This document shows, piece after piece, positions 1 through 64,000 of a stretch of DNA of 64,000 nucleotides. The translations under genes and the position numbers were made by a program. The notes under the pieces are model-generated. The model was not told the origin of the DNA. It saw only the letters and a program-made list of their open reading frames with translations, and ran no database searches. Location: contig NW_027590802.1 of assembly GCF_964213995.1 (NCBI RefSeq), positions 1-64,000 on the forward strand. Reading direction: 5' to 3'. Source of the DNA: Mustelus asterias (Eukaryota). Each line of letters begins with the position of its first letter. Within the stretch, counting starts at the first letter, position 1.

Positions 1-3000
1 GGGTGGGGGGAGTGCGGGTGGGGGGTGTGCGGGGTGGGGGGGGGAGTGCGGGTGGGGCGGGAGTGCGGGTGCGGGGGAGTGCGGGTGGGGGGAGTGCGGG
101 TGGGGGGAGTGCGGGTGGGGGGGGAGTGCGGGTGGGGGGGAGTGCGGGTGGGGGGGAGTGCGGGTGGGGGGGAGTGCGGGTGGGAGGGTGGGGGGGGGAG
201 TGTGGGTGGGAGGGGAGTGCGGGTGGGGGGGAGTGCGGGTGGGGGGGAGTGCGGGTGGGAGGGTGGGGGGGGGAGTGTGGGTGGGAGGGGAGTGCGGGTG
301 CGATGGTGGGGGGAGTGCGGGTGGGGGGGAGTGCGGGTGAGATGGTGGGGGGGGAGTGCGGGTGGGGGGGGGAGTGTGGGTGGGGGGGAGTGCGGGTGGG
401 GGGGGAGTGCGGGTGGGATGGTGGGGGGGGGTGTGTGGGTGGGAGGGGAGTGCGGGTGCGATGGTGGGGGGGAGTTGCGGGTGGGGGGGAGTGCGGGTGA
501 GATGGTGGGGGGGGAGTGCGGGTGGGGGAGTGCGGGTGGGGGGGAGTGCGGGTGGGGGGGGGAGTGCGGGTGGGGGGGAGTGCGGGTGGGGGGGGAGTGC
601 GGGTGGGGGGAGTGCGGGTGGGGGGAGTGCGGGTGGGGGGGAGTGCGGGTGGGGGGGTGCGGGTGGGGGGGTGGGGGGGCAGTGCGGGTGGGGGTGTGCG
701 GGTGGGGGGGGAGTGCGGTATGAGAGGGGGGGAGTGCGGGTGGCGTGGGAGTGCGGGTATGAGAGGGGGGGAGTGCGGGTGCGAGGGTGCGGGGGGAGTG
801 CGGGTGGGGGGGGAGTGCGGGTGCGAGGGTGGGGGGGGAGAGCGGGTGGGGGGGAGTGCGGGTGCGAGGGTGGGGGGGGAGTGTGGGTGGGGGGGAGTGC
901 AGGTGCGAGGGTGGAGGGGGAGTGTGGGTGGGGGGGGAGTGCGGGTGGGATGGTGGAGGGGGAGTGCGGGTGGGGGGGAGTGTGGGTGGGGGGTTGGGGG
1001 GGGGGAGTGTGGGTGGGGGGGGCAATGCGGGTGAGATGGTGGAGGGGGAGTGCGGGTGGGGGGGAGTGTGGGTGGGATGGTGGAGGGGGAGTGCGGGTGG
1101 GGAGGAGTGCGGGTGGGGGAAGTGCGGGTGGGGGGAGTGTGGGTGGGGGGTTGGGGGGAGTGTGGGTGGGGATGGTGGGGGGGGAGCGTTGGTGGGGGGG
1201 AGTGCGGGTGGGGGGGAGTGCGGGTGGGGGGGAATGCGGATGGGGGGGGGAGTGCGGGTGGGATGGTGGGGGGGGGGAAGTGTTGGTGGGAGTGAGTGCG
1301 GGTGGGGGGGGAATGCGGGTGGGGGGAGTGCGGGTGGGGGGGAGTGCGGGTGGGGGGGAGTGCGGTTGGGGGGTTGGGGGGGAGTGCGGGTGGGGGGAGT
1401 GCGGGTGGGGGGGAGTGCGGTTGGGGGGTTGGGGGGAGTGCGGGTGGGGGGGTGGGGGGGGAGTGCGGGTGGGCGGGAGTGCGGGTGGGGGGGGAGTGCG
1501 GGTGGGGGTGGTGCGGGTGGGGGGGGAGTGCGGGTGGGGGTGGTGCGGGTGGGGGGGGAGTGCGGGTGGGGGTGGTGCGGGTGGGGGGGGCGTGCGGGTG
1601 CGAGGGTGGAGGGGGAGTGCGGGTGGGGGGGGAGTGCGGGTGCGAGGGTGGGGTGTGAGTGCGGGTGGGGGGGGAGTGCGGGTGGGGGTGGTGCGGGTGG
1701 GGGGGAGTGCGGGTGGGGGTGGTGCGGGAGGGGGGGGAGTGCGGGTGGGGGTGGTGCGGGTGGGGGGGGGAGTGCGGGTGGGGGTGGTGCGGGTGGGGGG
1801 GGCGTGCGGGTGCGAGGGTGGGGGGGGAGTGCGGGTGGGGGGGGAGTGCGGGTGCGAGGGTGGGGGGTGAGTGCGGGTGGGGGGGGAGTGCGGGTGCGAG
1901 GGCGGGGGGGGAGTGCGGGTGCGAGGGTGGGGGGGGAGTGCGGGTGGGGGGGAGTGCAGGTGCGAGGGTGGAGGGGGAGTGTGGGTGGGGGGGGAGTGCG
2001 GGTGGGATGGTGGAGGGGGAGTGCGGGTGGGGGGGAGTGTGGGTGGGGGGTTGGGGGGGGAGTGTGGGTGGGGGGGGAATGCGGGTGAGATGGTGGAGGG
2101 GGGAGTGCGGGTGGGGGGGGAGTGTGGGTGGGATGGTGGAGGGGGAGTGCGGGTGGGGGGAGTGCGGGTGGGGGGGAGTGCGGGTGGGGGGGAGTGTGGG
2201 TGGGGGGTTGGGGGGGAGTGTGGGTGGGATGGGTGGGGGGGGGAGTGTTGGTGGGGGGGAGTGCGGGTGGGGGGGAGTGCTGGTGGGGGGGAATGCGGAT
2301 GGGGGGGGAGTGCGGGTGGGATGGTGGGGGGGGAAGTGTTGGTGGGGGGGAGTGCGGGTGGGGGGGGAATGCGGGTGGGGGGGAGTGCGGGTGGGGGGGA
2401 GTGCGGGTGGGGGGGAGTGCGGTTGGGGGGTTGGGGGGAGAGCGGGTGGGGGGTGGGGGGGGAGTGCGGGTGGGGTGGTGCGGGTGGGGGGGGAGTGCGG
2501 GTGGGGGTGGTGCGGGTGGGGGGGGAGTGCGGGTGGGGGTGGTGCGGGTGGGGGGGAGTGCGGGTGGGGGTTGTGCGGGTGGGGGGGGAGTGCGGGTGGG
2601 GGTGGTGCGGGTGGGGGGGGGCGTGCGGGTGCGAGGGTGGGGGGGGAGTGCGGGTGGGGGGGGAGTGCGGGTGCGAGGGTGGGGGGTGAGTGCGGGTGGG
2701 GGGAGTGCGGGTGCGAGGGTGGGGGGGGAGTGCGGGTGCGAGGGGAGTGCGGGTGGGGGGGGAGTGCGGGTGCGAGGGTGGGGGGGGAGTGCGGGTGGGG
2801 GGGGAGGGCGGGTGGGGGGGAGTGCGGGTACGAGGGTGAGGGGAGTGCGGGTGCGAGGGTGGGGTGGGAGTGCGGGTGGGGGGGGAGGGCGGGTGGGGGG
2901 CCGTGCGGGTACGAGGGTGAGGGGGAGTGCGGGTGGGGGGGGAGGGCGGGTGGGGGGGGGAGGGCGGGTGGGGGGAAGTGCGGGTGCGAGGGTGGAGGGG

Positions 3001-6000
3001 GGAGTGCGGGTGGGGGGGGAATGCGGGTGGGGGTGGAGTGCGGGTGGGGGGGGGAGTGCGGGTGGGGGGGAGTGCGGGTGGGGGGGAGTGCGGGTGGGGG
3101 GGAGTGCGGGTGGGGGGGGGAGTGCAGGTGCGAGGGTGGGGGGGAGTGCGGGTGGGGGGGAGTGCGGGTGGGGGGGAGTGCGGTTGGGGGGGGAGTGCGG
3201 GTGGGGGGGGAGTGCGGGTGGGGGGGAGTGCGGGTGGGGGGGGAGTGCGAGTGGGGGGGGAGTGCGGGTGGGGGGGAGTGCGGGTGGGGGGGAGTGAAGG
3301 TGGGGGCAGTGCGGGTGGGGGGGAGTGCGGGTGGGGGGGAGTGCGGGTGGGGGTGATGCGGGTGGGGGGGAGTGCGGGTGGGGGTGGTGCGGGTGGGGGG
3401 GAGTGCGGGTGGGGGGGAGTGCGGGTTGGGGGGGGAGTGCGAATGGGGGGGGAGTGCGGGTGGGGGGGAGTGCGTTTGGGGGGGAGTGCGGGTGGGGGGG
3501 GTGCGGTTGGGGGGGTATGACGGGTGGGGGGAGTGCGGGTGCGAGGGTGGGGTGGGGACTGTGGGTGGGGGGGAGTGCGGGTGGGGGGGAGTGCGGGTGG
3601 GGGGGTGTGGGTGGGGGGGTGCGGGTGGGGGGGTAGTACGGGTGGGGGGGAGTGCGGGTGCGAGGGTGGGGGGGAGTGTGGGTGGGGTGGGAGTGAGGGT
3701 GGGGGGGAGTGCGGGCGGGGGGAGTGGGGGTGGGGGGGAGTGCGGGTGGGGGGAGTGCGGGTGGGGGAGGGAGTGCGGGTGGGGGGGGAGTGCGAGTGGG
3801 GGGAGTGCGGGTGGGGGGGAGTGCGGGTGGGGGGAGTGCGGGTGGGGGGTAGTGCGGGTGGAGGGGAGTGTGGGTGGGGGGGGAGTGCGGGTGGGGGGGG
3901 AGTGTGGGTGGGGGGGAGTGCGGGTGGGAGGGGAGTGCGGGTGGGGGGGAGTGCGGGTGGGGGGGGAGTGTGGGTGGAGGGGAGTGCAGGTGGGGGGGGA
4001 GTGCGGGTGGGGGGGGGGTGGGGGGGAGTGCGGGTGGGGGGGAGTGCGGGTGGGGGGGAGTGCGGGTGGAGGGGAGCGCGGGTGGGGGGGAGTGCGGGTG
4101 GGGTGGTGCGGGTGGGGGGGTGGGGCTGTGGGGGTGCAGTGCGGGTGGGGGTGTGCGGGTGGGGGGAGTGCGGTATGAGAGGGGAGAGCGCGGGTGGGGT
4201 GGGAGTGCGGGTATGAGAGGGGGGATTGCGGGTGCGAGGGTGGGGGGGGAGAGCGGGTGGGGGGGAGAGCGGGTGCGAGGGTGGGGGGGATTGCGGGTGG
4301 GGGAAGTGCGGGTGCGAGGGTGGGGGGGGAGTGTGGGTGGGAGGGGAGTGCGGGTGGGATGGTGGAGGGGGGAGTGCGGGTGGGGGGGAGTGCGGGTGAG
4401 ATGGTGGGGGGGGGATTGCGGGTGGGGGGGAGTGCGGGTGGGGGGGGAGTGCGGGTGGGGGGGAGTGCGGGTCGGGGGGAGTACGGGTGGGGGGGAGTGC
4501 GGGTGGGAGGGAGTGCGGGTGGGGGGAGTGCGTGTCGTGGGGAGTGCGGGTGGGGGGGAAGTGCGGGTGGGGGGGTGCGGGTGGGGGGTGGGGGGTGGGG
4601 GGACAGTGCGGGTGGGGGGATGCGGGTGGGGGGGAGTGCGGTATGAGAGGGTGGGAGTGCGGGTGGGGTGGGAGTGCGGGTGCGAGGGTGGGGGGGAGAG
4701 CGGGTGGGGGGGAGTGCGGGTGCGAGGGTGGGGGGGAGAGCGGGTGGGGGGGAGTGCGGGTACGAGGGTGGGGGGGAGTGCGGGTGGGGGGGAGTGCGAG
4801 GGTGGGGTGGTAGTGCGGGTGGGGGGGAGTGCGGGTGCGAGGGCTGGGGGGGAGTGTGGGTGGGAGGGGAGTGCGGGTGGGATGGTGGGGGGGAGTGTGG
4901 GTGGGGGGAGTGCGGGCGGGGGGAGTGCGGGTGGGGTGTTGGGGGGGGAGTGTGGGTGGGATGGTGGGGGGGGAGTGTGGGTGGGGGGGAATGCGGGTGG
5001 GATGGTGGGGGGGGGAGTGTTGGTGGGGGGAGTGCGGGTGGGGGGGGGAGTGCGGGTGGGGGGGAATGCGGGTGGGGGGGAGTGCGGGTGGGGGGGAATG
5101 CGGGTGGGGGCGAGTGCGGGTGGGATGGTGGGGGGGGAAGTGTTGGTGGGGGTGAGTGCGGGTGGGGGGGGAATGCGGGTGGGGGGGAGTGCGGGTGGGG
5201 GGGAGTGCGGGTGGGGGGGAGAGCGGGTGGGGGGTTGGGGGGGGAGTGAGTGTGGGGGGGGTGGGGGGGGGAGTGCGGGTGGGGGGGAGTGCGAGTGGGG
5301 GGGAGTGCGGGTGGGGGGGAGTGCGGGTGGGGGGGAGTGAAGGTGGGGGCAGTGCGGGTGGGGGGGAGTGCGGGTGGGGGGAGTGCGGGTGGGGGTGATG
5401 CGGGTGGGGGGGGAGTGCGGGTGGGGGTGGTGCGGGTGGGGGGGGAGTGCGGGTGGGGGGGAGTGCGGGTGGGGGGGGGAGTGCGAATGGGGGGGGAGTG
5501 CGGGTGGGGGGGGAGTGCGTTTGGGGGGGAGTGCGGGTGGGGGGGGTTGCGGTTGGGGGGGTATGACGGGTGGGGGGGAGTGCGGGTGCGAGGGTGGGGT
5601 GGGGACTGTGGGTGGGGGGGGAGTGCGGGTGGGGGGGGAGTGCGGGTGGGGGGGGTGTGGGTGGGGGGGTGCGGGTGGGGGGGTAGTACGGGTGGGGGGG
5701 AGTGCGGGTGCGAGGGTGGGGGGGGAGTGTGGGTGGGTTGGGAGTGAGGGTGGGGGGGGAGTGCGGGCGGGGGGGAGTGGGGGTGGGGGGGAGTGCGGGT
5801 GGGGGGGAGTGCGGGTGGGGGAGGGAGTGCGGGTGGGGGGGGAGTGCGAGTGGGGGGAGTGCGGGTGGGGGGGAGTGCGGGTGGGGGGGAGTGCGGGTGG
5901 GGGGTAGTGCGGGTGGAGGGGAGTGTGGGTGGGGGGGGAGTGCGGGTGGGGGGGGAGTGTGGGTGGGGGGGAGTGCGGGTGGGGGGGGAGTGCGGGTGGG

Positions 6001-9000
6001 GGGGAGTGCGGGTGGGGGGGGAGTGTGGGTGGGGGGGAGTGCGGGTGGGGGGGGAGTGCGGTTGGGGGGGGTGGGGGGGAGTGCGGGTGGGGGGGAGTGC
6101 GGGTGGGGGGGGAGTGCGGGTGGAGGGGAGTGCGGGTGGGGGGGGAGTGCGGGTGGGGTGGTGCGGGTGGGGGGTGGGGCGGTGGGGGTGCAGTGCGGGT
6201 GGGGGTGTGCGGGTGGGGGGGAGTGCGGTATGAGAGGGGAGAGCGCGGGTGGGGTGGGAGTGCGGGTATGAGAGGGGGGATTGCGGGTGCGAGGGTGGGG
6301 GGGGGAGAGCGGGTGGGGGGGAGAGCGGGTGCGAGGGTGGGGGGGGATTGCGGGTGGGGGGGAGTGCGGTTGCGAGGGTGGGGGGGGAGTGTGGGTGGGA
6401 GGGGAGTGCGGGTGGGATGGTGGGGGGGGAGTGCGGGTGGGGGGGAGTGCGGGTGAGATGGTGGGGGGGGGATTGCGGGTGGGGGGGAGTGCGGGTGGGG
6501 GGGAGTGCGGGTGGGGGAGAGTGCGGGTCGGGGGGAGTACGGGTGGGGGGGGAGTGCGGGTGGGGGGGAGTGCGGGTGGGGGGGAGTGCGTGTCGTGGGG
6601 AGTGCGGGTGGGGGGGAAGTGCGGGTGGGGGGTGCGGGTGGGGGGGTGGGGGGTGGGGGGACAGTGCGGGTGGGGGGATGCGGGTGGGGGGGAGTGCGGT
6701 ATGAGAGGGTGGGAGTGCGGGTGGGGTGGGAGTGCGGGTGCGAGGGTGGGGGGGAGAGCGGGTGGGGGGGAGTGCGGGTGCGAGGGTGGGGGGGAGAGCG
6801 GGTGGGGGGGAGTGCGGGTGCGAGGGTGGGGGGGGAGTGCGGGTGGGGGGGAGTGCGAGGGTGGGGTGGTAGTGCGGGTGGGGGGGAGTGCGGGTGCGAG
6901 GGCTGGGGGGGAGTGTGGGTGGGAGGGGAGTGCGGGTGGGATGGTGGGGGGGGAGTGTGGGTGGGGGGAGTGCGGGCGGGGGGGAGTGCGGGTGGGGTGT
7001 TGGGGGGGGAGTGTGGGTGGGATGGTGGGGGGGGAGTGTGGGTGGGGGGGGAATGCGGGTGGGATGGTGGGGGGGGGAGTGTTGGTGGGGGGGAGTGCGG
7101 GTGGGGGGGGGAGTGCGGGTGGGGGGGAATGCGGGTGGGGGGGAGTGCGGGTGGGGGGGAATGCGGGTGGGGGCGAGTGCGGGTGGGATGGTGGGGGGGG
7201 AAGTGTTGGTGGGGGTGAGTGCGGGTGGGGGGGGAATGCGGGTGGGGGGGGAGTGCGGGTGGGGGGGAGTGCGGGTGGGGGGAGAGCGGGTGGGGAGTTG
7301 GGGGGGGAGTGAGTGTGGGGGGGTGGGGGGGGAGTGCGGGTGGGGGGGAGTGCAGGTGGGGGGGGAGTGCGGGTGGGGGGGGAGAGTGCGGGTGGGGGGG
7401 AGTGCGGGTGGGGGGAGTGCGGGTGCGAGGGTGGGGGGGTGTGGGTGGGGGGGGAGTGCGGGTGGGGGGTGCGGGTGGGGGGGGAGTGCGGGTGGGGGTG
7501 GTGCGGGTGGGGGGGAGTGCGGGTGCGAGGGTGGGGGGGGACTGCGTGTGGGGGGGTGGGGGGGGGAGTGCGGGTGGGGGGGAGTGCGGGTGGGGGGGGA
7601 GTGCGTGTGGGGGGGGAGAGTGCGGGTGGGGGGGAGTGCGGGTGGGGGGGAGTGCGGGTGCGAGGGTGGGGGGGTGTGGGTGGGGGGGAGTGCGGGTGGG
7701 GGGGTGCGGGTGGGGGGGGAGTGCGGGTGGGGGTGGTGCGGGTGGGGGGGAGTGCGGGTGCGAGGGTGGGGGGCGTGTGGGTGGGGGGGGAGTGCGGGTG
7801 GGGGGAGTGCGGGTGCGAGGGTGGGGGGGCGGGTGGGGGGGAGTGCGGGTGGGGGGGAGTGAAGGTGGGGGCAGTGCGGGTGGGGGGGAGTGCGGGTGGG
7901 GGGGAGTGCGGGTGGGGGTGATGCGGGTGGGGGGGGAGTGCGGGTGGGGGTGGTGCGGGTGGGGGGGAGTGCGGGTGGGGGGGAGTGCGGGTGGGGGGGG
8001 GAGTGCGAATGGGGGGGGAGTGCGGGTGGGGGGGAGTGCGTTTGGGGGGGAGTGCGGGTGGGGGGGGTGCGGTTGGGGGGGTATGACGGGTGGGGGGGAG
8101 TGCGGGTGCGAGGGTGGGGTGGGGACTGTGGGTGGGGGGGGAGTGCGGGTGGGGGGGGAGTGCGGGTGGGGGGGTGTGGGTGGGGGGGGTGCGGGTGGGG
8201 GGGTAGTACGGGGTGGGGGGGAGTGCGGGTGCGAGGGTGGGGGGGGGAGTGTGGGTGGGTTGGGAGTGAGGGTGGGGGGGGAGTGCGGGCGGGGGGGAGT
8301 GGGGGTGGGGGGGAGTGCGGGTGGGGGGGAGTGCGGTGGGGGAGGGAGTGCGGGTGGGGGGGAGTGCGAGTGGGGGGAGTGCGGGTGGGGGGGAGTGCGG
8401 GTGGGGGGGGAGTGCGGGTGGGGGGTAGTGCGGGTGGAGGGGAGTGTGGGTGGGGGGGGAGTGCGGGTGGGGGGGGGAGTGTGGGTGGGGGGGAGTGCGG
8501 GTGGGGGGGAGTGCGGGTGGGGGGGAGTGCGGGTGGGGGGGGAGTGTGGGTGGGGGGAGTGCGGGTGGGGGGGGAGTGCGGTTGGGGGGGTGGGGGGGAG
8601 TGCGGGTGGGGGGGAGTGCGGGTGGGGGGGGAGTGCGGGTGGAGGGGAGTGCGGGTGGGGGGGGAGTGCGGGTGGGGTGGTGCGGGTGGGGGGTGGGGCG
8701 GTGGGGGTGCAGTGCGGGTGGGGGTGTGCGGGTGGGGGGGAGTGCGGTATGAGAGGGGAGAGCGCGGGTGGGGTGGGAGTGCGGGTATGAGAGGGGGGAT
8801 TGCGGGTGCGAGGGTGGGGGGGGGAGAGCGGGTGGGGGGGAGAGCGGGTGCGAGGGTGGGGGGGATTGCGGGTGGGGGGGAGTGCGGTTGCGAGGGTGGG
8901 GGGGGAGTGTGGGTGGGAGGGGAGTGCGGGTGGGATGGTGGGGGGGGAGTGCGGGTGGGGGGGAGTGCGGGTGAGATGGTGGGGGGGGGGATTGCGGGTG

Positions 9001-11095
9001 GGGGGGAGTGCGGGTGGGGGGGAGTGCGGGTGGGGGAGAGTGCGGGTCGGGGGAGTACGGGTGGGGGGGGAGTGCGGGTGGGGGGGAGTGCGGGTGGGGG
9101 GGGAGTGCGTGTCGTGGGGAGTGCGGGTGGGGGGGAAGTGCGGGTGGGGGGGTGCGGGTGGGGGGGTGGGGGGTGGGGGGACAGTGCGGGTGGGGGGATG
9201 CGGGTGGGGGGGGAGTGCGGTATGAGAGGGTGGGAGTGCGGGTGGGGTGGGAGTGCGGGTGCGAGGGTGGGGGGGGAGAGCGGGTGGGGGGGAGTGCGGG
9301 TGCGAGGGTGGGGGGGGGAGAGCGGGTGGGGGGGAGTGCGGGTGCGAGGGTGGGGGGGGAGTGCGGGTGGGGGGAGTGCGAGGGTGGGGTGGTAGTGCGG
9401 GTGGGGGGAGTGCGGGTGCGAGGGCTGGGGGGGAGTGTGGGTGGGAGGGGAGTGCGGGTGGGATGGTGGGGGGGGAGTGTGGGTGGGGGGAGTGCGGGCG
9501 GGGGGAGTGCGGGTGGGGTGTTGGGGGGGGAGTGTGGGTGGGATGGTGGGGGGGGAGTGTGGGTGGGGGGGGAATGCGGGTGGGATGGTGGGGGGGGGAG
9601 TGTTGGTGGGGGGGAGTGCGGGTGGGGGGGAGTGCGGGTGGGGGGGAATGCGGGTGGGGGGGAGTGCGGGTGGGGGGAATGCGGGTGGGGGCGAGTGCGG
9701 GTGGGATGGTGGGGGGGGAAGTGTTGGTGGGGGTGAGTGCGGGTGGGGGGGGAATGCGGGTGGGGGGGGAGGGGGGGAGTGCGGGTGGGGGGGAGTGCGG
9801 GTGGGGGGGAGAGCGGGTGGGGAGTTGGGGGGGGAGTGAGTGTGGGGGGGTGGGGGGGGAGTGCGGGTGGGGGGAGTGCAGGTGGGGGGGGAGTGCGGGT
9901 GGGGGGGAGAGTGCGGGTGGGGGGGAGTGCGGGTGGGGGAGTGCGGGTGCGAGGGTGGGGGGGTGTGGGTGGGGGGGGAGTGCGGGTGGGGGGGTGCCGG
10001 TGGGGGGGGAGTGCGGGTGGGGGTGGTGCGGGTGGGGGGGAGTGCGGGTGCGAGGGTGGGGGGGGACTGCGTGTGGGGGGGTGGGGGGGGAGTGCGGGTG
10101 GGGGGAGTGCGGGTGGGGGGGGAGTGCGTGTGGGGGGGAGAGTGCGGGTGGGGGGAGTGCGGGTGGGGGGAGTGCGGGTGCGAGGGTGGGGGGGTGTGGG
10201 TGGGGGGGAGTGCGGGTGGGGGGGTGCGGGTGGGGGGGGAGTGCGGGTGGGGGTGGTGCGGGTGGGGGGGAGTGCGGGTGCGAGGGTGGGGGGCGTGTGG
10301 GTGGGGGGGGAGTGCGGGTGGGGGGGTGCGGGTGCGAGGGTGGGGGGGCGGGTGGGGGGGAGTGCGGGTGGGGGTGGGCGGGTGGGGGGGGACTGCGGGT
10401 GGGGGGGAGTGCGGGTGGGGGGTAGAGCCGGTGGGGGGGGAGTGCGGGTGGGGGGGGAGTGCGGGTGCGAGGGTGGGGGGGAGTGCGTGTGGGGGGGAGT
10501 GCGGGTGCGAGGGTGGGGGGTAGTGCGGGTGCGAGGGTGGGGGGGGAGTGCGGGTGGGGGGGGAGGGCAGGTGGGGGGGAGTGCGGGTGCGAGGGTGGGG
10601 GGGGAGTGCGGGTGGGGGGGAATGCGGGTGGGGGGGGAGTGCGGGTGGGGGGAGTGCGGGTGGGGGGTGGGGGGGTGGGGGGGCAGTGCGGGTGGGGGAT
10701 GCGGGTGGGGGGGGAGTGCGGTATGAGAGGGGGGAGTGCGGGTGGGGTGGGAGTGCGGGTATGAGAGGGGGGAGTGCGGGTGCGAGGGTGGGGGGGGAGT
10801 GCGGGTGGGGGGGAGTGCGGGTGCGAGGGTGGGGGGGGAGAGCGGGTGGGGGGGAGTGCGGGTACGAGGGTGGGGGGGGGAATGCGGGTGGGGGGGGAGG
10901 TGCGGGTAGGGGCGGAGTGCGGGTGGGGGGGAGTGCGGGTGGGGGGGGAGTGCGGGCGGGGGGGAGTGCGGGTGGGTGGGGAGTGCGGGTGGGGGGGGTT
11001 GCGGGTGGGGGGGTGTGCGGGTGGGGGGGATTGCGGGTGGGGGGGGAGTGCGGGTGGGGGGGAGTGCGGGTGGGAGAGGGGGGCAGCGTGCGCGC
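1..11095. repeat. G-rich satellite array, ~16-17 bp monomer GAGTGCGGGTGGGGGG(G), with higher-order structure
   Basis: The monomer is visibly repeated hundreds of times. Variant markers recur: gagtgaagg at ~3292, 5335, 7857 and cgtgtcgtgg at ~4531, 6589, 9108. Confidence 0.97.
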
Positions 11096-11369
11096 GAGGG
11101 GAGCGAGTGTGGGAGCCGCAGCAGAGTTTAGATGTCAGATGGGTAGTGATGAGGTGAGATGGAAATTTTATGATGAGAGGATAATTTTGTGGAGAAAAAG
11201 AAAGATTGTCGGGGTGAGAGAGGCAGTGTTGAGTTGTGTGGGGCTGTCGAGGCGAGAGGGGGCGTGCTGAGATCAGAGAAAGTTGAGGGGAGAGGGTATT
11301 GCTGAGATGAGATGGTGGTGTTTTGTGATGAGAGGGATTCTTTGGTCCTGAGAGGGGGAATGCCGAGGG

Positions 11370-11640
11370 GGGAGAGGGGGAAAGGCTGACGGGTGAGGGA
11401 GGGGGGAAAGGCTGACGGGTGAGGGAGGGGGGGATCGCTGAAGGGAGAGGGAGGGTGGGAAAGGCCGACGGGTGAGGGAGGGGGGATCGCTGACGGGAGA
11501 GGAAGGGGGAAAGACCGACGGAGAGGGAGTGGGGGGAAGACCGACGGGAGAGGGAAAGGCTGACGGGAGAGGGAGGGGAGGAATTGCCGACGGGGAAAGG
11601 GAAGGGGAAACGCCGACGGGAGAGGGAGGGGAACTTGGAG
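11370..11640. repeat. Degenerate purine-rich minisatellite (gctgacgggagagggagggg-like unit)
   Basis: Repeated (g/a)c(t/c)gacggg(t/a)gaggga units about 25-30 bp apart. Confidence 0.75.
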
Positions 11641-12359
11641 GGCGAGGGGTGGGTGGACATGGGTGGCAGTTTTGCGTTGAGATGGAGAGTGTGGAAGTGA
11701 AAAGGAACTTTTGAGGTGAGAGGAAGTGAGTTGAGGTGAGGAGGGGGGTGTGTAGGGGTGAGGAGGGGGGTGTGTTGGGGTGAGTGGAGGGGGAGTTTTG
11801 GGATGAGAGGGGAATGTCCCGGTGAGTGGGGGGTGAGCTCAGGTTAGCGGCGAGGGTGTTGAGATGAGTGTGGGATGGTTGAGGTGACAGTGCGAGAGTT
11901 TAGAGTGGGGCTGTTGAGGTGAACAGTGAGTTCTGAGTTGGGGGCAGTGTTTAGGCGAGAGGGGAAGCTTCGACATTGGGGTGGGCCAGTGCAGGTGAGA
12001 GTGGGTGAGGTTTATGGTGTGAGGGGTTCTTGTTGAGGACAGAGTGGGTGAATGTTGAGGTAACACGTGGTGAGTGTTGATGTGAGGGGTGAGTATTGAG
12101 GGCAGACGAAGTGGTTTAAGGTGAGAGGGAAATATTCAGGTGAGGGGGAAGTGTTTAGGTCAGTGGGGAGTATTGCGGTGAGGGGCGGAGTGTTGAGGAG
12201 AAAGGGGCTGGCGGATATGAGACTAAGTGTTTAAGGTGAGTGGGGGAGGGCTCTGTTGAGATTGTTTGTGTTGAGATGACAGGGCGAACTTTGAGTTCAG
12301 GCGGGATTGTTAATGTGACTGTCAGAGCATGGTGAGGTGAGACTGGGAGTGTGGAGAAG

Positions 12360-13590
12360 GGGAGGAGCGTGGAGGAGGGAGGGAGGGGGGAGCGTGGAGG
12401 AGAGAGGGAGGGGGGAGCGTGGAGGAGAGAGGGAGGGGGAGTGTGGAGGAGAGAGGGAGGGGGGAGCGTGGAGGAGAGAGGGAGGGGGAGTGTGGAGGAG
12501 AGAGGGAGGGGGAGTGTGGAGGAGAGAGGGAGTGGGGAGCGTGGAGGAGGGAGGGAGGGGCGAGCGTGGAGGAGGGAGGGAGGGGAGAGTGTGGAGGAGA
12601 GAGGGAGGGGGGAGCGTGGAGGGGGGAGGGAGGGGGGAGCGTGGAGGAGGGAGGGAGGGGGGAGCGTGGAGGAGGGAGGGAGGGGAGCGTGGAGGAGGGA
12701 GGGGGGAGCGTGGAGGAGGGAGGGAGGGGGGAGCGTGGAGGGGGGGGAGGGAGAGGTGAGCGTGGAGGAGGGAGGGAGGGGGAGCGTGGAGGAGGGAGGG
12801 GGGAGCGTGGAGGAGGGAGGGAGGGGGGAGCGTGGAGGAGGGAGGGAGGGGGGAGCGTGGAGGAGGGAGGGAGGGGGGAGCGTGGAGGAGGGAGGGAGGG
12901 GGGAGCGTGGAGGGGGTGGGAGGGGGGAGCGTGGAGGAGGGAGGGAAGTGGGAGTGTGGAGGAGGGAGGGAGGGGGAGCGTGCATGAGGGAGGGAGGGGG
13001 GAGTTTGGAGGAGGGAGGGAGCGGGGACCGTAGAGGAGGGAGGGAGGGGGGAGCGTGGAGGAGGGAGGGATGAGGGAGGGAGCGGGAGCGTGGGAGGAGG
13101 GAGGGAGGGGGGAGCGTGGAGGAGGGAGGGAAGTGGGAGTGTGGAGGAGGGAGGGAGGGGGGAGCGTGCATGAGGGAGGGAGGGGGGAGTTTGGAGGAGG
13201 GAGGGAGCGGGGACCGTAGAGGAGGGAGGGAGGGGGGAGCGTGGAGGAGGGAGGGAGGAGGGAGGGAGCGGGAGCGTGGAGGAGGGAGGGAGGGGGGAGC
13301 GTGGAGGAGGGAGGGAGGAGGGAGGGAGCGGGGACCGTAGAGGAGGGAGGGAGGGGGGAGCGTGGAGGAGGGAGGGAGGAGGGAGGGAGCGGGAGCGTGG
13401 AGGAGTGAGGGAGGGGGAAGCGTGGAGGAGGGAGGGAGGGGAGAGCCTGGAGGAGGGAGGGGAGAGCCTGGAGGAGAGACGGAGGGGAGAGTTTGGAGGA
13501 GGGAGGGAGGGGGTAGCATAGAGGAGGGAGGGGTGAGCCAGCGGAGAGAGCGAGGGGAGAGCCTGGAGGAGGGAGGGAGGGAGGTGGAGC
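12360..13590. repeat. Polypurine minisatellite, ~22-26 bp unit GGAGCGTGGAGGAGGGAGGGAGGGG
   Basis: Direct tandem repetition. It produces the spurious Pro/Ser/Leu-rich 588-aa minus-strand ORF. Confidence 0.93.
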
Positions 13591-14779
13591 GAGGAGGAGG
13601 GGGGGATTGTGGGTGTGGAGGAGAGAGATTGTTGAGGAGAAAGGGGGTGTGGCAGTGAGAGGGAGAGTGATGAGATGAGAGGTGGTGTATTGTGATGAGG
13701 GGGGTTTGTTGAGGTGAGAGGGGGAAAGTTAAAATGAGATGGTGGGAGTTGAGGTGAGGCAATGTGCTGAGATGAGAAGGGAGAGCGGACGTGATGGGGG
13801 GAGAATGTTGTGGTGAGACAGAGGGTGGGATTTGTCCCCCACGCTCACCCCTAAATCGGATAATCCCGCCAGAGGTAATGGGATCTTCACACGGTCTGTG
13901 CCCATCTGCTCCGACTCCCATGCGGTGTGGGACGGGAGATTTATCTCTTGGGGATCTTGAGGTGAGAGTGTGAAGCTGGGTGAAGAGTGTAGAGATCAGA
14001 TGGGTAGTGTTGTGGTGGTTGGGGTAATGTACAGGCGAGCAGGGAGGATTGTTCTGAGGGGGGAATATGTTAAGGTGGGAGGGGGAGAGTTGTGTTGAGT
14101 GGTGGAGTGTTGAGTTGAGAGGTGGTGTTCTGGTGAGAGGGCTGATGTTGTCAGTGGGAGAATGTAGATGTGAGAAGTTGAGTGTTGAGGTGAGAATTGG
14201 CCTGTTGCGATGAGAAGGAATATGTTGCGGTACGGGGATGTGTGTTCAGGATTGGGGAAGTGTGTTGAGATGGAGGAGAGTGTTAAATTGAGGGTGTGGT
14301 TTTGAGGGGTGAGAGTGTTGAGGTGAGTAGGGGAGTTTTGACATGAGAGGGACATTGTTCCATTGAGGCACGGCAGTGTTAAGGTAATGGGGCATGTCGA
14401 GCTGAGAGAAGGAATGTTCATGTGAGAGGGCTGTGTTGATGTGTGAGGGGGAGTATTAAGGAGAGCGGGGAGTGTTTAGATAGGAATGGTCGCTGAGATC
14501 AGAAGGGGTGGGTTTTGAGATAAGGGAGGTGTGGATCGCAGGCGGTGAATTCGGATGTGAGAGGGAGAATTTAGATGTGAGATGGATAGTGTTGAGGAGA
14601 AAGGGTGTAATGTCTGTGTGATAGAGATTGGGTAGAGAGGGGAAGGGGAGTATGGAGGTGAGCAGGGGGGGGGGGTGTTGAGAAAAGGGTGTGTATTGAA
14701 GTGACAGGATAGTGTTGGTGTGAGAGGGAGCGTGTTTTGGTAATGGGGAGTCCTGAGTTGAGAGCGAGAGTGTTAATGT

Positions 14780-15395
14780 TGTCATGTGAATGAACCTTTA
14801 AGAATGTTTTGTTGAATCTTGCAGCTTACATGGAGGTGGAGATAAGCTGTGGCAGTCAGGTCATCATTTTTTTTCCTTTTGGTCTTTTAGTTTAGTTTTG
14901 GGAAGCAGTTTAGTGGAAGCTAAGAAGCAATCTCTTTCTCCCTCGTCCTGTCCTCTTTTTAAAAAGCTGTGTTTTGCAAACAGAATCGGCTACAACCTCT
15001 TCTGAGTTTCTTCTCAGGGGATTTTGAGCATTCAGCCCAGGAGGCTGGACACATGTAATAATTCGGCACTTACCTCTGCTGTATTGTGGTGATTTAGAGG
15101 GTTTTGTGGATTGGATGTTGGCTTTGGTTGGAACACACTCGAGATATTTCCTTCAGAGTTATACATGATAGTGTTTCTTGTTTGTAAATGTTAAAAGTTC
15201 TTGCTAATTGTCTTCCTATACATGTCAACAATATTCTTAATTAAACTTTGTTTTGAATAAAAGTTCCTTGTGGGTCAGTTGACTCACACTTGAAGTGAAA
15301 CCTCTCGTGCTCCTTCTAGCCAGATTCAAGGTAAAGCGTTACAGGTCACTGGAGCTTCATGGAACACCTGGAAGTATCCAACCTGACTGATAACA
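14780..15395 (+). mobile_element. Putative 5' LTR of a Gypsy-like retrotransposon
   Basis: Begins TGTCATG at the abrupt end of the G-rich domain and ends ...ATAACA. AATAAA at 15256. Immediately followed by a primer-binding site. Confidence 0.6.
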
Positions 15396-15397
15396 AC

Positions 15398-15413
15398 TGG
15401 GGGCTCCGGGGTT
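15398..15413 (+). promoter_or_regulatory. tRNA-Pro-type primer binding site
   Basis: TGGGGGCTCCGGGGTT lies 2 nt after the LTR-terminal CA. The canonical Pro PBS is TGGGGGCTCGTCCGGGAT. Confidence 0.65.
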
Positions 15414-15535
15414 GAAATCTGTCTGTTTTGATTGATTTGGGATTAGTGAACTCAAAGACAGTGAGTGGTGCGCAGATTTGTGTTTTCTTTTCAGGTGTTG
15501 TATTGAAGTTTAAATAGGGAGTGTGGTTTGGATTG

Positions 15536-16005
15536 ATGGCTCTTTCAGAGGCTCAGAAGTTTCTGCGGGTGGAGAAATTCATGCAAGTGACCTTACAGAT
15601 GGTGACTAAAGCAAAGCTTTTGGAATTGGAAACGCATTGACGTTGACATTATCTGACAGATTACGGAAAGAAGAGATAATTGTGGCGATAGCACAGGATT
15701 TGGAATTGTCAGAAGCTCAGTCAGAATCGTTGGAAATGGCGAGAATTCAGTTACAAATGAAACTGACTGAATACAAAAAATAATTAAAACTCTTTGAATT
15801 GCAGGCAAACGGAATGGAAAGGGAGGAACAGTAAGCAAAATAATTAAATCTATATGAATTACAAGCAAATGAGAAAAAAGGAGGCAAGGGAAAGGGAGAA
15901 GGAAAAATAGACTTTGAACTTCAGACACTGGCCTTCAAATATAAACATCGGGTACGATTGGCGGAGTAAAGGGCAAAGTACAGACTGAGGGTAGTGATGA
16001 GGATA
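15536..16005 (+). pseudogene. Degenerate gag-like N-terminus of the LTR element, truncated by CR1
   Basis: An ATG downstream of the PBS reads MALSEAQKFLRVEKF..., followed by coiled-coil-like E/K/L-rich sequence with stops and frameshifts. Confidence 0.5.
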
Positions 16006-16009
16006 GTGA

Positions 16010-17150
16010 GAGAATGAGGGGCAGAACATCAATCAGGAGATAGGAAAGGCCGATACAAAAGGAAAGGTTTCAATAATCATGGGGGACTTCAATATGCAGG
16101 AGGACTGGGAAAATCAGGTAGGTAGTGGATCCCAAGAAAAGGAAAGTGTGGAATGTCTGACAGATGGCTTTTTAGAGCAGCTTGTGACAGAGCCGACTAG
16201 GGAACAGGCAATTCTGGATTTAGTGATGTGTAATGAGGCAGATTTGATTAGGGAACTTAAGGTGAAGGAACCCTTAGGGAGCAGTGACCAAAACATGATA
16301 GAATTTACCCCGCAGTTTGAGAGGAAGGAGCTGGAGTCAGATGTAACGGTATTACAATTAAATAAAGGTAGCTACGAGGACATGAGGGAGGAGCTGGCCA
16401 GAGTTGATTGGAAAGGGAGCCTGGCAGGGAAGACAGTGGAACATCAATGGCAGGAGATTTTGAGAGTTATTCCAGAGGCACAACAGAAATTCTTCCCAAG
16501 GAGGAAGAAACATGCCACAGGGAGGACGAGGCATCCATGGCTGATGGGGAAGTCAAGGACGGGATAAAAGCAAAAGAAAAAGCATAGAAAGTGGCAAGGA
16601 TTAGTGGGAAGGCAGAGGATTGGGAAGCCTTTAAAAGCGAGCAGAGGACAACTAAAAAAGCAATAAGGGGGGAGAAGATGAAATATGAGTGTAAGCCAGC
16701 TTGTAATATAAAAGAAGATAGGAAGAGTGTTTTTCAAGATATAAAAGGTAAGAGAGAGAGGCAAAAATAGCCATTGGACCACTGGAAAATGAGACTGGAG
16801 AAGGAGTAATAGGAAACAAAGAAATGGCAGAGGAACTGAATAGTTACTTTGCATCAGTCTTCACGGTGGAAGACACCAGTGGGATGCCAGAGCTCCTGGA
16901 GAGTCAGAGTGCACAGGTGGGTGTAGTGGCCATCACTAAGGAGAAGGTTCTGGGGAAACTGAAAGGTCTGTCGGTGGATAAATCACCTGGACCGGATGGA
17001 CTACACCCCAGGATTCTATTCGAGATAGGTGAGGAAATTGTGGAGGCATTGGTGGTGATCTTTCAGGAATCACTGGAGGCAGGGAGTAACTAATGTAACA
17101 CCTGTTTAAGTAAGGAGGTAGGCAGCAGACAGGAAATTATAGGTCGGTTA
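16010..17150 (+). mobile_element. CR1 LINE ORF2 fragment (endonuclease to early RT), 3'-truncated
   Basis: Motifs MGDFN, LDLV, KSPGPDGLHPR; contains stops and frameshifts. Confidence 0.9.
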
Positions 17151-19180
17151 TTAGTCGTTTAGGGGATGAGAAGGGAGATGTAATAACTGGAAATTTAAAA
17201 ATGGCTGTGGCATTAAACAGGTATTTTGTGTCGGTCTTCACAGTGGAAGACAGAAATAACATGCCAAATATTGATGACAGGAAGGCTATGGCAGGTGAGG
17301 CTCTAGAAACTATCATTATCACTAAAGAGGTAGTGTTGGGCAAGTTAATGGGGCTAAAGGTAGACAAGTCTCCTGGCCCTGATGGAATGCATCCCAAGGT
17401 ATTAAAATAAATGGTGGGGGAAATAGCAAATGCAGCAGTGGAAATTTACCAAAATTGGACTCTGGGGTGTTCGTCGCAGATTGAAAAACAGCAAATGTGA
17501 CACCACTGTTTAAAAAAGGATGTAGACTAAAAGCAGGAAACTTTAGACCAGTTAGTTCAACTTCTGGAGTAGGGAAATGCTTGGTTCTATCATCAAGGAA
17601 GAAATCGCGAGACATCTGGATATAAGTTGTCCCATTGGTAAGGCGCAGCATTGGTAAGGCTGCAGAAGATTCGGGTACACGGAGTTGGGGGTAAAGTGTT
17701 AGCGTGGATTGAGGATTGGCTTTCTCACAGGAAGCAGCGTTGGAATAAATGTGTGCTTTTCTGGATGGCAGTTGGTGACTCGTGGCGTGCCGCAGAGATC
17801 GGTGCTGGGGCCTCAACTGTTTACCAAATACAGAGATGATCTGGAGGAGGGGACCGAGTGTAGGGTAACAAAGTTTGCGGATGATACAAAGATGAGTGGG
17901 AAAGCGAATTGCGTGGAGGATGCGGAAAGCCTGCAGAGAGATTTGGATAGGCTAAGTGAGTGGGCAAGGATCTGGCAGATGGAGTATAACGTTGACAAGT
18001 GTGAGGTTATCCACTTTGGAAGGGATAGTAGTAAAATTGACTACTATTTAAATGGTGAAAAATTACAACATGCTACTGTGCAGAGGGACCTGGGGGTTCT
18101 TGTGCATGAATCACAAAAACTCAGTTTGCAGGTGCAGCAGGTGATCAAGAAGGCAAATGGAATCTTGGCCTTTATCGCGAGAGGGATGGATTATAAAAGC
18201 AGGGAGGTCTCGCTGCAATTGTACAGGGTACTGGTGAGGCCGCAACTAGAGTACTGTGTGCAATTTTGGTCCCCTTATTTGCGGAAGGACGTATTGGCCT
18301 TGGAGGGAGTACAGAGAAGGTTCACCAGATTGATACCGGAGATGAGGGGTTTAGCTTATGAGGAGAGATTCAGTAGATTGGACCTGTACTCGTTTGAGTT
18401 TAGAAGGCTGAGGGGAGATCTTATAGAGACATATAAGATAATGAAGGGGCTCGACAGGGTAGAGGCAGAGAGATCCTTTCCACGTGGAAGGGAAACCAGA
18501 ACAAGAGGACACAGCCTGAAAATAAGGGGGAGGCAGTTTAGAACAGAGTTGAGGAGGAACATCTTCTCTCAGAGGGTAGTGAATCTCTGGAATTCTCTGC
18601 CCATTGAAGCAGTGGAGGCTACCTCGTTGAATATGTTTAAATCACAGGTAGATAGATTTCTGATCAATAAGGGAATTAAGGGTTATGGGGAGCGGGCGGG
18701 TAAGTGGAACTAAAGCACTATCAGATCAGCCATGATCTTATTGAATGGCGGGGCAGACTCGAGGGGCTAGATGGCCTACTCCTGCTCCTATTTCTTATGT
18801 TCTTATGATCGAGCATGGCTTCATGAAGGGAAGGTCATGTGTGCCTAATTTGGTGGAATTCTTTGAGAACATTACATGTGCAGTGGGCATTGGGAAACCT
18901 GTTGATGTGGTGGATCTAGATTTCCAGAAGGCATTTGACAAGGTGCCGCACCAAAGACTGCTGCATAAGATAAAGGTGCATGATGTTACGGGTAATGTAT
19001 TAGCATGGATGGAGGATTGATTAACTAACAGAAAGCAAAGAGTGGGGGTAAGTGAGCGTTTTTTCGGTTGACGATCAGTGACTAGAAGTGTGCCTCAGGG
19101 ATCAGTGTTGGGACCGCAATTGTTTATGATTTACATAGATGATTTGGAGTTGGGGACCAAGTGTAGTGTGACAAACTTCC
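17151..19180 (+). mobile_element. CR1 LINE fragment (17151-17650 and 18808-19180) interrupted by a younger CR1
   Basis: Left part ends ...GKAQH and right part resumes HGFMKGRSC...DFQKAFDKVPH. The sequence agcat is duplicated at both junctions. Confidence 0.8.
17651..18807 (+). mobile_element. 5'-truncated CR1 LINE nested in the previous CR1
   Basis: 334-aa RT frame (GVPQRSVLGP, KFADDTK, LEYCVQFW), 3' UTR and ttcttatg tail. Confidence 0.92.
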
Positions 19181-19219
19181 AATAATTCCAACTGATTGTT
19201 ATCGTTAATGTCATTAAAT

Positions 19220-19895
19220 ATGTCTCTCTCTGTCTCTTTCTGTCTTTATGTGCATCCCTCTCTCTGTATCTCTCTCTCTCTCTCTGCCTGTTTCTCTGTC
19301 TCTTACCGTCTCTCTGCATCTCCCTCATTCACCTTCTCTCTACACACTTCCTCTGTGTCTCCTTCCCCTTCTCAGTCTCACTCTCCTTTTCCCTCTCCTT
19401 CTCTGTTCCCCTTTGCTTATTTCTCTGTCTTTCTCTCTCTCTGCATCACTCTGTCTTTTGCTCTTGCTGTGTCCATTCTACTTATTCAGCCTCACTGTTT
19501 AAAATTCGCTGACGCTCTCTGTCTCTGTATCTGTTTCTCTCTGCCTCCCTTTCTGTCTCCCTTTCTGTCTTAGTCTCGCTCTCTCATTACATCCTCCCAT
19601 CTGTCTCCCCCTGTCTCCCTTTCTCATTCCCTGTCCATCGCCCTCCCCATTTCCCCCAATCTCTATCCCTGTTTTTCTCGCTCTGTGAGAGTCCCTATCG
19701 GTCTCTGTCCTTTCTCTCTGTCTCTCTCCCTCTCTCACTGTCTCTGTTTCTATCCCTGAACCTGTTAGAAACTCTTTCAAAATTTGTCACACTCCATTAT
19801 TTGTGCCCTTCCCTCTCTCTGTCTCTCTATCACTCTCACTGTTGCTCTCACTGCCCCCTCTCTCTCTCTCTATCTGTCACTCTTTCTGTCTCTGT
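19220..19895. repeat. Degenerate CT-rich low-complexity/microsatellite tract
   Basis: (CT)n/(CTGT)n-like polypyrimidine sequence just 3' of the GPCR stop codon. Confidence 0.85.
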
Positions 19896-19966
19896 GAGGC
19901 TGTTTGTTATGTGTAGTTTGAATGTCCAATAGGAAGAGTCAGGGGTCTTGTGGTTGTAGTTTCCTC

Positions 19967-20868
19967 TCAGGTTTTAATGAGTCGACGAATTGCAGTAAGG
20001 GGAGCTTTCAGCAGATTTTTCAGCTGCTGCCTGAAGTGAGTCTGTGTCACAGCATAAATGACAGTGTTTGTGCAGCAACTCCGGAGTTGCAGCATGAAGC
20101 CCAGATCCATAACAAAGTAATCTAACCACACTAACCGGAAGCCCAAATTATACATCTGACCCCATATTGAAAAGACCATTAATGTTGACCATAAGAGGAT
20201 GAAATTGGCTGAGATAACAAACAGTAAAATGATGGATTTCCTTCGTCTCTCCATCTCTAGGTCTCTGGGAGTCTCCCCACTGCTGTGAGCCCGGAGTCTC
20301 CTGCGGGCTCTGCTGCTCACTAAAATGTGTCTGACGGTGAAAGCATTGAGCAGCAGAATCAGGACGAATGGGACAGTCGGGGTTAGAATGTGGTGGAGGA
20401 TCTCGATTGTTACCCAGACCGGAGAGAACATAACATCCATTGTGAAGCCACAAAACGAGGGGTTGTTCATCAGCCAATATCCACTTAATGACTTAAAATA
20501 CCAGAAAATGTTCTTTAAACAGCTCAGCATCGTCACTGTTCCCAGAACCACAGCCGCCGATTTCTCACTACAATATTTACTCTTCAGCTTGGAGCAGCAA
20601 ATGGCCACAAATCGATCAAAGGTGAAAGTGACGGTGAACCAGACAGAACAGTCAGTGGCTGCATACACCAAGACGGCGTGGATATTACACACGGGGAGCG
20701 AGTACAGGAAAGAAAACTGTTCCCAATAAACAATGGGAATGTGTCTCAATATCAGGTCGAGGATAACGACCAGCAGATCCCCCGCTGACATGGCCACCAG
20801 GTAACGAGTGACACATTTGGACAGACCACAGTTTCTGCTCGTCAGTGTCACAATTGTGATTATGTTCA
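19967..20868 (-). CDS. GPR139/GPR142-like orphan class A GPCR, gene 1, exon 2
   Basis: Open frame carrying TM1(end)-TM7: VNIITIV, YLVAM..DLL, TFDRFVAIC, PFVLILLLN, RRKSIILLF, SCCTN..IY. Acceptor ttcctgacag on the minus strand ends at 20869; phase 1. Confidence 0.93.
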
Positions 20869-20989
20869 CTGTCAGGAAGGAAAATAAAGAATGAAATTAG
20901 ATATGATTCAGGGGAAGAAATTACAATTCAGACTGAGGACGGGTGAAAATAGAAATAATGTACACACACACAGAATAATTAAATCTATG

Positions 20990-21170
20990 CTTTTAGAAAA
21001 TCCAGCACGTCTTTTGCAGCGTGTGAGAGGAAAGTGGAGTACCTGGAGGCAACCCCCACAGACACGGGGAGAAGGTCCAAACTCCACACAGACAGTGACT
21101 CACGCCTGGAATTGAACCCAGGTCCCTGATGCTGATAGTCAGCAGTGCTAACCACTGTGTCACCATGCTG
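20990..21170 (-). mobile_element. HE1/V-SINE-type tRNA-derived SINE (partial)
   Basis: Reverse complement of the ...acagtggttagcactgctg...gtcactgtctgtgtggagttt head. Confidence 0.85.
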
Positions 21171-21784
21171 CTCCATGGTAGCGACACAATGGTATACACT
21201 TGAGTGAGAGTTTTCCGGGGAGTCCACAACATTGACCCTCACTCAGCTACGGGTGAATAGCCCCTCTACCTTGTGGGGGATTTGGAGGGTAAGAAGGCTG
21301 AGGGAGTAAACCCTGTCAGAAAAGCCGGAGTGGAGTACTGTAGGTGGTTATCTGTCGTCTCTCAGACAGCTTACTGACAACCCCTGCAGCAGAGCTGGTA
21401 CCAAACAGTACTGGCTTCACCCTTGCCTCTGGACAATACTAAAAGTTGGCAGAGGGAGATCCTGATGCCTCAACAGTTCCGACTCTATTATACTTACACA
21501 GGACTGTACCCTGGAGAGGAGACCACAGCATTGTGGCCACCGGTAGCACAACACAGGAAGAAACAGTAATCTCACACTCGATTGGCACAGAACACAACTA
21601 CCAGGGTTTGCTTTCAACAGTGGGAGAAAACTTCAGGGTTCAGTGAATAGCTACTGTCTCGAGTGCCCAGTGCGTTTGCTGCTCTCCCACTATGGCCTAC
21701 TGGACCACTGAAGCTTAGTGAGTCCTCTCTCAGCAGGAAAGTTGCTAATCTATGCACGAAGTAAGAAAAACTCAAACCAAGGCC

Positions 21785-24280
21785 GGGACCAAAGAAAAGC
21801 CAAGCGGTCTGCCTTAATGACTATCGTCCGGTGACTCGAACATTCAATATTATGAAATGCATCAAAGATTAGTCATGGCATAAATCAAATCCAGCCCCCC
21901 AGATTGTCTGGATCCACTACAGTTCACCTACCGCCACAACGTCCACAGACGCCATCTCCCTCACCCTGCAGTGAACCCTGGAACACAGACTCGTGTTTAT
22001 CGACTTCAGCTCATAATAAGAACATAAGAAATAGGAGCAGGAGTAGGCCATCTAGCCCCTCGAGCCTGCCCCGCCATTCAATAAGATCATGGCTGATCTG
22101 ACGTGGATCAGTACCACTTACCCGCCTGATCCCCATAACCCTTAATTCCCTTACCGCTCAGGAATCCATCCATCCGCGCTTTAAACATATTCAGCGAGGT
22201 AGCCTCCACCACCTCAGTGGGCAGAGAATTCCAGAGATTCACCACCCTCTGGGAGAAGAAGTTCCTCCTCAACTCTGTCTTAAACCGACCCCCCTTTATT
22301 TTGAGGCGGTGTCCTCTAGTTTTAACTTCCTTACTAAGTGGAAAGAATCTCTCCGCCTCCACCCTATCCAGCCCCCGCATTATCTTATAAGTCTCCATAA
22401 GATCCCCCCTCATCCTTCTAAACTCCAACGAGTAAAAAACCCAATCTCCTCAGCCTCTCCTCATAATCCAAACCCCTCATCTCCGGTATCAACCTGGTGA
22501 ACCTTCTCTGCACTCCCTCCAATGCCAATATATCCTTCCTCATATAAGGGGACCAATACTGCACACAGTATTCCAGCTGCGGCCTCACCAATGCCCTGTA
22601 CAGGTGCATCAAGACATCCCTGCTTTTATATTCTATCCCCCTCGCAATATAGGCCAACATCCCATTTGCCTTCTTGATCACCTGTTGTACCTGCAGACTG
22701 GGCTTTTGCGTCTCATGCACAAGGACCCCCAGGTCCCTTTGCACGGTAGCATGTTTTAATTTGTTTCCATTGAGATAGTAATCCCATTTGTTATTATTTC
22801 CTCCAAAGTGTATAACCTCGCATTTCTCAACGTTATACTCCATTTGCCATATCCTCGCCCACTCACTCAGCCTGTCCAAATCTCTCTGCAGATCTTCTCC
22901 GTCCTCCACACGATTCACTTTTCCACTTATCTTTGTGTCGTCTGCAAACTTCGTTACCCTACACTCCGTCCCCTCCTCCAGATCATCTATATAAATGGTA
23001 AACAGTTGCGGCCCGAGTACCGATCCCTGCGGCACGCCACTAGTTACCTTCCTCCAACCGGAAAAACACCCATTTATTCCGACTCTTTGCTTCCTGTCGG
23101 ATAGCCAGTCCCCAATCCACTTTAACACACTACCCCCAACTCCGTGTGCCCTAATCTTCTTCAGCAGCCTTTTATGGGGCACCTTATCAAACGCCTTTTG
23201 GAAATCCAAAAACACCGCATCCACCGGTTCTCCTCCATCAACCGCCCTAGTCACATCTTCATAAAAATCCAACATGTTCGTCAAGCACGACTTTCCCCTC
23301 ATGAATCCATGCTGCGTCTGATTGATCGAACCATTTCTATCCAGATGCCCTGCTATCTCCTCCTTAATAATGGATTCCAGCATTTTCCCTACTACAGACG
23401 TTAAGCTGACCGGCCTATAGTTACCCGCCTTTTGTCTCCTTCCTTTTTTAAACAGCGGCGTAACATTAGCCGTTTTCCAATCAACCGGCACTACCCCAGA
23501 ATGCAACGAGTTTTGATAAATAATCACTAACGCATCCACTATTACCTCTGACATTTCTTTCAATACCCTGGGATGCATTCCATCCGGACCCGGGGACTTG
23601 TCCACCTTCAGTCCCATTAGTCTACCCAGCACTGCCTCTCTGGTAACATTAATCGTATTAAGTATTTCTCCTGCTGCCAACCCTTTATCGTTAATATCAT
23701 TAGTCTACCCAGCACTGCCTCTCTGGTAACATTAATCGTATTAAGTATTTCTCCTGCTGCCAACCCTCATCCTTTATCATCATTATTCCTGCGAAACCCA
23801 TGTCCAAATTCCGTGTCCTGGGGTTCGGCTCCTGCCTCTGCAATTTGATCCGGAACTTCCTGATACGCAGAAAGCAATAAATAAGGAAAGTCAACAACAC
23901 CTCCTCCGCAATCATCCTCAACAGCGGTGCCCCACAAGGCCGTGCCCTCAGCTCCTTACTATACTCCTTATACGCCGATGACTGTGTGGCCAAATTCCCC
24001 ATCAACTCGATTTCCAAGTTTGCTGATGACACCAGTGGGTCAGATCTCAAACAACAATGAGATCGAGGACAGGGAAGAGCTAGATAATCTGGTGAACTGG
24101 GGCGACCACAATAATCTCTTCCTGAATGCCAACAAAGCAAAGGAGATAGTCATCGACTTCAGGAAGCAGAGTGGAGTACATGCCCCTGTCTAAACATTGG
24201 GGTGAAGTTCAAATGGTCGAGAGCATCAAGTTTTTATGGGTCCAGATCACCAACAACCTGTCCTGGTCCCTCCATGACGA
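21785..24280 (+). mobile_element. Rex1/Babar-like LINE RT fragment (21785-22011 and 23768-24280), split by a CR1 insertion
   Basis: LNDYRPV, LQF.YR and DFSS motifs on the left; GAPQG.VL, KFADD and KEIVIDFRK on the right. Confidence 0.75.
22012..23767 (-). mobile_element. Young 5'-truncated CR1 LINE inside the GPCR intron
   Basis: 420-aa uninterrupted RT ORF, with the C-terminus in a shifted frame; cataagaa tail. Confidence 0.95.
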
Positions 24281-24384
24281 TCCAGATAGTCTGGGGGCCG
24301 CAGCTCTTCGCGAGCAGCCCCTGACCGGAGAGAGGGCCCCCGCTTCCCCATATCCCAGACCAATCATCCACCCTTCCCCCACAC

Positions 24385-25270
24385 CAATTACATGCAGAGA
24401 GGCAGCGAGAACCCCCTCCCTACCCCACTGTGCATGCAGAGAGGCAGCGAGATTTTCCTCCCTAACCCACTGTGCATTCACAGAGGCAGTGAGATCCCCC
24501 TCCCTATCCCACTGTGCATGCAGACGCAGCGACACCCCCTTCCTACCCCACTGTGCAGCAGAGAGGCAGCGAGGCTCCCCTCCATAACCCACTGTGCATT
24601 CACAGAGGCAGCGAGAACCCCCGTCCTACCCCACTGTGTATGCAGAGAGGCAGCCAGACCCTCCCCCTACCCCACTTTGCATGCAGAGAGGCAGCGAGAC
24701 CCCCTCCCTAACCCACTGTGCATGCAGAGAGGCAGCGTGGAACCCTCCCTGCCCCACTGTGCACGCACAGAGGCAGCGAGACCCCCTCCCTACCCCACTG
24801 TGCATGCAGAGAGGCAGCGAGACCCCCTCCCTAACCCACTGTGCATGCAGAGAGGCAGCGATGCACCCTCCCTGCCCCACCGTGCATGCAGAGAGGCAGC
24901 GAGACCCCCTCACTACCCCATTGTGCATGCAGAGAGGCAGCGATGCACCCTCCCTGCCCCACCGTGCATGCAGAGAGGCAGCGAGACCCCCTTGCTACAC
25001 CACTGTGCATGCAGAGAGGCAGCGAGACCCCCTCCCTACACCACTGTGCATGCAGAGAGGCAGAGGGACACCCTCCCTACGCAACTGTGCATGTAGAGAG
25101 GAAGCACGCCCACCCTCCCTACCTCACTGTGCATGCAGAGAGGCTAAGGGTCACCCTCCCTAACCCACTGTGCATGCGGAGAGGCAGGGAGACCCCATCC
25201 CTGCCTCACCGATCGTGTGCAGAGTGGCTGGAGGACCCGCTACACTCACCAATCTCGTGCAGAGCAGCAG
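24385..25270. repeat. Minisatellite, ~43 bp unit (accccactgtgcatgcagagaggcagcgagaccccctccct), about 20 copies
   Basis: Direct tandem repetition, decaying towards the right end. Confidence 0.93.
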
Positions 25271-26149
25271 TGGGGGTGCGCTCCCTACTCCACCAATCAC
25301 ATGCAGCGTGGCATTGGGCCACTCAACTGAATGGATCAGCCCGCTCCCCAAGGGCCCATCTGCCTTCAGGACCTGCCCCTTCAACTCCCACCCCTGCAGG
25401 TCCAGCCCCTGCAGGTCCCGCTCCTGCACGCCATGGCCCACAGGCGCCGCTATCTTCAGGCTCCGCTCTGTAGACCCTGCCACCTCAGGCACCACCCCCT
25501 GGTACTGCCCGGTGGGCATTGCCCAAGGGGAACCTTCCTTTGCCCTCGACCTTGCCCGGTGTCCTCAATGGCCTTCGCTTCTACCGGTGAGGCCATCACA
25601 ACTCGTCCTCATACATGTGGCCAGCTCTTTTCCTCACTGGACACAGCCTCTCCCGGTGAGGCTGCAAAGGTAAGCGTGCCCGGACGATTACATCCCAGGC
25701 TCGCTAATTTTAATTAAATTTGTTATAAAATAAATTTCAATAATTTACTCAGCCTCTTGCCAGAAATGGGCAGGAGACTCAATCCGCCCCATTTCCGTTG
25801 CGGGTGAAGGTTGCAAGAGGCGAGAAATGGGGCGTGGACCTGAGTTCTCGGCTGTTACGCCATCCATGGGCAGGCAGTAGTTGTTATCCTGCCCCCTACC
25901 GTGTGTGTGTTGCGTGTGTCTATATTGTCTTTACCAGTATGCATGTGTGTTTGTGTGTGAGCAACAGAGTACCTGACGAGTATTCCAAAGTGTGCGTTAT
26001 TCTGGAGTGTTACAGCAATTTTGGATCTTGAATTTGTGTGTGTGCGAGTAAGTGTCTAATCTGATTGCTTCTATCAGTAAATGTCTGTATTAATATATGT
26101 GCGTTTGAGTGTGTCTGTGTGTTTGTGTTCCTGTGACTCTAGGAGAGTT

Positions 26150-26450
26150 TGTGATGGTACAAGGGATAGCGTTGCTGCCTCATAGCACTAGGGGCCCTGG
26201 ATCAATTCCAGTCTTGGCTGCTGTCTGTGCAGAGTCTGCACATTCTCCCTGTGTCTGCGTGAGTTTCCTCCAGGTGCTCCGGTTTCCTCCCACTCTCTGA
26301 AAGTTGTGCTGGTTAGGTGCATTGGCCATGCTAAATTCTCCCTCAGTGTACCTGAACAGGTGCTGGAGTGTGGCGACTCGGGGATTTTTATAGTAACTTC
26401 ATTGCAATGTTAATGTTCGCATACTTGTGACACTGACGCATAAATTTAAA
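26150..26450 (+). mobile_element. HE1/V-SINE-type SINE
   Basis: Contains gcacattctccctgtgtctgcgtgagtttcctccaggtgctccggtttcctcccac and the characteristic 3' tail. Confidence 0.85.
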
Positions 26451-26945
26451 ATTTTATGAAATATGTTCTCTCTCTGTGGGATCCTGCTGTGCATATATGA
26501 CCAATAAAATTGATTCTGTGGCGTGGTGATTTGGTGGGTGAACTGGTGTTATATGCAGAGGGTAAAAATGATTCTGTCTCAATCTTTTACTCACGATGGA
26601 ATAACGTTTGAGGTCACATGTCTATGGAAAGTCACAGCACACAGAAGACATCCTAGCCCATAGGCCCTCAGACAATTGTCAGTGGCTGAAAGAATTAATA
26701 ACCGGAGACTGAGATTCAACAGAAACAAGAGCAGCAAGCCGAGTACAGTAAATGTCAAGGAAATCAATACAGTTAAACAGCCTTTCTAGAATTAGGAGCT
26801 GGACACAGGGGACGGGAGTTTACAGCCTCAATCTTCCCAAAGCTGCAAAATCCCACCCGTGTTCAACAGACCTTCCCATGCTCCGCCCCTCGCCTGCTCC
26901 GATTCCCGTGGCGGTCGGGCCGGTACAATTCCAGCCAGGACTTAC

Positions 26946-27189
26946 CCGGAACACCAACAATCGCCAGGAGGGGATAGTAAATGCACTGAATCGCCTTCAG
27001 TAGATATTCAATCCGATGAGCTGATGTTACCCACGAATAATCTGCAGTAAACCAAGAAATCCAATAGAATAAACTCCTGTCCTTGGTTGGAACATTCCAA
27101 TCCATTGTTCCCAGATTCTGATCCATTGTTGGAACATTCCAATCCATTGTTCCCAGATTCTGATCCATTGTTGAAACATTCCAATCCAT
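26946..27189 (-). CDS. GPR139-like gene 1, exon 1 (spliced product about 381 aa)
   Basis: Reads MDWNVST...IYYPLLAIVGVP-G|gtaag. The phase-1 donor joins exon 2 to give GVPVNIITIV. Intron 20869-26945. Confidence 0.88.
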
Positions 27190-27420
27190 TGTTCCCCGGA
27201 TTCTGATCTCTCCTCTCCCTCCCTCTCTCTCCACAGCCGCTGATCTCTGTTAGTGTCGGAGTTGTCGCTCCCGCTGCCTCAATGGGACAACACATTGAAC
27301 GGAACCCCTTATTAATAGAAGAGGGGAATCCCTCCAGACACACTAATCGGATCCATGGAGACTCACATCAATTACAGTCACTAAACAAACAGCTTCACTT
27401 AACCCCCTTCAATCCAACAC

Positions 27421-27428
27421 TTTTTATA
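27421..27428 (-). promoter_or_regulatory. Candidate TATA box of GPCR gene 1
   Basis: TATAAAAA on the minus strand, about 230 bp upstream of the first ATG. Confidence 0.45.
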
Positions 27429-27544
27429 CCCAAAGTAGAACATTTACAGCCGAGATGGGATGTTCCTGGTCAGGGAGTTATGGAAAGTTGGAAATAATGG
27501 AGGGTCGGACCGTAAATCTTTCAGTATTCATTCTATGTAACAGA

Positions 27545-27558
27545 GCTCCCTCTGCTAG
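27545..27558 (-). promoter_or_regulatory. CTCF-like motif upstream of GPCR gene 1
   Basis: CTAGCAGAGGGAGC matches 12/14 positions of CCRSYAGRKGGCRS. Confidence 0.45.
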
Positions 27559-27960
27559 TGTTCATTTTGAGATGACTAGGATATAAAAGCAGGGGTATAC
27601 TGTTGAGTTTTTATAAGACTCTGTTCAGACCACATTCAGAATATTGTCAGCAATTTTAGGCCCCGTATCCGAGGACGGATGTGTTGGATTTGGAGAGGGT
27701 CCAGAAGAGGTTCAGAAGAATGATCCGGGGAATGAAAGACATAACGCATGAGGAGCGTCTGAGGACTTTGGGTCTATACTCGATGGAGTTTGGAAGGATG
27801 AGGAGGGGGATACCATTGAAACTTACAGAATAATGAAAGGCCTGGATAGAGTATACTTGGGGCTGATATTTCATTAGTAGGAGAGGCACAACCTCAGAGG
27901 AAACGGATGACCCTTTGGAACTGGGATGTGGACCTGCCGGCATTGGACTGGGGTGGGCAC

Positions 27961-28060
27961 AGTAAGAAGTCTCACAGCACCAGTTGTCCACTCACCTGAT
28001 GAAGGAGCAGCGTTCCGAAAGCTCGTGGGACTTTAACCTGCTGTTGTGAGACTTCTTACT
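27961..28060 (+). mobile_element. Penelope-derived fold-back mini-element
   Basis: Terminal inverted repeats agtaagaagtctcacagcaccag / ctgctgttgtgagacttcttact enclose a hammerhead motif. Confidence 0.7.
27991..28029 (+). ncRNA. Minimal type I hammerhead ribozyme motif
   Basis: cac-CTGATGA-a-GGAGC-agc-GTTCC-GAAA-gctc-gtg: intact core boxes, stem II, a CUC cleavage triplet and stem I cac/gtg. Confidence 0.7.
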
Positions 28061-28479
28061 TTCGAAATTTGACGAGGAGGAATTTCTTCAGCCAGAGGCT
28101 GGCGAATCTGTGGAATTAATTGTCACACAAGGCTGTGGAGGCCAGGTCATTGAGTGTATTTAAGAAAGAGATATCTAGGTTCTTAACTGGTAAAGTGCTC
28201 TAGGGTTATGGGGAAAAAGCGGGAGAATGGGTTTGAGAAACTTATCAGCCAGAATTGAATAGTGGAACAGGCTCAATGGGCCTAATGGCCTAATTCTGTT
28301 CCTATATTTTATTGTCTTATAGGTATCATGGATGTGGCTTTTAGATGAGGTTAAAGTTAATCAGGGTTGATATAGTCTGCTAAATCCAGGCTGTAGCCGA
28401 TCTTATATACAGCTTATGTCCAGAACAACCTTAGTAAGGGACTTCACACAGATCAATCTCTCAGTGTTATGTGCAGTAC

Positions 28480-30993
28480 AATCTGAGCAAGAGGAACAGA
28501 TTGGGAAGCAGATCCTGGAGAGATGTGATAATAACAGAGTGGTCGTGATGGGAGATTTTAATTTCCCAAATATCGATTGGAATATCCCTAGGGTAAGCGG
28601 TTTATATGGGGAGCAGTTTGTTAGGTGTGTTCAGGGGGGCTTCCTGACAGAGTATGTGGATAAGCCTACAAGAGGAGAGCCTGTACCTGATTTGGTATTA
28701 GGGAATGAACCTGGGCAGGTGTCAGATCTCTCAGTGGGAGAGCACTTTGGGGATAGTGATCATAACTCAATCTCCTTTACATTAGCATTGCAGAGAGATA
28801 GGATCAGTCAAGCTAGGAAAGTGTTTATTTGGAGTTAGGGTAATTATGAGGCTATTAGGCAGGAAATTAGAGGCATAAATTGGAAGGAGGTTTTCTCAGG
28901 GAAATGTACAGAAGAAATGTGGCAAGGAAAATGTGTCTGGAGCTCTGCACAGCAACGTACGAATGAGACAGGGGAGTTATGGTAGGTCACAGGAACCATG
29001 GTGCACGAAAGCTGTAACGAATTTAGCCAAGAAGAAAAGAAAAGCCTACAAAAGGTTCAGGGAGCTAGGTAATGTTATAAATCTAGAAGAGTATACGACT
29101 AGTAGGAAGGAACTTAGGAGGGAAATTCGAAGAGCAAGAAGGGGTCATGAGAAGGCCTTGCTGGGCAGGATAAAGGAAAACCCCAAGGCATTCTACAAGT
29201 ATGTTAAGAGCAAGAGGATAAGATGTGAAGGAGTAGGACCTATCAAATGTGACGGTGGGAAAGTCTGTTTAGAACCGATAGAAATGGCAGAGGTACTCAA
29301 TGAATATTTTGCTTCAGTATTCACAGTGGAAAAGGATCTTGGTAGTTGCAGTGCAGACTTCCTGTGGACTGAGAATATTGAGCATGTGGACATTAGGAAA
29401 GAGGATGTGTTGGAGCGTTTGGAAAGCATCAAGGTAGATAAATCGCCGGGACCGGATGGGGTGTACCCCAGGTTACTATGGGAGGCGAGGGAAGAGATTG
29501 CTGAGCCTCTGGCGATGATCTTTGCGTCATCAATGGAGACGGGAGAGGTTCTGGAGGATTGGAGGATTGCGGATGTGGTTCCGTTATTGAAGAAAGTGAG
29601 AAGCGATAGCGCAGGAAATTATAGACCGGTGAGTCTAACCTCAGTGGTTGGTAAGTTGATGGAGAAGATCCTGAGAGGCAGGATTTATGAACATCTGGAG
29701 AGGAATAGTATGATCAGAAATAGCCAGCACGGCTTTGTCCAGGGCAGATCATGCCTTACGAGCCTAATTGAATTTTTTGAAGATGTAACTAGACACATAG
29801 ACGATGGAAGAGCGGTAGACGTAGATTATATGGATTTCAGCAAGGCGTTTGATAAGGTGCCCCATGAAAGGCTCATTGAGAAAGTGAAGGGGCATGGGAT
29901 ACAAGGGGACATGCTTTGTGGATTCAGAACTGGCTTCCCCACAAAAGGCAAAGAGTGGTTGTAGATGGGTCTTTTTCAGCATGGAGGTCAGTCACCAGTG
30001 GAGTGCCCCAGGGATCTGTTCTGGGACTCTTGCTCTTTGTGATTTTTATAAATGACCGAGATGAGGAAGTGGAAGGATGGGTTGGCAGGTTTGCTGATGA
30101 CACAAAGGTTGGTGGTGTTGTGGATAGTGTAGAGGGATGTCAGCAGTTGCAACGAGACATAGATAAGATGCAAGACACGGCGGAGAAGTGGCAGATGGAC
30201 TTCAACACAGATAAGTGTGTGGTGGTTCATTTTGGCAGGTCGAATAGGATGAACGAATGTAATATTGAGGGTAAGACGCTTGGCAGTGTGGAAGATCAGA
30301 AGGATCTTGGGGCCCGGGTTCATAGGACGCTCAAAGCAGCGTCTCAGATAGGGGCTGTGGTTCAGAAGGCGCATGGAATACTGGCCTTCATCAATAGAGG
30401 AACTGAGTTTAGAAATCGGGAGATATTGCTGCAGCTGTATAGGACCCTGGTAAGACCCCACCTGGAGTACTGTGCCCAGTTCCGGTCGCCTCATTACAGA
30501 AAGGATGTGGAAGCCATAGAAAGGGTGCAGAGGAGATTTACAAGGATGTTGCCTGGATTAGGTGCCTTATGAGGATAGCTTGAGAGAGCGAGGTCTTTTC
30601 TCCTTGGAGAGGCGAAGGATGAGGGGTGATCTGATAGAGGTGTATGAGATGTTGAGGGGTATTGATAGAGTGGATTCTCAGAGGCTTTCACCCAGGTCTG
30701 TAATGGTTGCCACAAGAGGTCACAGCTTTAGGGTGCTGGGGAGTAGGTACAGAGGAGATGTTAGGGGTACGTTTTTCACTCAGAGGGTGGTGGGTGCGTG
30801 GAATCGGCTGCCGGTAGTGGTGGTGGAGGCGGATTCGATAGGGTCTTTTAAGAGACTTTTAGATAAGCCCATGGAAGTTAGTAAGATATAAGGTTATAGG
30901 AAGCCTAGTAGGTAAGGACATGTTCGGCGCAACTTGTGGGCCGAAGGGCCTGTTTGTGCTGTAGCTTTTCTATGTTCTGTGTTCTATGTTCTA
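28480..30993 (+). mobile_element. CR1 LINE ORF2 (endonuclease C-terminus plus RT), frameshifted
   Basis: MGDFNFP, GDSDHN, KSPGPDG, QHGF, DFSKAFD and FADD motifs; ttctatg tail. Confidence 0.95.
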
Positions 30994-31259
30994 AGTAATG
31001 AGTACAATTGGTTGAGATTATTCGAAGGAAGATGAGAATGATGCATTAATGAGTCAGCAGAAATCATTGCACTCTTAGAAATTTGCCAGACGAACACTTT
31101 TACATTTTGAAGATCAAGCTAAGTTGAGAAGTCAGGTTGAAAGAGACGGTTTTCTTCTTGAATTAAGTAACGTGGGCTCACATTCGAACCATTGGACCCT
31201 GCAGCAACACAGCGCGGTTGAACATTGCCGACAGGCCGATGAGCAGCAGGGTGCTGTCA

Positions 31260-31333
31260 GTTTCTGTAGTGTAGTGGTTATTACATTCGCCTCACACGCG
31301 GAAAGACCCCGGTTTGAAACAGGGCGCAAGCAC
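31260..31333 (+). tRNA. tRNA-Val(CAC)-like, degenerate/pseudo
   Basis: GTTTCTGTAGTGTAGTGGTTATTACATTCGCCTCACACGCG...; mismatches in the T-arm and acceptor stem; followed by TTTT. Confidence 0.8.
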
Positions 31334-31384
31334 TTTTGGATCCTTCTCGTTAAGCTTGGGCGAAGTCTGCATGATTTAATAAAG

Positions 31385-31486
31385 ATTTGACAAGGAGTCA
31401 ACTGGACTCGAAACGTCAGCTCTTTTGTCTCCTTACAGATGCTGCCAGACCTGCTGAGACTTTCCAGCATTTTCTCTTTTGGTTTC
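31385..31486 (+). mobile_element. Penelope-like terminal fragment with a decayed hammerhead
   Basis: gagtc-aactg-gactc-GAAA-cgtc with a mutated CTGANGA box, followed by acagatgctgccagacctgctgag. Confidence 0.65.
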
Positions 31487-32461
31487 TGCATGATTCAACA
31501 TTCAGCGAACCTCGAGGTTACACCAACTCAAATGCATTTAGGAAAATCAGATCTTACATCAACTCAAATGCTTTGAGGAAAATCAGAAATGCTGTATTTT
31601 AGGACGCTATGACAGCAAATAAATGTTTGTATGGTTTGCATACATATTCGCTCCTCGTTCAGCCCACAACAGAATTTAATGGGTTTATGGATGCAGACTA
31701 ACATATCTAATCACCATCTGAAACATGTCTGAAAGTATTGCCTCCTCATGAAGGCAAACGGAAGTGAAGCTGCAATTGAATTAGAGGTAATGGCGCACAT
31801 TTTTTCGAAGCATCATTTTAAAAATTGTTCTTCATGATAAAGAAATAGGAAACAAACACTCAGGCAGATGAGGAAATCGCGAATCAGTGCGGACCTGCTG
31901 GACTTCCTACAGATGAACGAGATTTAAATGCCACAATGTTTTACACACAGAATAAAGAAGGGTCAAGTATAAATAACAGATCATTCTTAAATCTCTTCCC
32001 TTGGAAGATATGTGATTTTTAAAAAAAGTATGGTCATTCTCCAATAAGTACCATAGGATGTGTATTACCCAGTGAATAGATTTATTTTGATGGTCAGTCA
32101 TGTTTGCAATTCAATATTTTATATTTCAGAGATACTCAATTCAGAATGCGGACATCTGGTTAAATAAATGTACTGATATTAAATGTTGAATAACGAACCA
32201 ATACTGGATATAAACGGTTGAAATTATTGGACGGAAGATGAGAATGATGCATTAATGATTGAGCAGAAATCATTGCTCCCTTAGACATTTGCCGGACGAT
32301 CGCTTTTTAACTTTGAAGTACAAGATAAGTTGAGATATCAGGTTCAAAGTAACGGATGTGTTCTTGTATTGAGTGACATGGGCCCTCAATCTCACCATTA
32401 GAACCTGCAGCAACACTGTGGAGTTGAACATTGTAGTCAGGCCGATTGGCGGCGCTATGCG

Positions 32462-32525
32462 GTCACTTGGTTATCACATTCACCTCATACGCAGGCGGTT
32501 CCTGGTTCCTGACCAGGAAGGAACA
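32462..32525 (+). pseudogene. Highly decayed tRNA-Val pseudogene in a segmental duplicate
   Basis: tggttatcacattcacctcatacgc...; flanks match those of the tRNA at 31260. Confidence 0.6.
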
Positions 32526-32967
32526 TTCATTTAGGTTTCCCATGTAGGGTGAGAGAAATATGTTTGATTTCAGTTTGTTGGTAAACATTATCTGAATCTC
32601 GATGTTGCAGCCATATTATCTTTGCTCTGACTCCGGCCTCACATGCTTTCTCCAAAATCAGAAATGCTGAATTTGATGACGCACATTATACAAAATTGTG
32701 TAAATTCTCTCAGACATTCTGGATTATGAACAAAACGTAATTGAGATTAACATTTACTTAATGTCTTAAACTTACTTGATGAAAATCTTTGAGTAGAATT
32801 TAACTTAAAATAGTCAGTTTCTGTTGAAAAGCCATTAGCTAACATCAATTTCTCCAGAGAAGCGGACGAAAGTTCGCCAGCATCTGTCTGAAGAGATCGA
32901 AAGTTAATGCAGACATTTTTTATCCAAAGTAATATGGAATTGGTAAACCTATTTTAAAGTTTCACGC

Positions 32968-33040
32968 CGAACCAGCCAGGAGTTGAACTTAGAGCCTTCT
33001 GATATGCAGGTAGAGCCGTTACCCATTACGCCACTGGCCC
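32968..33040 (-). pseudogene. tRNA-Arg(ACG)-derived pseudogene
   Basis: GGGCCAGTGGCGTAATGG...ATCAGAAG...GTTCAACTCCTGGCTGGTTCG; the anticodon arm is scrambled. Confidence 0.7.
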
Positions 33041-33469
33041 ACACCCAACCTTGTGGAAGATGTTACATATTGGTCCAACGTTTCGAAATCAGGCAGAATT
33101 TTTAAAAAATTCTGCGTTCACTTGTGAGGAAAAGTTTCATCATTCAGAGTGTCTTTATTCATTTACAATCATCCCTAATTGCCCTTGAATTGAATTGCTG
33201 AGTTAACCTGCCGTGTTGGAATTCAAACTGCTGTCTAAATACAATAAGGCTATCCAACTACTCACCGTTCCCCTCAGTGAATCAACGATCGAATATTACT
33301 TGAACATAATATTTTACACACATGTGCCATTAGCTCTTACATATGCCTCAACATGTATCCAGAACAAAGAAATAGAAGTGTTGTAAATTCTCTGCACACT
33401 GAGCAGGAAAAGAACTGCTCTTATTTTGACTCAGCAAACATATTATCAGTTCGTGCAGTGTCTTCGTGA

Positions 33470-33865
33470 GCAGGTCAGAGGCTGGGAATCCTGCAGCGAG
33501 TAACTCACCTGACTCCCCAAAACCTGTCCACCATCTACAAGGCATAAGTCGGGTGTCAGTGGATACTCCCCACTTATCTGGATGATGCAGGAACTCACCA
33601 AATACACTCGAGACAGCTGTTTTCAAATCCAAAACCGCAACCACCTGTAGGTTCCCCTCAAGGCAATCAATGACCTTGACTTGGAAATATAATGACCAGG
33701 AAAAACAACCCGTACCCCTTCACGAACAGCATTATGGATGTACCTGCACCAATACACTGCACTGCTCAAGAAGGCAGCTCGCCACCACCTTCTCAAGGGT
33801 AATTAGTGATGGGTAATAAATGCAGGCCCAGCCAGTGACACCCACATCTCGTTAATGAATAAAAG
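33470..33865 (+). mobile_element. CR1/L2-group LINE 3' fragment (second family)
   Basis: ctgtccaccatctacaaggc (LSTIYKA) and tail caccaccttctcaagggtaattag; same family as 35745-36550. Confidence 0.7.
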
Positions 33866-34584
33866 AAAAAGAACGGGCAATCATGGGATCCCTTGAACAG
33901 ATGAAGGGTGACAAACTGAATGTCCGCTGCCAAGTCAATCCTTTTGAAAATGTTTTTTCTCGTGAGCGTGTTGTGCTGATGGATTCCCTGCAGTTTGTGC
34001 TCAGGATTTCAAACCAGACCACATATTAACCAATCCCGCTGTCTGCACCTGAAAGAAATGCACAAAACCTGCGGATTAGTCAATAAACATCAAACAGCTC
34101 GGCCGGCATGTGAAGTCTAGACTTCTCGCATACTTTGATTTCAAAGACCAAGAGCAAGAATCGTTCCGCTCGACCAATGACTCTACACTTGCAGTCCTTT
34201 CACCAAAGTCTCACTCATTTGTTTGCACCCAAAGCAGCTTATAAATCTCTTTAAAAGCCAAAATTGTTGAAAGCACTCAGCAGAGAAACATAGAATCCCG
34301 ACAGTGCTGAAAGAGACCATTCGACCCATCGCGTCTGCACCGACCACAATCCCACCCAAGGCCCTATCCCCATCACCCTATGCATTTACCCTAGCTGGCC
34401 CCCCACCCGCCCCCACGCCCCCGCCCCCCCGCCCCCCCACCCCCCCGCCCCTCCCCCGCCCCTCCCCCGCCCCCCCCCCCAATCAACTCAACAGGAAAAT
34501 CCGAGCTGCAATAAAAAGCATTTGCTGACAGACGGCGCCAAATTCAAGTCCCAGCGTCACAAATGTTAACATGTCTGGATGGCT

Positions 34585-34594
34585 TGTGATGTCA
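34585..34594 (+). promoter_or_regulatory. CRE-like TCR V promoter decamer
   Basis: TGTGATGTCA versus the AGTGAYRTCA consensus, about 150 bp upstream of the V leader. Confidence 0.45.
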
Positions 34595-34746
34595 CAATAG
34601 ACTGACCAACCACCCCTCCCCACTCCACCCAGACGCACACACACACACGCACTCACTCACTGGAATCAGCCGGACAGAGCCCGGGTTCCCTCTCTCCTCA
34701 ATCGCTGACTCATTCCGTTCGCATTCACCGAGAGAGATGGGCTGCG

Positions 34747-35239
34747 ATGCTTTTGGTCATACTGGCGGCGCTCTCGCACAGTCAGCACTGGATGATGTTC
34801 ATCAAACCGGATAAATATATTGATGGCAACTTGATTAACAATCTAAAATATCCATGCGATGCGCAGAATGGAGATTCCACAAACTATCGCAGATACAAAC
34901 ACATTTACGTTAACACTTGATATTTCATTCTTCTGCCTTTCCAGACGGGCTGTGCGTAGATCCAGTAACTCAGTCACCGGTGACAATAACCGCATCGGAA
35001 AGGGGCTTTGGCGCAGTTACATTGTAATTAGAGAGAAAAGGATATGCACAGCATGCAATGGTATCAGCAGAAACCGGCACAGCCACCGACATGGATTATT
35101 TCCAAAATATTAACAATGAAGGAAGATAAAGTTTCAGGACGATATCTGGCGATAGCTAACAAGTCTAATCAGAACGGTTACCTTAATATCAGCCACCTTC
35201 AGTGTGGGGGACGGGGCTGTCAATTACTGTGCAATTAGG
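34747..35239 (+). pseudogene. TCR alpha/delta-like V gene pseudogene (V1): leader 34747-34780, V exon 34945-35239
   Basis: Leader MLLVILAALSH|gt and acceptor tttccag. V reads DPVTQSP...LHCN*...MQWYQQKPAQPPTWII...LNISHLQ/VGDGAVNYCAIR, with two frameshifts and one stop. Confidence 0.85.
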
Positions 35240-35278
35240 CACAACGTTAGATTACAGTTAAAACCCCGTACAAAGACC
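35240..35278 (+). promoter_or_regulatory. Recombination signal sequence, 23-bp spacer
   Basis: CACAACG + 23 nt + ACAAAGACC directly after YCAIR. Confidence 0.85.
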
Positions 35279-35744
35279 TCAGCCATTTTCTACAGGTCCA
35301 TTAAGTTTGCTTCTGCGAGAATGGTTTGTCCCCGGGTTCACGAAGGCAGTCAGATCTATTTATCGGGCATTTTGTCCTGATTGAGATCGGCAAAGAAGCA
35401 GTTTGGGAAATCCCCATGCTGCGATTTACATAGTAAGCACGAACCAGGAATATCATCAGCAGGGTGAACTCAGGTGAAAATATGGCAGGAAATTACAGGC
35501 TGTTCTTTCAGAATTGCTAGCTCAAATACCACGACCCCCCCCCCCCCCCCCCAGACACCGAATCTCCGGTACACTTGGAGTATGCTAAATACTAATTGGA
35601 TAAAAATCTTAAGTGCTTAACAAATGAGATGTAGAATAACTGCCACATAGACTCACCAAACAACACGACTATTATTATAAATCCGGGACACAGATGCCTA
35701 CCCATCAGCACGAAGATAGTCGATTCTCACAGCTGACATTGGTG

Positions 35745-36550
35745 TATTGTGTGGTGGTGAGCTGCCTTCTTGAAGCGCTGCCCGAGATGCAGGTACACCC
35801 ACGTGCTGTTAGTGAGGGAGTTCCAGGGTGTTGACCCAGTGAGCGTGAAGGAATAGCGATATATTTCCAAGTAAGGATGTGGAATAACTTGGAAGGGAAC
35901 CTCGAGGTTGTCGTGTTCCCATTTGTCTGCTGCCCTTGTCCTTCGTGTGTTTGGATTTTGCGATCTAAAAAAAACCTTGGTGAGTTGCTGCAGTGTATCC
36001 TGTAGATGGTGCACACGGCTGCCACTGTTCGTCTGTGGTGGCAGGAATGGATGTTTATGGAATGGGTAGCAATCAAGCGGGCTGCTTTGTCATGTATCTT
36101 GTCGACCTTATTGAGTTTCGTTGGAGCTACATTCATCCAAGCAAGCAGAGAGTATTCCATCACACTCCTGACTTGTACCTTATAGATGCTGGACAGGCTT
36201 TGGGGAGTCACGAGGCGTGTTACTCGCCGCAGGATTCATTAGATCTGCTCTGGTAGCCACTGTATTAATATTCCTGGGTCCAGTTCAATTTTCGGTCAAC
36301 TCCCAGGATGTAGATGATGGTGGGGGTGGGGGGAGGGTGTGTGTGTTGGGGGGGGGGGGGGGGAGGGAGGTGGGGGAGGTGGGGAGGCGGGAGCAGGGGG
36401 GAGGATTCAGCGATGGCAATGCCATTGAACATCAAGGAACGTTGGTTAGATCCTCTCTTTTAAGAGATGATCATGGTCTGGAACTTGTGCGACGTGAATG
36501 TTGCTTGTTTATCAGATCAAACCTGAATATTGTTTAGGTCTTGCGGTATT
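35745..36550 (-). mobile_element. CR1/L2-group LINE fragment with an embedded G-rich tract
   Basis: SLSSIYKVQVRSVMEYSLLAWM motif of the RT C-terminus. Confidence 0.8.
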
Positions 36551-36577
36551 TGGGCATAGACCAAATGTCTGATTCGA

Positions 36578-36872
36578 GACATAGAAACATAGAAAAAGGA
36601 GCAGGAGGAGGCCATTCGGACCTTTCAGCCTGCTCCACCTTTCATTACGATCATGGCTGATCGTCCAACTCAATAGCCTAATCCTGCTTTACCCCCACAA
36701 CTTTTGATCTCATTTGCCCAAAGTGCTATTTCTAGCCGCCTCTTGAATGCATTCAATGTTTTGCCATCAACTACTTCCTGTGGTAATGAATTTCACAGGC
36801 TCGCCACTCTTTGGGTGAAGAAATGTCTCCTCAGCTCCGTCCTAAATGGTCTACCCCGATTCCTCAGACTGT
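36578..36872 (-). mobile_element. CR1 3' end
   Basis: catagaaa tail and FFTQRV..LWNSLP remnants. Confidence 0.85.
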
Positions 36873-37129
36873 AAGACAATGCAGTATCATCCTTAAATTA
36901 AAGAATGCGGATGATTTTCTCATCACAAAACCCACTCTCACTGAGTGGCTGCTTCTTCAATCGGATAAGTTATGCCCTGACTGTCAATATGTCTGAGCAA
37001 AGCCGCTGTCAGGAATTGCAAAGCCCTGGCAACGGCGCTCACATACTCCATTTCCTGTTCTCGTTCTGACACGTCTTGCCTGCAGTGTGCTGTTTATTTG
37101 ATCGCTACGGCAACTGTAAACAGGCGTGA

Positions 37130-37168
37130 GGTTTTTGTACAGTGACTGCCGTCTTTCCTCTCAGTGTG
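37130..37168 (-). promoter_or_regulatory. Recombination signal sequence, 23-bp spacer
   Basis: Minus strand CACACTG + 23 nt + perfect nonamer ACAAAAACC. Confidence 0.93.
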
Positions 37169-37587
37169 GGCTCTATCGCACAGTAATACAAAGCGGTATC
37201 CGTGCTCTCCGTGTTTTCAATCATCAACTGGCTCGATTTGTCCGCAGTGGAAAGTTGCAATTCGAATCGGTCCTTTCTCTCTTTGCCATCCGAGAATCTG
37301 CGTATTATCCACTGCAGACCCTGACCGGGCTTTTGTCTGTACCGATACATTCTGTAAATGCTGGACATATCATAGCTGCAGTTTAGCCGCACCGAATCCC
37401 CGCTCTGGGCTGTTCTGGCTATGGGAGTTTGTGAAACTTGGTCCGAACGACACCGATCTATAAAAAAAACATTTAGTCAATTCGGCACTGGAGCAAAATG
37501 CACTTAAATAGCAGTCTCGACACGTTATAGAGTAAATTTCTTGCACTTACAAATTAGTAGAACCATAATAAAATGGAACAGACTCAT
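37169..37587 (-). CDS. TCR alpha/delta-like V gene segment (V2), in frame but Trp41->Arg: leader 37587-37551, V exon 37457-37169
   Basis: MSLFHFIMVLLI|gtaag...tag|. V reads RCRSDQVSQTP...VRLNCSYDMSSIYRMYRYRQKPGQGLQWI...DRF...DTALYYCAIEP; both conserved Cys are present. Confidence 0.9.
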
Positions 37588-49589: not shown

Positions 49590-50050
49590 TTGAAGGTTTG
49601 CTGCAGTTACTCAGGGTATTGTTGAGACCACATTTGGGATCGTGTGTGCAGTTTGGATCTCCGCATTTTAGACAGAATAAAAGCAAAATAATGAGGATGC
49701 TGGAATCTGAATCAAAAACAGAAAATGCTGGAAAATCTCAACAGCTTTAACGAGAAAGGATAGATAGCATTGAAAAACTGCAGGGATTCTATGATTCTAT
49801 GGGTTTGATAGCGTGGAGGCTGAGACATTATTTTCCCTGATCCGGGAATATAAAACAATCTCAGGATAAGGCGCTGATGATTTAGGACTAAGGTGAGAAG
49901 AAATTGCTTCACTCAAAGGGCAGTGAATATTGGGAATTCTCTACGCCAGAGGGTTGTAGATGCTCCATCATTGAACACATTTCAGCCTGGGGTTTGACAG
50001 GTTTATGATCTATCCAGGAATGAATGGAAGCAGGGATATGGAATTGGAGC
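49590..50050 (+). mobile_element. Degenerate CR1 3' fragments with a nested Penelope-like piece (about 49675-49746, minus strand)
   Basis: LRPHLGSCVQFGSPHF and FTQR...NSL remnants; aaaacagaaaatgctggaaaatctca. Confidence 0.65.
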
Positions 50051-50297
50051 AAATGCTCATCCACGAGTTTATGTTTCGATTGTAAATTTTTTAAAGTTTA
50101 ATGGTATAATGGAAACATGTAGATGATGTTATATGTAATATGTTTGAAGTCAATCGTCATTAAATAATGTTGGTAATACCAGATAACAGTACAGCAGGTA
50201 ACAATTGAGAGCTATTTTTTATTGACGCCCACGGACCCACTGCCAACCCACAACTGTTTACCTATGAATGCTGATGGCGAGAAAATAGTGAAACCGC

Positions 50298-50372
50298 CGT
50301 CCCTGGGTGGTCTTGAACCACCAAGCTTTGCAGTTAATAGCTGAACGCGCTAACCAATTGCGCCACAGAGAC
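50298..50372 (-). tRNA. tRNA-Asn-like with ATT anticodon, probably pseudo
   Basis: GTCTCTGTGGCGCAATTGGTTAGCGCGTTCAGCTATTAACTGCAAAGCTTGGTGGTTCAAGACCACCCAGGGACG. Confidence 0.8.
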
Positions 50373-51308
50373 TGAGATAACAAATGCGACAGATATTCTA
50401 AACTGGAGTGTCAATGGCCACAATTCTATTTCTGCACAATTTGTTCCAGAACTGCAGCATGACCGCACCGTGTACAATTTTATACTGGTCTCTTTGGTTA
50501 CGTTGATCCCGCAGCATTGCTGTAGTGTGTTGGTTATTCCCTTTCTCCTATGAATGTGCAGGTAAAATGAATCCATGTGCCTTAGCACAGGGAGGAATTC
50601 AATGGGAGGGAACGGAACTGACCACCAGAAGACCAAGGATCCAGTATTTTCCATTCAGTCATCAATAACACCATTCCCAGCTGCACCTCCTTCCAAATAT
50701 TGCGACCCATTTCCCTCAGGATCTGTCCAAAGATGTAATATTTTCCTTCTTTTCCCCTCATTTTGAACTGAGATTCGCTTCAATACCCAACAGAAATTGA
50801 ACTGCAAACCTGAGGGCTAACCGTGGGAAACAGGTCTCTGGGTAAAACAAATGTTCATTTTCAGATTCACAGTACTCAGCTTTTCACTCAGATGAAGGAA
50901 TTGATCACTGAAAAGCTTTGGAAACTTGGTGTGAATATTGATTGTGACTCACTCAGGTATTGTGTAAATGCTACTCGAAGGTTCAATGAGCGGGATATAA
51001 TCTATGTAAGTTTTGCTGAGTTTGTGTTCGGAGTAGTGGGAGGTTGTTTGAACCGGGTTGAATTTTGCGTCAGGAATGTGCAAGAACCCGCAGATTGAAG
51101 CTGCAGCCGCCGCCTTTTGCCGGCAGCGGCAGTGGGTGATTGGAGAATGTGGGCTAAAATCCTGCTGCGTTTCCCTGTCTCACTCACGCGGAAGAGAGAA
51201 TCATTGATGGAGTTACTTCCCCGACTGAAATGTTGCTTTGCGTGACTGTTAACGGAGGTAGCTCCGCAGGAGCTGTTAATAATCTGATGCAAAGTAATAT
51301 GGAGTAGT

Positions 51309-51403
51309 ACTCCAATGGCGCAATCGGTTAGCACGTGGTACTTATGCAATAGTGTTGCCAGAAGGCTATGCCGAGGTTGTGAGTTTGAGGCTCACTTGGA
51401 ACA
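51309..51403 (+). tRNA. Intron-containing tRNA-Ile(TAT)-like, degenerate
   Basis: CTCCAATGGCGCAATCGGTTAGCACGTGGTACTTAT-[~20 nt intron]-ATGCCGAGGTTGTGAGTTTGAGGCTCACTTGGAACA. Confidence 0.8.
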
Positions 51404-52310
51404 GATGTGTTAGGTGAGGCGATGGGGTGCTAGCATTCTCGCTCGATCAGGTAACAGTCTGGGGACCACCATGGCAGCTTTTGAAATTTGAATACAATAA
51501 AGAAGATTGGAATTAAGAATCCACTAATGACCATGAAGCCACTGTCCATTGATCCATGATTCACTCATGTCCTTTAGGGAAGGTTCTTCTCTGATCTGGC
51601 CTTCACGTGACTCCAGAGCCACAGCAGAGTTGTTGCCCCTCAACTAGGGATGGCCAATAAATGCGGGTCAGCGACGCTTATGTTCTACGAACGAACGATA
51701 AACCCAGAACGTGCAGGTTTGAGAGAAGCTTTCTAAACCGTCAGAGATGGAAACGGGAGTAAGTGAAAAATATTGGGTTTGAGTGTGCGCAGAGAGATGG
51801 GGAAGTGTAAAATACTGTTTTCAGTTAATTTTCAACAATACATTATAGATTTTCACTCTGAGTTTAAAACAACGTAGAGATGCATTTGCAGTCGCGACTT
51901 TCTACTGTAAGCGGGTGATTGGAGACTGCGGCAAGAAATCCTGCTGCTTTTCCCTGTCTCACTCACTGTGGAGCCGGAGAAGAGAGAATCATTGTTGGGT
52001 TTGTTTCCCCGTCTGCAATGTGGCTTCGAGTGACTGTTATTAACGGAACACGCGCTGTCGGAGCCTTTAATAATCTGACACAAATCAATGGCATTCAGCC
52101 GGAATCTGCAGGTTTGCGGGAAGCTTTCTGAACCATCAGAGCTGGAAACGAGAGTCAATGAAAAATGTTCTGTCGGGTGTGACTGTGTACCGAACTGTCA
52201 AGGGGAAGGGTAAATGTAACATAGTGTCAGATACAGTATTCAGTTAATATTCAACAACAAACGCGGATTATTGTTATTTTCCTCACTTTGAGGTTGAAAG
52301 TATGTATAAA

Positions 52311-52379
52311 TGTTTCTGCCCGTTGTCAAACCGGGAATATTTTGTTAGGTGAATGTGGCAATCACTACACTACGGAAAC
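52311..52379 (-). pseudogene. tRNA-Val pseudogene
   Basis: Reverse complement GTTTCCGTAGTGTAGTGATTG...CCCGGTTTGACAACGGGCAGAAACA. Confidence 0.7.
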
Positions 52380-52409
52380 AATGCGGTCCCTCCACCCTGG
52401 AAGCTTTGA

Positions 52410-53590
52410 ATGAATCTGTGCCAGAGGTCACCATTGCAGATGTCAGAGCAACTTTCTGAAAGGTCAACCCACGGAAAGCAACAGGCCCGGATGGGGTACA
52501 CGGACGAGCACTCAGATTCAGCGCGGATCAGGAGGTGAGGGGATTCACAGACACCTTCAATCTCCCTTTACAACAATTTGGGGTCCCTATCGACCGTCAT
52601 CCCAGTACCAAAGAAAAGCCAAGCAGCGTGCCTCAATGAATACCGTCCGGTGGCTCTGACATCCAGTGCTTTGAAAGGCTACTAAAAGAACAAAGAACAA
52701 TACAGCACAGGAACGGCCCTTCGGCCCTCCAAGCCCGCGCCGCTCCCTGGTCCAAACTAGACCATTCTTTTGTATCCCTCCATTCCCACTCTGTTCATGT
52801 GGCTATCTGGATAAGTCTTAAACGTTCCCAGTGTGCCCGCCTCCACCACCTTGCCCGGCAGCACATTCCAGGCGCCCACCACCCTCTGTGTAAAATATGT
52901 CCTTCTGATATCCGTGTTAAACCTCCCCCGCACCCCCCTCCCCTCACCATGAACCTATCACCCCTCGTGAACGTCACCACCGACCTGGGAAAAAGCTTCC
53001 CACCGTTCACCCTATCTATGCCTTTCATAATTTTATGCACCTCTATTAGGTCTCCCCTCATCCTCCGTCTTTCCACACGTGGCACGAATCAATTGCAGTG
53101 TCCAGGACTGCCTGGATCCACTGCATTTCTGGTTGTACCATAGTTTGCTATGGTTCCTGCTCTAAGACCGCAAGAAACTACAAAGCCCACTCCATCACGC
53201 TAACCAGCCTCCCACCCATTGACACTGTTGACACTTCCCGCTACCTCGGCAAAGCAGTCAGCATAATTAATGACCCCATGCACCCCAGAAATGATCTCTT
53301 CCCCCTTCTTCAGTCGGGAAAAAGATACAAATGTCTGAGGACACGTACCAACCGATTCAAGAACAGCTTCTTCCCTGCTGCTATCAGACTTTTCAATGGA
53401 CCAATCTCGCACTAAGTTGATCCTTCTCTACACCCTAGCTATGATTGTAACACTGCATTCTGCACTCTCATTTCTTTCTCTATGAACAGTATTCCTTGTC
53501 TATATAGCGCATAACAAATACTAATTTTCCACTGTATGCCAATACATGTGACAATAATAATAAATCAAATCAAATCAAATCAAATCAAAC
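52410..53590 (+). mobile_element. Rex1/Babar-like LINE (internally deleted) with a nested minus-strand CR1 3' end at about 52686-53075
   Basis: KATGPDG, LNEYRPVALT and RFKNSFFPAAIRL motifs and a (tcaaa)n tail; the nested CR1 has a caaagaa tail. Confidence 0.8.
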
Positions 53591-54209
53591 ACCCACAGAA
53601 ACATAGTGAATGTTGAGAAGTTCTTTGTTTTAACACAGGGTATCACTGAATGGGACTCTGAATGACGGTAACTGGCAACATCCCATAATAGTCTGATTAG
53701 TCAGAATGTCAATCACCAGTCTCGCTCAGAATGAGGAGAAAGTGAAGCTCCCCTCTCTACTCCCCTTCCCCACCATTGACAGTCCTGGCCTCTGCAGCAA
53801 ATTCCCGTCTGCAAATAAAACCCGGATTGATCCATCTTCATCATTACGAACAAAAGCCTGTTTGCAGCTGAAGCTCTGATATTGTGTGATTATATTTTTT
53901 TCTAACCAAATGCCATGTTTTACCAATTGATTAATAATGCGTGTTAGTTAATTGACTGTTCTTTTGTTCACAGCCGTTCAGTGTGACGATCAAAGCTCCC
54001 ATCCTGAGCAGATGCTGTCTCGGGAAAGGGAATCGCTTGAACTGAACTGTCGGATCCCCGATGGTTCTGGTATCTGTTGGGTGAATGTTTGATCCGATGT
54101 TATTCTGGTTTCCTCTCGCTGTATTTGAACAGCTGACAGCGCCGCTGTTCATTGTGACTACCTGCCCGCGATTCTAAACAACCCGCAGCAGACAGGAGCA
54201 CCTATCTAG

Positions 54210-54248
54210 AGTTTTCCTACGGCTGTGGGAATGTTTTCTATCACTGTG
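54210..54248 (-). promoter_or_regulatory. Recombination signal sequence, 23-bp spacer
   Basis: Perfect heptamer CACAGTG + 23 nt + degenerate nonamer AGGAAAACT. Confidence 0.8.
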
Positions 54249-54978
54249 AGACTGAAAGCGCAGTAATACGCAGCAGAGTCAGTCCACTACAGACCCAATG
54301 TATTTAAACTAGTCACTTTTTTCCCACTCTGGAGTTGCTGCAAAATCTGCTTTATCCTCAGTATCCCAGGAGCTTTTACTCACGATAAATTCCGTTTGTA
54401 GATCTGGGAGCTGTCGATACCAATCTAAATAAAGTTTAGATTTATTTATTTGTCAGAAGTAATGTTTGCATTAACACTGAAATGAAGTTACTGTGAAATC
54501 CCCTCGGTCGCCACACTCCGGCGGCTGTTCGGGTCAATGCACCTAACCAGGACGTCTTTCAGAATGTGGGAGGAAACCACAGCACGCAGATGAAACCCAC
54601 GCAGACACAGGGAGAACGTGCAAACTCCACACAGACAGTGACCCAAGCCAGGAATCAAACCCGCGTCCCTGGTCCTGTGAAGCACTGTGCTACCCTGCCG
54701 CCAGTGCCAGCAATAATAGTTGCTGGCTGTGGCATCAAAGGTGCAGGTCATTGTCACCTCTTCTCCTTGTGCCTTAACATGTGAGGAGCGTCGCTGAGTC
54801 ACAGAATCTTAGTTAGATCTGGAAAGAGAAGAAATATAATCACATCTGAACAGTTCAGGCTATAGGGTGCTAAGATTTGAACCGTGCTTGATAAATGCGA
54901 GAAAAGATTAAATGTATTTAATCTCCAAGCACCTGCTCGGAATGATCCGCACACAACCCAGATGCTGAGCAGCCGCAT
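54249..54978 (-). pseudogene. TCR delta/alpha-like V pseudogene (V3): leader 54978-54933, V exon 54818-54249 split by a SINE
   Basis: Leader MRLLSIWVVCGSFRA|gt. V reads DSVTQRRSS...EEVTMTCTFDATASNYY [SINE] WYRQLPDLQTEFIVSKSSWDTEDKADFA/..KKVTSLNTLGL*WTDSAAYYCAFS. Confidence 0.88.
54425..54701 (-). mobile_element. HE1/V-SINE inserted into the V3 exon
   Basis: Reverse complement of ggcggcagggtagcacagtg...ggtcactgtctgtgtggagtttgcacgttctccc. Confidence 0.9.
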
Positions 54979-55769
54979 TGTCGCTTTCCTCTGTGTAAAA
55001 GTGAGTTGGGTATTTGACGGTATCTGTTCTGCATCCCACTCCCAATAATCTGTTGTTGCCTCAAAATATCTTCATCTCACTTCTTGTATCGCTGGGGACG
55101 CTGTGAACCCAGTGGATGGTGAGCTGGTGATTAGCAAATGGAATCACCCCGAGCTGGGTGACTCATTCTCAGATTTTGGTTCCAGAATTCACGAGCAGAG
55201 TGAGTGTCACTGTCTGGTTATACTGACCCCGGATATCGATCTTTTGGTTTTATTCCATTCGTACTTTCGAATTCCCATTGTCTCATTTGCAGGTAACGAC
55301 GACTCCCACTCAGGGGTTTTGTTTTTCTTCACACTTTCAAAGGATTTCACAATCGCGGCCGATGCTATAATGTGTCGTTCATCCCTAATAGACCCAAGGG
55401 ATTTGGTTGACATTTTGCTGGTGCTCGTGCCGAAGGCTCCCAACATAAAAGCTGCTCATTCACTATTAGAGCTACCCAAAGCTAACATAAAGTATATGAA
55501 GGAGGAGGGCGCCAAGGGTGTTTTGAAAGGAACAATGCGGTCCAGTTAAAAAGAAATGGCAACAGTTATTCAGTAAAATGGGGCGTTACTGACCGATTTA
55601 TGCAGTCTGGGATGCGTCGAGCAGCAGATGGGGTCAGACAAAATGTGGTGTGTCGTTCAGGACAAAAATAAATAAAACATCTTGTTAACGTTCATGTTAG
55701 CTTAAACGTTCATCATCGATTTCAAAATAGAACACAGCATACATGTGAAATACTTCATTCATTGCTCTT

Positions 55770-57450
55770 CCTGCCAGATGTCGGGGTTCAGGGAGCATTC
55801 TAGTGGCCCTGACGGCTATGTCTGCGGTAAGTTTGACTAGCTACAGCTCCTCACACACAGCATGGTTCGGTTGGAGCAGCAGCTGGACACACTACGGAGC
55901 ATCCAGGGAGTATAAAACATGATGGACACTGGCTTCAAAGAAGTAGTCACAACACTGATCCAGATAGGTCGATGGATGACCTCCAGGAGAGGCAGGCAGG
56001 AAATGCAAGAGTCTCCTGTAGCTATTCCCCTCCCATACATATATACCTTTATAGATTTTGTTGGAGGTTGGGGGCAGATAGACTCTCAGGAGGAAATACC
56101 AGCAACAACCAAGCCTGTGGCAACACAACGGGTTCTGCTGGAGAGCAAGGTCGGGCTAGGTCTTAGCGAGTGATAGTAGAAGGATTCTCGATAGTCAGGG
56201 ACACAGAATGACGTTTCTGAGGCAGCGAACGACACTCCCGGATGCAGTGTACAAGGATCCATGGCTGTCTCTGAGCAGGTACAGGGCATATGAAACGGGA
56301 GGGTAAACAGACAGATATCATTGCCCACATTGGCGCCAACGACATAAACATGAAGAGGGAGGAGTCCTGCAAAGACGTTTCTGGGAGTTAGGTAGGAATC
56401 TACAAAGCAGGACCACGAGGATAGTAATCTCAGGATTGCTGCCAGTGCCACGTGCTATTGAGGCTTGTCACTGGGATGTCTTCTGTTGTTTGCAGTGTAT
56501 ATAAATGATCTGAAGGAAAATGTGGGTGGTCTGATTAGTAAGTTTGCAGATGAAACGAAGGTTGGTGGAGTTACTGGTAGTGCTGGGGATTGTCAGAGGA
56601 TACAGCAGGATCCAGTTAGACTGGAAACTTGGGCACAGAAATGCCAGATGGAGGTAAATCGGGACAAATGCGAGGTAATGCATTTTGGAGGATCAGATTT
56701 AGGTGTGAGTTACACTGTAAATGGCAGAACCCTTCGGCACATGAACATACAGAGAGATCTGGGCATGTGGGTACACATCCACCAAAAAGAGGCAACACAG
56801 GTGACCAAGGTGATAAAGAAGGAATATGGCATCCTTACATTCATCGGCCGGGGCATTGAGTAAAATAGTTGGAAAGTCATGTTGCAACTATATAAAACGT
56901 TTGTTCTGGCGCATTTAGAGTATTGTGTGCAGTTTCCGTTGCCACAGTACCAGAATGACGTGGAATCTTTGGCGAGAGTGCAAAGAAAGTTCACCAGGAC
57001 GTTGCCTGGTCTCGAGGGTGTTGGCTGTGAGGAGAGTTTTAATAATCTAGGATTATTTTCACCAGAAGGACGGAGGCTGAGGGAACTGAGAAGACCAGAC
57101 AGAGGTCTGCAAAATTACGAGAGGCATAGACAGGATGGATAGTCAAAGGCTTTTTCCCAGGGCGCAAGTGTCATTTACAAGGGGGGCAGTGGTTCAAGGT
57201 GAGAGGGGAAAATTTTAAGGAGAAGTCTTTCACACAGAGAGTGGAGGGTGCCTGCAACGCGCTGCCAGAGAAGGTTGTGGAAGAAGAGACATAAACAACT
57301 TTTAAGAGGCATCTGGATGGGTGCATGAAAAGGGAGGGATCTAGATCGTAAGCATAGGAGGTTTTTTTAGTTAGGGCATTATGATGGGCATGGACCTGGA
57401 GGACGGAAGGGCCTGTTTTTGTGCTGTACTTTTCCTTGTTCAATGTTTTT
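55770..57450 (+). mobile_element. CR1 LINE with an ORF1 remnant fused by internal deletion to the ORF2 3' half
   Basis: CGK..LQLL zinc-finger/leucine-zipper and esterase-like (IVRD, HIGANDI) remnants, then INDL, KFADETK and LEYCVQF. Confidence 0.8.
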
Positions 57451-58321
57451 TGTACTAAATCAATTAAGTAAAGGAAATCACTGAAACGCAAAAGGACAAA
57501 TGAGTTTCTAACATGACAGAGACAGGAGGAGCTGGTTTTGTGTTCGAGTTCAGGCTTGAATTTAGCATTTACCATTAGTGCATCTAATTAATGTTGATGC
57601 CAATTGTTGCGGGCTTTGATATCAGTCTTTTAATTGATCACAACTTTACCCTTTGAGTAAGCCAGAAAAGTAACAGAATTTTCTTTAAAAGATTTTAATA
57701 TAAGCTTTAGCAACGACCCTGGGAAACTACAGTTCATATCCCTGGCTAGAAAGTTACCCAGAGATATTTCATGATACAAAGGCAACTAAAGTTTTCAAAA
57801 TCGATGACAAGTAATTAGCATAAACCAATCACAATCACTTTATGCTTACTTCATTATAACATCCAATCATCAAGAAAACTTAAGAGTACAGCTCGCTTTT
57901 GTATCTGTGAATCACTCCCATTTTCCAGTAGTAGATGTCTAATTCATGTGCTTTGCCAGTCTCATGGCCTTGGTGTCTCTCTATGAAGCTGTTATAAGAA
58001 GACTTTTGTTTTTCTTCCTGTGTGAATTTTAAACTTATGTGACTATTAACTATTTTACCAACGCATGGTTTTGAGGGAGGGGGACAATAGAATTTGCAGC
58101 CAGCACTTTTGCTCATAAAAATAATAGAATCACCCACCTTGCCACCCACCGGCAAGAAACCAGGAGTTAATTTGTTTGTTAACCGAAGTGTGAGTAATGT
58201 GCATTGTTATCATGTAATTGATCCTCTGGAGACAATCACACAGGATAAATGAGATGCCCTTGGAGCGTGTGGCATAGCTAAGGTGAGCGGGTTGGAGAGT
58301 TTTCTCCCTTTGTGAAAAACG

Positions 58322-58391
58322 ATGCATGGACCAGCGAATGGCCCTTTCTATGCCGTTTACTATCCCGTTCTCGCTGCAGTTGGCATTCCAG
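58322..58391 (+). CDS. GPR139-like gene 2, exon 1 (not in the ORF track)
   Basis: ATG...MHGPANGPFYAVYYPVLAAVGIP-G|gtaatt. Same YYP...VG.P motif and phase-1 intron position as gene 1. Confidence 0.85.
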
Positions 58392-58534
58392 GTAATTTTT
58401 TAATTCCAAAAAGAACTTTGTTTTTGTTCGCGATGATTATATTGGTTGCATTGTGATGTCTCGACAGAATAGAATGGAGTGAATATTAATCATTCATGTA
58501 ACTTCTCATATTCAATAACACTTGTTCTTGTTAG

Positions 58535-60375
58535 AAATATCGAAATGATTTGGAGGAAAATTTAACTGGTTTGATTCGTAAGTTTGCAGGCGACACAAAG
58601 ATTGGTGGAATTGTGGATAGGGATGATGACTGTCAGAGGATGCATCAGGATATAGATTTGTTGGAGACCTGGGCAGAGAGATGGTAGATGGAGTTCATAG
58701 AACATAGAACAGTACAGCACAGAACAGGCCCTTCGGCCCACGATGTTGTGCCGAGCTTTATCTGAATCCAAGATCAAGCTATCCCACTCCCTATCATCCT
58801 GGTGTGCTCCATGTGCCTATCCAATAACCGCTTAAATGTTCCTAAAGTGTCTGACTCCACTATCACTGCAGGCAGTCCATTCCACACTCCAACCACTCTC
58901 TGCGTAAAGAACCTACCTCTGATATCCTTCCTGTATCTCCCACCACGAACCCTATAGTTATGCCCCCTTGTAATAGCTCCATCCACCCGAGGAAATAGAC
59001 TTTGAACGTTCACTCTATCTATCCCATTCATCATTTTAGAAACCTCTATTAAGTCTCCCCTCAGCCTCCTCCGCTCCAGAGAGAACAGCCCTAGCTCCCG
59101 CAACCTTTCCTCATAAGACCTACCCTCCAAACCAGGCAGCATTCTGGTAAATCTCCTCTGCACTCTTTCCAGCGCTTCCACATCCTTCTTATAGTGAGGT
59201 GACCAGAACTGCCCACAATATTCCAAATGTGGTCTCACCAAGGTCCTGCACAGTTGCAGCATAGCCCCATGGCTCTTAAACTCCAAGCCCCTGTTAATAA
59301 AAGCTAACACACTGTAGGCCTTCTTCACAGCTCTATCCACTTGAGTGGCAACCTTTAGAGATCTGTGGATATGAACTCCAAGACCTCTCTTTTCCTCCAC
59401 AGTCTTCGGAACCCTACCTTTGACCCTGTAATCCACATTTAAATTAGTCCTACCAAAATGAATCACCTCACATTTATCAGGGTTAAACTCCGGAGAAATG
59501 TGAGGTAATGCAGAAAGTTCAATCCGGAGAAATGTGAGGTAATGCAGAAAGTTCAATCCGGAGAAATGTGAGGTAATGCATTTTGGAAGGTCTGATAAAG
59601 TTGGGAAATATACAGTAAATGGCTGATCCCTTAAGAGTATTGATAGGCAGAGTAATCTGGGTATACAGCTACGCAGGTCACTGAAAGTGGCAACGCAGGT
59701 GGAGAAGGTAGTCAAGATGGCATATGGCATGCTTGCTTTCATCAGCCAGGGCATTCAGTTGAAAAATTGGCAAGTCATATTGCAGTCTTATTGAATCTTA
59801 GTTAGGCCGCACTTGGGAAATAATGTTCAATTCTGTTCGCCACACTACCAGAAGGATGTGGAGTCATTGGAGAGGGTACAGAAAAGACTTTCGAAAATGT
59901 TGCCTGGAAGGAAGGGCATTAGCTATGAGGAGAGGTTGGAGAAACTTGGTTTGTTCTCACTGCAACGACGGAGGCTGAGGGGCGACCTGATAGTCGTCTA
60001 AAGGATTATGAGGGTCATGGACAGAGTAGATAACCAGAAGCTTCTTCCCAGGGCAGAAGAGTCAATTACTAGGAGGCATAGGTTTACGGTGTGAAGGGCA
60101 AATATTAAAGGACATTTACGAGGCAAATTCTCTACACAGAGAGTGGTGGGTGACTGGAACTCGCTGCCAGGTGAGGTAGTGGAAACAGGTGCAACCGTGA
60201 CTTTTAAGTGGCGTCTTGACAAGTACATGAATAGGATGGGAATAGAGGGATAATGTTCCCAGATTGGTCGGGTATTTTGTTCTGTTCAGTCGGGCAGCAT
60301 GGCCGGTGCAGGCTTTTAGGGCCGCAGTGCCTGCTCTTGTCCTGTAATTTTCTTTGATCTTTGTTATTTGTTCTT
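58535..60375 (+). mobile_element. CR1 3' fragment (58535-58696 and 59489-60375) in the GPCR2 intron, interrupted by an antisense CR1
   Basis: ...W.MEF | NPEKCEVMHFG... is continuous across the insertion; ttctttg-like tail. Confidence 0.88.
58696..59490 (-). mobile_element. Young 5'-truncated CR1
   Basis: Open frame EFNPDKCEVIHFG...FFTQRVVGVWNGLP; catagaa tail. Confidence 0.93.
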
Positions 60376-60521
60376 AAAACGTGAAACCTTCTGGTGTAGA
60401 TCTTCTGTTAAATATGAGGTTTGTGGGCTTCAATTCAAACGATAATGCCCTGACCAGGATCCGAAAAGAAAGGCCTAGTGTTTGGAATCAGATTTTCAAC
60501 ATTTTTAACCCTCCCTTACAG

Positions 60522-61423
60522 CCAATTTGATGGCTATCGTGATCCTATCCAGAGGACGGTGTGGACTGTCCCAGTGTATCACCTACTACCTGGTAGCAAT
60601 CGCGGTGACTGATTTCCTGGTTATGATTTCTGCTGTCATCCTCAACCGGATCGGTGGCATTTACTTTCGATACAGTGTCCTCTCCACCACCCCCGGGTGC
60701 ACGGTCAGCAGCGTCCTGGTATATACCACCCGTGATGGGTCCGTCTGGCTGACTGTAGCCTTCACCATCGACCGTTTTGTGGCCATCTGCTGCCAGAGCC
60801 TGAAGACCAGATACTGCACCGAGAAAACAGCATTGCTGGTTATCGGAATAGTCTGTGCACTGAGCTGTGTCAAAAACATCCCTTTCTTCTTCACCTATCA
60901 GCCCTTGTATATCCTAGACGGGGTGCCTTGGTTCTGTGATATCAAGTCCACCTTCTACACGTTAACCATCTGGCAGGCCTATCTCTGGCTAGACCGCATA
61001 TTAACACCATTGTTTCCATTCTTCCTGATCCTGCTGCTCAACGCTCTGACTGTGAGGCACATCTTAGCAGCCAGCAGGGCCCGCAGGAGACTCCGGGGTT
61101 CCGAGAGTCGGGGAGACATGGAGATGGAAAACCGCAAGCGGTCTATTGTCCTGCTTTTCGCCATCTCCCTCAGCTTCCTCCTCCTGTGGGTCATATATGT
61201 CGGTCATTTCCTCTACGTACAGATTTCGGGTGAGCCATACTTCACCGGCCTGGATTTCAATGATCCGCAGTACATCCTTCAGGAGACGACCAACATGCTG
61301 CAACTACTTAGCTCCTGCACTAACATCTTCATTTACGCAGTGATTCAGACCAGATTCAGGGAAGAGATCAAGAACCTGTTGATGTATCCGTTCGCCACCC
61401 TCAAAGGTTTTCTGAAACGGTGA
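60522..61423 (+). CDS. GPR139/GPR142-like orphan GPCR, gene 2, exon 2 (spliced product about 323 aa)
   Basis: Acceptor cccttacag. Reads ANLMAIVIL, FTIDRFVAIC, PFFLILLLN, RKRSIVLLF, LQLLSSCTNIFIY. AATAAA lies just after the stop. Confidence 0.93.
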
Positions 61424-61609
61424 AAGAATAAAGAAACGTTTGCTTTTCTCAGTTAAAGCCTCATTATACATTACCTGCCACCATTGTCTGTCTTCCATCC
61501 TAATGTCTCAGTACATGCCACTTTATGTCCGTCAGCTGAATAAAAAAGTCAATGTTTGGGAGCGACTTCGAAAACCTAACGACTATAATGCCGGCTAAGA
61601 GTTCTCTGT

Positions 61610-61782
61610 CACCAGAACTGAAGCAGTGCTGCATTGTTGGCGGTTTCTTGTTTGTTGGTCTGATACATAACCCATGCAATGCGTCTGCCATCTGAGTGAA
61701 ATTGCAGTGACCTCAGGGTCATTTTGACAAAGAAGAATGTCAGGAATTTATCCCAGAGCCTTGGGTTAATATTTATGCTTAA
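61610..61782 (+). mobile_element. Old Deu-domain-type SINE fragment
   Basis: gtgctgcattgttggcggt...gtctgcc...aagaag...aatatttat resembles the DeuSINE core. Confidence 0.45.
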
Positions 61783-61829
61783 TTGGCACCCCTGAACCAA
61801 TCCCCTGCCCATCAATCTAACCAGTTGCA

Positions 61830-61938
61830 GAGTAAAGCAAAACAGATATCGTGGCTGGAATTTCGAAATGTGAGAGTTGAAGACACCGTTTCCTATTACG
61901 GTGAAGCTCCGTACTGGTATGATGACTGGTCTGGGACT
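61830..61938 (+). pseudogene. 3' fragment of an Ig-type V domain, NAR-TCR V-like (Cys104->Gly)
   Basis: SKAKQISWLEFRNVRVEDTVSYYGEAPYWYDDWSGT has the FR3 pattern L.I..V.VEDT..YYC and is followed directly by a heptamer. Confidence 0.65.
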
Positions 61939-61977
61939 CACAATGGAAGCAACCTGAACAGATATCTGTGCAAAATT
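61939..61977 (+). promoter_or_regulatory. Candidate RSS, 23-bp spacer
   Basis: CACAATG + 23 nt + TGCAAAATT (weak nonamer). Confidence 0.55.
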
Positions 61978-62759
61978 ACAATATAAATTGTCTGGAAATG
62001 GAGAGTGAAGTGCCGTCTTAATGTTATTATCGTTTTAATCAGCTTTAATTTAATTGTAATTTTCACAATTCAGTTATAATTGCTGGAATATAATGATAAA
62101 TATCTGTTTTTTAACCAGTAATCCGTTTATGTCGTTCATTGGAAGGGAACACCCGCAATCACTGTTACCATAAAGACATTGGTTACAGAGACTCCATTGA
62201 GATTCCCCTAAGATGTTAGCAACCAGTGAACCAACACTGAACTCATGCTGGAATGTTAATACCAGTTACTGAACAATCCACTGAACTAGTGAAAGAATCA
62301 ACTGTCCCTTTAAATCGCCTTGATCAACATTTCAAACAGTGCACCCCACCCGAAACCTGCTCGCCCTCTCCCCCCGCCCCCCACCGCCCCAACCACCCCC
62401 CCCTCCCCCCCCCCCCCCCACTCCCACCCCGCCTAGTCCCTCTCGCTATCTTATAGATCTTTTATCCATGAGGCCTTGAATCCCTTCAACTGTACCATCC
62501 AACAATTCCAGTTAATCTTCTTGCTGCATTCTTCCTAAAGCTTTGTTTCACTGTCCTGTTTCGACGACAAATATTTATCCGCCATACGATTCTGCTCCAG
62601 GATTAAATTATCTCAAACCAATTAAACAACGGGAGCTATTGAAGCATTTGATCGAGTCAAAGCTTTCTTAAGGTGTTGAATATCATCCGAATTCCGATGT
62701 TACAGTCAGATCATATTTGTTCTGACCACGGTCTGAAATGTCTTTTTAAAAATCTTAAA

Positions 62760-62878
62760 AATCCACTGCGGAAACTGGAAGTCTGAAATAAAGACTGAAA
62801 ATGCTGGGCTGTACCAGTCGTACTGACAGCATCTGTGGAGAGAGAAACAGAGTTAATATTTCGAGTCCTGTGGACTGA
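62760..62878 (-). mobile_element. Penelope-like terminal fragment
   Basis: ctggaagtctgaaataaagactgaaaatgctgg...agcatctgtggagagagaaacagagttaatatttcgagtcc. Confidence 0.6.
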
Positions 62879-64000
62879 TGGCTGCAACGGATACAATGAC
62901 CGATTGGCTGAAAAGCCTCTTTCCGTGCTGCAAAATCCTGTGCCTTTTATGAATCTATTTCGGAACTGCCCACCAGTTTATATTATGGAGGCCATTGTCT
63001 CTGTGTACATTAGAATCGATCTTGTCTTTGTTACAATTCTTACAGAACCTCTCTGTTTATATTACCAAAAAAAAACACACTCTTAATACGCTTGACCCTC
63101 TTTCAGTGTCTACTGAACTGGACCCAGTCTTCCTTCATATCAGTGCAGGTGATGTGTCAATAATTGGTGTACTAGGCCTTTTCTTTGTATTATTAAAACT
63201 GATCATGTTAGGTGGATTAGCCATGCTAAATTGCCCCTTACTGTCGAAAGATGTGTAGGTTATATGGATTCGCTATTTTAAATGCGCGTGGTTTAAGGGA
63301 TATGACAAAGACGAGGGCCGAGATGGAATGCAGAAGCGTTGGGCCAGATGGTCTCTTTCTGCACTGTAGAGTTATATGGTTCTATGTCCATGAAATATTT
63401 CATCATTTCCTGCGTCAGATATTTGAGCGCTTTCTTATTTTTCAATAACCCTCAATGGAGAAAATGACCTTTGCTTTAGCAATTTCCATTCAGTTGTCCC
63501 AGTGATAGCCTTCAATCCATTTCTGCCTTCTGTGAGTGTACAAAAACTCCAATCACTCCATGCATTTGAATTAAAGATTATTTAAAAATGTAATTATTTA
63601 TTGATAACCGTTCTGTTGTGCGTTGTTGCTTTTGGAGTGATTTCAGATAGTCTATTTCGTTCCCAGCATCGACTCTCATGTCTTTCGAGCTCAGTTGGAA
63701 AATTGATTTAATCACGTCGTGAATGAGGAGCGGATTACTGACAAATGATTAACTCAACCTCTCACAGAAAGTCCTCACACAAAATTCGAATGCGCAAATG
63801 ATGGCACAAACGATCCTGGGCTGTACTTGACAGGAGATAAAGACTCTCGGAATTCTCAGACTTCTTATTGCTGAGAATGGAAACCTTTGCTTCTCGCCAG
63901 AGAATGTGCAATATTTCTGTTTCTACAAATTTGAACGTTACCTTTCCAAATCACACAGTAATCGCCCGAAATATTTTAGACTGATTGAACTCCCTGCAGA

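What the first reader, a model, noticed from the sequence alone, without database searches (positions are those of the whole stretch)
61830..61977. NAR-TCR-like V remnant with a long, possibly germline-joined CDR3 before its RSS
Seen: FR3 ...WLEFRNVRVEDTVSYY(G)EA is followed by 10 more codons (PYWYDDWSGT) before CACAATG-23-TGCAAAATT, whereas the other three V genes have only 3-4 codons after the Cys. Known: shark NAR-TCR V domains have this style of FR3, and sharks carry germline-joined V-D genes. Inference: this is a fossil of a V-D fusion made by RAG activity in the germ line, and it would place the window in or derived from the TCR delta locus.
Basis: partly seen in the sequence, partly recalled or inferred. 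Interest (0 to 1): 0.7.

Follow-up and report, generated by a model that had tools for sequence, protein, structure and literature searches.

The report
Broken shark antigen-receptor V gene fragment
A short, dead fragment of a shark-type antibody or T-cell-receptor gene whose unusually long end may come from gene segments joined in the germ line, a process already known in sharks.

Summary
The letters are as described. An open frame gives a V-domain framework-3 stretch with Cys104 changed to Gly, then 39 nt from that codon to a heptamer, against 12, 14 and 14 nt in the window's three other V genes. The V identity is likely but weak by any single test. All 60 listed PDB hits are antibody V chains, but the framework alone reaches only E 0.03. 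The RSS is degenerate: the 23-spacer nonamer has 5 of 9 mismatches, and 24- or 12-nt registers fit better. It ranks 9 of 1736 CAC sites, while true RSSs rank 1. No 5' part of the V and no J were found. By eye the framework matches a printed VNAR at 8 of 18 residues and VH at 7 of 18, so NAR-TCR membership is untested. Best reading (0.45): a dead fragment of a germline V-D(-D) join that keeps the D's RSS. Rivals are a natural or slippage-lengthened V end, a decayed VDJ, and a local duplication. Germline-joined VD genes are known in sharks, and a 'gj' NARTCR is already annotated in white shark. Low interest.

The parts
61831..61908 (+). Framework-3 remnant of an antigen-receptor V exon (strands E-F), ending Tyr-Tyr-(Gly for Cys104)-Glu-Ala
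   Evidence: 60 of 60 listed PDB hits are antibody V chains aligned in register; 8 of 18 identities to a printed VNAR, counted by eye
61900..61902 (+). Codon at the conserved second cysteine, reading Gly: inactivating
   Evidence: aligned to Cys
61909..61938 (+). 30-nt extra CDR3-like tail (10 codons, aromatic-rich), candidate D-derived sequence; 61913-61938 is an imperfect 12-nt tandem repeat
   Evidence: permissive TRF: period 12, 80% matches, score 37; 358 of 5000 window segments and 100 of 5000 shuffles score as high
61939..61945 (+). Heptamer, 1 mismatch to the consensus
61958..61966 (+). Possible nonamer in the 12-spacer register (3 mismatches); also part of an exact 10-nt repeat of 61841-61850
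61970..61978 (+). Possible nonamer in the 24-spacer register (4 mismatches); best register against the window's own V RSSs
61603..61615 (+). Only splice-acceptor-like site between 61540 and 61830; 284 nt before the Cys codon and in V-exon phase; possibly the old exon start, possibly chance
   Evidence: the DNA between it and the framework has no V similarity
34945..35278 (+). Context: TCR alpha/delta-like V pseudogene (frameshifts, stop) with 23-RSS at 35240
   Evidence: V-set E 1.4e-6; the longest single-domain matches are TCR alpha chains; light chains also score
37130..37457 (-). Context: open V exon with 23-RSS at 37168 and a consensus nonamer; Trp41 position reads Arg
   Evidence: (V-set E 1.1e-13)
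54210..54818 (-). Context: V pseudogene split by an insertion, with 23-RSS at 54248
60509..61423 (+). Context: rhodopsin-family GPCR reading frame ending 477 nt before the Cys codon
   Evidence: (7tm_1 E 2.4e-22)

Best explanation
It is the dead 3' fragment of a cartilaginous-fish antigen-receptor V gene, probably of the NAR type, whose V had been joined in the germ line to one or two D segments. Inferred mechanism: RAG cut at the V's own RSS and at the 5' RSS of a D in a germ cell, and the coding ends were joined. This removed the V's RSS and left the last D's 3' RSS behind a long, fixed CDR3 start, ready for a single further join to a J. The copy then decayed: Cys104 became Gly, the nonamer and spacer drifted, the 5' two thirds of the exon were lost or became unrecognisable, and no J remains nearby. 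It does nothing today. Shown: the motif, the tail length, the weak RSS and the V-gene context. Inferred: the NAR type, the D origin of the tail, and the role of RAG.
For: Tail of 39 nt against 12-14 nt in 3 of 3 other V genes. In-register V-framework matches, 60 of 60 listed. Arg-Val-Glu-Asp before, and Glu-Ala after, the Cys position are shared with VNAR B23 as printed in PMC9771723. The RSS ranks 9 of 1736 CAC sites with a matrix built from the window's three RSSs; chance about 0.002-0.012. The tail is open in the V frame. It holds two similar cores, as two related D segments would give. Germline VD and VDD joins exist in sharks and are attributed to RAG (PMC2193156; PMC5192425; PMC4279169). 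Table S1 of PMC12227049 lists a white-shark 'NARTCR V(gj)V(gi)V' among TCR alpha/delta V genes in both orientations.
Against: No shark D, NAR-TCR V or unrearranged paralogue could be compared. Protein searches were empty or spurious, and the same collection also missed the near-intact V. The RSS is far weaker than the true ones, which rank 1 in leave-one-out tests; on spacer plus nonamer alone it ranks 83 of 1736. The DNA from the heptamer onward resembles the framework itself: 5-36 of 1000 shuffles and 70-107 of 1000 adjacent-pair controls score as high. The tail's repeat could be slippage. No J and no convincing partner RSS lie in the 2 kb downstream, although IgH segments lie about 400 bp apart in nurse shark (PMC2435157). 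The PDB favours VH over VNAR.
Confidence: 0.45

Rival explanations
1. It is an ordinary V pseudogene with its own 23-type RSS. The long end is either natural for its family or grew by replication slippage of a 12-nt unit; no germline join took place.
For: Period-12 repeat at 61913-61938 ending exactly at the heptamer. The best RSS register is 23-type (24 nt), with a spacer end like the other V RSSs. Removing two 12-nt units leaves 15 nt, close to the 12-14 nt of the other V genes (arithmetic).
Against: The repeat is only modestly unusual: 358 of 5000 window segments match it, and permissive TRF reports 6 arrays in 950 nt. V ends this long are not typical of antigen-receptor V genes (own knowledge).
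Confidence: 0.22
2. It is a fully germline-joined V(D)J whose J was truncated. The last four codons (Trp-Ser-Gly-Thr) are the remains of the J motif, and the heptamer is chance.
For: The tail ends in a Gly-Thr pair at a CDR3-like distance. A NARTCR labelled 'gj' is annotated in white shark. No separate J lies downstream.
Against: The codons after Gly-Thr are not J-like in any frame, and no J regex hit occurs in the window. The heptamer with nonamer-like words is unlikely by chance.
Confidence: 0.13
3. A decayed local tandem duplication of the V's 3' end (period about 112-116 nt) created the downstream sequence. The 'RSS' is then partly a framework copy, and the length of the end means nothing.
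For: Exact 10-nt repeat at spacing 116, plus weaker repeats at 114 and 228. Lag 112 was reached by 0 of 300 shuffles at k=6 in 61820-62130. Local alignment was reached by 5-36 of 1000 shuffles.
Against: The region was chosen after seeing the repeat. In 61600-62200 the signal drops to 29 of 300 (k=6) and 182 of 300 (k=5). Adjacent-pair controls give 70-107 of 1000. The alignment needs many indels and few substitutions, unlike neutral decay.
Confidence: 0.12
4. It is chance resemblance in non-coding DNA behind the GPCR; there is no V gene here.
For: No Pfam hit. Framework-only E 0.03. Score against the near-intact V equals the null maximum. No recognisable 5' part. The single-sequence fold was uninformative.
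Against: A motif, an in-frame heptamer and three true V genes in the window coincide. A long framework regex hit only this site and 0 of 100 Markov resamples (the regex was written after seeing the sequence). 8 of 18 identities to a VNAR.
Confidence: 0.05

Closest known systems
Shark NAR-TCR (NARTCR) V segments in the TCR alpha/delta region, including the white-shark entry LOC121270133 labelled 'NARTCR V(gj)V(gi)V' (PMC12227049 table S1)
   Same: Lies among TCR alpha/delta-like V genes in both orientations; NAR-like framework end; possibly pre-joined.
   Different: Fragment only; Cys lost; no J or supporting V delta seen in the remaining 2 kb; would be a partial join keeping an RSS. Sequence identity to NAR-TCR V was not testable. 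'gj' is not defined in the passages seen and is read here as germline-joined.
Germline-joined VD-J and VDD-J IgH clusters of sharks and skates (PMC2193156, PMC5192425, PMC4279169)
   Same: Proposed origin: RAG-type joining in germ cells that leaves V fused to D with the D's 3' RSS.
   Different: No J or C cluster here; the residues after the Cys position are Glu-Ala as in a VNAR, not as in VH; non-functional.
IgNAR V (VNAR)
   Same: 8 of 18 identities from the strand-E Leu to the residue two after Cys, against VNAR B23 (by eye).
   Different: No chain named as a VNAR among the 60 listed PDB hits; no C domains in the window.
TAILV / Ig-TCRd V (IgH-like V in the TCR delta locus; named in PMC12227049)
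   Same: Best PDB matches are VH/VHH; a 23-type RSS without a local J would suit such a segment.
   Different: Residues after the Cys position are not VH-like; no TAILV sequence was available.

Membership tests
Antigen-receptor V gene segment | Framework-3 motif Asp-x-x-x-Tyr-x-Cys in V-set register | tested here: met
   Cys replaced by Gly; weak significance (framework-only E 0.03)
Antigen-receptor V gene segment | Leader, Cys23 and Trp41 upstream | tested here: not met
   No V similarity in three frames of 61540-61850; one acceptor-like site in the right phase
Antigen-receptor V gene segment | 3' RSS with a 12 or 23 nt spacer | tested here: inconclusive
   Heptamer 1 mismatch; nonamer 3, 5 and 4 mismatches at 12, 23 and 24 nt; rank 9 of 1736 against rank 1 for controls; no RIC model available
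NAR-TCR V | Sequence closest to NAR-TCR V among shark V families | not testable with these tools
   No NAR-TCR sequence obtained; the collection also missed the control V; the primary paper is not held
NAR-TCR V | NAR-type framework (related to IgNAR V) | tested here: inconclusive
   8 of 18 identities to one VNAR against 7 of 18 to a human VH3-type framework (alignments; last two residues recalled); PDB ranks VH first
NAR-TCR V | Own J followed by a supporting V delta downstream | tested here: inconclusive
   No J motif or partner RSS in 61980-64000; the window ends 2 kb downstream, while white-shark NARTCR gene models span about 4-12 kb
Germline-joined VD gene | V end extended beyond the usual length, directly followed by one RSS | tested here: met
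   39 nt against 12, 14 and 14 nt; the comparison V genes belong to other families
Germline-joined VD gene | Extension matches a germline D of the same family, and split paralogues exist | not testable with these tools
   No shark genome collection; no D sequence in the passages read
UrIg / UrIg2 unsplit VJ | Single-exon VJ with an intact J strand; UrIg V about 80% conserved among elasmobranchs | tested here: not met
   6 of 18 framework identities to nurse-shark UrIg by eye, no J strand; a shared 4-residue run in the tail only

The most novel reading that the evidence does not exclude
It is a fossil of a partial germline V-D-D join in a T-cell-receptor (NAR-TCR) cassette rather than in an Ig cluster, still carrying the last D's RSS. 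That would mean germ-cell RAG activity reached the TCR delta locus and stopped before the J step. No description of such a partial join was found in the held library, but the primary NAR-TCR paper was not held and no primary TAILV paper appeared, and a 'gj' NARTCR is already listed in one table.
Probability: 0.25. Interest if true: 0.45.

Novelty: new member of a known kind. Interest (0 to 1): 0.22.

Why it matters
If the join is real, it adds one more case of germ-line V(D)J recombination in cartilaginous fish. If it is also NAR-TCR, it suggests that TCR loci as well as Ig clusters are open to RAG in germ cells, and that partial joins occur there. As a 150-nt dead fragment it has no function and opens no new mechanism. 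Its main use is as a pointer to look for intact, pre-joined paralogues in the same genome.

Tried and rejected
Homologue searches: nothing for the peptide. The one representative hit was a repeat protein matched by summing six weak stretches, and was rejected. The near-intact V at 37168 also found nothing in the collection, so that miss carries no weight; no such control was run. The ESM Atlas gave no result. Single-sequence AlphaFold of the 52-residue frame gave pLDDT 62 and no fold; it was not searched further. The 5' part of the V was not found by Pfam, PDB, frameshift-tolerant alignment or window self-BLAST. No J segment was found. A transposon origin is unsupported: 61540-62350 has no self-BLAST match to the window's repeats, though no repeat library was available. 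Rfam gave nothing over the feature. An UrIg-like unsplit VJ was considered because of a shared four-residue run and rejected on low framework identity and the missing J strand. Other high-scoring RSS-like sites have no V motif upstream. The elephant-shark supplement as held has no NAR-TCR text. Motif searches of papers found no NAR-TCR sequence. Metagenome and viral contig collections stayed unchecked; they are not expected to bear on a shark locus. The bacterial, phage and plasmid collections were not used, for the same reason.

Full report
Setting. The window opens with an 11 kb G-rich satellite. The rest holds reverse-transcriptase-like frames (label from own knowledge), two rhodopsin-family GPCR frames and three V genes with 23-spacer RSSs at 35240 (+), 37168 (-) and 54248 (-). 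Two of them score as V-set above the Pfam cut-off; the third is split and scores weakly. The one at 35240 has its longest single-domain PDB matches to TCR alpha chains. No J motif was found in the window. This fits the shark antigen-receptor complex, where TCR alpha/delta V genes lie scattered in both orientations with NARTCR and IgM units (PMC12227049). The organism was not identified; 'shark' is an inference from this layout.

Observation. The described letters are there. The codon at the second cysteine reads Gly (61900), ten codons follow Glu-Ala, and the heptamer starts at 61939. Cys codon to heptamer is 39 nt, against 12, 14 and 14 nt in the other three V genes. Spacer 24 gives 4 mismatches and reproduces the spacer end of the other RSSs; spacer 12 gives 3.

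Is it a V? With the 39-residue peptide, 549 PDB sequences scored E up to 10, and all 60 listed are antibody V chains. The best single-domain chain has E 0.0014; the two smaller values come from summed repeats. With the framework alone, 178 scored and the best single domain had E 0.03. Pfam gave nothing. Against the window's near-intact V, a frameshift-tolerant alignment scored 35, equal to the maximum of 49 random windows, while the other pseudogene pieces scored 50-102. A long framework regex matched only this site and 0 of 100 Markov resamples, but it was written after seeing the sequence and misses the other three V genes. Upstream DNA (61540-61850) shows no V similarity in any frame. One acceptor-like site lies 284 nt before the Cys codon in the right phase (the near-intact V has 275 nt, read). 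Each test is weak. Together with the heptamer and the context, a V remnant is likely (about 0.95).

Is the RSS real? Window-wide rates put such a site within 60 nt of a given codon at 0.002-0.012. A matrix from the three other RSSs ranks it 9 of 1736 CAC sites, best at spacer 24. Each true RSS ranks 1 when left out. Without the heptamer it ranks 83. It is therefore probably a decayed RSS, of uncertain spacer class. Against this, the DNA from the heptamer onward resembles the framework. There is an exact 10-nt repeat at spacing 116. The alignment is reached by 5-36 of 1000 shuffles and by 70-107 of 1000 adjacent-pair controls. A lag-112 signal was reached by 0 of 300 shuffles in a region chosen afterwards, and by 29 of 300 in a wider region.

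Which family? No NAR-TCR sequence could be obtained. The protein collection returned nothing for the peptide or for the near-intact control V; the representative library gave one spurious hit. Against VNAR B23 as printed in PMC9771723, the framework shares 8 of 18 residues by eye, including Arg-Val-Glu-Asp and the Glu-Ala after the Cys position. Against a VH framework it shares 7 of 18, and one nanobody shares 11 of 22. No chain named as a VNAR is among the 60 listed hits in either search. NAR affinity is a fair lead, and NAR-TCR membership is untested.

Is the tail a D? It is open in the V frame and rich in aromatic residues. Bases 61913-61938 form an imperfect 12-nt repeat, matched by 358 of 5000 window segments and 100 of 5000 shuffles. 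Two related D segments would give this, and so would slippage. No shark D sequence appeared in the passages read. No J and no credible partner RSS lie in the 2 kb downstream.

Mechanism and rivals. The best reading (0.45) is a germ-cell RAG join of V to one or two D segments, leaving the last D's RSS, followed by pseudogene decay. Shown are the motif, the tail length, the weak RSS and the context; inferred are the family, the D origin and RAG. Rivals: a natural or slippage-lengthened V end (0.22), a full VDJ with a truncated J (0.13), a local duplication mimicking an RSS (0.12), and chance (0.05).

What is known. Partly joined VD-J and VD-DJ IgH clusters, VD and VDD joined genes, and their attribution to RAG in germ cells are established. 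Table S1 of PMC12227049 lists a white-shark 'NARTCR V(gj)V(gi)V' and a catshark 'IgM (gj)'; I read 'gj' as germline-joined. Even if right, the finding is a new member of a known kind, and a dead fragment. A partial join in a NAR-TCR cassette was not found described in the held library, which lacks the primary NAR-TCR paper.

Papers, as seen. PMC12227049: parts 1-2 of 8 of the main text, passages, table S1 in full, and part 1 of 2 of the supplement PDF plus a term search of it. PMC2193156: passages and one section. Passages only: PMC3964593 (plus two supplement term searches; the held file seems to lack the immune note, which may describe NAR-TCR), PMC6795676, PMC3457774, PMC5931798, PMC2435157 (its junction figures are images and may hold D sequences), PMC5192425, PMC4279169, PMC2275272, PMC7615758, PMC9771723, PMC11628804. 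Criscitiello et al. 2006: not seen. The RSS consensus and IMGT position names are recalled.

Verdict. Observation confirmed with a corrected RSS register; interpretation partly supported; interest 0.22.

Noticed in passing
window 1-11074: G-rich 16-bp satellite, about 706 copies, GC 78% with strong GC skew; the V genes lie 24-51 kb from it, so the region may be an array edge or a displaced block.
   Followed up: no
window 37130-37457 (-): Open V exon with an upstream leader-like frame and a consensus nonamer, but the conserved Trp41 position reads Arg; the only V here that might still rearrange usefully.
   Followed up: partly
window 54210-54978 (-): V pseudogene interrupted in framework 2 by an insertion of roughly 260 nt that looks like a SINE (label by eye), with frameshifts and a stop.
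   Followed up: partly
window 34747-35278 (+): V pseudogene with leader, two frameshifts and a stop; heptamer has 2 mismatches.
   Followed up: partly
window 60509-61423 (+), 19967-20896 (-), 26863-27249 (-): Two related rhodopsin-family GPCR frames (about 70-80% DNA identity in patches) and a third short frame whose end resembles a GPCR first exon by eye, interleaved with the V genes.
   Followed up: partly
window 24391-25209: 41-bp minisatellite of about 20 copies.
   Followed up: no
window 61835-62089: Weak periodicity of about 112-116 nt between framework 3 and the DNA behind the heptamer.
   Followed up: yes
window 59447-59592: Sub-threshold Rfam miRNA match (33.5 bits against a cut-off of 144) over a 34-bp tandem repeat; probably chance.
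   Followed up: no
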